Positions 1-64,000 of a stretch of DNA of 64,000 bases are shown in pieces (position 1 is the stretch's first letter; every line of letters starts with the position of its first letter). Source of the stretch: Alphaproteobacteria bacterium (lineage in GTDB: Bacteria > Pseudomonadota > Alphaproteobacteria > Rs-D84 > JAERRO01). A program made the position numbers and the translations under genes. Below the pieces are notes generated by a model that made no database searches, was not told the origin of the DNA, and saw only the letters and a list, made by a program, of their open reading frames with translations. The stretch covers positions 138 through 64,137 of the forward strand of contig JAERRO010000010.1 in assembly GCA_016735395.1 (NCBI GenBank), read 5' to 3'.

Positions 1-118
1 ATCATTTTTTATATTAATTTTTAATCCTTTATCTCCTAACCATAAACATGATAAAACAAGCAATATATCTATAATGCTTAATAATATTTTTCGATTATGT
101 ATTAAAAAACATCTCACT

Positions 119-376
119 CTATTCTTCCATCTTTTTAAATATTTCTTTAGGTCCAGATACTGTTGCGGATAAGTCGAATTCATTTTTATCTTTGTCTATA
201 CTTATATTGATTCGTATACTAACTTGTTTTTTCTCACTACCAGATAAAAAATTAACTGTCTTTAATATTTTATCCCTTAAATTTAAAACACTAAATAAAT
301 TTAATTGGTTGTCTATTTTAGAAGATAATTGATTTTCTTTGTACTCAGTATTATTAATAAAATATTTTATATCCAT
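119..376 (-). CDS. Hypothetical 85-aa protein, last gene of the RM gene string
   Basis: ORF from the six-frame track, co-directional with the methyltransferase gene and 9 nt downstream of it. No recognisable motif. Confidence 0.3.
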   Translation of the reverse strand: MDIKYFINNTEYKENQLSSKIDNQLNLFSVLNLRDKILKTVNFLSGSEKKQVSIRINISIDKDKNEFDLSATVSGPKEIFKKMEE

Positions 377-385
377 TTAATTCTC

Positions 386-1192
386 CTATATTTTTTTTAG
401 TAATAGTATATATTCGTGTTTGAAGATATAGTAATCGCTGTTTAATGCTCTATATCTCCATATTGATTTTTGGTTTTGTTTTGCTCTATTTCCTTCCATA
501 TTTTTTACTATTATACTTTTTAATTGTAAACCTTGTTTTTTAGCTTCTTCCATACAATAAAATCCTAATGGTATCCATTCACTATTAGAATATTTATCTC
601 CTATTACTATACTTACGTATTTATCTTTTTCTAATAGATCTACACAGTTTTTTACTACTTTGCCGAAATCTGAAATAAAAGATTCTAATGTCTTTGAATT
701 GGATAAGTCTTTTTCTTCTTTGCTAAACTTTAGGATATCAAAATATGGTGGATGCAAGATAACATGCTGAACTTTTTCTTTATTATATTTTGTTAAATAT
801 TTTTTGATTTGAATAAATATATTTTTATCTACGCTGTCGCCTTGGATACAATAGGCATAATTGTTTTGACTTTCGTTTACCTTACTTACTTTTAACTTAG
901 TTTTTACAAAATCTACCATTTCTTTCTTGATATCTATTCCTATAAAATTTCTTTTTAAAATTTCACACTCATATGCTGTTGTTCCGCTACCCATAAATGC
1001 ATCTAGTACTATATCATCTTGTTTTGTAAATCTCTTAATCATCTGCCTAGGAATTTGAGGAATAAAATTACCATGATATGACCCATTATGTTTTCCAGTA
1101 TTATCCCTACGATCAATTATCCATAAGGAATTTGTTTCAATATCTTCTAACTCTTTCCATTTGTCTAAATTAAAATCATTGAATTTAGGCAT
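386..1192 (-). CDS. DNA methyltransferase (N6-adenine or N4-cytosine class) of a type II restriction-modification system
   Basis: AdoMet-binding motif I 'LDAFMGSGTT' (FxGxG) followed about 80 aa later by the catalytic motif IV 'ILHPPYFD' ((D/N/S/H)PPY). 268 aa. Co-oriented with an HNH nuclease and a small HTH gene. Confidence 0.75.
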   Translation of the reverse strand: MPKFNDFNLDKWKELEDIETNSLWIIDRRDNTGKHNGSYHGNFIPQIPRQMIKRFTKQDDIVLDAFMGSGTTAYECEILKRNFIGIDIKKEMVDFVKTKLKVSKVNESQNNYAYCIQGDSVDKNIFIQIKKYLTKYNKEKVQHVILHPPYFDILKFSKEEKDLSNSKTLESFISDFGKVVKNCVDLLEKDKYVSIVIGDKYSNSEWIPLGFYCMEEAKKQGLQLKSIIVKNMEGNRAKQNQKSIWRYRALNSDYYIFKHEYILLLKKI

Positions 1193-1364
1193 TCTTTTTC
1201 TCTTCTAATAATTTTAGTGGGTTAACTTTTAGAAAATTAGATAATTTTTCTATATTTACTTTTATAGGAGTGTATCTATTTGATAATATATTTGATAATT
1301 GGTTTTTTGAAATACCTAAGGATTTTGCCAACTCTGTATAATTAGATATTTTTCTTTTTGCCAT
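1185..1364 (-). CDS. Small helix-turn-helix (XRE-like) protein, candidate controller (C-protein) of the RM system; 59 aa, absent from the ORF track
   Basis: Hand translation of the minus strand 1364->1185 gives MAKRKISNYTELAKSLGISKNQLSNILSNRYTPIKVNIEKLSNFLKVNPLKLLEEKKNA*. 'TELAKSLGISKNQLSNILSNR' is a classic HTH. Its stop codon (1187..1185) overlaps codons 2-3 of the methyltransferase (ATG at 1192). Confidence 0.5.
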   Translation of the reverse strand: MAKRKISNYTELAKSLGISKNQLSNILSNRYTPIKVNIEKLSNFLKVNPLKLLEEKKNA

Positions 1365-1430
1365 AATCTCTTGTACTTTATATTTATTAATTACTTCCTT
1401 TATTATTATAAGTCAATATATTTGTTAACT

Positions 1431-2114
1431 TTATACAAATGTATTATTAACTTTTTTGCCTATTATTTTCTTTAGTTCTTTCCTCCATTTATATGGATCA
1501 TACCAAAAACAACCTTCGCAACCATTTATATCATTTTTATCTTTACCTTCCCATTGCTTATTACCTTTATACCAATATTCTATTCCTGGAAAATTACCAC
1601 GATCTTCTGTCTTAAAACACTTTTCGCAATTTCTGGATTTTAATAGATTATTACTTCTATTTAAAAGCATAAATTTTTCTTTTAGTTGATCATCTGTATA
1701 ATTATTAAAATTCTCTTCATTTTTACCCCATCTTATTTGTGGAAATTTATGATCTATTTCTAGCTCTCTATCACTTAATGTTCTAAGAAATATACATTCT
1801 TCATTTTTGTATAATTTTTTTATTTTTTTAGATGTTTTTGTTGAAATATTAAATCTTGCCTTTGTTTGTTCTATTATTTTTAATGATTTTAGTTTTCTAT
1901 GAATAGTTTTTTTGTCACAGTTAGAACAAAATATATTATTATACAAGTTACCTTTTTTATCTTTATCTAGTTGAATACCCTTTTCTTGTCTCCAAACTTG
2001 CCATGTTTTAGCCTGTCCTGACTTTAATTCACATTTAGTGCAATGCCATTTTAAATCTGTCATAACTTTAAAATCTATATAGCTAGTTGTATCTTTTTTG
2101 AAAGGGTTGTTCAT
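1431..2114 (-). CDS. Putative HNH-family restriction endonuclease with flanking Cys4 zinc ribbons
   Basis: 'RELEIDHKFPQIRW...NYTDDQLKEKFMLLNRSNNLLKSRNCEKC' matches the HNH pattern (DH...N...N). There are N-terminal CxxC...CxxC and C-terminal CxxC...CxxC clusters. It sits immediately upstream of the HTH and methyltransferase genes on the same strand. Confidence 0.5.
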   Translation of the reverse strand: MNNPFKKDTTSYIDFKVMTDLKWHCTKCELKSGQAKTWQVWRQEKGIQLDKDKKGNLYNNIFCSNCDKKTIHRKLKSLKIIEQTKARFNISTKTSKKIKKLYKNEECIFLRTLSDRELEIDHKFPQIRWGKNEENFNNYTDDQLKEKFMLLNRSNNLLKSRNCEKCFKTEDRGNFPGIEYWYKGNKQWEGKDKNDINGCEGCFWYDPYKWRKELKKIIGKKVNNTFV

Positions 2115-2212
2115 TATAATTTACCTTTATTGTTTATTTTTCTTAGCTCTTCTTTTCTTTATAAAGTAAGTATATAAATAATTGTTTTTTTAATCAATGT
2201 TTTTTAATTTTG

Positions 2213-2734
2213 TTAATCTATAGTTTTTTCTTGATTTTTTTTGTGTTGTTCTACTTTTATGCCGACTTTTCGTAAAAAGTTGACTCCCGAAAGGTCTCTG
2301 TAAGCATCCATAAAAACTACTTTTGTGATACCCGATTGTATTATAAGTTTAGCACACACTATACAAGGAGATAGTGTAACATACATCGTAGTGCCGTCAG
2401 TTCTAATGCCTTCTTTTGCAGCAAATGTAATCAGATTTTGTTCTGCATGTACAACATATTGATTAGTGATGATGCCTTCTCCACCGCACTCTTTACAAGT
2501 ATTATCTATATTAGGTGAGGTTTTACTAGCCTCCAATGTACTGCCAATTTTACCGCCATTACACTCCGGACATTCCATCTCACAACAATCAGGCTGACCC
2601 GAAATAGTGCCGTTTCGACCTTCGCAAATTACTCTGGAATCTCTCACCAATACCGCACCAACCTTGTGTCTTATACAATGACTCATACTACCCGCAAGTT
2701 TGGCATGTGCCATATAATATTCTTCCTTATCCAT
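2213..2734 (-). CDS. dCMP deaminase (ComEB/deoxycytidylate deaminase family)
   Basis: 'HAEQNLI' zinc/catalytic motif and 'SPCIVCAKLIIQSGITKVVF' (PCxxC). A Cys-rich segment before HAE ('CCEMECPECNGG...CKECGGEG') is consistent with the second, structural zinc site of dCMP deaminases. Confidence 0.7.
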   Translation of the reverse strand: MDKEEYYMAHAKLAGSMSHCIRHKVGAVLVRDSRVICEGRNGTISGQPDCCEMECPECNGGKIGSTLEASKTSPNIDNTCKECGGEGIITNQYVVHAEQNLITFAAKEGIRTDGTTMYVTLSPCIVCAKLIIQSGITKVVFMDAYRDLSGVNFLRKVGIKVEQHKKNQEKTID

Positions 2735-2896
2735 TTTTTGCCTTTTTTATAGTTTTAAGTATACAATCATATAAATGATTATCTCCTAAATCAATAGCAC
2801 TTAATTTTTATGAAATTTTAACCCCACATACTTCTATATAAATATGTAAATATGTCGTTGATTTTTATTTTATTTGTAGTAATATAAACTTATTGT

Positions 2897-2972
2897 TCGG
2901 GTATAGCTCAGTTGGTAGAGCAATTGACTGTTAATCAATTTGTCGCAGGTTCGAGTCCTGCTACCCGAGCCA
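2897..2972 (+). tRNA. tRNA-Asn (anticodon GTT)
   Basis: Hand-folded cloverleaf. Acceptor TCGGGTA/TACCCGA. D-arm GCTC-AGTTGGTA-GAGC. Anticodon stem ATTGA/TCAAT with loop CTGTTAA (anticodon GTT). T-arm GCAGG-TTCGAGT-CCTGC. Discriminator G plus encoded CCA. Confidence 0.85.
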
Positions 2973-3004
2973 GTTTTTTGTGTTTTAGATTAAATGGGGT
3001 AAAG

Positions 3005-3214
3005 ATGGTGTTATCATGGAATGAGATTAAATCAAGGGCTGTGACTTTTCAAAATGAATGGAAAGATGAAAAGCGGGAGCGTGGAGAGAATTTAAATTAT
3101 ATCATAGATAGATTTTGGTGTGGAGGACACTGCTATGCTTTACTAGATATAAAAGAGTGCTTGGACTTTTTGTTTCAGATTTTGAAACGAAATCAAAAAA
3201 ATATTAGTAGATGA
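3005..3214 (+). pseudogene. Possible N-terminal remnant of an MmeI/PglX-type (type IIG/IIL RM or BREX) methyltransferase gene
   Basis: 'MVLSWNEIKSRAVTFQNEWKDEKRERGENLNYIIDRFW' resembles the conserved N-terminus of MmeI/PglX-family enzymes ('LSWNEIR.RA..F..EW.....E.AEAQ.FW..FF'). It is truncated after about 70 aa. This rests on recalled similarity only. The larger ORF 2912..3214 begins inside the tRNA and is an artefact at its 5' end. Confidence 0.25.
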
Positions 3215-3374
3215 TAAATCTCTCCCTATATTAGAACGAAGAAGCTTGCTGAACAAAATTATTGATTCTTTGAACCTGTTCATAGCAAGATTTACCTGAA
3301 GTTTGCTATAACAATATTTTGCTTTTTGACATATGATATGATATCATATACTAATACTTTTAAGGAGTGAAAAA

Positions 3375-5447
3375 ATGAAAGCACAAGAACAAACTTTAAT
3401 CGGGTTTTTACAGGCAAAACAACAATTTGTTATTCCTATTTATCAAAGAAAATATAGCTGGAAAAAAGCTCAATGTGAAAAACTGTGGGAGGATATAAAA
3501 AATTTATCTTCTAATAAAAACATAGAAAGACATTTCGTCGGCTCAATCGTTAGGATTAAAAAAAATCTAGACTCCGCAGAAATTTCTCAACAGACTATCA
3601 TTGACGGACAACAACGGATAACCACAATTATATTGTTAATAGCAGCTATAATTCAAAAAGTAGAAAGTGAAGATCGAAAAGAAGATCTGATCACAACTTA
3701 TCTAATTAATAAGTACGGAAAAGAAGAATTAAAATATAAACTGATTCTGACAAAAGAAGATAAAGAGTCGTTAAAAAATATTATCGATAATATCACTAAC
3801 TCTAAACTAGAATCAACTGCTATCAAAACTAACTTCGAATTCTTTAAAGAAAAAATGAAAAACGAAGATTTCGAAAATATATTAGGGGGAATCTCAAAAC
3901 TAATAATCGTCGATGTATCTCTTGATCAAGCACTAGATAATCCGCAACTAATTTTCGAAAGTTTAAACTCAACAGGGTTAGGATTATCACAAGCTGATTT
4001 GATTAGGAACTATATTTTAATGGGGCTTGACCATAAAAAACAAGAGGAAATATATAATAAATACTGGTCAGTTATGGAAAAAGATTTCGGGGAATACTAT
4101 ACTAAAGAATTTGATGTGTTCGTGCGGGATTATTTAACCCTGAAAAGTGAGTCTAATCAAATTCCTAACATTAAAAATGTGTATGAAACATTTAAACAAT
4201 ATTTTATTAAAAATGGTGGCATCTCAAATATAGAAAGTATAATGGATAATATTTTTAAGTATTCACAATATTATGTTAAAATTAAACTGGGACAAGAAGA
4301 GAATAAAAAATTTAAAAAAGCTTTCGCAGACTTGAAAACATTGAATATTTCTGTCGTAATTCCTTTTTTACTTGAAGTTTATAATGATTATGAAAACTCT
4401 ATTATTGATGAAGAAGAATTTTTAGAAATTCTGTCTATTATTCAAAGCTATGTAGTTAGAAGATCCGTTTGTGGATTGGTAACTAATTCTCTAAATAAAA
4501 CCTTTGCAACTCTATATAAAAAAATTGATAAGGGAGACTATATAAATAGTTTAAAAATCGCTTTTGCTTTTATGAAAAGTTATAAAAGATTTCCTGATAA
4601 TGACGAATTTAAGTCAGAAATAATAAAAAACGATATATATCATACAAACAATTGTGGGTTTTTATTAAGTAGTATTGAAAATTATAATAGGAAAGAAATC
4701 GTTAATTTTATGGGTGATGATTATACAATAGAACATATTTTGCCTCAAAATTCTACACTGTCTGAAGAATGGAAAGAAATGTTAGGCCCCGATTGGGAAG
4801 TAGTCCACGATAAGTATTTACATACTCTAGGAAATTTGACTCTGACTAGGTATAATTCTGAATATAGCGATAAGCCATTTTCTCAAAAGAAAACTATGAC
4901 CGGTGGATTTGATAGCAGTCCATTGAATCTTAATGAAAGTGTTAGAGGGTACAATGTTTGGAACAAATCTTCAATTATAGAAAGGGCAGAAAATCTTTTT
5001 GAAACTATTGTGAAAATATGGGGTAATATTACAATATCAAAAGAGATATTAGAAAAGTATAAGGTTAAAACAGAGCCCAAAATAACATATACTATTGATG
5101 ATCATCCATATCTTTCAGATGGTGAAATGTCTGAGCTTTTTGAAACTCTTAGAAGAAGAATAAAAAATATTAATACCTCTGTTAGTGAAAGTTTTACAAA
5201 GTTATATATCGCTTATAAAGTCGATAATAATTTTGTTTGTATAATTCCTGCAAAAAGCCAATTAAAACTTTATTTAAACTTGGATATTGTCGATATATCT
5301 GATCCTAAAGGACTTTGTAGTGATGTGACTGATAAAGGGCATTGGGGGACTGGTAATACAGAAGTCGTCTTGTCTTCAACTGAACAATTGGACGATGCTA
5401 TGGAACTTATAAAACAATCTTTTGAGAATAATTCTACTGAAGATTAA
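3375..5447 (+). CDS. GmrSD-like type IV (modification-dependent) restriction endonuclease: DUF262 (ParB-like NTPase) plus DUF1524 (His-Me finger) with a C-terminal extension
   Basis: N-terminal 'QRKYSW...IIDGQQRITT' (DGQQR motif of DUF262). 'DYTIEHILPQN' is the H..P..N His-Me/HNH-like motif of DUF1524. 690 aa. There is a putative SD 'aaggagtg' 6 nt before the ATG. Confidence 0.75.
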   Translation: MKAQEQTLIGFLQAKQQFVIPIYQRKYSWKKAQCEKLWEDIKNLSSNKNIERHFVGSIVRIKKNLDSAEISQQTIIDGQQRITTIILLIAAIIQKVESEDRKEDLITTYLINKYGKEELKYKLILTKEDKESLKNIIDNITNSKLESTAIKTNFEFFKEKMKNEDFENILGGISKLIIVDVSLDQALDNPQLIFESLNSTGLGLSQADLIRNYILMGLDHKKQEEIYNKYWSVMEKDFGEYYTKEFDVFVRDYLTLKSESNQIPNIKNVYETFKQYFIKNGGISNIESIMDNIFKYSQYYVKIKLGQEENKKFKKAFADLKTLNISVVIPFLLEVYNDYENSIIDEEEFLEILSIIQSYVVRRSVCGLVTNSLNKTFATLYKKIDKGDYINSLKIAFAFMKSYKRFPDNDEFKSEIIKNDIYHTNNCGFLLSSIENYNRKEIVNFMGDDYTIEHILPQNSTLSEEWKEMLGPDWEVVHDKYLHTLGNLTLTRYNSEYSDKPFSQKKTMTGGFDSSPLNLNESVRGYNVWNKSSIIERAENLFETIVKIWGNITISKEILEKYKVKTEPKITYTIDDHPYLSDGEMSELFETLRRRIKNINTSVSESFTKLYIAYKVDNNFVCIIPAKSQLKLYLNLDIVDISDPKGLCSDVTDKGHWGTGNTEVVLSSTEQLDDAMELIKQSFENNSTED

Positions 5448-5599
5448 GCCGTCGACTCTACAATCTAGATTTTAAAATTTTTAACAAAATCGTTAAAAAA
5501 CTTTTTGTATACGGTGTTTTTTATATCTTTTTGTCTTATCCTTATATATAATTGATATATACCTAGAGTTGTGTTATAATTTGATATCGTTTCTAGTTT

Positions 5600-6736
5600 A
5601 TGATAGCCATTATGTCTAGACATTCTATAGTTTATTTTCAAGGACACTTTTTGTTAGAAATTCTATTTATAATTTTCTCTATCTTACTACTACTGGTCAG
5701 TGCAAATTCGCTGATTTACGGGACCATAAAATTAAGTCAATTCTTGAGAATATCTCCTATATGGACTGCCGTTTCTATCGTAGCATTAGGGACATCTATA
5801 CCCGAAATAGTCATCGGTGTCTCCGCCATAGATAAAGGACTTTACGATGCCTCCGTCAGTGTAGTTCTAGGAAGTAATATCACAAATATTCTGCTAATCA
5901 TAGGTTTGTCAGCCCTGATTTTTCCGTTCAAAATTCCTAGAAAAGAGATTTTTAGAGGAGAAGAATTTGTCGGTAGAAAACAAAAATTTGTTAAAAAGAT
6001 TAACCCTCCGCTTTTTCTAGAAGAAAAAAGGTTCTCTAATTTTGTCAATTTTAATAAAATTAACTCTTTCCTTTATAAAATATTTAAAGGAAAACTCTCT
6101 AGCATTTACATAATTTTGATAACTGCAACGATTACATATTCTCTCTTTTTATTCCATAATAATTTGTCTGTAAGTGCAGGCACAATTTTACTAGTTATAA
6201 TGGGATTTTTTGTATTTTCTACCCTCAATACAATTCAGATCAAAAAGCAAAAACTAAAAAAAGATCCCGTCAAAGATAAGAATAAAACTCTATTATTCTC
6301 AAAGATTAGTTTCAGTATCATCTTCGGATCTATAGGACTATATCTCGGAGGAGAAATTCTAATTCATTCTATTTTAAGGTTAGCAGAAATTTTACAAATC
6401 GCCGAGAGTACCATGATCATATCCGTCGTCGCCATAGGTAGTTCTTTTCCCGAACTATTTTTAGCCTTTAGATCCGTGGCAAAAGGATTCTCTTCCGTCA
6501 TGCTAGGTGCAATTTTAGGAACTAACATAATAAATATCCTCGTTGTAGGAAGTATTACCGCATGGAAAAATATAAATGTAATCTCCGACAAAGTCTCAGT
6601 CGAGTATAATCTATGGATGATCTTTTCTACGGTGTTTATAGGTATCTTGCTTTTCGTTAGACAAAAATTTGGACGAATCGAAGGACTGATTTTATGTTCC
6701 TTATATATTATTTTCTTAACTCGCGCTTTTGTATAA
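5600..6736 (+). CDS. Ca2+/cation antiporter (CaCA/YrbG family) membrane protein
   Basis: Two alpha-repeat signatures, 'ALGTSIPEIVIG' and 'AIGSSFPELFLA', in a multi-TM protein. A long Lys-rich cytoplasmic loop separates the halves. The true start may be an internal Met. Confidence 0.6.
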   Translation: MIAIMSRHSIVYFQGHFLLEILFIIFSILLLLVSANSLIYGTIKLSQFLRISPIWTAVSIVALGTSIPEIVIGVSAIDKGLYDASVSVVLGSNITNILLIIGLSALIFPFKIPRKEIFRGEEFVGRKQKFVKKINPPLFLEEKRFSNFVNFNKINSFLYKIFKGKLSSIYIILITATITYSLFLFHNNLSVSAGTILLVIMGFFVFSTLNTIQIKKQKLKKDPVKDKNKTLLFSKISFSIIFGSIGLYLGGEILIHSILRLAEILQIAESTMIISVVAIGSSFPELFLAFRSVAKGFSSVMLGAILGTNIINILVVGSITAWKNINVISDKVSVEYNLWMIFSTVFIGILLFVRQKFGRIEGLILCSLYIIFLTRAFV

Positions 6737-6774
6737 ATTTGCTTTAAACCTATTTTTCGATTATTATATATAGT

Positions 6775-8070
6775 ATGAAAAGATCTAATTATTTTATAAA
6801 AACATATTTCGACGATCCAGTCGATGAGGTTTCTAAAAATGCAAAACTATTACATAGAGCAGGATTTACAAATAGATTGATGTCAGGAGTCTATTCCTTT
6901 TTACCTTTGGGAGTTAAAGTCCTGTGTAAAATAGAAAATATTGTTCGTAAAGAAATGAATAATCTAGGGGCACAAGAATGTCTGCTTCCAGCTTTGCAAC
7001 CACGACAAATTTGGGATCGGACTAACCGTTGGGAAGAAATGGACGATATACTTTTTAAATTTAAAGGAGCCGGCGATAGAGAATTAACACTAGGACCGAC
7101 ACACGAAGAAGTCGTCACCTCCGTCATCGCCGATATAATTCAATCTCATAAAGATTTGCCTGTTTTAATGTATCAAATTCAAACGAAATTTAGAAATGAA
7201 ACTAGAGCCAAATCAGGTATTTTAAGGGGGCGAGAGTTTAAGATGAAAGATCTATATTCTTTTCACTCTTCTCAAGATGAACTTGACAAGTTCTATAAAA
7301 AAGTCGTCGTGGCATATAAAAATATCTTTGATGAAATTGGGATAGGAAAATCGACATTTTTAACCGTCGCAGACGGAGGAGCCTTCTCTAAAGTTTCTCA
7401 CGAATTTCAAACCGTCACACCCGCAGGAGAAGATAAAATCTATAAAGACGAAAACTCCGGTATCGCTATCAATGAAGAAATTATTGACAACGAAGAAGTA
7501 CTAAAAGAATTTATACCGCACTATAAAATTGGAGATAATAAAAAATATAAATCTGTCAATGCTACCGAAGTCGGAAACATATTTAAACTTTCTACTAAAT
7601 TTTCTAAACCTCTAAAAGGAACTTTCAAAGCTGAAGATGGACAAGAGAAAAACGTTATTATGGGTTGCTATGGAATAGGTATTTCACGATTGATGGGAAC
7701 CGTCGTAGAATGTCTTGCGGACAAAAAAGGGCTGAATTGGCCGTTAAATATTGCTCCGTTTCACATTTATCTGATAGGAATCAATGCCGATGACACCACA
7801 AAAGAAATTTACAACAACCTCATTTCAAATGGAATAGAAGTACTACTTGATGATAGAACCGTCTCTATAGGAAATAAACTTAACGAAGCAGAATTGCTAG
7901 GATTGCCGTTTAGAGTTGTCGTTAGTGAAAAAACTTTGGCAAGAGGAAAGTCCTTCGTAGAAGTGCAAACTAGAGACGATATGAAAATAGAAATTATAGA
8001 AGTAAACACACTAATTAAAAATATAAAAAATAAATTAACTAATGATGAAGGAGATCGTTATGAACTTTAA
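6775..8070 (+). CDS. proS: Prolyl-tRNA synthetase (short form without editing domain)
   Basis: Class II aaRS motifs ('FRNETRAKSGILRGREFKMKDLYSF'), the ProRS-typical 'GCYGIGISR', and a C-terminal anticodon-binding region. 431 aa. Confidence 0.85.
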   Translation: MKRSNYFIKTYFDDPVDEVSKNAKLLHRAGFTNRLMSGVYSFLPLGVKVLCKIENIVRKEMNNLGAQECLLPALQPRQIWDRTNRWEEMDDILFKFKGAGDRELTLGPTHEEVVTSVIADIIQSHKDLPVLMYQIQTKFRNETRAKSGILRGREFKMKDLYSFHSSQDELDKFYKKVVVAYKNIFDEIGIGKSTFLTVADGGAFSKVSHEFQTVTPAGEDKIYKDENSGIAINEEIIDNEEVLKEFIPHYKIGDNKKYKSVNATEVGNIFKLSTKFSKPLKGTFKAEDGQEKNVIMGCYGIGISRLMGTVVECLADKKGLNWPLNIAPFHIYLIGINADDTTKEIYNNLISNGIEVLLDDRTVSIGNKLNEAELLGLPFRVVVSEKTLARGKSFVEVQTRDDMKIEIIEVNTLIKNIKNKLTNDEGDRYEL

Positions 8071-8293
8071 ATGCCCGCTTATGGCAACACTAAAATTTTC
8101 TATTTTAATAGGATGTCTAAATTCTGCCTCTATAGGATTTTTTAACCTCAACTTTCTAAATGTGATTTTTAGAGACGGGGCCATAGGAACTTTTTTCTAT
8201 CTAATGATTTTAGGTGCAGGTCTATATACGGCTAAAGAAATGTACCGCGGGATAAGTAAATGGATCGCTGACAAAAAATGTCCGCTTGCATAA
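8042..8293 (+). CDS. Small hydrophobic hypothetical protein
   Basis: ORF with two predicted TM segments. It overlaps the proS 3' end, so the real start is probably Met-7 (8060). Confidence 0.25.
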   Translation: MMKEIVMNFKCPLMATLKFSILIGCLNSASIGFFNLNFLNVIFRDGAIGTFFYLMILGAGLYTAKEMYRGISKWIADKKCPLA

Positions 8294-8733
8294 TGAATGG
8301 TAATTACTTAAAAGTTATTTTTATCCTTTTTTTAACTTCTAGTTGTGGCATCTCTATGCAAGACAATATTCTGATGCCAATAGAAAAGAGAATTGACAAC
8401 AAAACCTATCATATAAAAAGTCTGCATAAATCTGTAGATGACGGTATCATAGAGATGACAGACAGAAAACCGCTCTCAATAATCAGAGGAGTGCAATTTG
8501 AGAGATCTGAAATTTTAGAAAAACAGATGTCGACGGCCGTAAATAAATGGAAAAAAACAGGACAAAAAAATGTCCATTTAGTCGTCTATCATACCGGTGT
8601 CTTTTCTACTATGTGGACGGATTTCGTAACAGAAAAATTTGAAGCCGTCGGCGGAACGGTCATAGTAGATTATAGATCTTCTAAATATTCTACGGCAGAA
8701 ACTATAATAGAAATTTACGACGAAATAGAATGA
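8278..8733 (+). CDS. Hypothetical lipoprotein
   Basis: Signal peptide with a lipobox-like 'FLTSSCG'. No other motif. Confidence 0.35.
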   Translation: MSACIMNGNYLKVIFILFLTSSCGISMQDNILMPIEKRIDNKTYHIKSLHKSVDDGIIEMTDRKPLSIIRGVQFERSEILEKQMSTAVNKWKKTGQKNVHLVVYHTGVFSTMWTDFVTEKFEAVGGTVIVDYRSSKYSTAETIIEIYDEIE

Positions 8734-9749
8734 AAATTATAGTTGGAAAAGATCCTATCACCGTAGGACAAAAAAGTATAGAAAACACCCTAAATTTGTT
8801 ATCTAACGATACAAAAATAAAACAAAAAATAACCGTTGCCGTATCAGGTGGAAGAGACAGTATGTGTCTGTTCTATTTATGTTCGACAATGCGAAATATA
8901 GATCTAGATGTTGTATCCGTTAATCATAATATTAGGAGAAAATCGGTTAAAGAAAATCGATTAGTAGAAAAATTTTCTAATGAATTAAATGTAAAATGTA
9001 TAACTAAATTTGTCGGAGAAAGACCTCCGAAAAATGGAGTAGAAGAGTGGGCAAGAATAAAACGATATGATATCTTGATCGAACATTGTAAAAAGAGAAA
9101 CTCCATTTTATTTTTAGGACACCATCTCGATGATCAAATTGAAACATTCTGGCTCAACCTAAAGAGAGGCTCTGGAGTTTTAGGTTTAGCAGGGATGAAG
9201 AAAATTAGTGAGAGAAATAACTGTAAAATAGTTCGTCCGCTTTTAGATATCTCTAGAAAAGATATCTCTACAATTGTAGCTAAACATAAAATAAAATTCA
9301 TAGACGATAGAATGAATTTTAACAGAAAATTTAGTAGAGTTAATATTAGACACAATAGAAATAAAGCTCAAAGATTATTAGGAATTACAGATGACCGATT
9401 AAAACTTTGTGTAGATAATCTCCGTCAAACCGCCGACTCGATTTCTTTCTTCGTGAATAGACTTTCTCTCGATTTTCCCCTTGACCTATATAAAAATAGT
9501 GTCTCTTTTCCAAATAAAATTTTATCGGAATTTCCTCAAGAAATCATTTTGCGATGGCTGGCATTTAATTTTCAGAGTCTGATAGGATCTGTCTACCCCC
9601 CTAAATTTGAAAAAATAAAAAGAGTTTATCTAGATATGATTTCTGCCACGAAGTCCGATTATTTTAGAAAACGAACTTTAGGACACTGTAGTATTCAACT
9701 TCATAAAAATATTTTTAAAATACAATACTTGAAAAATACTAAAGAATAG
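8730..9749 (+). CDS. tilS: tRNA(Ile)-lysidine synthetase
   Basis: PP-loop 'VAVSGGRDS' near the N-terminus. 339 aa. A 4-nt overlap with the upstream gene indicates operon coupling. Confidence 0.75.
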   Translation: MKIIVGKDPITVGQKSIENTLNLLSNDTKIKQKITVAVSGGRDSMCLFYLCSTMRNIDLDVVSVNHNIRRKSVKENRLVEKFSNELNVKCITKFVGERPPKNGVEEWARIKRYDILIEHCKKRNSILFLGHHLDDQIETFWLNLKRGSGVLGLAGMKKISERNNCKIVRPLLDISRKDISTIVAKHKIKFIDDRMNFNRKFSRVNIRHNRNKAQRLLGITDDRLKLCVDNLRQTADSISFFVNRLSLDFPLDLYKNSVSFPNKILSEFPQEIILRWLAFNFQSLIGSVYPPKFEKIKRVYLDMISATKSDYFRKRTLGHCSIQLHKNIFKIQYLKNTKE

Positions 9750-9763
9750 TTTTCTATAATATT

Positions 9764-11587
9764 ATGAAAATAAAACAATTATCTAAATCTATAATAAATC
9801 AGATTGCCGCGGGTGAAGTAATAGACAGACCCGCTTCTGTAGTAAAAGAACTGGTGGAAAATGCTATCGATGCAGGAAGTAGTTCTATAGATATAATATT
9901 TGAAGGCGGTGGTAAAAAGTTAATCGTAGTTAAAGATGACGGTTCAGGGATGTCATTAGAAGATCTAAAAATTTGTACATTAAAACATGCTACTTCTAAA
10001 TTAAGCGATGGAGCCGATGAGAAAAATATTCTGAACAAAATTAGAACTCTAGGTTTTCGTGGAGAAGCTTTAGCCTGTATAAATGAGATAGCAGATCTAA
10101 CTATAGAAACTGGACAGGCAAAAAAATCGTCAAAAACACCGTTATCTAATAGATATTTTAAAGATACTCTAACCGTAGCACCATATAGACAAGGTACTAT
10201 TATGAAGGTAGAGAACTTATTTTATAAAACTCCGGCCAGATTGAAATTTTTAAAAAGCGATACTATAGAAACTTCTCAAACGATAAATTTGATAAAGGCT
10301 TTAGCAATTTCTGCTCCGCATATATCTTTCTCTTGGCAAGGAGAAAAATTGACCGATGGTAATTTGTCTAGATCTCCAGATGACCTGATGAAGATAGCTT
10401 CAAGATTTTTGTTCTGGCAAACTAAAGATATGTTATCTATAAATCGTGAACTTAAAACGATGTCAATTCAAGGTATCATCTCAAAACCGCAACAACAACG
10501 AAATAACTCTAACGATATGTTCGTCTTTATAAATAATCGATTAGTAAAAGATAAACTTCTAGTCAACACAATAAGGGGTGCTTATATATCTTGGATAAAT
10601 ACTAGACATTTTCCCACAGTAATTTTGTTTATAAATTTACCTTTAGACGATATAGATGTTAATGTTCATCCGACCAAGAACGAAGTTAGATTTAGGTTTT
10701 TTAAAGAGATTCGACAATTTATAGTTTCTACGATCCACTCCGCCTTGACGATAGAGAATATTCCTAGAATATCTCGAGGAGATAAAGTTCCTATATTATC
10801 ATTTTCAAGTCAAAATAATGAAGAAAACACCGTAAATAATGTTCTTAATCGCGATATGAGAGATGATTATAATCTAGATAAATCTCCAGAAATATATAGT
10901 ATAAAAGATAAACCTAATAGTGATAGCGATAATTTTGAGCCGTCTCGAGAAGTACTATCCTCGACAGAAGACAACATAAATAAAAAATTGATTGAAGGAG
11001 AAAGAAGGTGGACCGTTGTCCATAATTTTTATAATAACTATTTAGTAGTACTCGCCGAAGAACTAATCATAGTCGATCAACATGCACTACATGAGAGAAT
11101 TTTATATCTAGAACTAAAAAAGGAATTCGAAGATCATTCTATAAAAAAGCAAAGTTTATTAAGTCCTATACTAATAGTAGAAAATGGAGATCTAATATTA
11201 GAATATAAAAAAGATCTGTCCGAAGTCGGAATAGATGTAGAATACAATAGCAAAGGGGCTATAATCTCTGCTGTTCCATTGCTCTTTAAAGATTTGAACT
11301 GGAATCAAATCATGCAAGAAGTAATAGTAGATATTTTGACTAACGGAGACTTTGACTCAAAAATTTCCGTTAACTGTACCGATCTTCTGTTGCACAATTT
11401 TTTAGCTACTAAAGGGTGCCACTCTGCTAGAAGACAAGGGGACGACACTTCTATCGTAGAAAGTCAAGAATTAGTCGATCAACTACAGTTTAATAGTCAA
11501 CTGCATACTTGTAATCACGGGCGACCTACTTTCGTAAAATTCGATAAAGTAGAATTTGAAAAAATATTTAAACGACTAGAATTTTAA
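9764..11587 (+). CDS. mutL: DNA mismatch repair protein MutL
   Basis: GHKL ATPase N-terminus ('INQIAAGEVIDRPASVVKELVENAIDAGS', 'DDGSGMS'). C-terminal dimerisation domain with 'DQHALHERILYE'-type motif. 607 aa. Confidence 0.85.
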   Translation: MKIKQLSKSIINQIAAGEVIDRPASVVKELVENAIDAGSSSIDIIFEGGGKKLIVVKDDGSGMSLEDLKICTLKHATSKLSDGADEKNILNKIRTLGFRGEALACINEIADLTIETGQAKKSSKTPLSNRYFKDTLTVAPYRQGTIMKVENLFYKTPARLKFLKSDTIETSQTINLIKALAISAPHISFSWQGEKLTDGNLSRSPDDLMKIASRFLFWQTKDMLSINRELKTMSIQGIISKPQQQRNNSNDMFVFINNRLVKDKLLVNTIRGAYISWINTRHFPTVILFINLPLDDIDVNVHPTKNEVRFRFFKEIRQFIVSTIHSALTIENIPRISRGDKVPILSFSSQNNEENTVNNVLNRDMRDDYNLDKSPEIYSIKDKPNSDSDNFEPSREVLSSTEDNINKKLIEGERRWTVVHNFYNNYLVVLAEELIIVDQHALHERILYLELKKEFEDHSIKKQSLLSPILIVENGDLILEYKKDLSEVGIDVEYNSKGAIISAVPLLFKDLNWNQIMQEVIVDILTNGDFDSKISVNCTDLLLHNFLATKGCHSARRQGDDTSIVESQELVDQLQFNSQLHTCNHGRPTFVKFDKVEFEKIFKRLEF

Positions 11588-11603
11588 TTAAAGGACTCCC
11601 CAT

Positions 11604-13355
11604 ATGACACTTATTTCAGTTTTAAAACAATCTTGGACACAACTGCCAAAAAAAAGTGATACAGTAAAAAGGTTAGCAATAGAACATAAAATATCAGACA
11701 TTTTAGCTCAACTATGTATTTTGAGGGAGCCAAAAAATGAGGGTTTTAGCCGTTATTTAGATCCTAAATTGGCAACTATGAGATCCCCGACTTTAATAAA
11801 AGATCTCGAAGTAGGTGTCGATATTTTTTTAGATCTAATCGCCAAAAATGAAACTATAGGTTTGTTAGGAGACTACGATGTCGATGGTGTAACTTCTACC
11901 GTCATAATGATTGAGTTCTTTAAAAAAATCAAATTTGAAAATTATATAGTGTTTATGCCTAATCGATTTAAAGATGGGTATGGGTTAACAAAAGATGCAG
12001 TAAAATTCTTTATAGATAAAAATGTATCCGCAGTTATTTCTATGGATTGCGGTTCCACTTTTATAGATGAAATTCAAATGCTCAAAGATAATAATATAAA
12101 AACTATAATTTTGGATCATCATACATGTCTAGATACTTTGCCTCAAGCCGATGCTATGATAAATCCTCAAAGAAAAGACGATGTATCTGGTTTGCAATTT
12201 TTGTCTGCCGTAGGAGTAGTCTTCTACTTTCTAGTTCATACTAATTCTATTTTAAAACGGAGAAACGAAGGCATCGATCTCGAGCCTCTGCTAGTATTCG
12301 TAGCTTTGGGAACACTCTGTGATGTAGTGCCTCTAATAGAAGAAAATAGAACTTTCGTTAAAAGAGGTTTGAAAATTATGGCGGGTAAACCTACTGTAGG
12401 ACTAAAAAAATTGTTGCTAAAATTAAATATATTTGGCAACTCTATCACAGCCTCCGATGTAATGATGAGAGTCGGCCCTAAAATAAATGCAACCGGAAGA
12501 ATGGACTCTGCGATGATAAGTGTAGAACTGTTAACCGAAAATAATGAGGGAAACGCAGAAGAACTAGTTGAGAAGATGTTCGCTCTTAACGAGAAAAGAG
12601 TTAGACTAGAATTCGATGTTATGGTAGACATAAAAGAACGAATAAAAACTGTTAAAGACGAAGACAAATTTATGTTTCTATATGATGAAAGTTGGCATAA
12701 AGGTCTAGTCGGTATTCTAGCTAGTAGAACCGTAGAACTGACGAAAAGACCGTCTTTTATAGGAATATCCGATGGAGAAATTATTCAAGGATCCGTAAGA
12801 TCTGTCGCCGGTATAGATGTCGCTAGTGTAATCAATGAACTGCGAGAAAATGGACTTTTAATCAGAGGCGGAGGACATAAAATGGCAGCAGGATTTTCTG
12901 TTAAAAAAAGTGATGAAAGAGATGTAATAAAAATAATTCGTCAAGAAATCGATAGGCAATTGTCTACATCTAAAATCGAAGAAATGAACTTTTTCGACAT
13001 CTCGATCCAAGCAGATGAACTTATGCAAATTTCTAAAGAACTAGAATTATTAGAACCGTGCGGAACAAAAAATCTTCAACCTATTTTTCATATTACTAAC
13101 ATAAGACTTCATAGTTCTACACTAATTTCAAATAAATTTTTAAAGGCCGTTTTTAAAACTGATAGCGGAAAAACTTTCGAAGCACTATATTTTAGAAACG
13201 ATAATTCTAACATCATAAAGACTTGTATAGCTCAAGAAAATTTTGGTAGTTCCATAGATATTATAGGCTCCTGGGTCCCTAACTCTTTTAGAGGAAAAAC
13301 AGTCTATCAATCTATAATCCATGACATTGTCTGGTCTAATCAATCTAAAGCTTAA
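11604..13355 (+). CDS. recJ: Single-stranded-DNA-specific exonuclease RecJ
   Basis: DHH motifs ('GDYDVDGVTS', 'ILDHH') and DHHA1 'GGGHKMAAGF'. 583 aa. Confidence 0.85.
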   Translation: MTLISVLKQSWTQLPKKSDTVKRLAIEHKISDILAQLCILREPKNEGFSRYLDPKLATMRSPTLIKDLEVGVDIFLDLIAKNETIGLLGDYDVDGVTSTVIMIEFFKKIKFENYIVFMPNRFKDGYGLTKDAVKFFIDKNVSAVISMDCGSTFIDEIQMLKDNNIKTIILDHHTCLDTLPQADAMINPQRKDDVSGLQFLSAVGVVFYFLVHTNSILKRRNEGIDLEPLLVFVALGTLCDVVPLIEENRTFVKRGLKIMAGKPTVGLKKLLLKLNIFGNSITASDVMMRVGPKINATGRMDSAMISVELLTENNEGNAEELVEKMFALNEKRVRLEFDVMVDIKERIKTVKDEDKFMFLYDESWHKGLVGILASRTVELTKRPSFIGISDGEIIQGSVRSVAGIDVASVINELRENGLLIRGGGHKMAAGFSVKKSDERDVIKIIRQEIDRQLSTSKIEEMNFFDISIQADELMQISKELELLEPCGTKNLQPIFHITNIRLHSSTLISNKFLKAVFKTDSGKTFEALYFRNDNSNIIKTCIAQENFGSSIDIIGSWVPNSFRGKTVYQSIIHDIVWSNQSKA

Positions 13356-13357
13356 TT

Positions 13358-14002
13358 ATGGAATGTCGTAAACTCTTTTATGGAAGAAAAATCGGAAGAA
13401 AATTGTCCTCCGCCAAAGTGAAAATTCTAGATAACGGATTAAAAAATAATACTATAAAATCTATTAAAAATTGGGATAAGGCAGTTCTAGAAATCGGAGG
13501 TGGAGACGGAGAATTTATATCATTCAGTGCCGAGAATAGACCTCATATATCACACCTAGAAGTTGAACCGTTCATAAATGGTGCTGTAAAAGTCTTTGAA
13601 AATATTCAGAAGAAAGGACTTCAAAATCTCGCCTGTGAAAATGATATTTTTCAAAATGTACAAGAAAAGTTACCGACAGTTTTTAAAGAAATCTATATTT
13701 TGTATCCAGATCCGTGGCATAAAAAAAGACATAACAAAAGACGATGGATTAACGGTGTTTTGCTACTCTTTTTGTCCTCTAGATTAGTTTCAGGCGGTAA
13801 AATTATCATCAGAACCGATCATCCTTCTTTAGTCAAATTTTTCGAGACAGAACTAAAAAAAGTAAATTTGAGTTTCGTTAGAGGTGAAGACCATTTGCCT
13901 AATATATTGAAAGATTTTTTAAAAATATATAATACTAAATATGGACGGAAGAATATGTCTAGTTCTAAAAAAGATTTTTCCTTCGTAATTTATAAAGACT
14001 AG
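13358..14002 (+). CDS. trmB: tRNA (guanine-N7)-methyltransferase
   Basis: 'LEIGGGDGEF' AdoMet motif and 'ILYPDPWHKKRHNKRR' TrmB signature. Confidence 0.8.
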   Translation: MECRKLFYGRKIGRKLSSAKVKILDNGLKNNTIKSIKNWDKAVLEIGGGDGEFISFSAENRPHISHLEVEPFINGAVKVFENIQKKGLQNLACENDIFQNVQEKLPTVFKEIYILYPDPWHKKRHNKRRWINGVLLLFLSSRLVSGGKIIIRTDHPSLVKFFETELKKVNLSFVRGEDHLPNILKDFLKIYNTKYGRKNMSSSKKDFSFVIYKD

Positions 14003-14298
14003 ATCTCTATAATTTTCTCTTAAAACATAACGGGGAAGACTTGTAAAATTAAAACCTATTTGGCAATAAAAAAAGATAGTAAACAAATAAATCTGCTTAC
14101 TATCTACTGTAGTATAGGTTGAGCTTGTGTGAATGTCAAATGTTTTTTATCTTTATTATGATGTATTATAATGACTAGTTTTGTACTATCTGTTCTTTAT
14201 TTTTTTATATAATATTATCGTAATTTAGAAATATATCTAATTTATTTGTTGATATTATGTTTCAAAACTTCTAGCATTAGTAAAACTAAAGGACTTTT

Positions 14299-14772
14299 AT
14301 GACATTTTCTAACATAGATATTAAAAGTGGAGAATCCTTCGATATGGTCTCCCTTAATCAAAACTTGACTACCTCCGTAGAAAGTGATGGCACCACCGCA
14401 AATTCTGCAAATTCCGTCACAGAACCTAGTAGCTCCATCGGTATAGCATATTTAATATTTCTAGGAGCCATAGTCTACTTTATGATGATTAGACCTGCCA
14501 AAAAGAAAAATCAAAAGTTTAAAACTTTAATGGATACTATTAAAAAAGGTGATAAAATTATTCTCGCAGGTGGTATAGAAGCGACATTTGAAAAGTTCGA
14601 CTGTGATCTCTATGCCTTCGTCAATATAGCTAAAGCTACAAGTATTAGAATCTTGAGAACAGGTATTCTAGGAAAACAAGACACTCTTATAAAAGAACAA
14701 GTTTGTCCATTGAATCAGGCGAAGAAAAAAACCGTCGCAAAGAAGACTACTAAAGAAAATTCAAAGAAATAA
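14299..14772 (+). CDS. yajC: Preprotein translocase subunit YajC (with N-terminal extension or upstream start)
   Basis: Single TM 'IAYLIFLGAIVYFMMIRPAKKK' followed by the YajC core 'TLMDTIKKGDKIILAGGIEATF'. It sits directly upstream of secD-secF. Confidence 0.7.
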   Translation: MTFSNIDIKSGESFDMVSLNQNLTTSVESDGTTANSANSVTEPSSSIGIAYLIFLGAIVYFMMIRPAKKKNQKFKTLMDTIKKGDKIILAGGIEATFEKFDCDLYAFVNIAKATSIRILRTGILGKQDTLIKEQVCPLNQAKKKTVAKKTTKENSKK

Positions 14773-14800
14773 GTTCGTAAATAATATAGGATAGAATAAT

Positions 14801-16366
14801 ATGAGATTCTGGTTGAAAATTAGTTTTGTTTTAATACTACTACTGTTTGTTTTAATCACGGCTATAAGTTCCTTCTTGCCCGATAGTATTAAGAAGTTTG
14901 CTCCAGTAAAAACTGAAATAGCTCTAGGTTTAGATCTTAAAGGTGGGTCGCAAATAGTTCTAGAAATGGATCAGCGACAACTTCTTGACGATAGACTTGA
15001 ACAAATTAAAGATAGTATCAAGGCCTCTATGCGAGACAGAAAGTTAGGTCTAGTTAGGTACACTAATGTTAAAACAGATGAGTCAACCATTACGATATCC
15101 GCTAGAAATAAAGACGGTATAGAGTCTATTAAAGACAGAATAAACTCTCAACAGATACTAGAATTTAAAGGGTGGGACATCGATATAGACGGGCTAGACA
15201 TAACCTACACTATTAAAGATGAGACAATTAAAAAACTTACTTACGATGCCCTCGTCAGAACTCAAGATATCGTGCGGAGGAGAATAGACTCTCTAGGTAA
15301 TAAAGAAGTCGCAATCTATCAACAAGGTCGAAAATATATCGTAGTAGAACTTCCCGGAGTAGAGGATCCTAAACAGATAAAAGATCTAATAGGAAAAACT
15401 GCCAAGTTGACTTTCCATCTCGTTGTAGATAAAGAAACATCTAATCCGAAAGAAGTCATAGAACTCCCAATTCAAAATTTTCCAGATCAGACAATAACCG
15501 TGGAAAAAAAGTTCAGTATGGACGGAGGTTCTCTAAATAATGCTTTTATGGGGTTCGATGCTAGGACTAATATGCCAAACATTGTTATGGAATTTACATC
15601 AGAAGGTATGAGACTGTTTGGAGACCTTACTGAAGAAAATGTAGGAGAATTATTCGCTATCGTTATGGACGGAGAAGTACTTTCTTATCCTAGAATTTCC
15701 GAAGCAATTTACTCTAAACAGGCTAATATAACCGGAAGATTTTCAGAGAAGGAGGCACAAGATCTAGCCCTGTTGTTAAAATCTGGAGCCTTGCCAACTT
15801 CTCTAGATGTCGTAGAAGAGAATACTATCGGTGCAGGGCTTGGAGCTAAATCTATCAATAGAGGTATCATAAGTATTCTTGTAGGATTTACTTTAGTCAT
15901 ATTACTAATAGCACTAATGTATAGAAGAATTTGTTGGGTCGTTATAGTATCTCTGACTTTTAATATTTCTATGATACTTATACTATTATCTATAGCAGGT
16001 GCCACTCTAACACTATCTGGTATCGCAGGAATAATTCTGACTTTAGGTATGGCCGTCGATGCTAATATTCTTTCCTTCGAAATGATTAGAGATAAATTAA
16101 GATCGGGTATGCACCCTATTCAGGCTTCTTCAGAAGGGTTCAAAAGAGCATGGCAGACTATTTTAGATGCTAACATAACTACGATAATTCCAGCTTTAAT
16201 ATTATTTCAATTCGGAAGCGGAGCCGTTAAAGGTTTTGCAATGACACTTATTTTGGGTATCTTAACAACACTGTTTTCTAATGTGTTTATCTCTAAAAGG
16301 CTATTTATGATGTGGGTTAATAATTTAAAACTCTATCATAATTCTAGCGAAATACCTCTAAAGTAA
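14801..16366 (+). CDS. secD: Protein translocase subunit SecD
   Basis: Large periplasmic domain followed by six TM segments ('ILTLGMAVDANILSFE'). 521 aa. Conserved yajC-secD-secF order. Confidence 0.85.
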   Translation: MRFWLKISFVLILLLFVLITAISSFLPDSIKKFAPVKTEIALGLDLKGGSQIVLEMDQRQLLDDRLEQIKDSIKASMRDRKLGLVRYTNVKTDESTITISARNKDGIESIKDRINSQQILEFKGWDIDIDGLDITYTIKDETIKKLTYDALVRTQDIVRRRIDSLGNKEVAIYQQGRKYIVVELPGVEDPKQIKDLIGKTAKLTFHLVVDKETSNPKEVIELPIQNFPDQTITVEKKFSMDGGSLNNAFMGFDARTNMPNIVMEFTSEGMRLFGDLTEENVGELFAIVMDGEVLSYPRISEAIYSKQANITGRFSEKEAQDLALLLKSGALPTSLDVVEENTIGAGLGAKSINRGIISILVGFTLVILLIALMYRRICWVVIVSLTFNISMILILLSIAGATLTLSGIAGIILTLGMAVDANILSFEMIRDKLRSGMHPIQASSEGFKRAWQTILDANITTIIPALILFQFGSGAVKGFAMTLILGILTTLFSNVFISKRLFMMWVNNLKLYHNSSEIPLK

Positions 16367-16378
16367 TAAGGATATCTT

Positions 16379-17221
16379 ATGTTTAATGTTATGAAATGGC
16401 GGAAAGTCGCATCCTTTATCTCGGTCATTTTAATCTCTGTTTCTATTTTTTTAATCTATACTAAAGGTATCAATGTAGGACTAGATTTTACAGGTGGAGT
16501 GCAGATGAATGTCTCTATGAAAGATAGCAACACAACAATAGAAGATATACAAAATATAATCGATGAAGAAAATATAGAGATCCAAAAGTCAACAACTCCA
16601 GGAGACTTTAGAATTACCGTCGGAGTCATAGAAAATCCTATGCAACAATCGGACAATATTAAAGAAAAAATTGGTCATTATGTAGAGTCCTTTAATTCCG
16701 TTCAAGTCGTCGGCCCAAAGTTCGGACAAGAATTGGTTCAAAAATCTGTCTATGCTTTAATTCTATCTCTCATAGTAATCACAATATATGTATCATTTAG
16801 ATTTAGTATTCCTTTCGCTCTAGGTGCAATTTTTTCCATTTTACACGATGTGATTTTACTTATAGGTTTCTTTGTAGTTACACAATTTTCTTTTACAATG
16901 GTATCAGTAGCACTATTCTTGATGTTGCTAGGTTATTCTATTAACGATACCATAGTCAATTACGATAGAATTCGTGAAAATTTATCTAAAGTTTCTAATA
17001 CTCTGCTTTCCGATACTATCAATCAAAGTGTAAATCAAATGATGAGAAGGACTATCTATACTTCTATTACCGTCATAGCATCAGTCCTGCCTATGGCAAT
17101 TTGGGGAACCTCGGTCTTACAAGAATTTGGAATGATTATTATGTTCGGTATTTTTATCGGTGTGTATTCCTCTATCTTTGTGGCCAACGCAATTTTAATA
17201 CCTCTAAAAGCAAATAGATAA
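16379..17221 (+). CDS. secF: Protein translocase subunit SecF
   Basis: 'GLDFTGG' N-terminal motif and six-TM SecF topology. 280 aa. Confidence 0.85.
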   Translation: MFNVMKWRKVASFISVILISVSIFLIYTKGINVGLDFTGGVQMNVSMKDSNTTIEDIQNIIDEENIEIQKSTTPGDFRITVGVIENPMQQSDNIKEKIGHYVESFNSVQVVGPKFGQELVQKSVYALILSLIVITIYVSFRFSIPFALGAIFSILHDVILLIGFFVVTQFSFTMVSVALFLMLLGYSINDTIVNYDRIRENLSKVSNTLLSDTINQSVNQMMRRTIYTSITVIASVLPMAIWGTSVLQEFGMIIMFGIFIGVYSSIFVANAILIPLKANR

Positions 17222-18756
17222 TGACTAAAAGGTTATACTTCTTACTCTTGTTTTGTACGACCATCATAGTCAATACACTAACTTTTGCGAAAGGTATCTC
17301 CATCAGACCCATTACAGAGGAAGATAAAAATCAGTTTTATAATAAAATCGTCGTCGACCCTAGATCAGAAATTGTCCAGTTTTTAAAATTCTATGTCGAG
17401 AATTCAGACGAAGATAAACCTCTGGAAATTCTACACTCAAACTTTATGAAACAGATTTCTCTGCAATTTAGTGGAAAGTTTAAGATCGTCGAAACAGAAT
17501 TTCAACACAAGTTTTTAGAAAATTCTACCTTTACAGCTACCATTAAAAAGGTAGAGTTTAAAGATCTAAATAACCTCGATAAATGGTCTGCATGGTATGA
17601 ACAATTTTTATCAGTTTTGACTAGCGAAAAAATGCTAGGAGAGATGTCCGAAATTCAAGAAAATTTTATACTCTTCAATCTGCTTACAACCGCAATCAAC
17701 GGAAAATCGTTTCCTCCTTCTTGGACGGAAAGCAGAAAATATACGAAAACACCGTCTATGTCCGTCGGTATCACATATAAACGGTTAGACGATAAATTAA
17801 AAGTTATGTCCGTCCTTTTAAATTCTCCGGCTTTCCTTTCAGGGATGCAACAAGAAGATATCATCGTTAAAATCAATAATAGAGATATAAAAGAACTTTC
17901 TAACGAACAGATAGATGCACTTTTTCTAGGGACGACCGACGGGTTCGTAAAACTGAAAGTTAAAAAATGGGGAATGGCTAATTTTCATACTAAAATTTTA
18001 CGGAGAACTTCTCTTAAAACTTCTCCTGTCGATGTCGTTATAGATCAGAAGACACTGTTCCTAATTATTCATAACTTCGATAACAGAACTCCAGAATGGA
18101 TCGCTAGTATTTTTAAAAATGAACTCACAGAAGATATAGAAAATATAGTTATAGATTTGAGGGGAACTATAGGAAACGAAATTAGTATGCTAAAAAGTAT
18201 GAATCTGCTTTTGCCGAAGATGAATGCCGGATATATTCAATATAAAACAGTTAAAAAGAAGTTTTCTCTCTCGGGAGAATCTCTAGTAGGACAGAGAAAA
18301 GTTATCGGAGTCGTCGATAATAATACTGAAGGTATAGCAAAATGGGCCGGACGGCTTATTCAATCTAAAGGGTTCCTCGTAGGGACGACAGTAGATACTT
18401 CTGGACAAATATTTAAAAGTCTAGAATTAACAGACGGAACTACCGTGACTATTCCAATAGGAGAAATTTTTGACTTTAACAACAACTCTCTTAAAAATAA
18501 CCATATTTTTCCTATAATTTGTCTGCGGACCATTGAGGGATATACCGATCTTAATGTAATGCTACAAAATATAAAAAATAATACTTTTGTCTTTCCAGAC
18601 AGTAAATTAGAATCCGATAAACTGAAAAATGCCTGTGGAAATTTAGCCTTGAACGACGAAAGAACTCACTTCTATAGAAATGTTATTATACAACTTTTTA
18701 AGCCGGAGGTGTTTAATGAAATTAAAAGTCAGCAAAAAAATATTCTTAACTTTTAG
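17221..18756 (+). CDS. Periplasmic PDZ-domain protein related to carboxy-terminal processing proteases (S41), apparently lacking the catalytic Ser/Lys
   Basis: Signal peptide. PDZ-like 'GITYKRLDDKLKVMSVLLNSPAFLSGMQQEDIIVKINN'. S41-like 'VIDLRGTIGNE'. The region aligning to the Ctp 'VDRFSASASEIFA...TFGKG' reads 'VDNNTEGIAKWAG...DTSGQ'. Confidence 0.5.
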   Translation: MTKRLYFLLLFCTTIIVNTLTFAKGISIRPITEEDKNQFYNKIVVDPRSEIVQFLKFYVENSDEDKPLEILHSNFMKQISLQFSGKFKIVETEFQHKFLENSTFTATIKKVEFKDLNNLDKWSAWYEQFLSVLTSEKMLGEMSEIQENFILFNLLTTAINGKSFPPSWTESRKYTKTPSMSVGITYKRLDDKLKVMSVLLNSPAFLSGMQQEDIIVKINNRDIKELSNEQIDALFLGTTDGFVKLKVKKWGMANFHTKILRRTSLKTSPVDVVIDQKTLFLIIHNFDNRTPEWIASIFKNELTEDIENIVIDLRGTIGNEISMLKSMNLLLPKMNAGYIQYKTVKKKFSLSGESLVGQRKVIGVVDNNTEGIAKWAGRLIQSKGFLVGTTVDTSGQIFKSLELTDGTTVTIPIGEIFDFNNNSLKNNHIFPIICLRTIEGYTDLNVMLQNIKNNTFVFPDSKLESDKLKNACGNLALNDERTHFYRNVIIQLFKPEVFNEIKSQQKNILNF

Positions 18757-19384
18757 TTTTTCTTTAGTAGCAATATCCGTTTTAATATCTGTACTCTTTT
18801 TCGATCAATCAATAGCATTTTTAATTCACAATTATAATAGCCATTTTATTTATAATATCGCAAATTTTGTCGGTGTAATTACAGATAAAATAGTAGTTCT
18901 TACCGCCCTCATTCCTCTGTTAATATTCTCAATTTTTAGGAAGAAAAATATACAAAAGTTCGCATTTTTAACTATCGGTTTTTCCATCTTGATGACTGCG
19001 ACTTTGCTTTTAAAAATGTTTCTAGGTAGAAGTAGACCTCAACTTTTAATAGAAGAAAATATAAATTCTATAACTTTTTTTAGTCTAGATAATCTATACT
19101 GGGGATTGCCGTCAGGACACACTTTAACCGCTTTATTTTTGGCTATTTCTATTCAATCGCTTTGGAATTTGTCTAAACTCTCTAAAGTTTTAATGTGGGG
19201 TATCACCTCTGTAGTATGTCTCTCTAGAATTTTTACAGCACAGCATTTTTTAAGCGACATAATTATTACAGCCGTTTTTACGGTTGTTTTAACCGTTTTT
19301 TTGCTAAAATTATATAAATTTACTGTAGAAAATAAAATCGTCAATAAATTTTTACATAAAATATCTATTAAAAATAAAATTTAG
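18716..19384 (+). CDS. PAP2-family phosphatase (phosphatidylglycerophosphatase B / undecaprenyl-diphosphatase-like) membrane protein
   Basis: PAP2 motifs 'KMFLGRSRP', 'PSGHT', 'SRIFTAQHFLSD'. The start was moved to the ATG at 18716, preceded by 'gaggtg'. The tracked ORF start at 18680 overlaps the upstream gene. Confidence 0.7.
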   Translation: MKLKVSKKIFLTFSFSLVAISVLISVLFFDQSIAFLIHNYNSHFIYNIANFVGVITDKIVVLTALIPLLIFSIFRKKNIQKFAFLTIGFSILMTATLLLKMFLGRSRPQLLIEENINSITFFSLDNLYWGLPSGHTLTALFLAISIQSLWNLSKLSKVLMWGITSVVCLSRIFTAQHFLSDIIITAVFTVVLTVFLLKLYKFTVENKIVNKFLHKISIKNKI

Positions 19385-19434
19385 ACTAGACTTTCTGTTT
19401 GTTTTCTATACAATACATTATCACTCAACTTTAT

Positions 19435-19508
19435 GGCCGGTTGGCAGAGTGGCTATGCAGAGGACTGCAAATCCTTTCACATCGATTCGAATTCGGTACC
19501 GGCCTCCA
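19435..19508 (+). tRNA. tRNA-Cys (anticodon GCA)
   Basis: Acceptor GGCCGGT/ACCGGCC. Anticodon stem GAGGA/TCCTT with loop CTGCAAA (GCA). T-arm ATCGA-TTCGAAT-TCGGT. Discriminator T plus CCA. Confidence 0.85.
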
Positions 19509-19534
19509 TTTTTTCTTGTAAATGTTTCTGCTTT

Positions 19535-22030
19535 TTATATGGCTTTTAGCCATTTGCTTATTGTGGTTTTATCTATATCTTTGGTTGCAATTGATGTCTC
19601 TTCTAGATCTAACCATTTGGAGTGAGATAACTTGTTTTCAGTTCTATAACTTCTTATCTCTTTTAATAACTCTATTAAAGTTTCTACTGTTTTAACTTCT
19701 TCGTTATTTAAACTTGTATCTTGTGAAAGTTGAATATAACTAGTTTTATGTATAGATGATTTTTCTTCTAGTTTTGAATAGATTAACTGGTATATATACT
19801 CTGTTATAAATGGTAAAATTGGGGCATACATATTTAATATCTGCCTCATTATATATATCAAAACCTTACGAGTTTCTAGTTTTTCTTCTTCGCTAGATGA
19901 TAACTCTTTTGCAAAAATGTTCTTTGCAACTTCTAAATATATATCACTCCAACTATTCCAGAAAAAATCGTCAACTATTTTTCGAGCCATAAAGAAGTCT
20001 CGATTTTCGAATGCTTTTGAGGATTTTTTAACCGCTTCGTAACACTTCGATAATATCCACTTGTTCTGTAAAAATTTAGGTTCCATAGACTTTATGTCTT
20101 GAAATTCTTCAGTGGTGTAGAATGATTTTTGCATCATCAATATAAACCTAGAACTATTCCACAACTTCACTACAGTCTTTCGACCCATCTTCATCTCTTT
20201 CTCACTATACAATAAATCGTTTCCTAGCTGATTGCTAGATGCCCAAAATCTAATAGAATCGGCTCCTAGTTTTTCTACCACAGACTCCGTATAATATTTG
20301 TTATATCCCGTCTCTTTGTCTGTCCATTTCTCTATGTCTCGCTTTGATATCTTCTTGCCGTTTTCGTCTAGACCCATACCAGATATATACACCTCTTTAA
20401 AGGGAAGGCTCTTTGTATGCAACATTGACTTCAATATAGTATAATATAACCATGTTCTAATTATATCTCTGCCTTGAGGACGGAGGCTCATAGGGTATAG
20501 CCCTTTTTTTACATTCTCTTTGAAACTACAGCCCGAATAATGATCATCAAAGTTTACCCAGTTGCTATTTATTAGTGGACTACAACTAGAGGTCATCCAT
20601 GTGTCTAACACATCTTTCTCGCCTACCCACTTTTTACCTCCACATTTAGAACAAATCTCTAGTGGACACTTCTCTAAACTTGGATCTACAGGTAGAAATC
20701 TCTCTTCTGCTACATACTTCATATCGCAATTAACACAATACCATACGGGAATCGGAACCCCATATGATCGCTGTCTTGAAATTACCCAATCAAATGACAA
20801 CCCTTTTATCCAATCATCAAGGCGGTTTTTCATCTTCGCTGGAAATACTTCTAATAATGTCGACTCCGCTAATAAATCTTCTTTTAAGGTTGTTTGCTTT
20901 ATAGACCACTGCGGTTTTAATATATACTCAACTGGTCGTCTGGATCTTTCGTGCATAGACACCATATGCTTTATTTTCTTTTGTCCTTTTATTCTTCCCT
21001 CTTCTTCTAATGCTCCGACTATTTTTTTTCTGGACTCTATAATCGGTAGTCCCACAAAGTCCATAGCATTTTCGTTTAGCCTCCCATTACTGTCAATTAC
21101 AGTTATTGTTTCTAAATCGTCCCTCTTCCATCTTCTAACATCTTCACTATCTCCAAAGGTGCAGACCATCATTAGACCACTACCAAAATCTATATCTACT
21201 TCTTCATCATATCTAACTTTTACTTTCCGTCCTCCAGTTAACGGGACTTCTATTTCTTCATCTTTTAGATGACTGTATCTATCATCTTTTGGATTAGCAT
21301 ACAGACTAACACAACCGAAAATTAACTCGGGCCTTGTTGTAGATATAACCAAACCACTATCTAAATTTTTTCTGTTAGAAAAATCAATGTCATATAGAAT
21401 GCTTTTTTGTTCTTCTACCTCTAACTCCGACTGCGATATAGCACTCTCAAACTTCGTGTCCCATAGACTAGGATAATTGATTTTTTCTAAATGACCGCTA
21501 TCATACAATAATCTAAACGACTTTTGTGATGTAGCACTAGATAACTTGTCTATAGTTGTATACCTCAATGAAAAATCCGTAGATAATCCTATTTTTTTAA
21601 ACAAGCCCTCAAAACTACTAGCCATCTTTTGAGTGTCTGCTATACACAACTCTTTGAACTTCTTCCTGCCGATAGTCTTCTCACTGACACCATACTGCTT
21701 CTCTATATACACTTCTGTCGGTAATCCGTTATCATCCCAACCTGCTGGATAAAATACATTCTTATTGTTCATTCGCTCATATCTAGCTATAAAATCCGCC
21801 TGTGTATACGACGATACATGACCTATATGCATATTCTTCGCATTCGCATACGGTGGAGGTGTGTCCATAGAAAAAATCTCTTTAGAAATAGCATCTTTGG
21901 AGTAGGCATAAATATTTTCGCTTGTCCATAACATAGACATCTCGCTCTCATACTCAACGACTTCCGGTAATTTCTCAAACCGATCTAATATAACTTCTAA
22001 CTGATTTTTCATAATTATCATATATACCAA
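19535..22030 (-). CDS. valS: Valyl-tRNA synthetase (archaeal/rickettsial-type short form)
   Basis: Class I HIGH region 'PPPYANAKNMHIGHVSSY' and a KMSKS-like 'KISKR' motif, with editing and anticodon-binding regions. 831 aa. The architecture resembles the archaeal-type ValRS known from Rickettsia. Confidence 0.9.
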   Translation of the reverse strand: MVYMIIMKNQLEVILDRFEKLPEVVEYESEMSMLWTSENIYAYSKDAISKEIFSMDTPPPYANAKNMHIGHVSSYTQADFIARYERMNNKNVFYPAGWDDNGLPTEVYIEKQYGVSEKTIGRKKFKELCIADTQKMASSFEGLFKKIGLSTDFSLRYTTIDKLSSATSQKSFRLLYDSGHLEKINYPSLWDTKFESAISQSELEVEEQKSILYDIDFSNRKNLDSGLVISTTRPELIFGCVSLYANPKDDRYSHLKDEEIEVPLTGGRKVKVRYDEEVDIDFGSGLMMVCTFGDSEDVRRWKRDDLETITVIDSNGRLNENAMDFVGLPIIESRKKIVGALEEEGRIKGQKKIKHMVSMHERSRRPVEYILKPQWSIKQTTLKEDLLAESTLLEVFPAKMKNRLDDWIKGLSFDWVISRQRSYGVPIPVWYCVNCDMKYVAEERFLPVDPSLEKCPLEICSKCGGKKWVGEKDVLDTWMTSSCSPLINSNWVNFDDHYSGCSFKENVKKGLYPMSLRPQGRDIIRTWLYYTILKSMLHTKSLPFKEVYISGMGLDENGKKISKRDIEKWTDKETGYNKYYTESVVEKLGADSIRFWASSNQLGNDLLYSEKEMKMGRKTVVKLWNSSRFILMMQKSFYTTEEFQDIKSMEPKFLQNKWILSKCYEAVKKSSKAFENRDFFMARKIVDDFFWNSWSDIYLEVAKNIFAKELSSSEEEKLETRKVLIYIMRQILNMYAPILPFITEYIYQLIYSKLEEKSSIHKTSYIQLSQDTSLNNEEVKTVETLIELLKEIRSYRTENKLSHSKWLDLEETSIATKDIDKTTISKWLKAI

Positions 22031-22101
22031 TTTTGACGGAAAATCAAGTATTGTATTTTTCTTATCTATAGTATATAATCTTCGAATTAAAAGGACTTTT
22101 T

Positions 22102-24168
22102 ATGAATAAAAATGAAACTAGTAATAGTAATCATAAAGTTAACACTATAAATGAATCTAATAGTAGCTCTAGTCGTAAATGGGTCATCATAGTTATAATT
22201 TCTTTCCTGTCTCTAATTATCTGGACTTTAGTCGGAGATCACTCTAATAATAAACCTGCTATCTCTCTTTTTAACAGAGAAGGTAGTAATCAACAATCTG
22301 TAGAAGATAAGCCCGTAGGAAAAGGAATATTTAACCTGCAAAATAGAAATTCTGCGAAAGAAGATAAGAAGGCTATAGAAAATTTATCCTTCTCGCAATT
22401 TATAAAACTCGTAGAACAAAATAAAATTCAATCTATCAAAATTTCTAAAGAACAAGAATACTCAAACGGAATTTTGACTGACGGTTCAAAATTTAAAACT
22501 ATAGTTATTCCTAGTAACGATTTAATATTTAGACTTAATAAAGCTGGTATAGATGTCGCTGTAAAAGAACCTAAACTTAAAGTAGGTTCTATGATTATAA
22601 ATATACTTACTTTTATGTTTATGATGCTTATGGTAATTTGGCTATTTAAACTTCTTAAAGGAGCTAAATCTAGAAAGGGAACTGGAGGTATAGGTGGCAG
22701 TATGATGGAATCTCTTGGAGGTAAATTCTCTCCTGCAATAATTAAAGACAAAAAAACTTTTAAAGATGTCGTCGGTATTCCCGAAGCTATCGAAGAAGTA
22801 GAAGAGATAGTAGACTTCCTGCAAAATAGTGAAAAGTTCTCTAGACTAGGAGCTAGAATTCCTAAAGGTATTCTATTTTCAGGACTACCTGGTACAGGAA
22901 AAACACTATTGGCTAGAGCTATAGCCGGAGAGGCAAAAGTCCCTTTCTTCTCTGCGACGGGATCAGAATTTAACGGGATGATCGTAGGGCTAGGTGTTTC
23001 TAGAATAAAAACTTTGTTCGCAACCGCTAGAAAGTCTTCGCCTTGTTTAATCTTTATAGATGAAATAGATGCTATAGGACAACAACGGGGTAGGGGAACT
23101 ATGTCCTCAGATATGGATAGAGAGGCAACTCTTAATCAACTGTTAGCCGAACTAGACGGGTTCGATACAGAAAGTGGAGTGATTTTAATAGGAGCAACAA
23201 ATCGACCGGAAATTCTAGATAAAGCCCTTTTACGACCTGGTAGATTCGATCGTCAGGTTTATATAGATCTACCAAAAATGATCGGTAGAAAAGAAATTAT
23301 AGAACTGTATGCAAAAAAACTCAAGATAGATAAGTCTGTGGATTTAGGACGGTTAGCTAAAATTACTACAGGATTTTCAGGTGCCGAAATAGAAAATGTA
23401 CTAAACGAGGCAGCGATAATCGGTTCTAGAGAAAATAACAAATTCATAGTCGAAGAAAATATAGAATCTGCTTTCGATAAAATCGTTATGGGACACGAAA
23501 GAAAAAATAAAACTCATAAAGAAGATATACCTCTAATTGCATATCACGAGGCAGGACACGCACTGACACATATATTACTAGAAAAAGAGGGCATAGATCC
23601 TATTCATAAAGTAACTATTCTTCAAAGAGGAAGAGCCCTTGGTTTCGTAAGTTCTAGACCAGATCGTGATAAAGTTTCTCTGCCCATAAAACAGGTTAAA
23701 GCAGAATTGGTTTCTATACTTTCTGGACGAGTAGCGGAAGAAATTATCTTCGGTAAAGATGCAATCACTACAGGTGCTAGCTCCGATATTCAAATGGCTT
23801 CTAATCTCGCTCGTAGAGCCGTAACAGAATGGGGGTTTAGTAAAAAAGTCGGTATGATAAATGTTATGCATAGAGATCACTACGGACAACTTATCTACCC
23901 GTTATCTAACGATATGCTGAAAAAAGTTGACTCCGAAGTCGATGCTATCATCGATACCGCATACAAAAAGTCTACACAACTTTTGACAAAGAATAAAGTT
24001 AAACTAAAATTACTCGCGGACTCTCTCCTTAAACACGAGACTCTCTCAGGAGACGAAGTAAGTAAAATTTTAAAAAGTGGAAAAATTCCGCCCGTGAAGA
24101 TTTCTAAAGCAGTCAAAATTAAAGTTGTTAAGCAAAAGAAAAAACCTTCTATGCCATCTTCCCCTTAA
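22102..24168 (+). CDS. ftsH: ATP-dependent zinc metalloprotease FtsH
   Basis: AAA+ Walker A 'GLPGTGKT', SRH region, and zinc-binding 'HEAGHAL'. N-terminal TM segments. 688 aa. Confidence 0.9.
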   Translation: MNKNETSNSNHKVNTINESNSSSSRKWVIIVIISFLSLIIWTLVGDHSNNKPAISLFNREGSNQQSVEDKPVGKGIFNLQNRNSAKEDKKAIENLSFSQFIKLVEQNKIQSIKISKEQEYSNGILTDGSKFKTIVIPSNDLIFRLNKAGIDVAVKEPKLKVGSMIINILTFMFMMLMVIWLFKLLKGAKSRKGTGGIGGSMMESLGGKFSPAIIKDKKTFKDVVGIPEAIEEVEEIVDFLQNSEKFSRLGARIPKGILFSGLPGTGKTLLARAIAGEAKVPFFSATGSEFNGMIVGLGVSRIKTLFATARKSSPCLIFIDEIDAIGQQRGRGTMSSDMDREATLNQLLAELDGFDTESGVILIGATNRPEILDKALLRPGRFDRQVYIDLPKMIGRKEIIELYAKKLKIDKSVDLGRLAKITTGFSGAEIENVLNEAAIIGSRENNKFIVEENIESAFDKIVMGHERKNKTHKEDIPLIAYHEAGHALTHILLEKEGIDPIHKVTILQRGRALGFVSSRPDRDKVSLPIKQVKAELVSILSGRVAEEIIFGKDAITTGASSDIQMASNLARRAVTEWGFSKKVGMINVMHRDHYGQLIYPLSNDMLKKVDSEVDAIIDTAYKKSTQLLTKNKVKLKLLADSLLKHETLSGDEVSKILKSGKIPPVKISKAVKIKVVKQKKKPSMPSSP

Positions 24169-24183
24169 TCGTAAGGTAAAAAA

Positions 24184-25197
24184 ATGATAGAAAAGACCGT
24201 GATTTCTTCAATTTTAACAGGGATAAAACCTTCAGGCGACCTCCACATAGGAAACTATGTCGGGGCAATAAAACCGATGTTAGATCTATTTGAGAAGACA
24301 GAACGATCCTTTTTATTTGTAGCGAATGCTCATAGTTTAAACGGGCTACCTCCTCTAGGTAATATCAAAAAACAGACTATACAACAAGTCGCTAGCTACA
24401 TAGCTCTAGGTGTCGATCCAGAGAAAACACATATATATCTGCAATCTGATATACCAGAAGTTTTTGAATTAAACACAATTTTGTCCGCCGTAACTCCTAA
24501 ATCTTGGATGAACAAAGCTCATGCCTATAAAGATTCTGTGTCGAAAAATATAGAAAATAAAAAAGATGTCGACGAAAATGTAAATATGGGATTATACACT
24601 TATCCTATACTGATGGCATCAGATATTTTAGCAATAGGTGCTAGTCATATTCCTGTAGGGGAAGATCAAATTCAACATATAGAAATTACTAGAGACATAG
24701 CCGACCGTTTTAACCACTATGTTCAAAGAGATATATTAGCCACTCCAGAATATATTACGACCGAAAATCAAAATACTATTGTCGGTATAGACGGTAGAAA
24801 AATGAGTAAATCTTATAACAATGTTATCCCACTTATGACCTCTATAGAAGAGAGGACTAAAGCCGTTATGAAAATTACTACAGATTCTAAAGGTATCGAC
24901 GATCCTAAAGATATAGAAAATTCTACCATTTTTAAAATACTCGATTGTTTTCCACAATCTAGTCGACACAACATAGAAGAATTTAAAAATAATTTTGCCG
25001 TCGGTGGAATAGGATACGGACAAGCAAAACAAATTCTAGCAGATACTCTAAATGAATATTTTAATCCTGCTTTCGAACGATATCAAAAGTTGATGCAAAA
25101 TTCTGATGAAATTGAAAGAATTTTAGCAGATGGATCTACCGCCGTTAGAAAAATTGCTAGAGAAAAACTTATCAAAATTAAAGAAAATATTTACTAA
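24184..25197 (+). CDS. trpS: Tryptophanyl-tRNA synthetase
   Basis: 'GIKPSGDLHIGNYVGAI' (HIGH) and 'KMSKS'. 337 aa. Confidence 0.85.
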   Translation: MIEKTVISSILTGIKPSGDLHIGNYVGAIKPMLDLFEKTERSFLFVANAHSLNGLPPLGNIKKQTIQQVASYIALGVDPEKTHIYLQSDIPEVFELNTILSAVTPKSWMNKAHAYKDSVSKNIENKKDVDENVNMGLYTYPILMASDILAIGASHIPVGEDQIQHIEITRDIADRFNHYVQRDILATPEYITTENQNTIVGIDGRKMSKSYNNVIPLMTSIEERTKAVMKITTDSKGIDDPKDIENSTIFKILDCFPQSSRHNIEEFKNNFAVGGIGYGQAKQILADTLNEYFNPAFERYQKLMQNSDEIERILADGSTAVRKIAREKLIKIKENIY

Positions 25198-25202
25198 ATT
25201 TG

Positions 25203-25862
25203 TTATTTTTTAGTCTCGTTTTCTACCGCTTCACATTTACTAGACAAAGGGCAATTAAAACAGTCAGGCTTTTTCGCTTTGCATACATATCTTCCAAAAT
25301 GTACTATGTCTCTATTTGCAATAGAATGTAATTTTTTCGGAAGAACTTTAACTAGCTCTTTTTCTAATTTATTAGGATCTTTGATGGACTTATCTACCCA
25401 GCCAAATCTATGACTTAACCTTAATATATGAGTGTCAACTCCTATTAAAGGCTCTCCGTGTAATATATTTAAAATGACATTAGCAGTTTTAGGTCCTATC
25501 CCGGCTAACGATTCTAGTGCCTTTTTGTCTTTAGGTAAGATGCCGTCATATTCTTTTATCAATCTTTCAGATAGTAGTAAAATGTTTCTCGTCTTATTGT
25601 TAAAGAATGTAACACTCTTTATCATATCCTTTAATTTCTCTTCGCCCAATTTTATCATCTTTTCAGGACTGTCCGCTAACTTAAACAGAGGAGGGACAAC
25701 TATGTTTATCCTTTTATCCGTACATTGAGCAGACAATAATACACTGATAGCCAAAGTAAACGGGGTAGTATAGAATAATTCCGTCCCTGGATAATTCTGT
25801 GTCCTGCTAAATTTAAAAAAATCTTCGACGGTTAATAACTGTTTCATATAATATAATATCAC
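25203..25862 (-). CDS. nth: Endonuclease III (DNA glycosylase/AP lyase)
   Basis: HhH-GPD region and a C-terminal 4Fe-4S cluster 'CKAKKPDCFNCPLSSKC'. Confidence 0.85.
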   Translation of the reverse strand: MILYYMKQLLTVEDFFKFSRTQNYPGTELFYTTPFTLAISVLLSAQCTDKRINIVVPPLFKLADSPEKMIKLGEEKLKDMIKSVTFFNNKTRNILLLSERLIKEYDGILPKDKKALESLAGIGPKTANVILNILHGEPLIGVDTHILRLSHRFGWVDKSIKDPNKLEKELVKVLPKKLHSIANRDIVHFGRYVCKAKKPDCFNCPLSSKCEAVENETKK

Positions 25863-26083
25863 TCAAATGTATTTTTACAACTCCCTTATAGACATACTTC
25901 AGAATAATTTTGGGTTTTATGTAGTCGCTTTAAAATAGAATTATTTTAGTTTTTCAACTAAAGGTTTTAATAGAAACTCTAATGAAAGTATAAATATAAA
26001 TCATAAAATTAACTTTTATAGAATATATATAGCTTCGTTTTATACTATATTTCGAACAATGTCAGTAGACAAGGAGCCCTTTT

Positions 26084-26455
26084 ATGAATGCGACAACGGA
26101 GTTTAACGAATTAGAATATAAAAAATTTAATTCTGCAGAGAACTTATGGTTTTGGTACTGTAAATCTTCTTCTATTAGTAAAACTATTTCCGTTAATAAA
26201 AATCTGGGAGAGCCTAGAGTCTGTACAGTGCAAGATGTGTCTAATTGTGTCGCAACCATATATCTAGCCAACTTAATCTCGAAAAAACATCTGCAGGTAC
26301 TCAAATTCTACGGGGATAAACAAGTTCCGCCAGATCGTAGAGTCGATCCTGATGACTCTTTACTTTGGACAAAAAGTCTATTACAATTAAAAATAGTCTT
26401 TAAAAGTCGTAAATTTATAGGAGATGATGATGCGGAGGACTCCGAATTTTGTTAA
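26084..26455 (+). CDS. Hypothetical 123-aa protein
   Basis: ORF only. Divergent from nth. No recognisable motif. Confidence 0.25.
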   Translation: MNATTEFNELEYKKFNSAENLWFWYCKSSSISKTISVNKNLGEPRVCTVQDVSNCVATIYLANLISKKHLQVLKFYGDKQVPPDRRVDPDDSLLWTKSLLQLKIVFKSRKFIGDDDAEDSEFC

Positions 26456-27119
26456 AAGTTTCTCTAAAGTTCCTCTTATCGAGGCTATAGCACTGTTTAT
26501 ATATATGTGGACCGTTAGGTTAACCTCGAGGACTCGGTTTGAAAATGATGCAGATTTTGTAAAAGATCTAAAAGACGAAAAACCTATTATCTGTGTTTTT
26601 TTCCACAGTAGAATTCTTATGACACCTTTGTCTATGACTAGAAAATATAAAATAAAAAATCTCTTTGCTCTAGTTTCAAAAAATCGGAGTGCAGTCACTA
26701 TCGCGAGAATCTGCAAATGGGTAGGGGCAAAAATAATATACGGATCTTCAGACAAAAATATCGTTGGAGAAAAATCTTTTACCTCTTTAAGACAATCTAT
26801 CAGAGTGTTAAAAGATAAAGGAGTCCTCTTTATAGCCGGCGATGGCCCTGTAGGCCCTCCTTTTGAACTCAAAGAGGGAGCCTTCTATTTAGCGAAGAAG
26901 ACAAATTCCGTCGTCTACCCTATTGTAATCTCTGCAAACAATAAGTTAACTTTAAAGAAGACATGGGATAAGACTGTTTTGATTCTACCGTTCTCTAAAA
27001 TCCGTTTTAAATTTTTAGATAAAATCGATTTCTCTAATGTCGATAAGAAAAAAACGATCTCTGAAATTGCTAAAGAGACTAGTAGAAAAATGAAAATAGA
27101 ACAAGACAAAATAGACTAA
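26424..27119 (+). CDS. DUF374-family (lysophospholipid acyltransferase-like) protein
   Basis: 'VFFHSRILM' resembles the DUF374 'FWHGR' motif. It lies immediately upstream of lpxK, where DUF374 genes commonly sit. Confidence 0.55.
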   Translation: MMMRRTPNFVKSFSKVPLIEAIALFIYMWTVRLTSRTRFENDADFVKDLKDEKPIICVFFHSRILMTPLSMTRKYKIKNLFALVSKNRSAVTIARICKWVGAKIIYGSSDKNIVGEKSFTSLRQSIRVLKDKGVLFIAGDGPVGPPFELKEGAFYLAKKTNSVVYPIVISANNKLTLKKTWDKTVLILPFSKIRFKFLDKIDFSNVDKKKTISEIAKETSRKMKIEQDKID

Positions 27120-27120
27120 T

Positions 27121-28062
27121 ATGTATATTAAAACTCCTAATTTTTGGTGCCATAGATCTTTAATATCTCTATTATTATTTCCCGCTTCTATCATATATAC
27201 AGTTGCATCTAAAGTCCACTTTTTATATAGATCTAAAAATCAGAAGACACTAGATCGCCCTAGCTTTTGTATCGGAAATATAACTTCGGGCGGAGTAGGT
27301 AAAACCCCCGTAGTACAAGCCGTCGCAGAATATATTCCTAACTCTATAGTCGTCATAAAACAGCCTAGATTGAAAACTAAATGGAGAACCGTATCAGGTA
27401 ATACACAATGTGGAGCAGGTGATGACGAAGCAATAATGTTGTCTAGATATGTCAAGGTCATTCAAGTGAAAAGTAGAAAATTTATACCAGAGAAACTAAT
27501 GCCATCAGCCTGGATATTTGACGACGGATTTCAAGATCCGTCAATATTATATACTAGATCTTTTCTAGTGTTTAATAACAAAATTGGACTAGGAAACGGT
27601 CTAGTTTTTCCTGCTGGTCCTTTAAGAGAAAAATTTAAGCCCGCCATAAAAAGAACCGCCGGAATTATTCTAAATGGGACAAAACAAAAAGTACTATTTA
27701 ATGATATCAATATCCCTATATTTAAAGCGAAAAGAATTGTAATTATTCCTGAAAATTTGAAGACAGAGAAGATCAATGTTTTTTCCGGAATAGCATTTCC
27801 TAAACAATTTTTTGATGCCGTCGAAGAACAAGTAGCATCTATAAATCTTAAAAAAGAATTTCCAGATCATCATCTCTTTAAAGAAAAAGAATTAGAAGAA
27901 TTTATTAACTCAAAATATAAAACTATTACTACAGAAAAAGACTGGGTTAGACTAAAATATAAGTACAAAAAAATCTTTGTGCATAGTAAATTAAAATCTG
28001 ATTTAGATGAAAAGTTCTATCGTTATATAGACTCCGTGCTAAAAGAAAAAATGCCGTTATGA
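27121..28062 (+). CDS. lpxK: Tetraacyldisaccharide 4'-kinase
   Basis: 'FCIGNITSGGVGKTP' is a P-loop typical of LpxK. 313 aa. Confidence 0.75.
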   Translation: MYIKTPNFWCHRSLISLLLFPASIIYTVASKVHFLYRSKNQKTLDRPSFCIGNITSGGVGKTPVVQAVAEYIPNSIVVIKQPRLKTKWRTVSGNTQCGAGDDEAIMLSRYVKVIQVKSRKFIPEKLMPSAWIFDDGFQDPSILYTRSFLVFNNKIGLGNGLVFPAGPLREKFKPAIKRTAGIILNGTKQKVLFNDINIPIFKAKRIVIIPENLKTEKINVFSGIAFPKQFFDAVEEQVASINLKKEFPDHHLFKEKELEEFINSKYKTITTEKDWVRLKYKYKKIFVHSKLKSDLDEKFYRYIDSVLKEKMPL

Positions 28063-29162
28063 ATATAATTTTGATTCTTATAGTTATTTGGGTTGCAGTA
28101 GCAAAAGGCTTTTTATTGCATAAAATCGCCGTAATTTTGATTCTAACTCAACTTTTGTCATTATATTTCGTAGACATACAATACATACTAATAATAGATT
28201 TACTACTGCTCGGATTAGTAATATTTGCCCCTTCAAAAGTTCAAGAATATCATATCAGATCTCCCTATAATAAATGGGTAAAACATCCTCTGGAAAAAAT
28301 TATCGTAGATATTTTGTCCTTGTCTTTAAAAATTTTACCCGTGCAACAGGCATCAAATTTAGGAGGGTGGTTGATTGTTAAAATTTCTCCATTTTTAAAG
28401 GGGCATAAGACAGCACTAAAAAATATAGAGCTGGCTATGCCAAATTTGAAAGATAAGAATAATGTCGTTAAACAATCTTGGGAAAATCTAGGGCGATCGT
28501 TCTTCGAAACTTTTTATCTGAACTCCATAAATAAAAAGTTCGAAAAATACATTGATGTCGTCGTCGATAAAAATACAAAAGAATTTTTAAAACAAAATCG
28601 TCCTGCAATTTTTATCAATATCCATTATGGATCTATAGGTATCCAAAGTATAGCCTCCTATAATATGGGACTCAGAAATTGTGGGGTGGTTTTTAGATTT
28701 CCTAATAATCCGCTTATGATAGAACTAAATAAAAGAACTTTTGCAGGGCAACTAAAACATATGCATTTTATCCCTAAAGGACAACCGCGAGATATAATTC
28801 TGTGGTTGAAACATAAACGACCTGTTTCAATTACAGTAGATGTCCCTTTTGCACAGGGGCAAGAACTGCAATTTTTCGGAAAACCCGCTATGACTTCTAC
28901 TTCGATAATCCAATTAGCCGTAAAATATAATCTGCCTCTAATTTTAGTCTACACCAGAAGAACATCTTCTAGAAAGATGAAGTTTGTTTCTACTTTTGAA
29001 CCGCCATTTTTTATCAAAAAACCTGACAATCTAGATAATACTCAAAGTACAGAATTCGATAGATCTGCTATGCAAAAAATAAACGATAAAATTGAAAAAA
29101 TTATTAAACTTCATCCAGAACAATGGATGTGGATGCAACAGAGATGGAAAAAGGTAAAATAG
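28059..29162 (+). CDS. Lipid A biosynthesis (lauroyl/myristoyl) acyltransferase-like protein (LpxL/HtrB family)
   Basis: N-terminal TM segments plus a lysophospholipid-acyltransferase-like body. 4-nt ATGA overlap with lpxK. It lies between lpxK and lpxC. The family assignment is by context and overall architecture. Confidence 0.5.
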   Translation: MNIILILIVIWVAVAKGFLLHKIAVILILTQLLSLYFVDIQYILIIDLLLLGLVIFAPSKVQEYHIRSPYNKWVKHPLEKIIVDILSLSLKILPVQQASNLGGWLIVKISPFLKGHKTALKNIELAMPNLKDKNNVVKQSWENLGRSFFETFYLNSINKKFEKYIDVVVDKNTKEFLKQNRPAIFINIHYGSIGIQSIASYNMGLRNCGVVFRFPNNPLMIELNKRTFAGQLKHMHFIPKGQPRDIILWLKHKRPVSITVDVPFAQGQELQFFGKPAMTSTSIIQLAVKYNLPLILVYTRRTSSRKMKFVSTFEPPFFIKKPDNLDNTQSTEFDRSAMQKINDKIEKIIKLHPEQWMWMQQRWKKVK

Positions 29163-29170
29163 GAAATTCT

Positions 29171-30049
29171 ATGAAACAAAAAACTATAAAGAGTGAAATG
29201 ACTTTCAAGGGTGTAGGTATCCATAACGGAATCGATACTACCGTAAAATGTATTCCAGAAAAGGCTAATACCGGCATTTATTTCGTTAGAACAGATCTAG
29301 ATAAAAGTTTTAAAATTCCTGCCACCTGGGATAATGTGGGTACAACTAAATTTAGAAATACTACTATAGGTCAAGTAGATGGCCCTCACATTCAGACCGT
29401 AGAACATTTTATGGCTTCGCTCTATATCAACGGAATAACAAATTTGAGAATAGAAATTGATAGAGATGAGTTTCCGATTTTGGACGGTTCTATCTATACT
29501 TTTTTGAAAAAAATTGACAGCATAGGTATCGTTCAACAGACCGAAAATAGAAAAATTTTACGGGTTCTAAAAGAGGTAAAAGTAGACGAAGAAAACGGTG
29601 TTTTTGCCTCTTTTTTGCCTTCGTCATATAAAGATAATCTTACGATAACGAACGAAATCGTCTACGACAAATTCTCTATAATAGGCAAACAATCTTTTTC
29701 TCTAAAAATAGATTTAAACTCTGTAAAAGAAAATGTTCAGAAAGCTAGAACTTTCGGACATATAGATGAACACGAATATTTAAAACAAAATAATATGGCA
29801 AAAGGGTGCTCGCTAGATAATGTAATAGTGATAAATAAAGACGGCGACGGAATTATAAACAGAGACGGACTTCACTATGATAAAGAATTTGTAAAACATA
29901 AAATTATCGACTCCATAGGGGACATAGCTCTCTGCGGGTATTTCATAATTGCTGACTTCTATTCTTATAAGGGTGGACATTCTACTAATAATAAACTTCT
30001 AAAGAAATTATTCGAAGATCCGACTAACTTTGTTATTACCGATAAATAG
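29171..30049 (+). CDS. lpxC: UDP-3-O-acyl-N-acetylglucosamine deacetylase
   Basis: 'TFKGVGIHNG', 'HIQTVEHFMASL', 'HYDKEFVKHKIIDSIGD'. The ATG at 29171 is the preferred start. The tracked ORF from 29123 overlaps the upstream gene. Confidence 0.85.
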   Translation: MKQKTIKSEMTFKGVGIHNGIDTTVKCIPEKANTGIYFVRTDLDKSFKIPATWDNVGTTKFRNTTIGQVDGPHIQTVEHFMASLYINGITNLRIEIDRDEFPILDGSIYTFLKKIDSIGIVQQTENRKILRVLKEVKVDEENGVFASFLPSSYKDNLTITNEIVYDKFSIIGKQSFSLKIDLNSVKENVQKARTFGHIDEHEYLKQNNMAKGCSLDNVIVINKDGDGIINRDGLHYDKEFVKHKIIDSIGDIALCGYFIIADFYSYKGGHSTNNKLLKKLFEDPTNFVITDK

Positions 30050-30123
30050 GCTCTTAATATATTGACAGATAAAAAGTATAGTATATAGTATTTCTATCTG
30101 CAATAAATAAAAAGGGACTCCGT

Positions 30124-38373: not shown

Positions 38374-39710
38374 ATTATTTTGCCGTATAAATTATTCGGA
38401 GTAGAACGAGTAATTTCTACGATATAAATTTTTCCTATTATAATGGTGTCAACAAGACTATCAGTTTTTGAGATTAAAACGGTTTGCATATAGATACTTC
38501 TTCCCAGCATAAAGTTCTTATCGATAGCATCGTCTTCAATAAATACGGTGATTTTGGTATTTTTTTGTCCTAGATTAAAATTAGTCTGAATTTTTGTAAG
38601 AGCAGATTGTAAACGATTCAGTCTGTCTAACTTCGTAGAGTAATCTATATCGTCCGCCAACTTTAGAGCAGGGGTATGATCTCTTGCAGAATATATAAAA
38701 CTAAATGAGGTTATAAAGTTTATCTGCTTTACCATCTCTAATGTTTCTAAAAATTCTTCTTCGCTTTCACCTGGAAATCCGACTATGAGGTCTGTAGAAA
38801 ACTTTATATCAGGAGAAACGATTTTTAGTTTTTCTACGATTTTAAAATAGTCTTCTTTTGTATATCCGCGGTTCATCCTTTTTAAAGTTCTATTAGATCC
38901 AGCTTGAAGAGGAAGGTGTAGGTGGGGCAACATACATTTTATGCTCCCGTCATATAAAGAAATTAAATCGTCGGTCATTTCTAACGGGTGAGCACTAACA
39001 TATCTGACTCTAGATACTTTAGGGTTTTTAGCGATATTTTTTATAATATCGTATATTCTGTAAATTTTATTATCTGCTTTAAACTGATAACCGTTGACAT
39101 TTTGTCCAAGTAAAACTATCTCCTTTGCACCTAAAGAAACGACATGATTGATTTCGTTTATAATGTCGGTAAAAGGTCTAGATATTTCTCTGCCTCTGGT
39201 AAACGGGACTACACAATAAGTACAATTATGGTCGCATCCCTCCTGTATCGTAATTTGAGCACTCGCAGGTGTCTTTTTAATTTTTGGTAAGACATCGAAC
39301 TTTTCTAATGACGGAAGATTCGTTTTTATAAATTTTTCTGTAGGTCCTTTCAAGAAGTCAAATATTTTGTGATAACTTTGTGAATCCAATACAAAATCTA
39401 CATATGGGGCTCTTTTAAAAATATTATCTGACTGGTCCTTTGCGACACAACCTACGACACCTATAAATATCGGTGTTTTTAGCCTTTTTTTTGCTCGTTC
39501 TTTTTCTTTCTGTAATCTGCCTAAAAATGAAAAGACCTTCTCACTGGCTTTTTCTCTGATAGAACATGTATTCAAAATATACATACTAGCACTCTGAAGA
39601 TCGTCAGTTTCTTTCCAGCCTTCAGTTTCTAATAGTGCTACTAACCTCGACGAGTCGTAGACATTCATTTGACATCCAAAAGTTTGCAAATAGAATTTTT
39701 TTGAACTCAT
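38370..39710 (-). CDS. miaB: tRNA-2-methylthio-N6-dimethylallyladenosine synthase
   Basis: Radical-SAM 'CDHNCTYCVVP', N-terminal MTTase Cys triad, and a C-terminal TRAM domain. The preferred start is 'MSSKKFYLQTFGCQMN' at 39710. The longer tracked ORF (to 39776) would overlap gatB by 62 nt. Confidence 0.85.
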   Translation of the reverse strand: MSSKKFYLQTFGCQMNVYDSSRLVALLETEGWKETDDLQSASMYILNTCSIREKASEKVFSFLGRLQKEKERAKKRLKTPIFIGVVGCVAKDQSDNIFKRAPYVDFVLDSQSYHKIFDFLKGPTEKFIKTNLPSLEKFDVLPKIKKTPASAQITIQEGCDHNCTYCVVPFTRGREISRPFTDIINEINHVVSLGAKEIVLLGQNVNGYQFKADNKIYRIYDIIKNIAKNPKVSRVRYVSAHPLEMTDDLISLYDGSIKCMLPHLHLPLQAGSNRTLKRMNRGYTKEDYFKIVEKLKIVSPDIKFSTDLIVGFPGESEEEFLETLEMVKQINFITSFSFIYSARDHTPALKLADDIDYSTKLDRLNRLQSALTKIQTNFNLGQKNTKITVFIEDDAIDKNFMLGRSIYMQTVLISKTDSLVDTIIIGKIYIVEITRSTPNNLYGKII

Positions 39711-39714
39711 AGGT

Positions 39715-41217
39715 CTATTCGTTAGTGATTTTTGTGAGTTGAGATATAAATATCTTTTGTAATGACTGTGGGTCACATTGACCTTTTGTCTCTTTCATAG
39801 CTTGCCCTATAAACCAACCTAAAATACTTTCTTTGCCAGATTTATATTCTGCGACTTGATTAGGGCTAGATATAATTATCTTATCGATTATCTTTTCTAA
39901 TTTACTGTCGTCGTTCTCTATAGTAATGTTTAATCTTTTTATACTCTCGTCTACGGTTCCTCCGTTTTCCAAAATATCCGTCAATATAGTTTTAGAAATT
40001 CTGCTCGGTAAATCTTTGCTATGAAACCTCAACATTAGATCTGTGTAGACCGCAGGAATTAACCCTGTGTCGCATAATTTTAATTCTCTTTTATTTAACC
40101 AACCGAAGATGTCCGACAAAAGCCAGCCTATAAATAGCTTCGCTCTGTCTTTAATATCTAATTTATCCGTAGAATTTATAGAGTGTTCAAACCAATTGCA
40201 TACCTCTTCATTAGAGACTAACAGATTTGCCTCCTTCAACGAGATGCCGAATAACTTCTTGAATCTGATTTTTTTGTCTAGAGGCAACTCCGGTAGATTT
40301 TTCTTAATGTTCGCAATTTTATCGCTACTAATGTTTATAGTCAAGATGTCGGGATCTGGAAAATATCTGTAATCGTCGGCATTTTCTTTCGTCCTCATAG
40401 CTTTGGTTTTACCGTTCGCCGTATTGAATAATCTAGTCTCTTGAGCAATTTCTTCGCCCGTATCGTACATCTTTAACTGTCTTTTTATCTCGTAATCTAT
40501 AGCCTGAGTCATAAATTTAAAGCTGTTAACATTTTTAGTCTCTGTCCTAGTCCCTAGAGTAGACTCTCCTACTTTTCTCAATGAAACATTTATATCTACT
40601 CGCATAGATCCCTCTTCCATATTTCCATCGCAAGTTTTTAATTTTCTTAATAATAACTGTAATTCTCGGACGAACGAAACGGCCTCTTCAGCAGATCTCA
40701 TATCGGGGTTAGTTACGATCTCCATTAGCCCTATTCCGCATCTATTCAGATCGATGTAAGAACTATTAGGAGATTTGTCATGCACAAGTTTTCCAGCATC
40801 TTGCTCTATATGTAATCGTTCTATAGTTATCCTTTTTTGTTCGTCCTCAGATAAAAATATGTCAAAATGACCGTGTTTGACTATAGGTTCGTCTGCTTGT
40901 GAGATCTGATAGCCCTGTGGTAAATCGGGGTAAAAGTAATTTTTTCTAGCCATCCTCGATATTTCTTGAGGAACTCCGTGAAAACCTAGCCCCGTTTTAA
41001 TAGCCATATCTACACAATGACTGTTCAAAACTGGTAGCATTCCTGGCATAGCCATATCTACAAAGTTTACATTGGTATTAGTTTCACTCGTAAATGTTGT
41101 AGGGCTAGTAGAAAACAATTTAGATTCAGACGATATCTGACAATGGACTTCTAGACCTATGACTACTTCGTAAATACCGTTTTTCCCTTTATATGTAGGT
41201 GCTTTATACTCCGTCAT
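39715..41217 (-). CDS. gatB: Asp/Glu-tRNA(Asn/Gln) amidotransferase subunit B
   Basis: GatB N-terminal core ('YEVVIGLEVHCQ', 'FDANRAG'-type regions) and a C-terminal YqeY-like domain. 500 aa. gatC-gatA-gatB order. Confidence 0.9.
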   Translation of the reverse strand: MTEYKAPTYKGKNGIYEVVIGLEVHCQISSESKLFSTSPTTFTSETNTNVNFVDMAMPGMLPVLNSHCVDMAIKTGLGFHGVPQEISRMARKNYFYPDLPQGYQISQADEPIVKHGHFDIFLSEDEQKRITIERLHIEQDAGKLVHDKSPNSSYIDLNRCGIGLMEIVTNPDMRSAEEAVSFVRELQLLLRKLKTCDGNMEEGSMRVDINVSLRKVGESTLGTRTETKNVNSFKFMTQAIDYEIKRQLKMYDTGEEIAQETRLFNTANGKTKAMRTKENADDYRYFPDPDILTINISSDKIANIKKNLPELPLDKKIRFKKLFGISLKEANLLVSNEEVCNWFEHSINSTDKLDIKDRAKLFIGWLLSDIFGWLNKRELKLCDTGLIPAVYTDLMLRFHSKDLPSRISKTILTDILENGGTVDESIKRLNITIENDDSKLEKIIDKIIISSPNQVAEYKSGKESILGWFIGQAMKETKGQCDPQSLQKIFISQLTKITNE

Positions 41218-42682
41218 TTTTTTGTCCCTTTATAATATGTTCTATTTTATAAGCTAATTTTAATAATTTTGCATCTTCGAACTGTTTACTAACTAACTGT
41301 AGACCGATCGGTAAACCTCGATCGGAGAGACCCGCAGGAATAGATATCGCTGGCGATCCTATCAAATTTATAGGTACCGTAAATAGATCTAATGAGTACT
41401 CTTTTAACGGTGATATAGTGTCGTCAATTACTGGAGCCGTATTAGGAGTCGTAGGCATCAAAATGCTATCACATTTTTTAAATGCAACCTGAAACTCGTT
41501 ATATAATACTCGTCTAACTTTAGAGGCTTTAATAAAGTAGGCATCATAGAAACCGCTAGCTAAAACTGTGGTGCCAAGTATAATTCTCCGTTGAACTTCC
41601 TCGCCAAAGCCTTGAGTTCTAGATAACTTCATCCTATCTATAAATGTCTTTCCGCTAGTGTCGCTATGCCCGTATCTGATCCCGTCGTAACGAGCCAAAT
41701 TCGCACTAGATTCTGCTAAAGCTATAGTGTAATAAGCGGGTAAAGCAAATTTTAAAGATGGTATAGATAACTCTATAAATTCTGCTCCGCTTTTCTCCAA
41801 CTTCAATTTTGTAGTAGATAATTTCTCTCTAACTTCGTCCGATAAAGTCATAGACTCTATCTCTTTTATAATACCGATTTTATAGCCTTTTAGATCTATA
41901 GACCCTTGCTCCTCTTCCATTTTTATTAGAGTAGTTAGATAATCTTCGGCTTCTTCCGTAGACGAAGTTCCATCTTTTTCATCGTGTCCCGCTATAGAAG
42001 TTAACCCGTATGCTGTATCTAGAACTGTTTTGCCGAATATGCCGGGGCAATCTAATGATGATGCATATGCAATACAACCCCATCGTGATACTAGACCATA
42101 TGTAGGTTTATATCCGACTATTCCATTATAACTCGCAGGTTGACGAATAGATCCACCAGTGTCTGTACCTGTAGCTAACAGAACTTGACCGCTAGCAACA
42201 GAAACCGCAGAACCGCCTGATGATCCTCCTGGTGATAAAGTTTCTTTGCAACTATACGGATTTTTGATAGAACCGAAAAAACTGTGGAGACTATTACTTC
42301 CCATACCGAACTCGTCCTGATTAGTCTTACCTATTAAAACGGTTCCCAATTCTTTCAATTTATTAGATACCGTAGACTCATACTGTGGGACGAAATTTTC
42401 TAGCATCTTTGATCCCGCTGTAGTTTTTATGTTTTTTGTGCAAAACATATCTTTATGGGCTATAGGTATCCCTTCTAATAATCTAGGTTTTTTATCTTTA
42501 TACATAGTATCACTACAAATAGCATCTTTGCCAGCCCTCTCAATTGTAGTCGTAATAAAGGCATTTAATTCTTTCTTCTCTTCGACCGCCTCAAGAGATA
42601 AGTTTAAGATTTCTGTAGCCGTCATCTCTCCAGATTTAAGCAATTTTAATGCCGAATAGACCGTTAATTTTGATATTTTCAT
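41204..42682 (-). CDS. gatA: Glutamyl-tRNA(Gln) amidotransferase subunit A (amidase signature family)
   Basis: Amidase signature 'GGSSGGSAVSVASG' with a Ser-cisSer-Lys triad region. 492 aa. Confidence 0.9.
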   Translation of the reverse strand: MKISKLTVYSALKLLKSGEMTATEILNLSLEAVEEKKELNAFITTTIERAGKDAICSDTMYKDKKPRLLEGIPIAHKDMFCTKNIKTTAGSKMLENFVPQYESTVSNKLKELGTVLIGKTNQDEFGMGSNSLHSFFGSIKNPYSCKETLSPGGSSGGSAVSVASGQVLLATGTDTGGSIRQPASYNGIVGYKPTYGLVSRWGCIAYASSLDCPGIFGKTVLDTAYGLTSIAGHDEKDGTSSTEEAEDYLTTLIKMEEEQGSIDLKGYKIGIIKEIESMTLSDEVREKLSTTKLKLEKSGAEFIELSIPSLKFALPAYYTIALAESSANLARYDGIRYGHSDTSGKTFIDRMKLSRTQGFGEEVQRRIILGTTVLASGFYDAYFIKASKVRRVLYNEFQVAFKKCDSILMPTTPNTAPVIDDTISPLKEYSLDLFTVPINLIGSPAISIPAGLSDRGLPIGLQLVSKQFEDAKLLKLAYKIEHIIKGQKNDGV

Positions 42683-42706
42683 TTTAATTTCCCTATATTG
42701 CTTTTT

Positions 42707-43000
42707 CTATTTTGTCTCTATTACTTTCGGTATAGAAAAGAACTTTTTATCTCCATCTACATTAGATGTATTAAAAAATATTTCCTCCCTAGTAGGTGTA
42801 GATATCTTTTTGTCTTCCCTCATCTTCATATTAAACGGAGCAGTACTAAACATCGGATCTATACCTTCAGTGTCGCAAACTTTTAACTCTCCTACCCATT
42901 CTAGAATGGAGTCTAATTTGAGATTAGATGCTACCGCCTCTGTTAACTCTAGTTGAGATAGACGGCTCATTTTGTCTGTCATTGCTTTCGTGAATGCCAT
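42707..43000 (-). CDS. gatC: Glutamyl-tRNA(Gln) amidotransferase subunit C
   Basis: 97 aa. 'LSQLELTEA...VCDTEGIDPMF' resembles GatC. It sits immediately upstream of gatA. Confidence 0.75.
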   Translation of the reverse strand: MAFTKAMTDKMSRLSQLELTEAVASNLKLDSILEWVGELKVCDTEGIDPMFSTAPFNMKMREDKKISTPTREEIFFNTSNVDGDKKFFSIPKVIETK

Positions 43001-43033
43001 TCGATACCTTATAGTTGTAATTAGTTAATTTAT

Positions 43034-43555
43034 ATGATACTAAATTATATGACAAAAATCAACGAAAATATTAACGAGTTTATAGACGATATTCCTGATA
43101 GTGGAGTAATTTTCGGTATCGACTGGGGTGGACGAGACTGTGGATTAGCCGTAAGTAACGAAGAACAATCTTTCGCTTTACCTTTTGATGTATATAATAA
43201 TATAGACTCCGATAATAAAACCTTAATCGAAGATCTAGTAAAGTTATTCAATAATAAAAGATCCGTCGCTGTAGTCATAGGTTATCCGATAAACTCTCAA
43301 GGAAAACCTACCGAAATGTCAAAGAGAGTAAAGGACTTCGCCTCTAAACTAGGAGAACAGATAACGACTCCTATTTTACTTTACGATGAACGGCACACAA
43401 CACAACTCGCTAGAATTAGTCTAGGAAGTTCGGGGTTGTCTCGTAAGAATAAAAAGAAAAGGCTTGACAGTGTAGCCTCTTCTTTTATATTAAACGAAGT
43501 CATTAGCTCTATATCGCGACGGCGGAATAAAGATACAAAGGTAATTTATGAATAA
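43034..43555 (+). CDS. ruvX: Putative pre-16S rRNA nuclease / Holliday-junction resolvase-like YqgF (RuvX)
   Basis: 'VIFGIDWGGRDCGLAVS' is an RNase-H-like YqgF N-terminus. 173 aa. An alternative start lies at 43049. Confidence 0.7.
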   Translation: MILNYMTKINENINEFIDDIPDSGVIFGIDWGGRDCGLAVSNEEQSFALPFDVYNNIDSDNKTLIEDLVKLFNNKRSVAVVIGYPINSQGKPTEMSKRVKDFASKLGEQITTPILLYDERHTTQLARISLGSSGLSRKNKKKRLDSVASSFILNEVISSISRRRNKDTKVIYE

Positions 43556-44216
43556 TAAAATAGAATATGTTTACGGCGATCTATCAGATAAACAACTACA
43601 ATCTTTTCAAGAAAGTAAATGTATCGCTATAGATACAGAATTTAACACAACTATGCTAGACTCCGGACTAGATCTTGTCGGTGCAGTGCTTTGGGTCGTA
43701 CAAATAGCACACGATGACGGCTCCGTCCTTGTCGTTCAACTAGATGCAAAAGTCGATCCTATAAATCTCAAAACACTGTTAGACGATAAAAAACAACTGA
43801 AACTTTTGCACTTCGCTAGAGCAGATAAAGTCGTAGTTTTTGAGAATCTAGGTGTAATGATGAACCCAGTTTTTTGTACGAAGATCGCTAGTAGACTTTT
43901 AACACCAGAAGAATTTGCACATTCTCTAAAGGCAATAATTTTTAGATACTGTAATGTAAATATCGATAAAGATACTGAACAACAATGTTCCGACTGGTCA
44001 AAGCCTCTATCTACTAAACAAATTACCTATGCAGGCGAAGATGTAATATATCTGCACAAAATATTCTATAAGATGGAAGAAGAACTACTCAACTCAGATC
44101 GTAGCAAAATTGCATACAAATGCTTCGACTTCTTAAACACAATTATAGATGCAGATATGACTGTTATGCAAAATATAGATATATTTAATCATAAAAATTA
44201 TCGCAATTCAAAATAA
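43548..44216 (+). CDS. 3'-5' exonuclease domain protein (RNase D-like, DEDDy)
   Basis: 'CIAIDTEFNTT' exo I motif. A conserved Tyr/Asp-containing exo III-like region lies near 'YAGEDVIYLHKIF'. Confidence 0.6.
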   Translation: MNNKIEYVYGDLSDKQLQSFQESKCIAIDTEFNTTMLDSGLDLVGAVLWVVQIAHDDGSVLVVQLDAKVDPINLKTLLDDKKQLKLLHFARADKVVVFENLGVMMNPVFCTKIASRLLTPEEFAHSLKAIIFRYCNVNIDKDTEQQCSDWSKPLSTKQITYAGEDVIYLHKIFYKMEEELLNSDRSKIAYKCFDFLNTIIDADMTVMQNIDIFNHKNYRNSK

Positions 44217-44239
44217 CATAATAAATAATAGGAAACATA

Positions 44240-44926
44240 ATGAACTTTAAAAAACTACTCATAAGCAATTTTTTAGCGGTTTTTGCCGTATTTTCTATAC
44301 AAAATCTACAAGCGGATTATGAAGATCCTTTGTTTTTATTATACGAAAAAGATGTTTTGCTGACTACTTCTCTATCTAAACAGACTAAACATTTATTGTT
44401 AAAACAAGAATTTGCCGTAGGTATAAGCGATAGGATGAACTTTAAAGCCGGAATCGGATACAGGGAAAGTTATGACAATAACGAAGACGGACAAGAACCT
44501 TTTAATTTAGCTTTAATATATAGAACCGGCGAAGCAAAAGGTGATGAATTTTTACTAGATATATTTCTAGAATATGAGTTAGGTGGAAACGATGCTTTAC
44601 CGCAATCTTCTGCAAATACTATTTCTGTAGGTTTAAGGGGGGGGTATCAATTTGAAAGGTTTACTAGTGCTATAATAGTCGACTGGAACGGAAGAGACGG
44701 TAGATATTTTTTCGACATAGCACTAGATAATCAGATACGATTTGATGAAGTGAACTCTGCTAATTTAAAATTTGAGTATAAAGATAACGGGATATTCAAT
44801 ATGGAAAAAAATATAACAGCACAATTTAATAGGCTTATAGGTGAAACCTTGTTTTCCTTCGGAGGCGGATACGATCTAAAAAATCAAAGCATACTTCTAT
44901 TATGGAGTATGAGTTTTGTGTTTTAG
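44240..44926 (+). CDS. Putative outer-membrane beta-barrel protein
   Basis: Signal peptide 'MNFKKLLISNFLAVFAVFSIQNLQA'. Alternating hydrophobic pattern. C-terminal 'WSMSFVF' ends in an aromatic residue. Confidence 0.4.
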   Translation: MNFKKLLISNFLAVFAVFSIQNLQADYEDPLFLLYEKDVLLTTSLSKQTKHLLLKQEFAVGISDRMNFKAGIGYRESYDNNEDGQEPFNLALIYRTGEAKGDEFLLDIFLEYELGGNDALPQSSANTISVGLRGGYQFERFTSAIIVDWNGRDGRYFFDIALDNQIRFDEVNSANLKFEYKDNGIFNMEKNITAQFNRLIGETLFSFGGGYDLKNQSILLLWSMSFVF

Positions 44927-46008
44927 TCCGTAATTCTAATAACTCCATCGCCGATTATTTTTATATAATCGTAGAGTTCTAACCAAGACAAAATAATATC
45001 GTACTCGGAAATACCACATTTTTCTCCTCGTAAGGTTATAGATCTGTTGAATTCTTCATATAGATTTGACCTACTTGTAGGGATAGAAGAAATTAAGTTT
45101 AAAACATCTACCGAAAATTTTGGAGCAGATTTGTCCAGTTTTTTGACAACAGTTTCTCTACCTCCGTCTTCTCGAGACCCCGTTAAATAACTTTTAAGAT
45201 GAGAAATAGAGTATATAGGTTTTGCTATACCGTCCAATAATAGTCGATTATTACCGTAATTTCTGTCGTCATTAGGAAAAGAAGGGCAAGCTAACAATAA
45301 TTTTTTATACTCATTCGCGAACATTGCCGTATGGATAGATCCAGAGTTTTCTCTAGATTCTACGATAATCGTCGTTTTAGATATAGAAGCTATTAGTCTA
45401 TTTCTCTTGACAAAGTAATAAGATGACGGGGAAACTCCTAGTGGCATATCCGATATAATTAGACCTTTATTCTTAATCTCTTCATATAAACTCCTATTTT
45501 CAGGTGGCCATGGCATATCAATTCCACCAGATAAAATTGCTATAGTATTATCTGCTCCAGCTCCAGTATGTGCAGAAGAATCGATTCCTCTAGCTAGTCC
45601 TGATACTATACCATAACCTATTTCTCGTAATTCTCTAGATATAGTTTTGGTGAACTGTAGAGAATGATAACTAGCCTCTCTAGAACCAACTATCGAAATT
45701 AACGGTCTTTTTAATAGTTTTTTGTCGCCAGCACACATTATCACATTCGTGATGTCTAACTCGTTCAACGGAAAATCTGACATATGGTTGAAAAAATAAA
45801 AATAGTCGTTCCTCTCCGCTTCCATCAACTCGGCTTTAATACTTTCTATACTAGACCATTCTTTGAGGTTAGACTGTAAAATTTTGTCTATAGTTTTAAA
45901 TCTGTCGAACAGTCTCTCTACTGTTTTTATTCCGATGCCTTGAGTCCTATATAGACGGAGCCTGTCAAAAAGTTCTGGTGTATTTAATATCGTTCTCGCA
46001 TCTGTCAT
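44923..46008 (-). CDS. dprA: DNA processing protein DprA (Smf)
   Basis: Rossmann-like core 'IVSGLARGIDSSAHTGA' is the DprA signature. 361 aa. Confidence 0.8.
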   Translation of the reverse strand: MTDARTILNTPELFDRLRLYRTQGIGIKTVERLFDRFKTIDKILQSNLKEWSSIESIKAELMEAERNDYFYFFNHMSDFPLNELDITNVIMCAGDKKLLKRPLISIVGSREASYHSLQFTKTISRELREIGYGIVSGLARGIDSSAHTGAGADNTIAILSGGIDMPWPPENRSLYEEIKNKGLIISDMPLGVSPSSYYFVKRNRLIASISKTTIIVESRENSGSIHTAMFANEYKKLLLACPSFPNDDRNYGNNRLLLDGIAKPIYSISHLKSYLTGSREDGGRETVVKKLDKSAPKFSVDVLNLISSIPTSRSNLYEEFNRSITLRGEKCGISEYDIILSWLELYDYIKIIGDGVIRITD

Positions 46009-46011
46009 CTA

Positions 46012-46647
46012 TTAAAATAATTTAGATTCTGTTTTAGATATTAGTCTCTTTATATTATCTTTGTGCCTATATATTACCAGTAAAGATATCAATATAATTA
46101 GCGGTTGAATAGATGGAATACTGTGGGGTAGAAAAAAGAAACTCCCTATTATTATTGCTATCGAAGATACTATATTTGCTAAAGACATATATCTGCTTGA
46201 GACTATAAATAACAACCATATCGGTAAAATTGCTAGAAATAACTTTGGCACGATGACTAATAATAGACCTACTGTACTCGCTACTCCTTTACCTCCGTGA
46301 AACTTATGAAATATAGAAAAACAATGACCGAAGATACCTACCGTACCTACAAAAGCTTGATGCCAAAGTGGAATGCTGACGGTATCGTATGTAAATAACT
46401 TCAATAATAGAACTATTCCACAGACCTTGAAGATATCAAAAAATAATGTTAATACTCCTAACCATAATGATGTACTGCGGATAACATTCGTCGTTCCGCT
46501 ATTTTTTGAACCGACCTCATATATATTTATATTATAAAATACCTTTGTAAAAACTCTGCCAAATGGTATAGAACCTATAATAAACGACAATACAGAAAAT
46601 ATAATTACCCAAACATCAAATGATATAGCTGTCGATAACATAACCAT
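46012..46647 (-). CDS. plsY: Glycerol-3-phosphate acyltransferase PlsY
   Basis: 'GSKNSGTTNVIR' motif and the 5-TM PlsY layout. 211 aa. Confidence 0.8.
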   Translation of the reverse strand: MVMLSTAISFDVWVIIFSVLSFIIGSIPFGRVFTKVFYNINIYEVGSKNSGTTNVIRSTSLWLGVLTLFFDIFKVCGIVLLLKLFTYDTVSIPLWHQAFVGTVGIFGHCFSIFHKFHGGKGVASTVGLLLVIVPKLFLAILPIWLLFIVSSRYMSLANIVSSIAIIIGSFFFLPHSIPSIQPLIILISLLVIYRHKDNIKRLISKTESKLF

Positions 46648-46798
46648 AACAAACCTCTTATTTATTTTTTTAATTCATACTGCAATATATTTTTTTTTAT
46701 TGCAACCCTCCTATAACAGTTCAATACAGAGAAAATACTTGACTATAACAGGCACAGTAGACTATTATAAAAAACAATAATTTAAAAGGAGTTATAAT

Positions 46799-47065
46799 AT
46801 GGCTATGTCTTCAGTCAAAAAAAGAGTAATCAGAAATGCTAAGAAAGGAAAACAAAATAAGATGAGGGTTTCTAGAATGAGATCCATAATCGTCAAATTT
46901 AATACCCTTATTAAAGCTAAAGATAAAGATGGAGCCAAAAAACAGTTTCCTAAAACTCAATCGAAAATTGCTAGTGAAGGGGGGCGGACGATGCCTAAAA
47001 AAACTGCTAGTAGAAAAATTTCTCGTTTGTCAAAGGCGAATAAAAAAATGTGTCAAGGTAAGTAA
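46799..47065 (+). CDS. rpsT: 30S ribosomal protein S20
   Basis: 88 aa, basic. 'SVKKRVIRNAKKGKQNKMRVSRMRSIIVKF' resembles the S20 N-terminus. A good SD 'aaaggag' sits 7 nt upstream. Confidence 0.85.
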   Translation: MAMSSVKKRVIRNAKKGKQNKMRVSRMRSIIVKFNTLIKAKDKDGAKKQFPKTQSKIASEGGRTMPKKTASRKISRLSKANKKMCQGK

Positions 47066-47097
47066 TACTCGTAAAAGTTTAATCTTGAATTTTTAAA

Positions 47098-47128
47098 GCA
47101 CGAAAAACGGTTTTTTCGTGCTTTTTTT
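47098..47128 (+). terminator. Rho-independent terminator downstream of rpsT
   Basis: Perfect 10-bp stem GCACGAAAAA/TTTTTCGTGC with loop CGGT, followed by T7. Confidence 0.7.
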
Positions 47129-47392
47129 GTGTAGAGTAAATGTTAGTCAAATTTTTTGTGCAGAAAAATAAAAATTTTTGTAGGGGTATTCTAAAAGTTA
47201 ATTGTTGTATTATCTTATTCTGTAGATGGAAGCATAGTTATATTTATAGTTATAGTTATAGTTCTGTTTTAAAGGGGTTGTTATAATTTTCTTTTAAAAG
47301 GATTTTTATAATTTATTTCTAAAAATATTTATAGATTTGGATTATCTACTGCAAATTTTCCTATCTTAAAAGGATATAATAAGGATACTATT

Positions 47393-48814
47393 ATGACCGT
47401 AGCTCAATTAAAAAATGAACATTTTGAAGATAACTATTCTACGGAAATTGCGATTGACAATATAGAAAATATTTTTAATAGTATAAAAGACAAGATAGCT
47501 GAATCGATCTCCGACATAAAATATAAAACTTGGATAGGACCTTTAAAAATAGAAGTTAAAGACGATAAAATCATAATTTTAGTTAAGTCTTCTATGATTA
47601 AAAGTTATATAGAAGATACATATTTATCTACTATCCGTAAGATGTTCGTAGAAAATGAGGTAAAATATAAAGTCGCCGTAGATATAAAGATGGCAACTAC
47701 TTCTCTAAAAAAGCCCGTCGCAGATAGCGATAATAGAAATGACGATAACTCTTCTTCTAGAGACATCGTAGAAGAAAGAGAAAATATTTTATGGAGTTTA
47801 GGACTGACGAAAACCGCTTTCGACGAGAAAATGACATTTGATGCCTTCATAGAAGATCCGTCGAATTTATTTGCCAAAGTCGCTATGAAACAAGTCTGTA
47901 GCGATATAAATACCGTTAGATATAATCCTGTAATTCTTCATGCTCCCATAGGAACCGGAAAAACTCATCTTTTAAATGCACTAGGAAATACATATCAAAA
48001 GAATAACAAAAAGGTACTTTACCTAACGGCACAAAAATTTTCAGAAGTCTATATTAAGGCCGTTCAATCTCAACAAGTAGCAGAATTTAAAGAGGCTTTC
48101 CTCTATTTTGATACTATAATTATAGAACATATCCAGCATATAATCGCTAGAGTCAAAACTCTAGAAACTCTGTTTAACATTATGAAAGTCTGTATAGAAA
48201 CTAAAAGACAAGTTATAATCTCTTCTACACAGTCTCCAGGACAGATACTAGTCGACTCGGAAATGAAAAGCTTCCTTGGAATGGGACTAGTCGCAGATAT
48301 CTCTAAACATTCTCCAGAACTTAAACTACAGATAGCACAATTATTTTGTAAAGAGAGAAATATCATAATAGAAACAGCTCTATTAAAAATACTAGTAGAT
48401 AAAATTATAGACATAAGATGCCTATATGCCAGTATAGACAAAATAGAACTAATGCAAAAAATAAGTAGTCAACCTATAAAAATACACGATATAGAAAAAA
48501 TCATTTTAGATATTCAAGGAAATCAAGACAGAGTAGAGTGGAACTCGGATAAAGTTATAGAGAAATGTTCAAAGCACTATCTCGTACGAAAAGAACATAT
48601 GCTTTCTAGTAGGAGAAAAGTGGAGTGGGTTCGTGCTAGATGGGTAGCTATGGGAGTTATGAAATATAAACTTAATCTATCTTCCGCAACGATAGCTCAA
48701 ATATTCAATTGTAATAGAACCTCTGTCTGTTATGCTCTAAATAAAGTCGATGTTATTATCTCTGCCGACTTCGGCGGGTACGATAGTTGCCTCGGACTAC
48801 TAGAAAAATTATAA
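47393..48814 (+). CDS. dnaA: Chromosomal replication initiator protein DnaA
   Basis: AAA+ Walker A 'HAPIGTGKTHLL' and a C-terminal DnaA-box-binding HTH domain. It is followed by dnaN. 473 aa. Confidence 0.9.
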   Translation: MTVAQLKNEHFEDNYSTEIAIDNIENIFNSIKDKIAESISDIKYKTWIGPLKIEVKDDKIIILVKSSMIKSYIEDTYLSTIRKMFVENEVKYKVAVDIKMATTSLKKPVADSDNRNDDNSSSRDIVEERENILWSLGLTKTAFDEKMTFDAFIEDPSNLFAKVAMKQVCSDINTVRYNPVILHAPIGTGKTHLLNALGNTYQKNNKKVLYLTAQKFSEVYIKAVQSQQVAEFKEAFLYFDTIIIEHIQHIIARVKTLETLFNIMKVCIETKRQVIISSTQSPGQILVDSEMKSFLGMGLVADISKHSPELKLQIAQLFCKERNIIIETALLKILVDKIIDIRCLYASIDKIELMQKISSQPIKIHDIEKIILDIQGNQDRVEWNSDKVIEKCSKHYLVRKEHMLSSRRKVEWVRARWVAMGVMKYKLNLSSATIAQIFNCNRTSVCYALNKVDVIISADFGGYDSCLGLLEKL

Positions 48815-48885
48815 ATTTAAACTTGTTTATATCTAGTAAATTTGTTATAATATAAAAAATACTAAAATTATATCAAGGAGATAAT

Positions 48886-50016
48886 ATGGAGTTTGTAATT
48901 CCTCGTCAAGAGTTTTTAAAAATACTAGGACATATGCAATCTATCGTAGACCGAAAAACTGCTTTTCCAATTTTATCTAATGTTAAAATAGAAGCCACCG
49001 ATAAATTGACTATGACGGCGGCAACGATCGACTTCGAACTGATAGAATCTTGTAAAGCAGACATAGTACAAAGCGGTAGTATCACTGTAAATGCTACTTT
49101 ACTACATGATATAGTCAAAAAAATGCCAGATGATTCAGAAATTACATTAAAATTAGTTAAAGAACATATCAAAATTTCTGCCTCAAATTGTAAATCAGAA
49201 TTTAATTTGCCTACTTTATCTGTAGAGTCTTTTCCTACTATGACTGGAGCAAAACTAGACTTCAACTTTTCGATACCGACAGAAGAACTTATCGTGATGA
49301 TAAACAAAACCAAATTTGCTATGGACTTCCAAGATATTCACTATGATTTAAACGGTATCTACCTGCATGTAGTTAAAGAGAACGGACAACATCTATTGAG
49401 AGCTGTCGCTACCGACAGTATGTGTCTTGCCTTAAAACAACAAGAAGTTAGCAGTGTCAATGAGTCTATGCCGGGGGTAATTATCCCTAGAAAAGTCGTG
49501 ATGGAATTAGTCAAACTACTAGAGGGAACTAAAGAAAAAGATATCAAGATAGAAGTTTCAGATGTAAAAATAAGACTTACTATCGGAGAAGCGATTATGA
49601 CTTCTAAACTTATAGACGGAACTTTCCCGAATTATCAAACTATTATACCGAAAAATAACGACAAAGAACTTATAGTAGACAAACTTGCAATATCTCAAGC
49701 AGTCGATAGAGTTTCTGTTATTACTATGGACAAAATAAGAACCGTCCTTATGAAAATTTCTACAGATAAAATTATAGTGTCCGCTTCGGATAGAGGTGTC
49801 ACTCAAGGGACAGAAGAAGTTAAAGCTAAATTTAGCAGTGAAGAAACTCTAGAAGTCTCTTTCAATGTTAGACAACTTATGGATATTTTATCAGAAATCT
49901 CGGGTGAAGATGTCAAATTCTCACTTCTAGGATCACTTAATGCGGTACTAGTTCAAGAAATAGAAGATAACTCTTCCCTATACATCACTATGCCAGTTCG
50001 TAGAGCAGATATATAA
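48886..50016 (+). CDS. dnaN: DNA polymerase III beta sliding clamp
   Basis: 376 aa. N-terminal 'MEFVIPRQEFLKIL...VKIEA' is typical of DnaN. Three-domain length. It lies downstream of dnaA. Confidence 0.85.
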   Translation: MEFVIPRQEFLKILGHMQSIVDRKTAFPILSNVKIEATDKLTMTAATIDFELIESCKADIVQSGSITVNATLLHDIVKKMPDDSEITLKLVKEHIKISASNCKSEFNLPTLSVESFPTMTGAKLDFNFSIPTEELIVMINKTKFAMDFQDIHYDLNGIYLHVVKENGQHLLRAVATDSMCLALKQQEVSSVNESMPGVIIPRKVVMELVKLLEGTKEKDIKIEVSDVKIRLTIGEAIMTSKLIDGTFPNYQTIIPKNNDKELIVDKLAISQAVDRVSVITMDKIRTVLMKISTDKIIVSASDRGVTQGTEEVKAKFSSEETLEVSFNVRQLMDILSEISGEDVKFSLLGSLNAVLVQEIEDNSSLYITMPVRRADI

Positions 50017-50048
50017 ATTTGACGGCGAACTTTTTGAAAGTCATCTAT

Positions 50049-50834
50049 TTAATCGTCGAAATAATCGCTAGAATATTCGTCAGTATCGATCTCTATCTCC
50101 ATATCAAAATTAGACGGGTATAATTCGTCATATACCTCTTGAAAAGTTCTCCCGCTATCTCTAGAACTTTCGAATATACTAGTAAATCTTTTTAACGACT
50201 CATATGGATCTATAGAACTGTTGATGATAAAATCTATCGTATAGATATGATCCACATACCATGTAAAAAAGTCCACAGTTAAAACTGCTAATATAATTTT
50301 ACTGCTGACATCCATAGATCTCAATGTGATGAAAACAGGGCCAAGTAATATGTCTCCGCTAAATGCTAATATACTTCGTAAACTCATACCATACAAAAAT
50401 GGGACAACAATATACTGACCGCTAGGAATCCCCCACTTTGCAGTAGTCTCGTTTAATGTTAATTTTGTGTGATCTATTCCAGTCCTTAACTCGAAAATGT
50501 CTATTATACCGAGTAGACCAAATACAGTATTAGTAGAAAATCGTCCGAAAGATATCACCGTCTGCTCAAAATTTAACTGTAATAATGCATTCGCCATAGT
50601 ATACGGCTCCCTCAAATTGTCCGACACATTCCGAATAGATCTGTGTATAGGTTTAGGGACGACCTTCAAGTAGCTAGTAGCAACAGGATTCGATATCTTC
50701 TTATGAAAAAAGATGTTAAACTCTGTAGTCTTTTCGTTCATCTTCCGCATAGGATCCGCTATCATATGAGACTCCGCTAGCATAGTAAAAGGGCAGATAA
50801 ATATGATTGAAAAGATTAAAAATTTGATCGACAT
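50049..50834 (-). CDS. mlaA: MlaA/VacJ-family outer-membrane lipoprotein
   Basis: 'DPMRKMNEKTTEFNIFFHKKISNPVATSYLKVVPKPIHRSIRNVSDNLREPYTMANALLQ' matches the MlaA core (DP.E..NR....FN...D..........P...R....N...NL.eP....N.lLQ). Confidence 0.65.
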   Translation of the reverse strand: MSIKFLIFSIIFICPFTMLAESHMIADPMRKMNEKTTEFNIFFHKKISNPVATSYLKVVPKPIHRSIRNVSDNLREPYTMANALLQLNFEQTVISFGRFSTNTVFGLLGIIDIFELRTGIDHTKLTLNETTAKWGIPSGQYIVVPFLYGMSLRSILAFSGDILLGPVFITLRSMDVSSKIILAVLTVDFFTWYVDHIYTIDFIINSSIDPYESLKRFTSIFESSRDSGRTFQEVYDELYPSNFDMEIEIDTDEYSSDYFDD

Positions 50835-51638
50835 TTGTCTTTACCTATGTTGTACTATATAATAATGTATAGGATAATCGCTATGAATTTTCAAGAACAA
50901 TACTATATAGATAAAGTAGACACAAATTTTAAAGATAAACTAGTAGCTCTAGCTACAGAAAAAAATCAAATTATTTTGTCCCATAATCTAATATACCCTA
51001 AATTGCAATTTAAGTTGTCTCTTTTTAATGATATCAAAAATAAGGCGATTATGATTACAGAAGATCTAGATGTTGAAAGTTTAGCTAAACTTATCTATAA
51101 ACTAGATACGAAAAATATAGATGTAATCTACATCAAGGTAAGGGGAGTGAAGAGGATTATAGAGTTTATAAATTTAATGATAGACGGAGAATATTACACA
51201 GCAAAAGTAATTCCTGTCTGGTATAAAACTGAAGATTTTTCTCAAAAAGACGGCTTTTTCTTGAGAGATTTGATTCTGAAAAGTTCTATCAACGATTGGG
51301 GGATAATAGCGGAACCTACGGAAAAAACATTTGAAGACTGTTTTTCTAGTGCCTTTTGGTCTTTTGAAAATAGAAAGAACTTTTACCTATTCTTGAGTAA
51401 TAATAATCAAAATAAATCGACTATAAAAAATCCTAGTCTAGGTATCTTTGACGATAAAAATTATGCACCCTCTAAAACTGCTAGAAATAATATAAACGAT
51501 AATTTAATTTTGCCGATAAATATTTTACTGAAAAAATTAGAAGTAGCTTTAGACTATAAAATTACAGATTTGAAAAATAGAGCAATTATAAAAGATAATA
51601 GACAACTAAAAATTATCTATACAAAGATTGTTTTATAG
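50835..51638 (+). CDS. Hypothetical 267-aa protein
   Basis: ORF only. An alternative start lies at Met-17 ('MNFQEQ', 50883). No motif recognised. Confidence 0.3.
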   Translation: MSLPMLYYIIMYRIIAMNFQEQYYIDKVDTNFKDKLVALATEKNQIILSHNLIYPKLQFKLSLFNDIKNKAIMITEDLDVESLAKLIYKLDTKNIDVIYIKVRGVKRIIEFINLMIDGEYYTAKVIPVWYKTEDFSQKDGFFLRDLILKSSINDWGIIAEPTEKTFEDCFSSAFWSFENRKNFYLFLSNNNQNKSTIKNPSLGIFDDKNYAPSKTARNNINDNLILPINILLKKLEVALDYKITDLKNRAIIKDNRQLKIIYTKIVL

Positions 51639-51648
51639 ATACATAGAC

Positions 51649-52578
51649 CTACAAAGTTTGTAAAAATTCATCGCACTCTATAGCAGACTGTGCTCCTAAA
51701 CCGCAGGCGATAATGACTTGAGCATATGTTTTGGATCTGATATCTCCCGCACAAAAAATACCGTTTTTATCAGTCTGTGTAGAGCCTATAACGGTTTTTA
51801 TAAATCCGTCTTCATCACAATCTATAAATTTTTTGACATTTTCCGTATTTGGAATATGACCTATTGCGACAAAAATGCCGTCGACTTGTAGATCTTCTAT
51901 AGAATTATTTCTGTTATCTTTAATAGACAACCCTACGATTCCGTTTTCATCTTTTAAAAAATTATGAGGAGAAGTCTCGAATAAAACTTTTATATTTTTA
52001 GTATTATCTACCTTGTCGATTAAAATTTGTTCTACATTTTTTGCCCAGTGAGATTTTCTAATTACTATATAAACTTGACTACATTGTCTAGACAAATATA
52101 GGGCATCGCTAATAGCACTATTACCTCCGCCGATGACTGCAACAGGTTTTTTTTGATAGAAAAAACCATCACATACAGAACAATAACTGATACCTCTGCC
52201 TGTTAAATTTTCTTCATCTGCAAGCCCTAATTTTCTCGGTAATACACCCATCGCTAAAATGACAGAATCACATTTTAAAAAACTATCGTCGGCTAAAAAT
52301 ACCTTAAAAACACCGTCTAATTGCTCTATTTTGGTCATTGAGTCTGTTATAAATTTTGTCCCTAGATCTTCGCTTTGCTTTCTCATAATTTTCGCTAACT
52401 CTACACCACTAGAAACATTTTCAACACCTGGATAATTACCTAGATCTGTTATACTAGACAACTGTCCACCAAAATTATTTCCAGTTAATAATGAGACTGT
52501 GTGCCCACCGCGGATTGAATATAGAGCACTAGATAATCCGGCTGGACCAGATCCTATTATTACGATGTGTTTTTTCAT
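51649..52578 (-). CDS. trxB: Thioredoxin reductase
   Basis: FAD 'IIGSGPAG', redox-active 'CSVCDG', NADPH 'GGGNSA'. 309 aa. Confidence 0.85.
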   Translation of the reverse strand: MKKHIVIIGSGPAGLSSALYSIRGGHTVSLLTGNNFGGQLSSITDLGNYPGVENVSSGVELAKIMRKQSEDLGTKFITDSMTKIEQLDGVFKVFLADDSFLKCDSVILAMGVLPRKLGLADEENLTGRGISYCSVCDGFFYQKKPVAVIGGGNSAISDALYLSRQCSQVYIVIRKSHWAKNVEQILIDKVDNTKNIKVLFETSPHNFLKDENGIVGLSIKDNRNNSIEDLQVDGIFVAIGHIPNTENVKKFIDCDEDGFIKTVIGSTQTDKNGIFCAGDIRSKTYAQVIIACGLGAQSAIECDEFLQTL

Positions 52579-52651
52579 AAGAGACCTTTACTATTGATTT
52601 TAGTCATATTGGAAGTATACTTTTACAAGGAAAAAATACAAGTGAGTAAAA

Positions 52652-53314
52652 ATGATTTTAAAAATGAAATATATAATTTTCTTATTCTTATATACAATAT
52701 TTTATAACGATTTAGTAGGAGCGACATCTACGGCTATAATCGAAGGGAACGGCTCTATGTCGTGGTTGTTAATAGTAGTCGTTGTTTTTATTATAATTTC
52801 TTTGATTTTTGTAGGATTTTTATATGAAAGACTGACTAACATTTTTAGAAATGTTGAAGCAAACAATAAAGAACAAATTAGAGTGATAGACAACTTATAT
52901 AGATCTTTAAACAGTTTTAGAGACTCGCAGAAAAAGAATATTTTTTTCTACAAATTGCCTTTTTATCTAGACGAATTAAAAGCCATATTATTATCTATTA
53001 TCAGAGAAACACATCCTGGTATAAATTACGGGTTAAACGAAAATTCTACTTTTTTTGATGTCGCAAGATTTGTAAACAAAACAGTTTTAGAGAACCCTAT
53101 GTGGAAGAGCGGTGTACTATTGAAAATTAAAACCTCTAAAGAGTTGTTGCCGAATATAAAAAGATTTTTAATAGTAAGCGACAAAATTGTTAGCGAAATT
53201 AAAGCAGACGACGAACAACAAGCAGACTTTTTAGAAGATGGACCACTAGGTAATTTGTCTAAAATTTTTATGAATATTTATATGACTGCAAATAATTCTT
53301 TCGCCAAAAAATAG
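52652..53314 (+). CDS. Hypothetical membrane-anchored protein upstream of sufB
   Basis: One or two N-terminal TM helices then a soluble domain with no recognised motif. 220 aa. Confidence 0.3.
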   Translation: MILKMKYIIFLFLYTIFYNDLVGATSTAIIEGNGSMSWLLIVVVVFIIISLIFVGFLYERLTNIFRNVEANNKEQIRVIDNLYRSLNSFRDSQKKNIFFYKLPFYLDELKAILLSIIRETHPGINYGLNENSTFFDVARFVNKTVLENPMWKSGVLLKIKTSKELLPNIKRFLIVSDKIVSEIKADDEQQADFLEDGPLGNLSKIFMNIYMTANNSFAKK

Positions 53315-53317
53315 ACT

Positions 53318-54784
53318 ATGAAAAATAATAAAAATATTATAGAAAAAATCAGTTCTATCCATAACGAAAAAGTAGATGCCGTAGACGATATTGATACTAT
53401 TTCTCTTCCCGTAGGACTCTCCGTCGAGGTGATAAAAGAGATCTCAAGATTAAAAGATGAACCTGAATGGATGCTAAAAAGACGGCTTTTTGCCTATAAA
53501 AATTGGTTGACGATGAAAAATCCTACCTGGAGTAGTATGGAAAAACTTAACATAGATTTTAATAAAATCTCTTATTTTGCAAAGCCAGAATCAGAGAGTA
53601 GAGGAGGAGAAATCAGCCCTGAATTAAAACAAATTTATGATAGATTAGGGGTGCCTCTTGACGAGCAGGAAAAACTCGCAGGCATCGCGACAATAGATAA
53701 AAATAAAGTAGCCGTCGACATCGTCCTAGATAGTGTGTCTGTTGGAACTACATACCAAAAAGAACTTAAAGAATTAGGTATAATTTTTTGCCCGTTTTCT
53801 CAAGCTATTAAAGAATATCCAGAATTAGTCAAAAAATATATGGGAACAGTTATCTCAGATTCAGACAACTTTTTTTCTTGTTTAAATACCGCAGTTTTCT
53901 CTGACGGAACTTTCGTATATATTCCTAAAGGTGTAAAATGTCCTATAGATCTTGCATCGTATTTTAGAATCAATACTCAAGAAATAGGGCAATTTGAGAG
54001 GACACTAATTATTGCCGAAGACAATTCGACTTTGTCATATTTAGAAGGATGTTCTGCTCCTAGAAGGGTCAATCACCAACTACACGGAGGAGTTGTAGAA
54101 ATCGTTTTGCATAACGGTGCCAATGTAAAATATTCAACAGTACAAAACTGGTATAAAGGTTCTAAAACGGGGAAGGGCGGAATTTTAAACTATGTATCGA
54201 AAAGGGCAATTTGTCTAGAAAATAGTAAAATGCAATGGCTCCAAATGGAAGTAGGATCCGCTAAAACTTGGAAATATCCGTCGTGCATTTTAAAAGGCGA
54301 CAATTCATACGGAGAATTTTTGTCGACTGCCGTTTCTGTAGGTATGCAAGAAGCAGACACGGGGACGAAGATGATACACATCGGAAAAAATACTACATCA
54401 AAAATTATATCGAAAGGTATCGCAACAGATAACTCTAATCAAACTTTTCGGAGTCTCGTTAAGTGTGGAACGGATGCCGATAATATGAGAAACTTTACAA
54501 AATGTGATTCTCTAATTCTAGATTCTGCGAAGTCTATAACTGTTCCGACGATCGACATATGTAAAGATGATGCTATAGTCGAACATGAAGCTACCACCGG
54601 AAAAATTTCCGACGAACAACTTTTTTATCTCAAATTAAAAGGGGTCGAGGAAGACACAGCCGTCAGTTTAATAGTCTCTGGATTCTTCGACGATATCATA
54701 AAAAGATTACCTAATGAGTTTGCTCTAGAAGCCAAACAGTTAATCCATATTTGTCTAGATAAAACTTTACAATTTAATGCTTAA
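53318..54784 (+). CDS. sufB: Fe-S cluster assembly protein SufB
   Basis: 488 aa. Typical SufB/SufD beta-helix core. It is directly followed by sufC. Confidence 0.85.
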   Translation: MKNNKNIIEKISSIHNEKVDAVDDIDTISLPVGLSVEVIKEISRLKDEPEWMLKRRLFAYKNWLTMKNPTWSSMEKLNIDFNKISYFAKPESESRGGEISPELKQIYDRLGVPLDEQEKLAGIATIDKNKVAVDIVLDSVSVGTTYQKELKELGIIFCPFSQAIKEYPELVKKYMGTVISDSDNFFSCLNTAVFSDGTFVYIPKGVKCPIDLASYFRINTQEIGQFERTLIIAEDNSTLSYLEGCSAPRRVNHQLHGGVVEIVLHNGANVKYSTVQNWYKGSKTGKGGILNYVSKRAICLENSKMQWLQMEVGSAKTWKYPSCILKGDNSYGEFLSTAVSVGMQEADTGTKMIHIGKNTTSKIISKGIATDNSNQTFRSLVKCGTDADNMRNFTKCDSLILDSAKSITVPTIDICKDDAIVEHEATTGKISDEQLFYLKLKGVEEDTAVSLIVSGFFDDIIKRLPNEFALEAKQLIHICLDKTLQFNA

Positions 54785-54793
54785 AGGAAAAAT

Positions 54794-55537
54794 ATGAATA
54801 CTATTTTAAATATGCAAAAAGTCAAAATATGTCTAAAAACACCGAAAAAAGTTGATAATAATATAATTCTAGAGGACATATCTATACAATTAGATGTCGG
54901 TAAAAACTATGTACTCGCGGGTCAAAATGGGAGCGGTAAAAGTTCTATGTTTTTAGCCATAATGGACCACTATAAATATGAAATCGCTGACGGACAAATC
55001 GACTTTAATAATCAAAATTTACTAAAATTAGATACCTCCGATAGAGCACGATTAGGTATCTATTTATCTCTGCAACAATCTGTGGAAATCGAAGGGCTAT
55101 CTATTATGCAATTTTTAAAATATGCAATGACGAATTTTATGGAGAGAACAAAACTCTCTGCTATGGAATTTTTTAAAGAAGTCGCAGAAGGATTTCAATT
55201 TTTAAATATTCCCGACGAATGGAGAACTAGATCTATCAATGTGGGATTTTCCGGTGGAGAAAAAAAACGACTAGAACTTTTACAACTTTTTTTACTTCGT
55301 CCTAAATTAGTTTTACTAGACGAAATCGATTCTGGAGTCGATGCAAATTTAATGCTAGATATTGTGAAAATAATTGAACTACTTAATAAAGAAAATAATA
55401 CTGCTTTTTTTATTATATCACACCAAAAAAATCTGCTAGACAAACTTAATATAGAAAAAGTTTTTTTGCTTGAAAATCAAACTGTAAAAAGATCTGGAGA
55501 CAAAACTCTGCTAGAAGAAATTTATAATAGAAAATAA
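54794..55537 (+). CDS. sufC: Fe-S cluster assembly ATPase SufC
   Basis: ABC ATPase. Walker A 'GQNGSGKS', signature 'GFSGGEKKR', Walker B 'LLDEIDSG'. 247 aa. Confidence 0.85.
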   Translation: MNTILNMQKVKICLKTPKKVDNNIILEDISIQLDVGKNYVLAGQNGSGKSSMFLAIMDHYKYEIADGQIDFNNQNLLKLDTSDRARLGIYLSLQQSVEIEGLSIMQFLKYAMTNFMERTKLSAMEFFKEVAEGFQFLNIPDEWRTRSINVGFSGGEKKRLELLQLFLLRPKLVLLDEIDSGVDANLMLDIVKIIELLNKENNTAFFIISHQKNLLDKLNIEKVFLLENQTVKRSGDKTLLEEIYNRK

Positions 55538-55607
55538 GAAATTTTATTTGTAAAATATTGCATACTATATTATAATACATAACAACAATTATTCTAGGAG
55601 TATCATT

Positions 55608-56495
55608 ATGCCAGCAAAAAAATCTAATAATCTAAAAAAATCTGTAAAGAACACTGCAAAAAAAACCGTAGTGAAGAAAACTCCCGTTAAGAAGGTTGCT
55701 ATCAATAAGGTTGTGAAAAAGGCTCCTGTTAAAAAAGTTGCCGTAAAGAAACCTGTAGCGAAAAAACCTGTAAGTAAAGTTAAAACTTCTGCGAAGAAAA
55801 AAATTGCTGTAAAATCTCCTGCGAAAATCGTGAAAGTAGCATCTGTAGACAATAGTAGATCTAGACTGTTCCAAAAGTTAAAACAACCGATAGGACAAGC
55901 AAACTATATACAACAATTATTTATTATATTTATCTCTGTCATTTTATTATCTCTGACTTCCTTAATATATTCGACGACTCCCGTAGGTGTAGAGAACGAT
56001 ACCAATTCTCTCAATATCGTTTTGTTTTCTGTAATATTATTGCTCTTCATCGTTTTAGCCATATATACAATTAGGTTGATGATTTCTAGACTGAAAACTA
56101 TGAATTTATCTAGGTGGTATATATTGACTATTTTTAGTCCGTTATCAACTTTTCTAGGATACTCGCTTTGGCTCCATAAAGACGAAAAACAGGTGCCGTC
56201 GACAAGAGAAAATAAACTCGGAAAATTTATAGCCAAATATAGACTTCAAGTTTTCTGCTTGTTCTTCGCATTCGGAATTTTTTCTGTAATAGAGCAACTA
56301 GTCATCTCCGTCAATATACAATCTTTCATAGAATTTATAGCTATGCTTTTTGGAATACTAGGGTTAATACTGATTTTATACTCTTGGAAATTTAAAGATA
56401 ATATCGTCGTAATTAGAAAATTTTTAAAAGTAGGTTTGTACTTCGTACCTCTCTACTTTTTGATCCTTTCTATGTTATTTATAACCTTGAACTAA
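55608..56495 (+). CDS. Protein with a histone-H1-like Lys-rich repeat N-terminus (KK-x-V/PVKK repeats) fused to a 4-5 TM C-terminal domain
   Basis: 'AKKTVVKKTPVKKVAINKVVKKAPVKKVAVKKPVAKKPVSKVKTSAKKKIAVKSPAKIVK' followed by hydrophobic helices. A good SD 'ctaggag' lies upstream. Confidence 0.5.
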   Translation: MPAKKSNNLKKSVKNTAKKTVVKKTPVKKVAINKVVKKAPVKKVAVKKPVAKKPVSKVKTSAKKKIAVKSPAKIVKVASVDNSRSRLFQKLKQPIGQANYIQQLFIIFISVILLSLTSLIYSTTPVGVENDTNSLNIVLFSVILLLFIVLAIYTIRLMISRLKTMNLSRWYILTIFSPLSTFLGYSLWLHKDEKQVPSTRENKLGKFIAKYRLQVFCLFFAFGIFSVIEQLVISVNIQSFIEFIAMLFGILGLILILYSWKFKDNIVVIRKFLKVGLYFVPLYFLILSMLFITLN

Positions 56496-56504
56496 AATAT
56501 TATA

Positions 56505-57251
56505 ATGAAAAAACTTAAATATCTATTAGACTTCATTAAAGAGCAAATTTCTTTAAAACAGTGGCTATTGCCTCTAGGTAGAGATGCATATATAGGGCTT
56601 TCCAGTTTATGGCTAATAATATATATAGTTTTTCTAACTCGACTCAATTCTGTATCCGTGATAACAGACTTGTCTTTTAAAGACAGTATCAATTTATATG
56701 CTACGGCCATCGTTGCAATATTGCTTTTTACCTCTTTAATAATTCTACAGATAAGACGATTTCGCGATGTGAAAATTCACCCTAAATGGATAGTACTAGC
56801 ACTCCCGTTTTTGATTTTTCCTATAATTATTTTAGGGCTTTTCGTAAAGGGAGATAAACCTCTGATGCAAAGTAAACGAGATAAAATAAATTCTATCTAC
56901 ACAAAATCTGCACCTTGGTTATTGAGAATATTGTTCGCCGTAATGTTAACCATAGCAGGACTATGGGCCTTTGCATCTATCAAAGATGGCGGTATACATC
57001 TATTTCTTTCATTATTTCCTCTAGTCATAACTCTCCTAGCATGGTTGATAAAAAATAGAAAAATATTAGTATGGAGTGTCATTTTAATCTGTAGCCTGTG
57101 CAATATAGTTCTGGTAATCAACATCGTTGCTAACTATATATTTTACCGAGATCAAACAATAAATATCGAGAATCAACAGAACTATAACGAAACCGTAGAA
57201 CAGATAATTTTTAAGAAAAATAATAAGCTTGAAGAAACTGTCGGTAAATAA
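56505..57251 (+). CDS. Hypothetical integral membrane protein
   Basis: At least six predicted TM helices. No motif recognised. Confidence 0.35.
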   Translation: MKKLKYLLDFIKEQISLKQWLLPLGRDAYIGLSSLWLIIYIVFLTRLNSVSVITDLSFKDSINLYATAIVAILLFTSLIILQIRRFRDVKIHPKWIVLALPFLIFPIIILGLFVKGDKPLMQSKRDKINSIYTKSAPWLLRILFAVMLTIAGLWAFASIKDGGIHLFLSLFPLVITLLAWLIKNRKILVWSVILICSLCNIVLVINIVANYIFYRDQTINIENQQNYNETVEQIIFKKNNKLEETVGK

Positions 57252-57264
57252 TTAAGGAATTTTT

Positions 57265-58341
57265 ATGCTTGGATATTTTTTGATTTCCTTTTGTCTAATT
57301 TTACTACTGATGATAGTAGGGGCTCAACTGATTTTGCCATTTTTAAAGGCAGTTTTTATCTGGTATGTAATAGAATCTCTAAGCTCTTATATACAGACCG
57401 TCGGCAAATTTTATAATAAAAGATACTCGCGGATCGTCGGGACATTTTTGGCAATATTACTCGTAATCGTCGGAGTCTACATAGTAATTCGTGTCGGCTT
57501 CGTAAATAATATAGAACTGTTTATGCAAAATTCGGATCATTATAATCAGTTATTTATAGATCGGATCGAAAACTTTTTTATGCAGTTAAATTTAGATCCG
57601 TCTATAATTCATGAGTATTTAAATTCGCATATGAATCCTATTTCAGCATTTTCAAAATACCTTTTCTCGTTTGCTACCTCTTCTATAGCAGAAATGTTTC
57701 TAATATTATTTATGGTTACATTCTTGACCCTAGAAAGTCGTGTCATAGGGACGAAAATTAAAGCCATCAAAGGACACTATAAAAAGACGAACATCAGCAA
57801 TATACTGACAAAAATTAGTGCCAGTATGAAAGTCTATTTAATCGGAAAAACTTATATTAGTCTGACGGTAGCTTTAGTCTCCTATATCATAATGTTGTTT
57901 TTTGGTCTGCAATTTGCATCTATGTTCGCGATTATATTATTCGTCTTCAACTATATCCCGTTCATAGGATCTATAATAGCCGTGGTCTTACCGTTATTGT
58001 GGTCTGTAATTCAATTCGAAAACTGGCATCTCTGGTTAGCTTTAGGAACATCTTTAGGGGTAGTACAAATCCTTATAGGAAATATCCTAGATCCAAAAAT
58101 TTTAGGAAGAACTCTTAACTTGAGCCCGCTAGCTATATTACTAGGTCTTAGTTTTTTTGGAGCGGTTTGGGGAATTTGGGGAATGTTTTTTAGTGTGCCT
58201 ATATTGATGTTGACAACTTATATTTTTGCGGAGACAAAATCTATGCGGTGGATAGCAATTTTATTGTCTGAAAAAGGTGAAATTTTGACCGTCAATAAAT
58301 CTATCGAAGATATAAAAGATATCCATAATAATAAAAACTAA
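57265..58341 (+). CDS. AI-2E family transporter (PerM/YhhT-like, UPF0118)
   Basis: 8-TM layout with a large central loop and the conserved C-terminal 'LSPLAILLGLSFFGAVWGIWGMFFSVPI' region typical of AI-2E transporters. Confidence 0.6.
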   Translation: MLGYFLISFCLILLLMIVGAQLILPFLKAVFIWYVIESLSSYIQTVGKFYNKRYSRIVGTFLAILLVIVGVYIVIRVGFVNNIELFMQNSDHYNQLFIDRIENFFMQLNLDPSIIHEYLNSHMNPISAFSKYLFSFATSSIAEMFLILFMVTFLTLESRVIGTKIKAIKGHYKKTNISNILTKISASMKVYLIGKTYISLTVALVSYIIMLFFGLQFASMFAIILFVFNYIPFIGSIIAVVLPLLWSVIQFENWHLWLALGTSLGVVQILIGNILDPKILGRTLNLSPLAILLGLSFFGAVWGIWGMFFSVPILMLTTYIFAETKSMRWIAILLSEKGEILTVNKSIEDIKDIHNNKN

Positions 58342-58919
58342 TTATTTTTGATGTCTCTTCGGACTAATTTTAACAGCTTTATACTATATTGACTTCCACT
58401 AACTATAGACAAAATCGTGGCGACGATAACTACGAAAAATGTCAGTAGGACTAGGTAATCCCAAATATTAATCAACGGGAATAATGTTAACTCTAATCTA
58501 TGATTTAGAAAAGCTATCATACCGATTGCAATACTTTGAACTGCAAATTTTGATTTTCCTATTATATTTACAGGTATCACATAATTTTTAGAACTGCCGT
58601 AATCTCGTAGACCCATCACCCATAAATCTCTTATTACTAATATTATAAACGGTATCCAAATTATAATCGGTAGATCTATGAAAATTAACAATAACATCAT
58701 AACAGGAGTTAAGAAAATCTTATCGGCGAGTTGATCTAAAACTGCCCCTAGACGAGTCACTTTGTTAAATTTTCTTGCTACCCATCCGTCTATAAAGTCG
58801 CTGAAGGCGGCTATAGAAAATACGATCGTGAACCATACCCAATTATAATGATAAGCTAAATATACCAATAATGGTAAACTGAAAATTCTACATAATGTTA
58901 TCATAGTCGGGATATTCAT
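58338..58919 (-). CDS. pgsA: CDP-diacylglycerol--glycerol-3-phosphate 3-phosphatidyltransferase
   Basis: CDP-alcohol phosphatidyltransferase motif 'DFIDGWVARKFNKVTRLGAVLDQLADK' (D-G-x2-A-R-x8-G-x3-D-x3-D). 193 aa. Confidence 0.75.
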   Translation of the reverse strand: MNIPTMITLCRIFSLPLLVYLAYHYNWVWFTIVFSIAAFSDFIDGWVARKFNKVTRLGAVLDQLADKIFLTPVMMLLLIFIDLPIIIWIPFIILVIRDLWVMGLRDYGSSKNYVIPVNIIGKSKFAVQSIAIGMIAFLNHRLELTLFPLINIWDYLVLLTFFVVIVATILSIVSGSQYSIKLLKLVRRDIKNN

Positions 58920-59039
58920 TTAGGTTCCTTTTATTTATAAATTATTCTATAAAATTATATCTTTTTTTGCAATATAAAAAATAGTTGCTTTTTCTATCGT
59001 TTTATAGAATACTATATATATAAATTAAAAGGAATTTTT

Positions 59040-59516
59040 ATGATAAAAAATATAGTAGAGTCAGGTAGATCTATGATCGAAATGTTAGGAGTAATCGCAA
59101 TTATGGGAGTCATAACTATCGGTGCCATAGAATTGATGAGATCTGGTATGGATAGTCAAAAAAGGGGACAAGTAGACACAGATCTAATTCAAATTTATCA
59201 AGGAGTGAAAGAAATGTCCGTCGGATACAATGACTATAGTAATATAGACAACAGAATTCTCGATGCACTGAAGATAACAAAGCAAAATCCTTTTGGCGGA
59301 AAGTATGAAGTAGAACAGGACCCTAGAAATCCTAGACAATTCGTCATCCGTATAACAGGATTATCGACTTCTATCTGTGAAGTTTTAAGAGCTAAAGCAT
59401 ATCAAGATTCTATAGGCTATATAAAATCAGGGGGGACTAAAGGCGGAGCTACCTCTATCCCGGACAACTGTAAAGCTAGCGATGGAGACAACAAAATAGA
59501 AATATTTTATTACTAA
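59040..59516 (+). CDS. Prepilin-type (type IV pilin / pseudopilin-like) protein
   Basis: N-terminus 'MIKNIVESG|RSMIEMLGVIAIMGVITIGAIELM' shows a short basic leader, Gly at the presumed cleavage site, Glu at +5, and then a ~20-residue hydrophobic helix. No pilus assembly genes are nearby. Confidence 0.45.
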   Translation: MIKNIVESGRSMIEMLGVIAIMGVITIGAIELMRSGMDSQKRGQVDTDLIQIYQGVKEMSVGYNDYSNIDNRILDALKITKQNPFGGKYEVEQDPRNPRQFVIRITGLSTSICEVLRAKAYQDSIGYIKSGGTKGGATSIPDNCKASDGDNKIEIFYY

Positions 59517-59534
59517 AAATATATAGAAAAATTA

Positions 59535-59562
59535 AAAAAGACGGTATATTTCCGTCTTTTTT
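59535..59562. terminator. Rho-independent terminator between convergent genes (pilin-like + / exonuclease -)
   Basis: A-tract, stem GACGG/CCGTC (extended AAGACGG/CCGTCTT) with loop TATATTT, then T6. It could act bidirectionally. Confidence 0.55.
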
Positions 59563-59591
59563 GATTTCTAACGATAAAAAATTACTTTCTT

Positions 59592-60230
59592 CTAGCCAAA
59601 TAATATAGGTTTCTCAACAGTCTTTCTCTCTAGACTATCCATCAACTCGTCGCACTTTTCGTACAATTTTTCATTTGTGTTATGATCTATTATTTTTTCT
59701 AATTCGAAAAATACATGACTAAGTAATAAAGAATCTCGTAGTGCTAAATGTCCTAGTTCGTCTCTTTCTTGAATATCTATCTTAAAATGTTTGGCCAGAT
59801 TATCTAGTGAAAACGATCGTAGAAGAGGTAGCCTTTTTCTAGCTTCCTGTAAAGTGTCTATACATATCTTTTCATCTATACATTTGTCTGCGAACCCAGA
59901 TCTAGTTAACTCATTATTTAAAAATGGAATGTCAAATCGTAGACCATTATGTGCGACTATTTTATCTGCCCCCTCTATAAAATCTATAAATCCTCCGATT
60001 ACATCTTTAAACAGGGGTTTGTCTTTGAGCATATAATCTTCCATCTTCGTAATTCTAATAGATCCACTGCTCAACTTTTTCATAGGATTCATAAATTGAT
60101 CATATTGAGTAGTTGTCTGTTCTCCATTTTTAAACTCGTGCTTGACGGCACCTATATTAAATATCCGTTCTTCCACGACACTAAATCCTGTGGTTTCAAT
60201 ATCGAAAATTACTATAACTCTATCTTTCAT
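59592..60230 (-). CDS. DnaQ-like 3'-5' exonuclease (DEDDh; Pol III epsilon / RNase T-like)
   Basis: Exo I 'VIVIFDIETTGFS', exo II 'KIVAHNGLRFDIPFL', and an exo III region with 'H...D'. 212 aa. Confidence 0.7.
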   Translation of the reverse strand: MKDRVIVIFDIETTGFSVVEERIFNIGAVKHEFKNGEQTTTQYDQFMNPMKKLSSGSIRITKMEDYMLKDKPLFKDVIGGFIDFIEGADKIVAHNGLRFDIPFLNNELTRSGFADKCIDEKICIDTLQEARKRLPLLRSFSLDNLAKHFKIDIQERDELGHLALRDSLLLSHVFFELEKIIDHNTNEKLYEKCDELMDSLERKTVEKPILFG

Positions 60231-60238
60231 AGATAATC

Positions 60239-60679
60239 CTAATCGTTTTTCTGTTGTCTATTTTTAGTATACATAGACTCAAAATCTACGATCTCCATAT
60301 TAAATTGTGGATAGCCAGAAGCAGTCGTGATGTCAGATATCTGCTGTCGAAAGGCCGGAAAAATTGTTGTAGGAACATATACTAATAAAATCTTTTTACG
60401 ATCTTCTTCTTCGGTGATAGATCCGTCGATTTGTATTACTGCATTATATTCTATTTTTAATGTAAATATCGTTGCTGTATCTTTATCGCCTTCCAGTTTA
60501 TTTTCTATCACAGAACTTAAACTGACAAGAAATGTATTCTCATCAGACTGTTGTGTTTTAACATCTAACTTAACATTGATATTCGCTTTAGTATCTTTCT
60601 TAAAGAACAAAGCTGGAGCCATAGGACTAGTAAATGATAAGTTGCTCAAGTACTGAACGAAAATTTTAAACGGTGCCAT
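60239..60679 (-). CDS. secB: Protein-export chaperone SecB
   Basis: 146 aa. 'FKIFVQYLSNLSFTSP' parallels the SecB 'FQIQRIYTKDISFEAP' region. Acidic C-terminus. It is adjacent to dnaJ. Confidence 0.65.
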   Translation of the reverse strand: MAPFKIFVQYLSNLSFTSPMAPALFFKKDTKANINVKLDVKTQQSDENTFLVSLSSVIENKLEGDKDTATIFTLKIEYNAVIQIDGSITEEEDRKKILLVYVPTTIFPAFRQQISDITTASGYPQFNMEIVDFESMYTKNRQQKND

Positions 60680-60815
60680 ATTTTATCCTTTTTATTCATC
60701 ATAATACTATATCAGATTATAAATTTCAATTCTTATATATATAAAAGTTCAGTGCTTCCTACGGGCCTAGTTGGAGTAAAAAAACAGTTTAAAAGACCGT
60801 ATTTTTACAGTTTTT

Positions 60816-61880
60816 TTAACTAGCATCTTTAAACTCTTTTAGTATCTTCGTTTGCTTTTTAGATAGTTTACTAGGAAGTTCTATAGATGTAATCATCCAC
60901 AAATTACCATAGTTATCGCCTCGTCCTGTAGGCATTCCTTTTCCCTTAATTCGTAATTTGGTTCCAACTTGACACCGTTCCGGAATTTTTACATTAAAAG
61001 TTTTACCATCTAGATGAGTTATATTTATGTATCCACCTAAAATGGCATCAATGAAGTTGATCTTTTTTGTGATAAACAGATCGTCTCCCCTGCGATCAAA
61101 AATATTATTAGGCTCTACTTGTATCTCTAGATATAGTGTCCCTGGTCCGTTGTCCCCTATCTCGCCGTGTTCCGACAAAGACAACCTCGTCCCTGTTTCT
61201 ACACCCTTTGGAATCGACACAGAAACTTTAGAGGTAGAACTCTCGTAGCCCGTAGCATTACATTTTCTGCAAGGATTTTCTACAGTCCTTCCTTGTCCCC
61301 GACAAGTTCTACAAGGTTGTTTGACATTGAAAAATCCGTTGCCGGCAACAGTAAACCCTTTTCCACCACAAGCCGAACAAGTTGTAGGAGGCTTTCGTTT
61401 TGCATCTTTAGTTCCACCGCAACCAGTACATTTTTTATGAGTAGGCAAATTTAGATCAATTTCTGCTCCGCTATATGCATCTGCTAGAGAGATATTTACC
61501 CGCCTTAAAATGTCGCCGTTTTCGCTTCCTTGATTTCTACTGTTTCCGCCGAATCCGAATTGGCTAAAAATATCGCTAAAGACATCTTCGAATCCTTGTC
61601 CGCCCCCTGCCTGATGGAATCCGCCATGCTGAGACTGTCCGCCGTGAGACTCCTGTTGTCGGTAATTGCCGTGCCCCATTCTGTCATATGCAGATTTTTT
61701 ATTATCGTCTTTTAATGTCTGATAGGCTTCATTTATCTTCTTGAATTTCTCTTCAGATTTAACATCGCCTTTATTTTTATCAGGATGATTTTCCTTCACT
61801 TGCTTGTGATAAGCTTTCTTTATCTCTGCTGTCGTAGCATTTTTAGAGATGCCTAAAGTCGAATAATAATCGGTTGTCAT
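60816..61880 (-). CDS. dnaJ: Chaperone DnaJ
   Basis: J-domain 'DYYSTLGISKNATTAEIKKAYHKQVKENHPDKN', a Gly-rich linker, and four CxxCxGxG zinc-finger repeats. 354 aa. Confidence 0.9.
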   Translation of the reverse strand: MTTDYYSTLGISKNATTAEIKKAYHKQVKENHPDKNKGDVKSEEKFKKINEAYQTLKDDNKKSAYDRMGHGNYRQQESHGGQSQHGGFHQAGGGQGFEDVFSDIFSQFGFGGNSRNQGSENGDILRRVNISLADAYSGAEIDLNLPTHKKCTGCGGTKDAKRKPPTTCSACGGKGFTVAGNGFFNVKQPCRTCRGQGRTVENPCRKCNATGYESSTSKVSVSIPKGVETGTRLSLSEHGEIGDNGPGTLYLEIQVEPNNIFDRRGDDLFITKKINFIDAILGGYINITHLDGKTFNVKIPERCQVGTKLRIKGKGMPTGRGDNYGNLWMITSIELPSKLSKKQTKILKEFKDAS

Positions 61881-62002
61881 AATAATGTCTTTTGTGTTTT
61901 GTAATCTATTTTATATTCATATAAGCAATTTTTTATATAAGTCAATGAAAATAGTCGCATTTTTTACTTGAGATATTTAAAATAAAAGAGTATATATAAA
62001 AA

Positions 62003-64000
62003 ATGAAAAACTCTTATTCGGCAAAAAATATTAAGGTTTTAGAAAAACTAGAACCCGTCAGACTACGACCTGGTATGTATATCGGTGGAACAGACGAAAG
62101 GGCATACCACCATCTATTCGGTGAAGTCTTCGATAATTCTATGGACGAAGTAGTCGCAGGTTTCGGCACAGACATATGGGTTAAACTAATCTCAGATACA
62201 GAAATTCTGATCGTCGATAACGGAAGAGGAATTCCAGTAGACGAACATCCTACTCAAAAAGGGAAGAGTGCTTTAGAAGTTATTTTTTCTACTTTACATG
62301 CAGGCGGAAAATTTGATAACGATGCCTATCTCACTTCAGGAGGTTTGCACGGGGTAGGTGCTAGCATAGTAAATGCTCTATCTCAAAATTTAACGGTGCA
62401 AGTCGTAAAGGAAGCCGTCGTCTACTCTATGAAATTTAGTAGAGGGGAGACAATATCTAAATTAGAGAAAATAGAATATAAAGATAGCCTCTTTAAAGAC
62501 TATCAAAATATAAAAAATGGAACGGCTATCTATTTTTCCCCTGATCCAGAAATTTTCGATACAGTCGTTTTTAACGAGACTATCCTATCAAAATTTTTAA
62601 AGAATAAAGCCTTCTTATATAAAGGTGTAAAAATTTATTGGAAAGACGATTCTATAAAAACAAATATAGAAAGTGCGACTATCGATGGAGACCAAAATTC
62701 AGAGACTATACAAGACTCTCCGTCTGCAAAAGAGGAAACTCTATTTCATTTTAAAAATGGTTTAGGCGATTTATTAGACGAATTAGCCGTAAATACACCT
62801 CTGATTTTTGACGAACCGTTTATAGGGAACTCAAAGCTAGCCGACAATCTAGGAACATTTGAGTGGGCAGTCAACTGGGTAAATAGTGAACAAAGTAGTA
62901 GTAATGGTGCTTTCGTTTCTTTCTGTAATACTATTCTAACTCAAGAGGGCGGAACACACGAAACAGGATTTAAAAGTGCTATCGTAAAAGGACTAAAATC
63001 TTATGCAAAAAGGGTAGGGATAAAAAAGGTCGAATCTCTAGTTATGGACGACATCTTTGAAACTCTCATAGGGACTATTTCCATCTTCTATAAGACACCA
63101 CATTTTCAAGGACAGACAAAAGATAAATTGACCAACATAGAGATATCTAAACTAGTCGAGTTGATAGTATTAGACTCATGGGAAAACTTTTTAATCGAGA
63201 GCGATAAAACTGAAGAACTGATAAATAGCCTCATTTGGCTCTCCGAAAGAAGACTTGTAGCTAAAAAAGATAGGGCAATTAAACCTTCTAAAAAGTTAAA
63301 ACTTCCTCATAAATTGGCAGACTGTCAACAACGAAAAGCCGAAGGAACAGAGCTGTTTATAGTAGAAGGAGACTCGGCTGGAGGTTCCGCAAAACAGGCG
63401 AGAGATAGAGCTACTCAAGCTATTTTACCTTTGAGAGGAAAAATCTTAAATGTGGTAAATGCTACCTATAGTAAATTGTTAGAAAACAAAGAAATAACAG
63501 ATTTGTCAGAATCTATAGGGACAGGTATCGGTAAAAATTTTGATATAAAAAAACTTCGATACGAAAAAATTATTATCATGACAGATGCCGATGTCGATGG
63601 ATCTCACATAGCAGCTTTGCTATTGACCTTCTTTCAACAATTTATGCCACAACTAATAAGTCGAGGACACATTTATATAGCCTGTCCGCCACTGTACAAA
63701 ATTACATGCGGACTAGAAAATTTCTATATAGAAAACGATGTAGAGATGGAAAAAGTTATCTCGTCGTTTGGAAATAAAAAATATACCATCTCCCGTTTTA
63801 AAGGGCTAGGCGAGATGAATGCAAAACAGTTGAAAGATACTACAATGGATAAACAAAATAGAAAAATTCTACAGGTAAAGATAAACGACATAGAAAATAA
63901 ACCGCCCGTTGACGGAATATCCGTAGTAAAAAAAGAGGACGAAAATAACCTGTTCGTTAGTCAAAATTCTGATGATAATATACAGACTCAAACAGAAATC
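62003..64000 (+). CDS. parE: Type IIA topoisomerase ATPase subunit, most consistent with topoisomerase IV subunit B (ParE), or GyrB lacking the long insertion. 3' end is beyond the window
   Basis: GHKL 'LEPVRLRPGMYIGGTD', Toprim 'EGDSAGGSAKQARD', 'IMTDADVDGSHI', and 'KGLGEMNAKQL' running straight on to 'TTMDKQNRKILQV' without the ~170-aa GyrB insertion. Open to the window end. Confidence 0.75.
   Translation, partial: MKNSYSAKNIKVLEKLEPVRLRPGMYIGGTDERAYHHLFGEVFDNSMDEVVAGFGTDIWVKLISDTEILIVDNGRGIPVDEHPTQKGKSALEVIFSTLHAGGKFDNDAYLTSGGLHGVGASIVNALSQNLTVQVVKEAVVYSMKFSRGETISKLEKIEYKDSLFKDYQNIKNGTAIYFSPDPEIFDTVVFNETILSKFLKNKAFLYKGVKIYWKDDSIKTNIESATIDGDQNSETIQDSPSAKEETLFHFKNGLGDLLDELAVNTPLIFDEPFIGNSKLADNLGTFEWAVNWVNSEQSSSNGAFVSFCNTILTQEGGTHETGFKSAIVKGLKSYAKRVGIKKVESLVMDDIFETLIGTISIFYKTPHFQGQTKDKLTNIEISKLVELIVLDSWENFLIESDKTEELINSLIWLSERRLVAKKDRAIKPSKKLKLPHKLADCQQRKAEGTELFIVEGDSAGGSAKQARDRATQAILPLRGKILNVVNATYSKLLENKEITDLSESIGTGIGKNFDIKKLRYEKIIIMTDADVDGSHIAALLLTFFQQFMPQLISRGHIYIACPPLYKITCGLENFYIENDVEMEKVISSFGNKKYTISRFKGLGEMNAKQLKDTTMDKQNRKILQVKINDIENKPPVDGISVVKKEDENNLFVSQNSDDNIQTQTEI

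Follow-up and report, generated by a model that had tools for sequence, protein, structure and literature searches.

A patchwork anti-phage defence cluster beside a tRNA-Asn gene in a low-GC alphaproteobacterial genome

Results

Positions 1-5450 of the window (the whole analysed stretch of 64,000 nucleotides) most probably represent the main share of a chromosomal defence cluster of ~7.3 kb that is a patchwork and not one integrated element, and we put the probability of this explanation as a whole at roughly 0.78. The host is an uncultured, low-GC bacterium, labelled Alphaproteobacteria in the source records. The cluster comprises two AT-rich blocks, block A (1-2114 plus ~1.8 kb beyond the window's left edge) and block B (2973-5447), with a native dCMP deaminase gene and tRNA-Asn lying between them. 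Profile and structure searches recovered every gene that a sequence-only reading had named, each in the position and family proposed. Absent from that reading were orf85 and the leftward continuation of the cassette, which encodes a second methyltransferase as well as a toxin-like membrane protein with a GAF domain. The features of the region are as follows.

1-117, minus strand: first 39 codons of orf275, a protein with two transmembrane (TM) helices, a coiled coil and a GAF domain, toxFtsL-like in architecture; the remainder lies left of the window
119-376, minus strand: orf85, a small protein without known family; its pairing with the two-TM GAF protein downstream is conserved
386-1192, minus strand: N6_N4-family type II DNA methyltransferase (PF01555 N6_N4_Mtase, 2.7e-28; PADLOC MTase_II, 3e-97)
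1185-1364, minus strand: XRE-family HTH protein, 59 aa (HTH_19/26/3, ~1e-7)
1431-2114, minus strand: NlaIII/IceA-family HNH (beta-beta-alpha-Me) type II endonuclease, 227 aa (PF05315 ICEA; PADLOC REase_II, 4.6e-32)
2213-2734, minus strand: single-domain dCMP deaminase, 173 aa (PF00383 dCMP_cyt_deam_1, 2.6e-24)
2897-2972, plus strand: tRNA-Asn (GTT) (ARAGORN; Rfam tRNA, 75.7 bits)
3005-3115, plus strand: MmeI-family (type IIL) remnant, about the first 37 codons (top match PDB MmeI 5hr4 residues 1-38, E=0.0017)
3184-3299, plus strand: hsdR 3′ remnant, the last 38 codons and stop (116 nt; match to the intact hsdR on contig L013)
3375-5447, plus strand: intact GmrSD-family type IV enzyme (Pfam GmrSD_N 6e-36, GmrSD_C 7e-25, DUF5655 2e-12)
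5600-6736, plus strand: CaCA antiporter (Na_Ca_ex, 8e-35; NCBIfam calcium/sodium antiporter), the right-hand housekeeping boundary
6775-8070: ProS, housekeeping flank

The antiporter and ProS confirm the housekeeping nature that had been proposed for the right flank, and on contig L016 the genes that follow the antiporter are those for ProS, TilS, MutL and RecJ.

Block A is a conserved restriction-modification cassette

Block A continues to the left of the window, and matching contigs L014 and L015 carry the extension. The complete order is nuclease, HTH, methyltransferase, orf85, the 275-aa two-TM GAF protein (orf275) and, beyond orf275, a D12 (Dam-class) methyltransferase of 354 aa. The cassette ends on the left at a convergent lysyl-type tRNA synthetase gene; on contig L017 the D12 methyltransferase gene abuts a class II aminoacyl-tRNA synthetase gene that is followed by KdsB, HIT and MnmE, these four being of native GC content. 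Block A would be a horizontally mobile, co-directional six-gene cassette, in which the nuclease gene has its own upstream region and the genes for the HTH protein, the N6/N4 methyltransferase, orf85, the GAF protein and the Dam-class methyltransferase are tightly packed.

The type II restriction-modification (RM) assignment of the sequence-only reading holds: the nuclease scored 39.4 bits against PF05315 (cut-off, 24), and the Pfam and PADLOC models listed above place both nuclease and methyltransferase in type II RM families. The nuclease contains four CxxC motifs, EIDHK at residue 119 and NRSNN at 150. In the translation of the methyltransferase, motif I (FMGSGTT) precedes motif IV, which has the unusual form HPPY. 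The proposed HTH controller stands as an XRE-type HTH protein and falls as a canonical C protein, as its gene lies downstream of the nuclease gene and shares 8 nt with the start of the methyltransferase gene, and as the PADLOC Control_protein match is weak (E=0.004). Its best PADLOC match is the N-terminal HTH of an MTase_II model (2e-9), and it probably regulates the operon downstream. In the presumed mode of action, the methyltransferases would shield host DNA while the nuclease would cut unmethylated incoming DNA.

The closest known systems are NlaIII and HpyI (iceA1-hpyIM), with which the window nuclease shares an ICEA match above the Pfam gathering score, HNH-type and Cys4 zinc motifs, a similar length and an adjoining DNA methyltransferase gene. 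Consistent with a likely CATG target, which we infer from family membership, the host has fewer CATG sites than expected (45 observed versus 115 expected; ratio, 0.39); GATC, at which Dam-class enzymes usually act, shows no such depletion (ratio, 0.95). The window cassette, of putative CATG specificity, differs from these systems in having two methyltransferases, one permuted N6_N4 enzyme (HPPY) and one D12 enzyme, and it further includes an HTH protein encoded separately, along with a toxin-like pair of genes.

The same arrangement recurs elsewhere. The unrelated contig L041 carries nuclease, methyltransferase, small ORF, two-TM GAF protein and D12 methyltransferase in the same order; its methyltransferases are 67-69% identical to those of the cassette (69% for the N6_N4 enzyme), and the HTH gene is missing. 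Contig L018 carries a variant in which the nuclease (orf222) is 60%, the HTH protein 67%, the N6_N4 methyltransferase 59% and the D12 methyltransferase 71% identical to the window counterparts, and in which an AIPR abortive-infection gene takes the place of the orf85/GAF pair. Among the matches listed, the closest non-self relatives of the D12 methyltransferase are ~70% identical, and the few with a named source span several phyla.

Composition likewise sets block A apart. The background consisted of 51 genes with a mean GC of 33.3% (sd, 2.4). Block A genes have a GC of 23-27% and a third-position GC (GC3) of 14-20%, and all six cassette genes fall below the background GC3 minimum of 21.4% (n=51), a deviation that exceeds chance. 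Low GC is by itself no proof of transfer, as a few background genes also lie at 27-29%. The GmrSD gene, at 28.8% (about -1.9 sd), belongs to the low tail of the background. The deaminase gene is native-like. Both the direction and the mechanism of acquisition are inferred.

A toxin-like gene pair lies inside the cassette

Orf85 had no match in Pfam, PADLOC or PHROG and is 32% identical (E=2e-14) to an ORF of 94 aa that occupies this position in L041. ORFs of 90-94 aa also lie upstream of two-TM GAF family members in L042-45 and L053, where the ORF-preceded members adjoin type III or type II RM systems. The family comprises 161 library proteins at E<=0.001, query included, and the 150 listed are mostly ~260-300 aa long. 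Orf275 has two TM helices and a GAF fold. Panacea antitoxin genes directly follow two family members; at the window locus there is no Panacea gene, and the 85-aa ORF upstream of orf275 is found instead.

In the published toxFtsL(D9):PanA toxin-antitoxin system of Gelidibacter mesophilus (toxin WP_027127282.1; Ernits et al. 2023, PMC10440598), the toxin is 281 aa long, against 275 aa for orf275, and both proteins have N-terminal membrane helices, a long helix and then a GAF domain, a likeness of size and architecture. The window pair differs in sitting inside an RM cassette and in having no Panacea gene. Orf85 and the GAF protein form a conserved pair. Size, architecture and the Panacea-linked relatives suggest that this pair is a toxin-antitoxin-like passenger, with orf85 as a candidate antitoxin or regulator. 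It may provide a second line of defence through abortive infection, or may serve the cassette as an addiction module.

Block B carries an intact type IV enzyme and the scar of a probable deletion

The assignment of the DUF262/DUF1524 protein to the type IV enzymes was upheld by both Pfam domains and by PADLOC (Orf5, 4e-175; HEC-06; mREase_IV). It combines a DUF262 NTPase-like domain, a DUF1524 His-Me nuclease domain and DUF5655, with DGQQR at residue 77, EHI at 453 and HTLGN at 483. Full-length homologues, ~44% identical, occur on plasmids of several phyla. With GmrSD, BrxU and SspE it shares both Pfam domains, the DGQQR and EH...N motifs, a single-polypeptide build and a place in a defence cluster. 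It differs in its extra C-terminal DUF5655 and in its distance from solved members (9jfl, E=6e-9; SspE, N-terminus only), and its substrate candidates are hydroxymethylcytosine (hmC), glucosyl-hmC, phosphorothioate or other modifications. By family, the enzyme is expected to attack modified-cytosine DNA. If the neighbouring methyltransferases are adenine methylases, their marks would not conflict with this activity.

Upstream of GmrSD lie two remnants. The proposed MmeI/PglX-like fragment proved to be MmeI related, with 41% identity over MmeI residues 1-37 (tblastn; query, MmeI 1-142) in addition to the 5hr4 match. Like the type IIL MmeI and BREX PglX enzymes, it has the characteristic N-terminus (MxLSWNEI...W), and unlike them it contains no nuclease core, methyltransferase or target-recognition domain; a Pfam search gave no match. 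Because only ~37 codons are recognisable and the core domains are absent, we consider the stub a pseudogene remnant. Its open frame continues to 3214, across a deletion junction at 3184-3189 where the hsdR tail begins. Contig L013 has the order hsdS-fic-hsdR-GmrSD with all genes intact: its HsdR (933 aa) carries HSDR_N, ResIII and EcoR124_C (PADLOC REase_I, 5e-298), and the Fic protein encoded between hsdS and hsdR matches PADLOC SoFic (1.5e-85). L013 positions 4091-6417 are 99.96% identical to window positions 3184-5510, and the single differing base is at the junction.

Block B would be the leftover of a once longer array on the 3′ side of the tRNA, comprising an MmeI-like gene, a type I system with embedded Fic and the intact GmrSD. 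A recent deletion with ends in the MmeI-like stub and in hsdR would have made the window version, and the undeleted hsdS-fic-hsdR-GmrSD version would persist in a related assembly. The hsdR tail joined to the MmeI-like stub in the window, and the intact hsdS-fic-hsdR ahead of the identical GmrSD on L013, are direct evidence for the repeated turnover that the sequence-only reading had suspected.

Toxin or abortive-infection genes embedded in type I RM loci are known, as in EcoprrI with PrrC, and immigration-control regions bring together enzymes of types I and IV. L013 resembles both in having Fic within the type I locus and an adjoining type IV enzyme, and the type II cassette of the window likewise has a toxin-like passenger. 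The window differs in that its type I system has been deleted to 116 nt, its passenger is in the type II cassette, and the functional link between passenger and RM system is putative.

Alternative readings of the locus

The region had been proposed to be a single island centred on a tRNA hotspot, and entry of all of 1-5450 at tRNA-Asn, as a unit or serially, through an integrase since lost, would account for the tRNA lying mid-region, for block B lying on its 3′ side and for the MmeI-like stub starting only 33 nt past the tRNA 3′ end; tRNA-targeted islands normally insert on that side. The 3′ end of the tRNA occurs only once in the window, and neither att-like direct repeats nor insertion sequences were found. 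As the sequence-only reading had noted for integrases and insertion elements, the genes of 1-5450, and those of the left extension, had no match to integrase or transposase Pfam families. Moreover, no tRNA gene or integrase is among the called genes around the same cassette in L041 and L018, and the deaminase gene separates the RM cassette from the tRNA. We regard such entry as improbable. The deaminase itself might serve in defence, depleting or editing nucleotides together with its neighbours, as anti-phage dCTP deaminases do: it is positioned between defence genes, its domain matches the PADLOC dCTPase model (1e-28) and NF041025 (85 bits), and it matches the phage dCMP deaminase PHROG 174 at 6e-51. 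The matches to the two defence models cover the deaminase domain only; the protein lacks the N-terminal part present in the defence enzymes (173 aa versus models of 437 and 630), its 85 bits are a small fraction of the 400 that NF041025 requires, and identity to phage homologues is at most 40%. The protein has a CxxC...CxxC insertion at residues 50-87, HAE at 96-98 and PCxxC at 123-127, its closest matches among solved structures are to ordinary dCMP deaminases (4p9c, 1e-24; T4 1vq2; 2hvv), and its GC (38.3%) and GC3 (28.2%) show no downward deviation from background. A defence role is thus the least probable of the alternatives, and the earlier listing of the gene as defence cargo is not sustained. 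We conclude from its sequence that the deaminase is a housekeeping gene of native composition, which would supply dUMP for thymidylate.

Nearly as improbable is the reading that the AT-rich genes are old residents and owe their low GC to weak selection in a genome with an AT bias. The host genome is itself rich in AT, and background genes of unassigned function are in several cases as low as 27-29% GC, but the GC3 values of the six cassette genes, the recurrence of the cassette order on unrelated contigs at 59-71% protein identity and the variation in locus structure between near-identical assemblies all argue for acquisition. No close relatives of the host were found for a comparison of synteny. 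The pattern scans of the two collections yielded no ProS homologue above 55% identity, a result that also speaks against long residence. L013, finally, could represent a paralogue of the locus (hsdS-fic-hsdR-GmrSD), located in the same genome or in a different one; the window copy would then stem from a duplication, or from gene conversion, of the segment that runs from the hsdR tail through GmrSD. L013 stops 63 nt past the end of the GmrSD gene, too early to show what lies to the right, and its assembly (GCA_022702835.1) differs from that of L016. Against paralogy, the exact GmrSD protein is found on two contigs only, identity is complete except at the junction, and the 66.5-kb Logan contig L016 runs unbroken through the region, which would be unexpected with a 2.3-kb exact repeat in the sample. 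Paralogy is therefore unlikely, though less so than the other alternatives, and the hsdR tail in the window is a rearrangement scar under either reading. We conclude that the patchwork locus is an ordinary but actively changing anti-phage cluster in a low-GC alphaproteobacterial genome.

Extent and composition of the accessory region

Mechanical ORF calls, ARAGORN and searches of three profile libraries placed the genes listed by the sequence-only reading where it had put them. The region holds the following features, some of which run left of the window.

Features of the region (window coordinates unless a contig is named)
Left of the window, after orf275, seen in contigs L014 and L015: D12 (Dam-class) methyltransferase, 354 aa
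117-1 (codons 1-39), minus strand: orf275, a two-TM GAF protein of 275 aa; the pair with orf85 extends in L014:1755-2841
119-376, minus strand: orf85, no family match
386-1192, minus strand: N6_N4 methyltransferase, 268 aa (PF01555, 2.7e-28; PADLOC MTase_II, 3e-97)
1185-1364, minus strand: XRE-type helix-turn-helix (HTH) protein, 59 aa, overlapping the start of the methyltransferase by 8 nt
1431-2114, minus strand: NlaIII/IceA-family HNH nuclease, 227 aa (Pfam ICEA, PF05315; PADLOC REase_II, 4.6e-32)
2213-2734, minus strand: dCMP deaminase, 173 aa, a single CDA-fold domain (PF00383, 2.6e-24)
2897-2972, plus strand: tRNA-Asn(GTT), from ARAGORN and Rfam
After the tRNA, frame ending at 3214, plus strand: MmeI-like stub, a short open frame whose codons 1-37 align with MmeI
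3184-3299, plus strand: hsdR 3′ remnant, the last 38 codons and stop, from the nucleotide match to contig L013
3375-5447, plus strand: GmrSD_N + GmrSD_C + DUF5655 protein, 690 aa (PF03235, 6e-36; PF07510, 7e-25)

Contigs retrieved by exact-protein look-ups were 100% identical to the window, and two of them (L014 and L015) reach further left. On another, L017, which comes from a MAG, the D12 gene abuts a convergent class II (D/K/N-type) tRNA synthetase gene followed by KdsB, HIT and MnmE, all with host-like GC; two proteins of the cluster carry the source name "Alphaproteobacteria bacterium." On the right, the flank consists of the CaCA antiporter, ProS, TilS, MutL and RecJ genes, and the other scanned window proteins with a family match were all housekeeping (class I tRNA synthetase, FtsH, a PAP2-family protein and an ABC-transporter ATPase). 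The accessory cluster thus has housekeeping genes at both ends, and it totals about 7.3 kb.

Composition was compared with a background of the 51 genes from position 5600 onward (mean GC, 33.3%, standard deviation 2.4; mean GC3, 28.6%, standard deviation 3.4; minimum GC3, 21.4%). The four genes at 119-2114 had GC of 23 to 27% and GC3 of 16 to 20%, under all 51 background genes, and orf275 and the D12 gene, taken from L014 and L015, were as AT rich (GC3, 14 to 17%). The GmrSD gene fell in the low tail (GC, 28.8%; GC3, 22.1%). Thus, of the single stretch of accessory-looking DNA that had been proposed for 1-5450, the AT-rich restriction-modification (RM) cassette on the left, here called block A, stood out from the rest of the window, the GmrSD gene lay at the low edge of the background, and the dCMP deaminase gene was host-like. 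We conclude that composition divides the region into three parts rather than one island.

Homologues of ProS (6775-8070) found by pattern scans of the genome and metagenome contig collections were at most 55% identical, and those with a named organism came mostly from candidate-phyla-radiation genomes, while the source records label the host an alphaproteobacterium. No other record of the exact ProS protein was found, and a tblastn search with 16 window proteins against the ProS loci of the genome collection returned no common neighbors save one nonsyntenic match. The lineage thus seems to be without close sequenced relatives in the collections scanned. No literature was found on the assembly and run accessions.

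A deaminase gene and a tRNA gene between two accessory blocks

The deaminase gene had been counted among the defense genes. Its translation has the zinc motifs HAE (residues 96 to 98) and PCxxC (residues 123 to 127), and its closest PDB structures are ordinary dCMP deaminases, from cyanophage S-TIM5, T4, S. mutans and human. Against NF041025, the model for anti-phage dCTP deaminases, the protein scored 85 bits, far below the cutoff of 400, and it aligned with only the C-terminal deaminase part of that model and of the PADLOC dCTPase model (the two models having lengths of 437 and 630 positions), such that the N-terminal domain is absent. Moreover, no phage homologue was more than 40% identical to it, and its composition was native (GC, 38.3%; GC3, 28.2%). 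Given the host-like GC, the ordinary relatives, the low model score and the distance from phage proteins, the assignment as a defense gene is not upheld, and we read the deaminase as a probable native nucleotide-metabolism gene that lies by chance between two accessory blocks. We note that an insertion of about 38 residues (50 to 87; window 2474-2587, minus strand) with a CxxC...CxxC pattern, zinc ribbon-like, divides the protein's alignments with ComEB and with dCMP deaminases of the PDB into two stretches and is spanned unbroken by PHROG 174, a phage dCMP deaminase family.

The region had also been described as one island centered on tRNA-Asn as an integration hotspot. In favor of such a role, the MmeI-like stub begins 33 nt past the tRNA, which places the right-hand block (block B, 2973-5447) at the tRNA 3′ end. 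Three observations speak against it for the region as a whole. No integrase or transposase family was matched by the proteins scanned from region 1-5450 and the left extension; for the window, the sequence-only reading had likewise seen no integrase or IS element. No att-like direct repeats were found, nor was there a second copy of the 25-mer at the tRNA 3′ end with up to three mismatches allowed. Finally, the native deaminase gene separates block A from the tRNA. An Rfam search of 1-7000 at a permissive threshold returned only the tRNA. The three observations leave the single tRNA-centered island unsupported, and the tRNA is a possible integration site for block B only.

A probable deletion junction in the right block

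Codons 1 to 37 of the stub were 41% identical to the N terminus of MmeI, which was the top match across the PDB (E = 0.0017). The alignment is confined to MmeI residues 1 to 37, as befits the fragment that had been proposed; the full architecture of the MmeI family (about 900 aa of nuclease, methyltransferase and target-recognition domains) is absent from the stub, which had no Pfam match. An extension of the remnant through frameshifts ("IDFGVED" and "DFETKSKK" in other frames) gained no support from tblastn. The same search gave one weak in-frame second match to the stub region, at MmeI residues 114 to 140 (E = 0.079).

The GmrSD protein of the window is encoded exactly on L013, a 6.4-kb contig of another assembly. 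Upstream of GmrSD, L013 runs from the terminal part of hsdS (...LMQKLLTGKWRV*) through a Fic gene (PADLOC SoFic, 1.5e-85) to a complete hsdR gene encoding 933 aa (PADLOC REase_I, 5e-298). The nucleotide match of L013 to the window is confined to 3184-5510 at 99.96%, with the sole mismatch at 3188, beside the junction. Left of 3184 stands the MmeI-like stub and right of it the hsdR remnant, which is directly preceded by a stop codon, with the rest of hsdR absent upstream; an intact HsdR, with HSDR_N, helicase and C-terminal domains, is present in L013 and not in the window. The simplest account of these two forms would be a recent deletion running from an MmeI-like gene, by then truncated or decaying, into hsdR; a type I system would have been lost together with the Fic passenger. 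L016, an independent 66.5-kb Logan contig, shows the same junction as the window, which argues against a misassembly. We favor L013 as an allelic strain variant rather than a paralogous copy. The turnover of defense genes suggested for this locus is borne out by an hsdR tail joined to an MmeI-like stub and by the undeleted hsdS-fic-hsdR-GmrSD order in L013. Between hsdS and fic, L013:125-289 contains about four copies of a motif of about 20 to 25 nt (TTAGTCCGTATTATAATAATA and variants), repeats that may be operator or iteron-like elements upstream of the Fic gene.

The intact gene of block B was predicted to encode a GmrSD-type type IV enzyme, which by family would cleave modified DNA, in agreement with the sequence-only reading: a DUF262 domain with DGQQR at residue 77 and a DUF1524 His-Me finger (EHI at 453, HTLGN at 483) are joined in a single predicted protein. 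Homologues that combine GmrSD_N, GmrSD_C and DUF5655, at about 44% identity, are carried on cyanobacterial, E. coli and Sulfitobacter plasmids. At 3326-3348, in the spacer that separates the hsdR remnant from GmrSD, a TTGACA hexamer precedes a perfect palindrome of 12 bp, TATGATATCATA; the sequence is identical in L013, and these may be a promoter and operator for GmrSD. Promoter and terminator scans gave no signal over shuffled background in this AT-rich DNA.

A mobile type II RM cassette in the left block

The type II RM assignment held. The nuclease scored 39.4 bits against PF05315 (gathering cutoff, 24), its translation shows four CxxC motifs and an EIDHK...NRSNN motif of the HNH type, and a methyltransferase adjoins it. 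In that N6_N4 methyltransferase, motif I (FMGSGTT, residues about 66 to 72) precedes motif IV. The latter has HPPY in place of (D/N/S)PP(Y/F), a variant also kept in the homologue on L041, an unrelated contig with a related cassette.

The small HTH gene had been called a controller. An XRE-type HTH is present, but the gene is not that of a canonical C protein: it lies downstream of the nuclease gene, whereas C genes are expected upstream of, and cotranscribed with, the nuclease gene; the PADLOC Control_protein match was weak (E = 0.0042); and the gene is missing from the L041 cassette. C boxes have the consensus GACT...AGTC, and none was seen on reading the 66-nt spacer at 1365-1430, upstream of the HTH gene. 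The HTH protein is probably a regulator, though not a canonical C protein. In PADLOC it matched best to the HTH at the N terminus of a methyltransferase model. We note that the best PADLOC model for the N6_N4 methyltransferase has about 90 further N-terminal positions beyond the 268 aa, and that the HTH ORF just upstream had no match to that model. The separate HTH and methyltransferase may represent a fused protein that has been split.

Related cassettes were found on two other contigs. L041 carries an ICEA-type nuclease, an N6_N4 methyltransferase, a 94-aa ORF, a 280-aa ORF and a D12 methyltransferase, in that order, with identities to the window cassette of 69% and 67% for the methyltransferases, 37% for the 280-aa ORF, 32% for the small ORF and 33% for the nuclease. 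On L018, identities were 60% for the nuclease, 67% for the HTH protein, 59% for the methyltransferase and 71% for the D12 enzyme, and an AIPR abortive-infection gene takes the place of the small ORF and the 275-aa ORF. We read block A as a mobile cassette that carries a toxin-like passenger.

Across the loci examined, the gene upstream of D12 varies (two-TM GAF protein, AIPR or an unknown partial ORF), and the D12 gene (L014:2843-3907, L018:5001-6074 and L019:417-1484) starts 1 to 4 nt past that gene or just overlaps it. Among the matches listed, the closest D12 relatives were about 70% identical, and the few with a source name span several phyla. The impression is of a conserved methyltransferase whose coupled effectors can be exchanged.

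Restriction-site frequencies over the whole window, 1-64000, were compared with expectation from a second-order Markov model. The NlaIII site CATG was depleted (45 observed, 115 expected), which lends weak support to a CATG-specific system, for which cleavage of CATG with m6A protection would be predicted. CCGG and GGCC were similarly low (0.39 to 0.47 of expectation for the three sites), CTAG, TTAA and GATC were at expectation, and the GATC ratio of 0.95 is of no help in assigning the D12 enzyme. Depletion was far stronger for ACGT (3 observed, 112 expected) and GCGC (1 observed, 22 expected), which suggests strong past or present restriction pressure at these two sites from other systems in the lineage; no such system was identified among the few other window proteins that were scanned, against Pfam only.

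A conserved gene pair carried beside RM systems

In a word-based search of 5.8 billion proteins, orf275 matched only itself, and an exhaustive HMMER search returned 161 proteins at E ≤ 0.001, the query included. Among the 150 listed of these 161, most were 260 to 300 aa. The family shares the motifs DRITLY, RYSxNP, KGCIxKGW, MKSRxYAV and GVIVxES, and orf275 itself has two hydrophobic helices at its N terminus. No family member matched Pfam or PADLOC, and orf275 was without a PHROG match; orf85 matched none of the three libraries. An AF2 model from the single orf275 sequence reached a pLDDT of 45, giving no usable structure. A role for orf275 as a restriction nuclease partnering the D12 methyltransferase was ruled out, as orf275 is a membrane GAF protein.

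Two family members, P0249 and P0268, have a Panacea (SocA) antitoxin-domain gene directly 3′, and other members have a 90- to 94-aa ORF upstream. In contigs from human-gut metagenomes (source name "Acetobacter sp. 46_36"), such an ORF and a family member follow a type III RM system, and a further such pairing was found on a short contig. The RM setting is thus type II in the window and L041 and type III in gut Alphaproteobacteria, and we conclude that orf85 and orf275 form a conserved gene pair, with family members beside type II or type III RM systems.

A possible counterpart is toxFtsL(D9) of Gelidibacter mesophilus, a validated 281-aa toxin that is neutralized by PanA and blocks cell division, and whose membrane helices are followed by an FtsL-like helix and then a GAF domain (Ernits et al. 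2023, PMC10440598). orf275 resembles it in length, about 280 aa, and in its succession of membrane helices, long helix and GAF domain; unlike it, orf275 has no PanA at its locus, where orf85 stands instead. A cluster look-up did not link the orf275 family to the toxFtsL(D9) accession, WP_027127282.1. From architecture and partner, we infer that orf275 may be homologous to toxFtsL(D9), and accept it as a putative toxin-like membrane effector with orf85 as its alternative partner. The pair would then serve as an abortive-infection backup or, alternatively, as an addiction module for the cassette. A bolder version, to which we give perhaps one chance in four, is that orf85 and the GAF protein form an undescribed, Panacea-independent module carried in RM operons, where it would switch on abortive infection as a second line of defense. 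The cue for the GAF domain would be a small molecule or the RM system's own state, and once a phage disables restriction, the membrane toxin would halt division.

Implications

Defense islands in which RM systems sit with type IV enzymes are familiar from textbooks. Every component here comes from a known family, and the combination of type II RM, a type IV enzyme and type I and type IIL remnants is typical of a defense island or immigration-control region. The native deaminase is a caution that genes flanked by defense genes need not be cargo. Two features are less ordinary. One is the deletion scar, a base-resolved loss of defense genes in which an MmeI-like stub is joined to the final 116 nt of hsdR, with the undeleted form in a related assembly. 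The other is that a toxFtsL-like gene, or AIPR in a sister cassette, recurs between the paired methyltransferase genes of a mobile type II cassette, which hints at recurrent linkage of RM systems and toxins outside type I systems.
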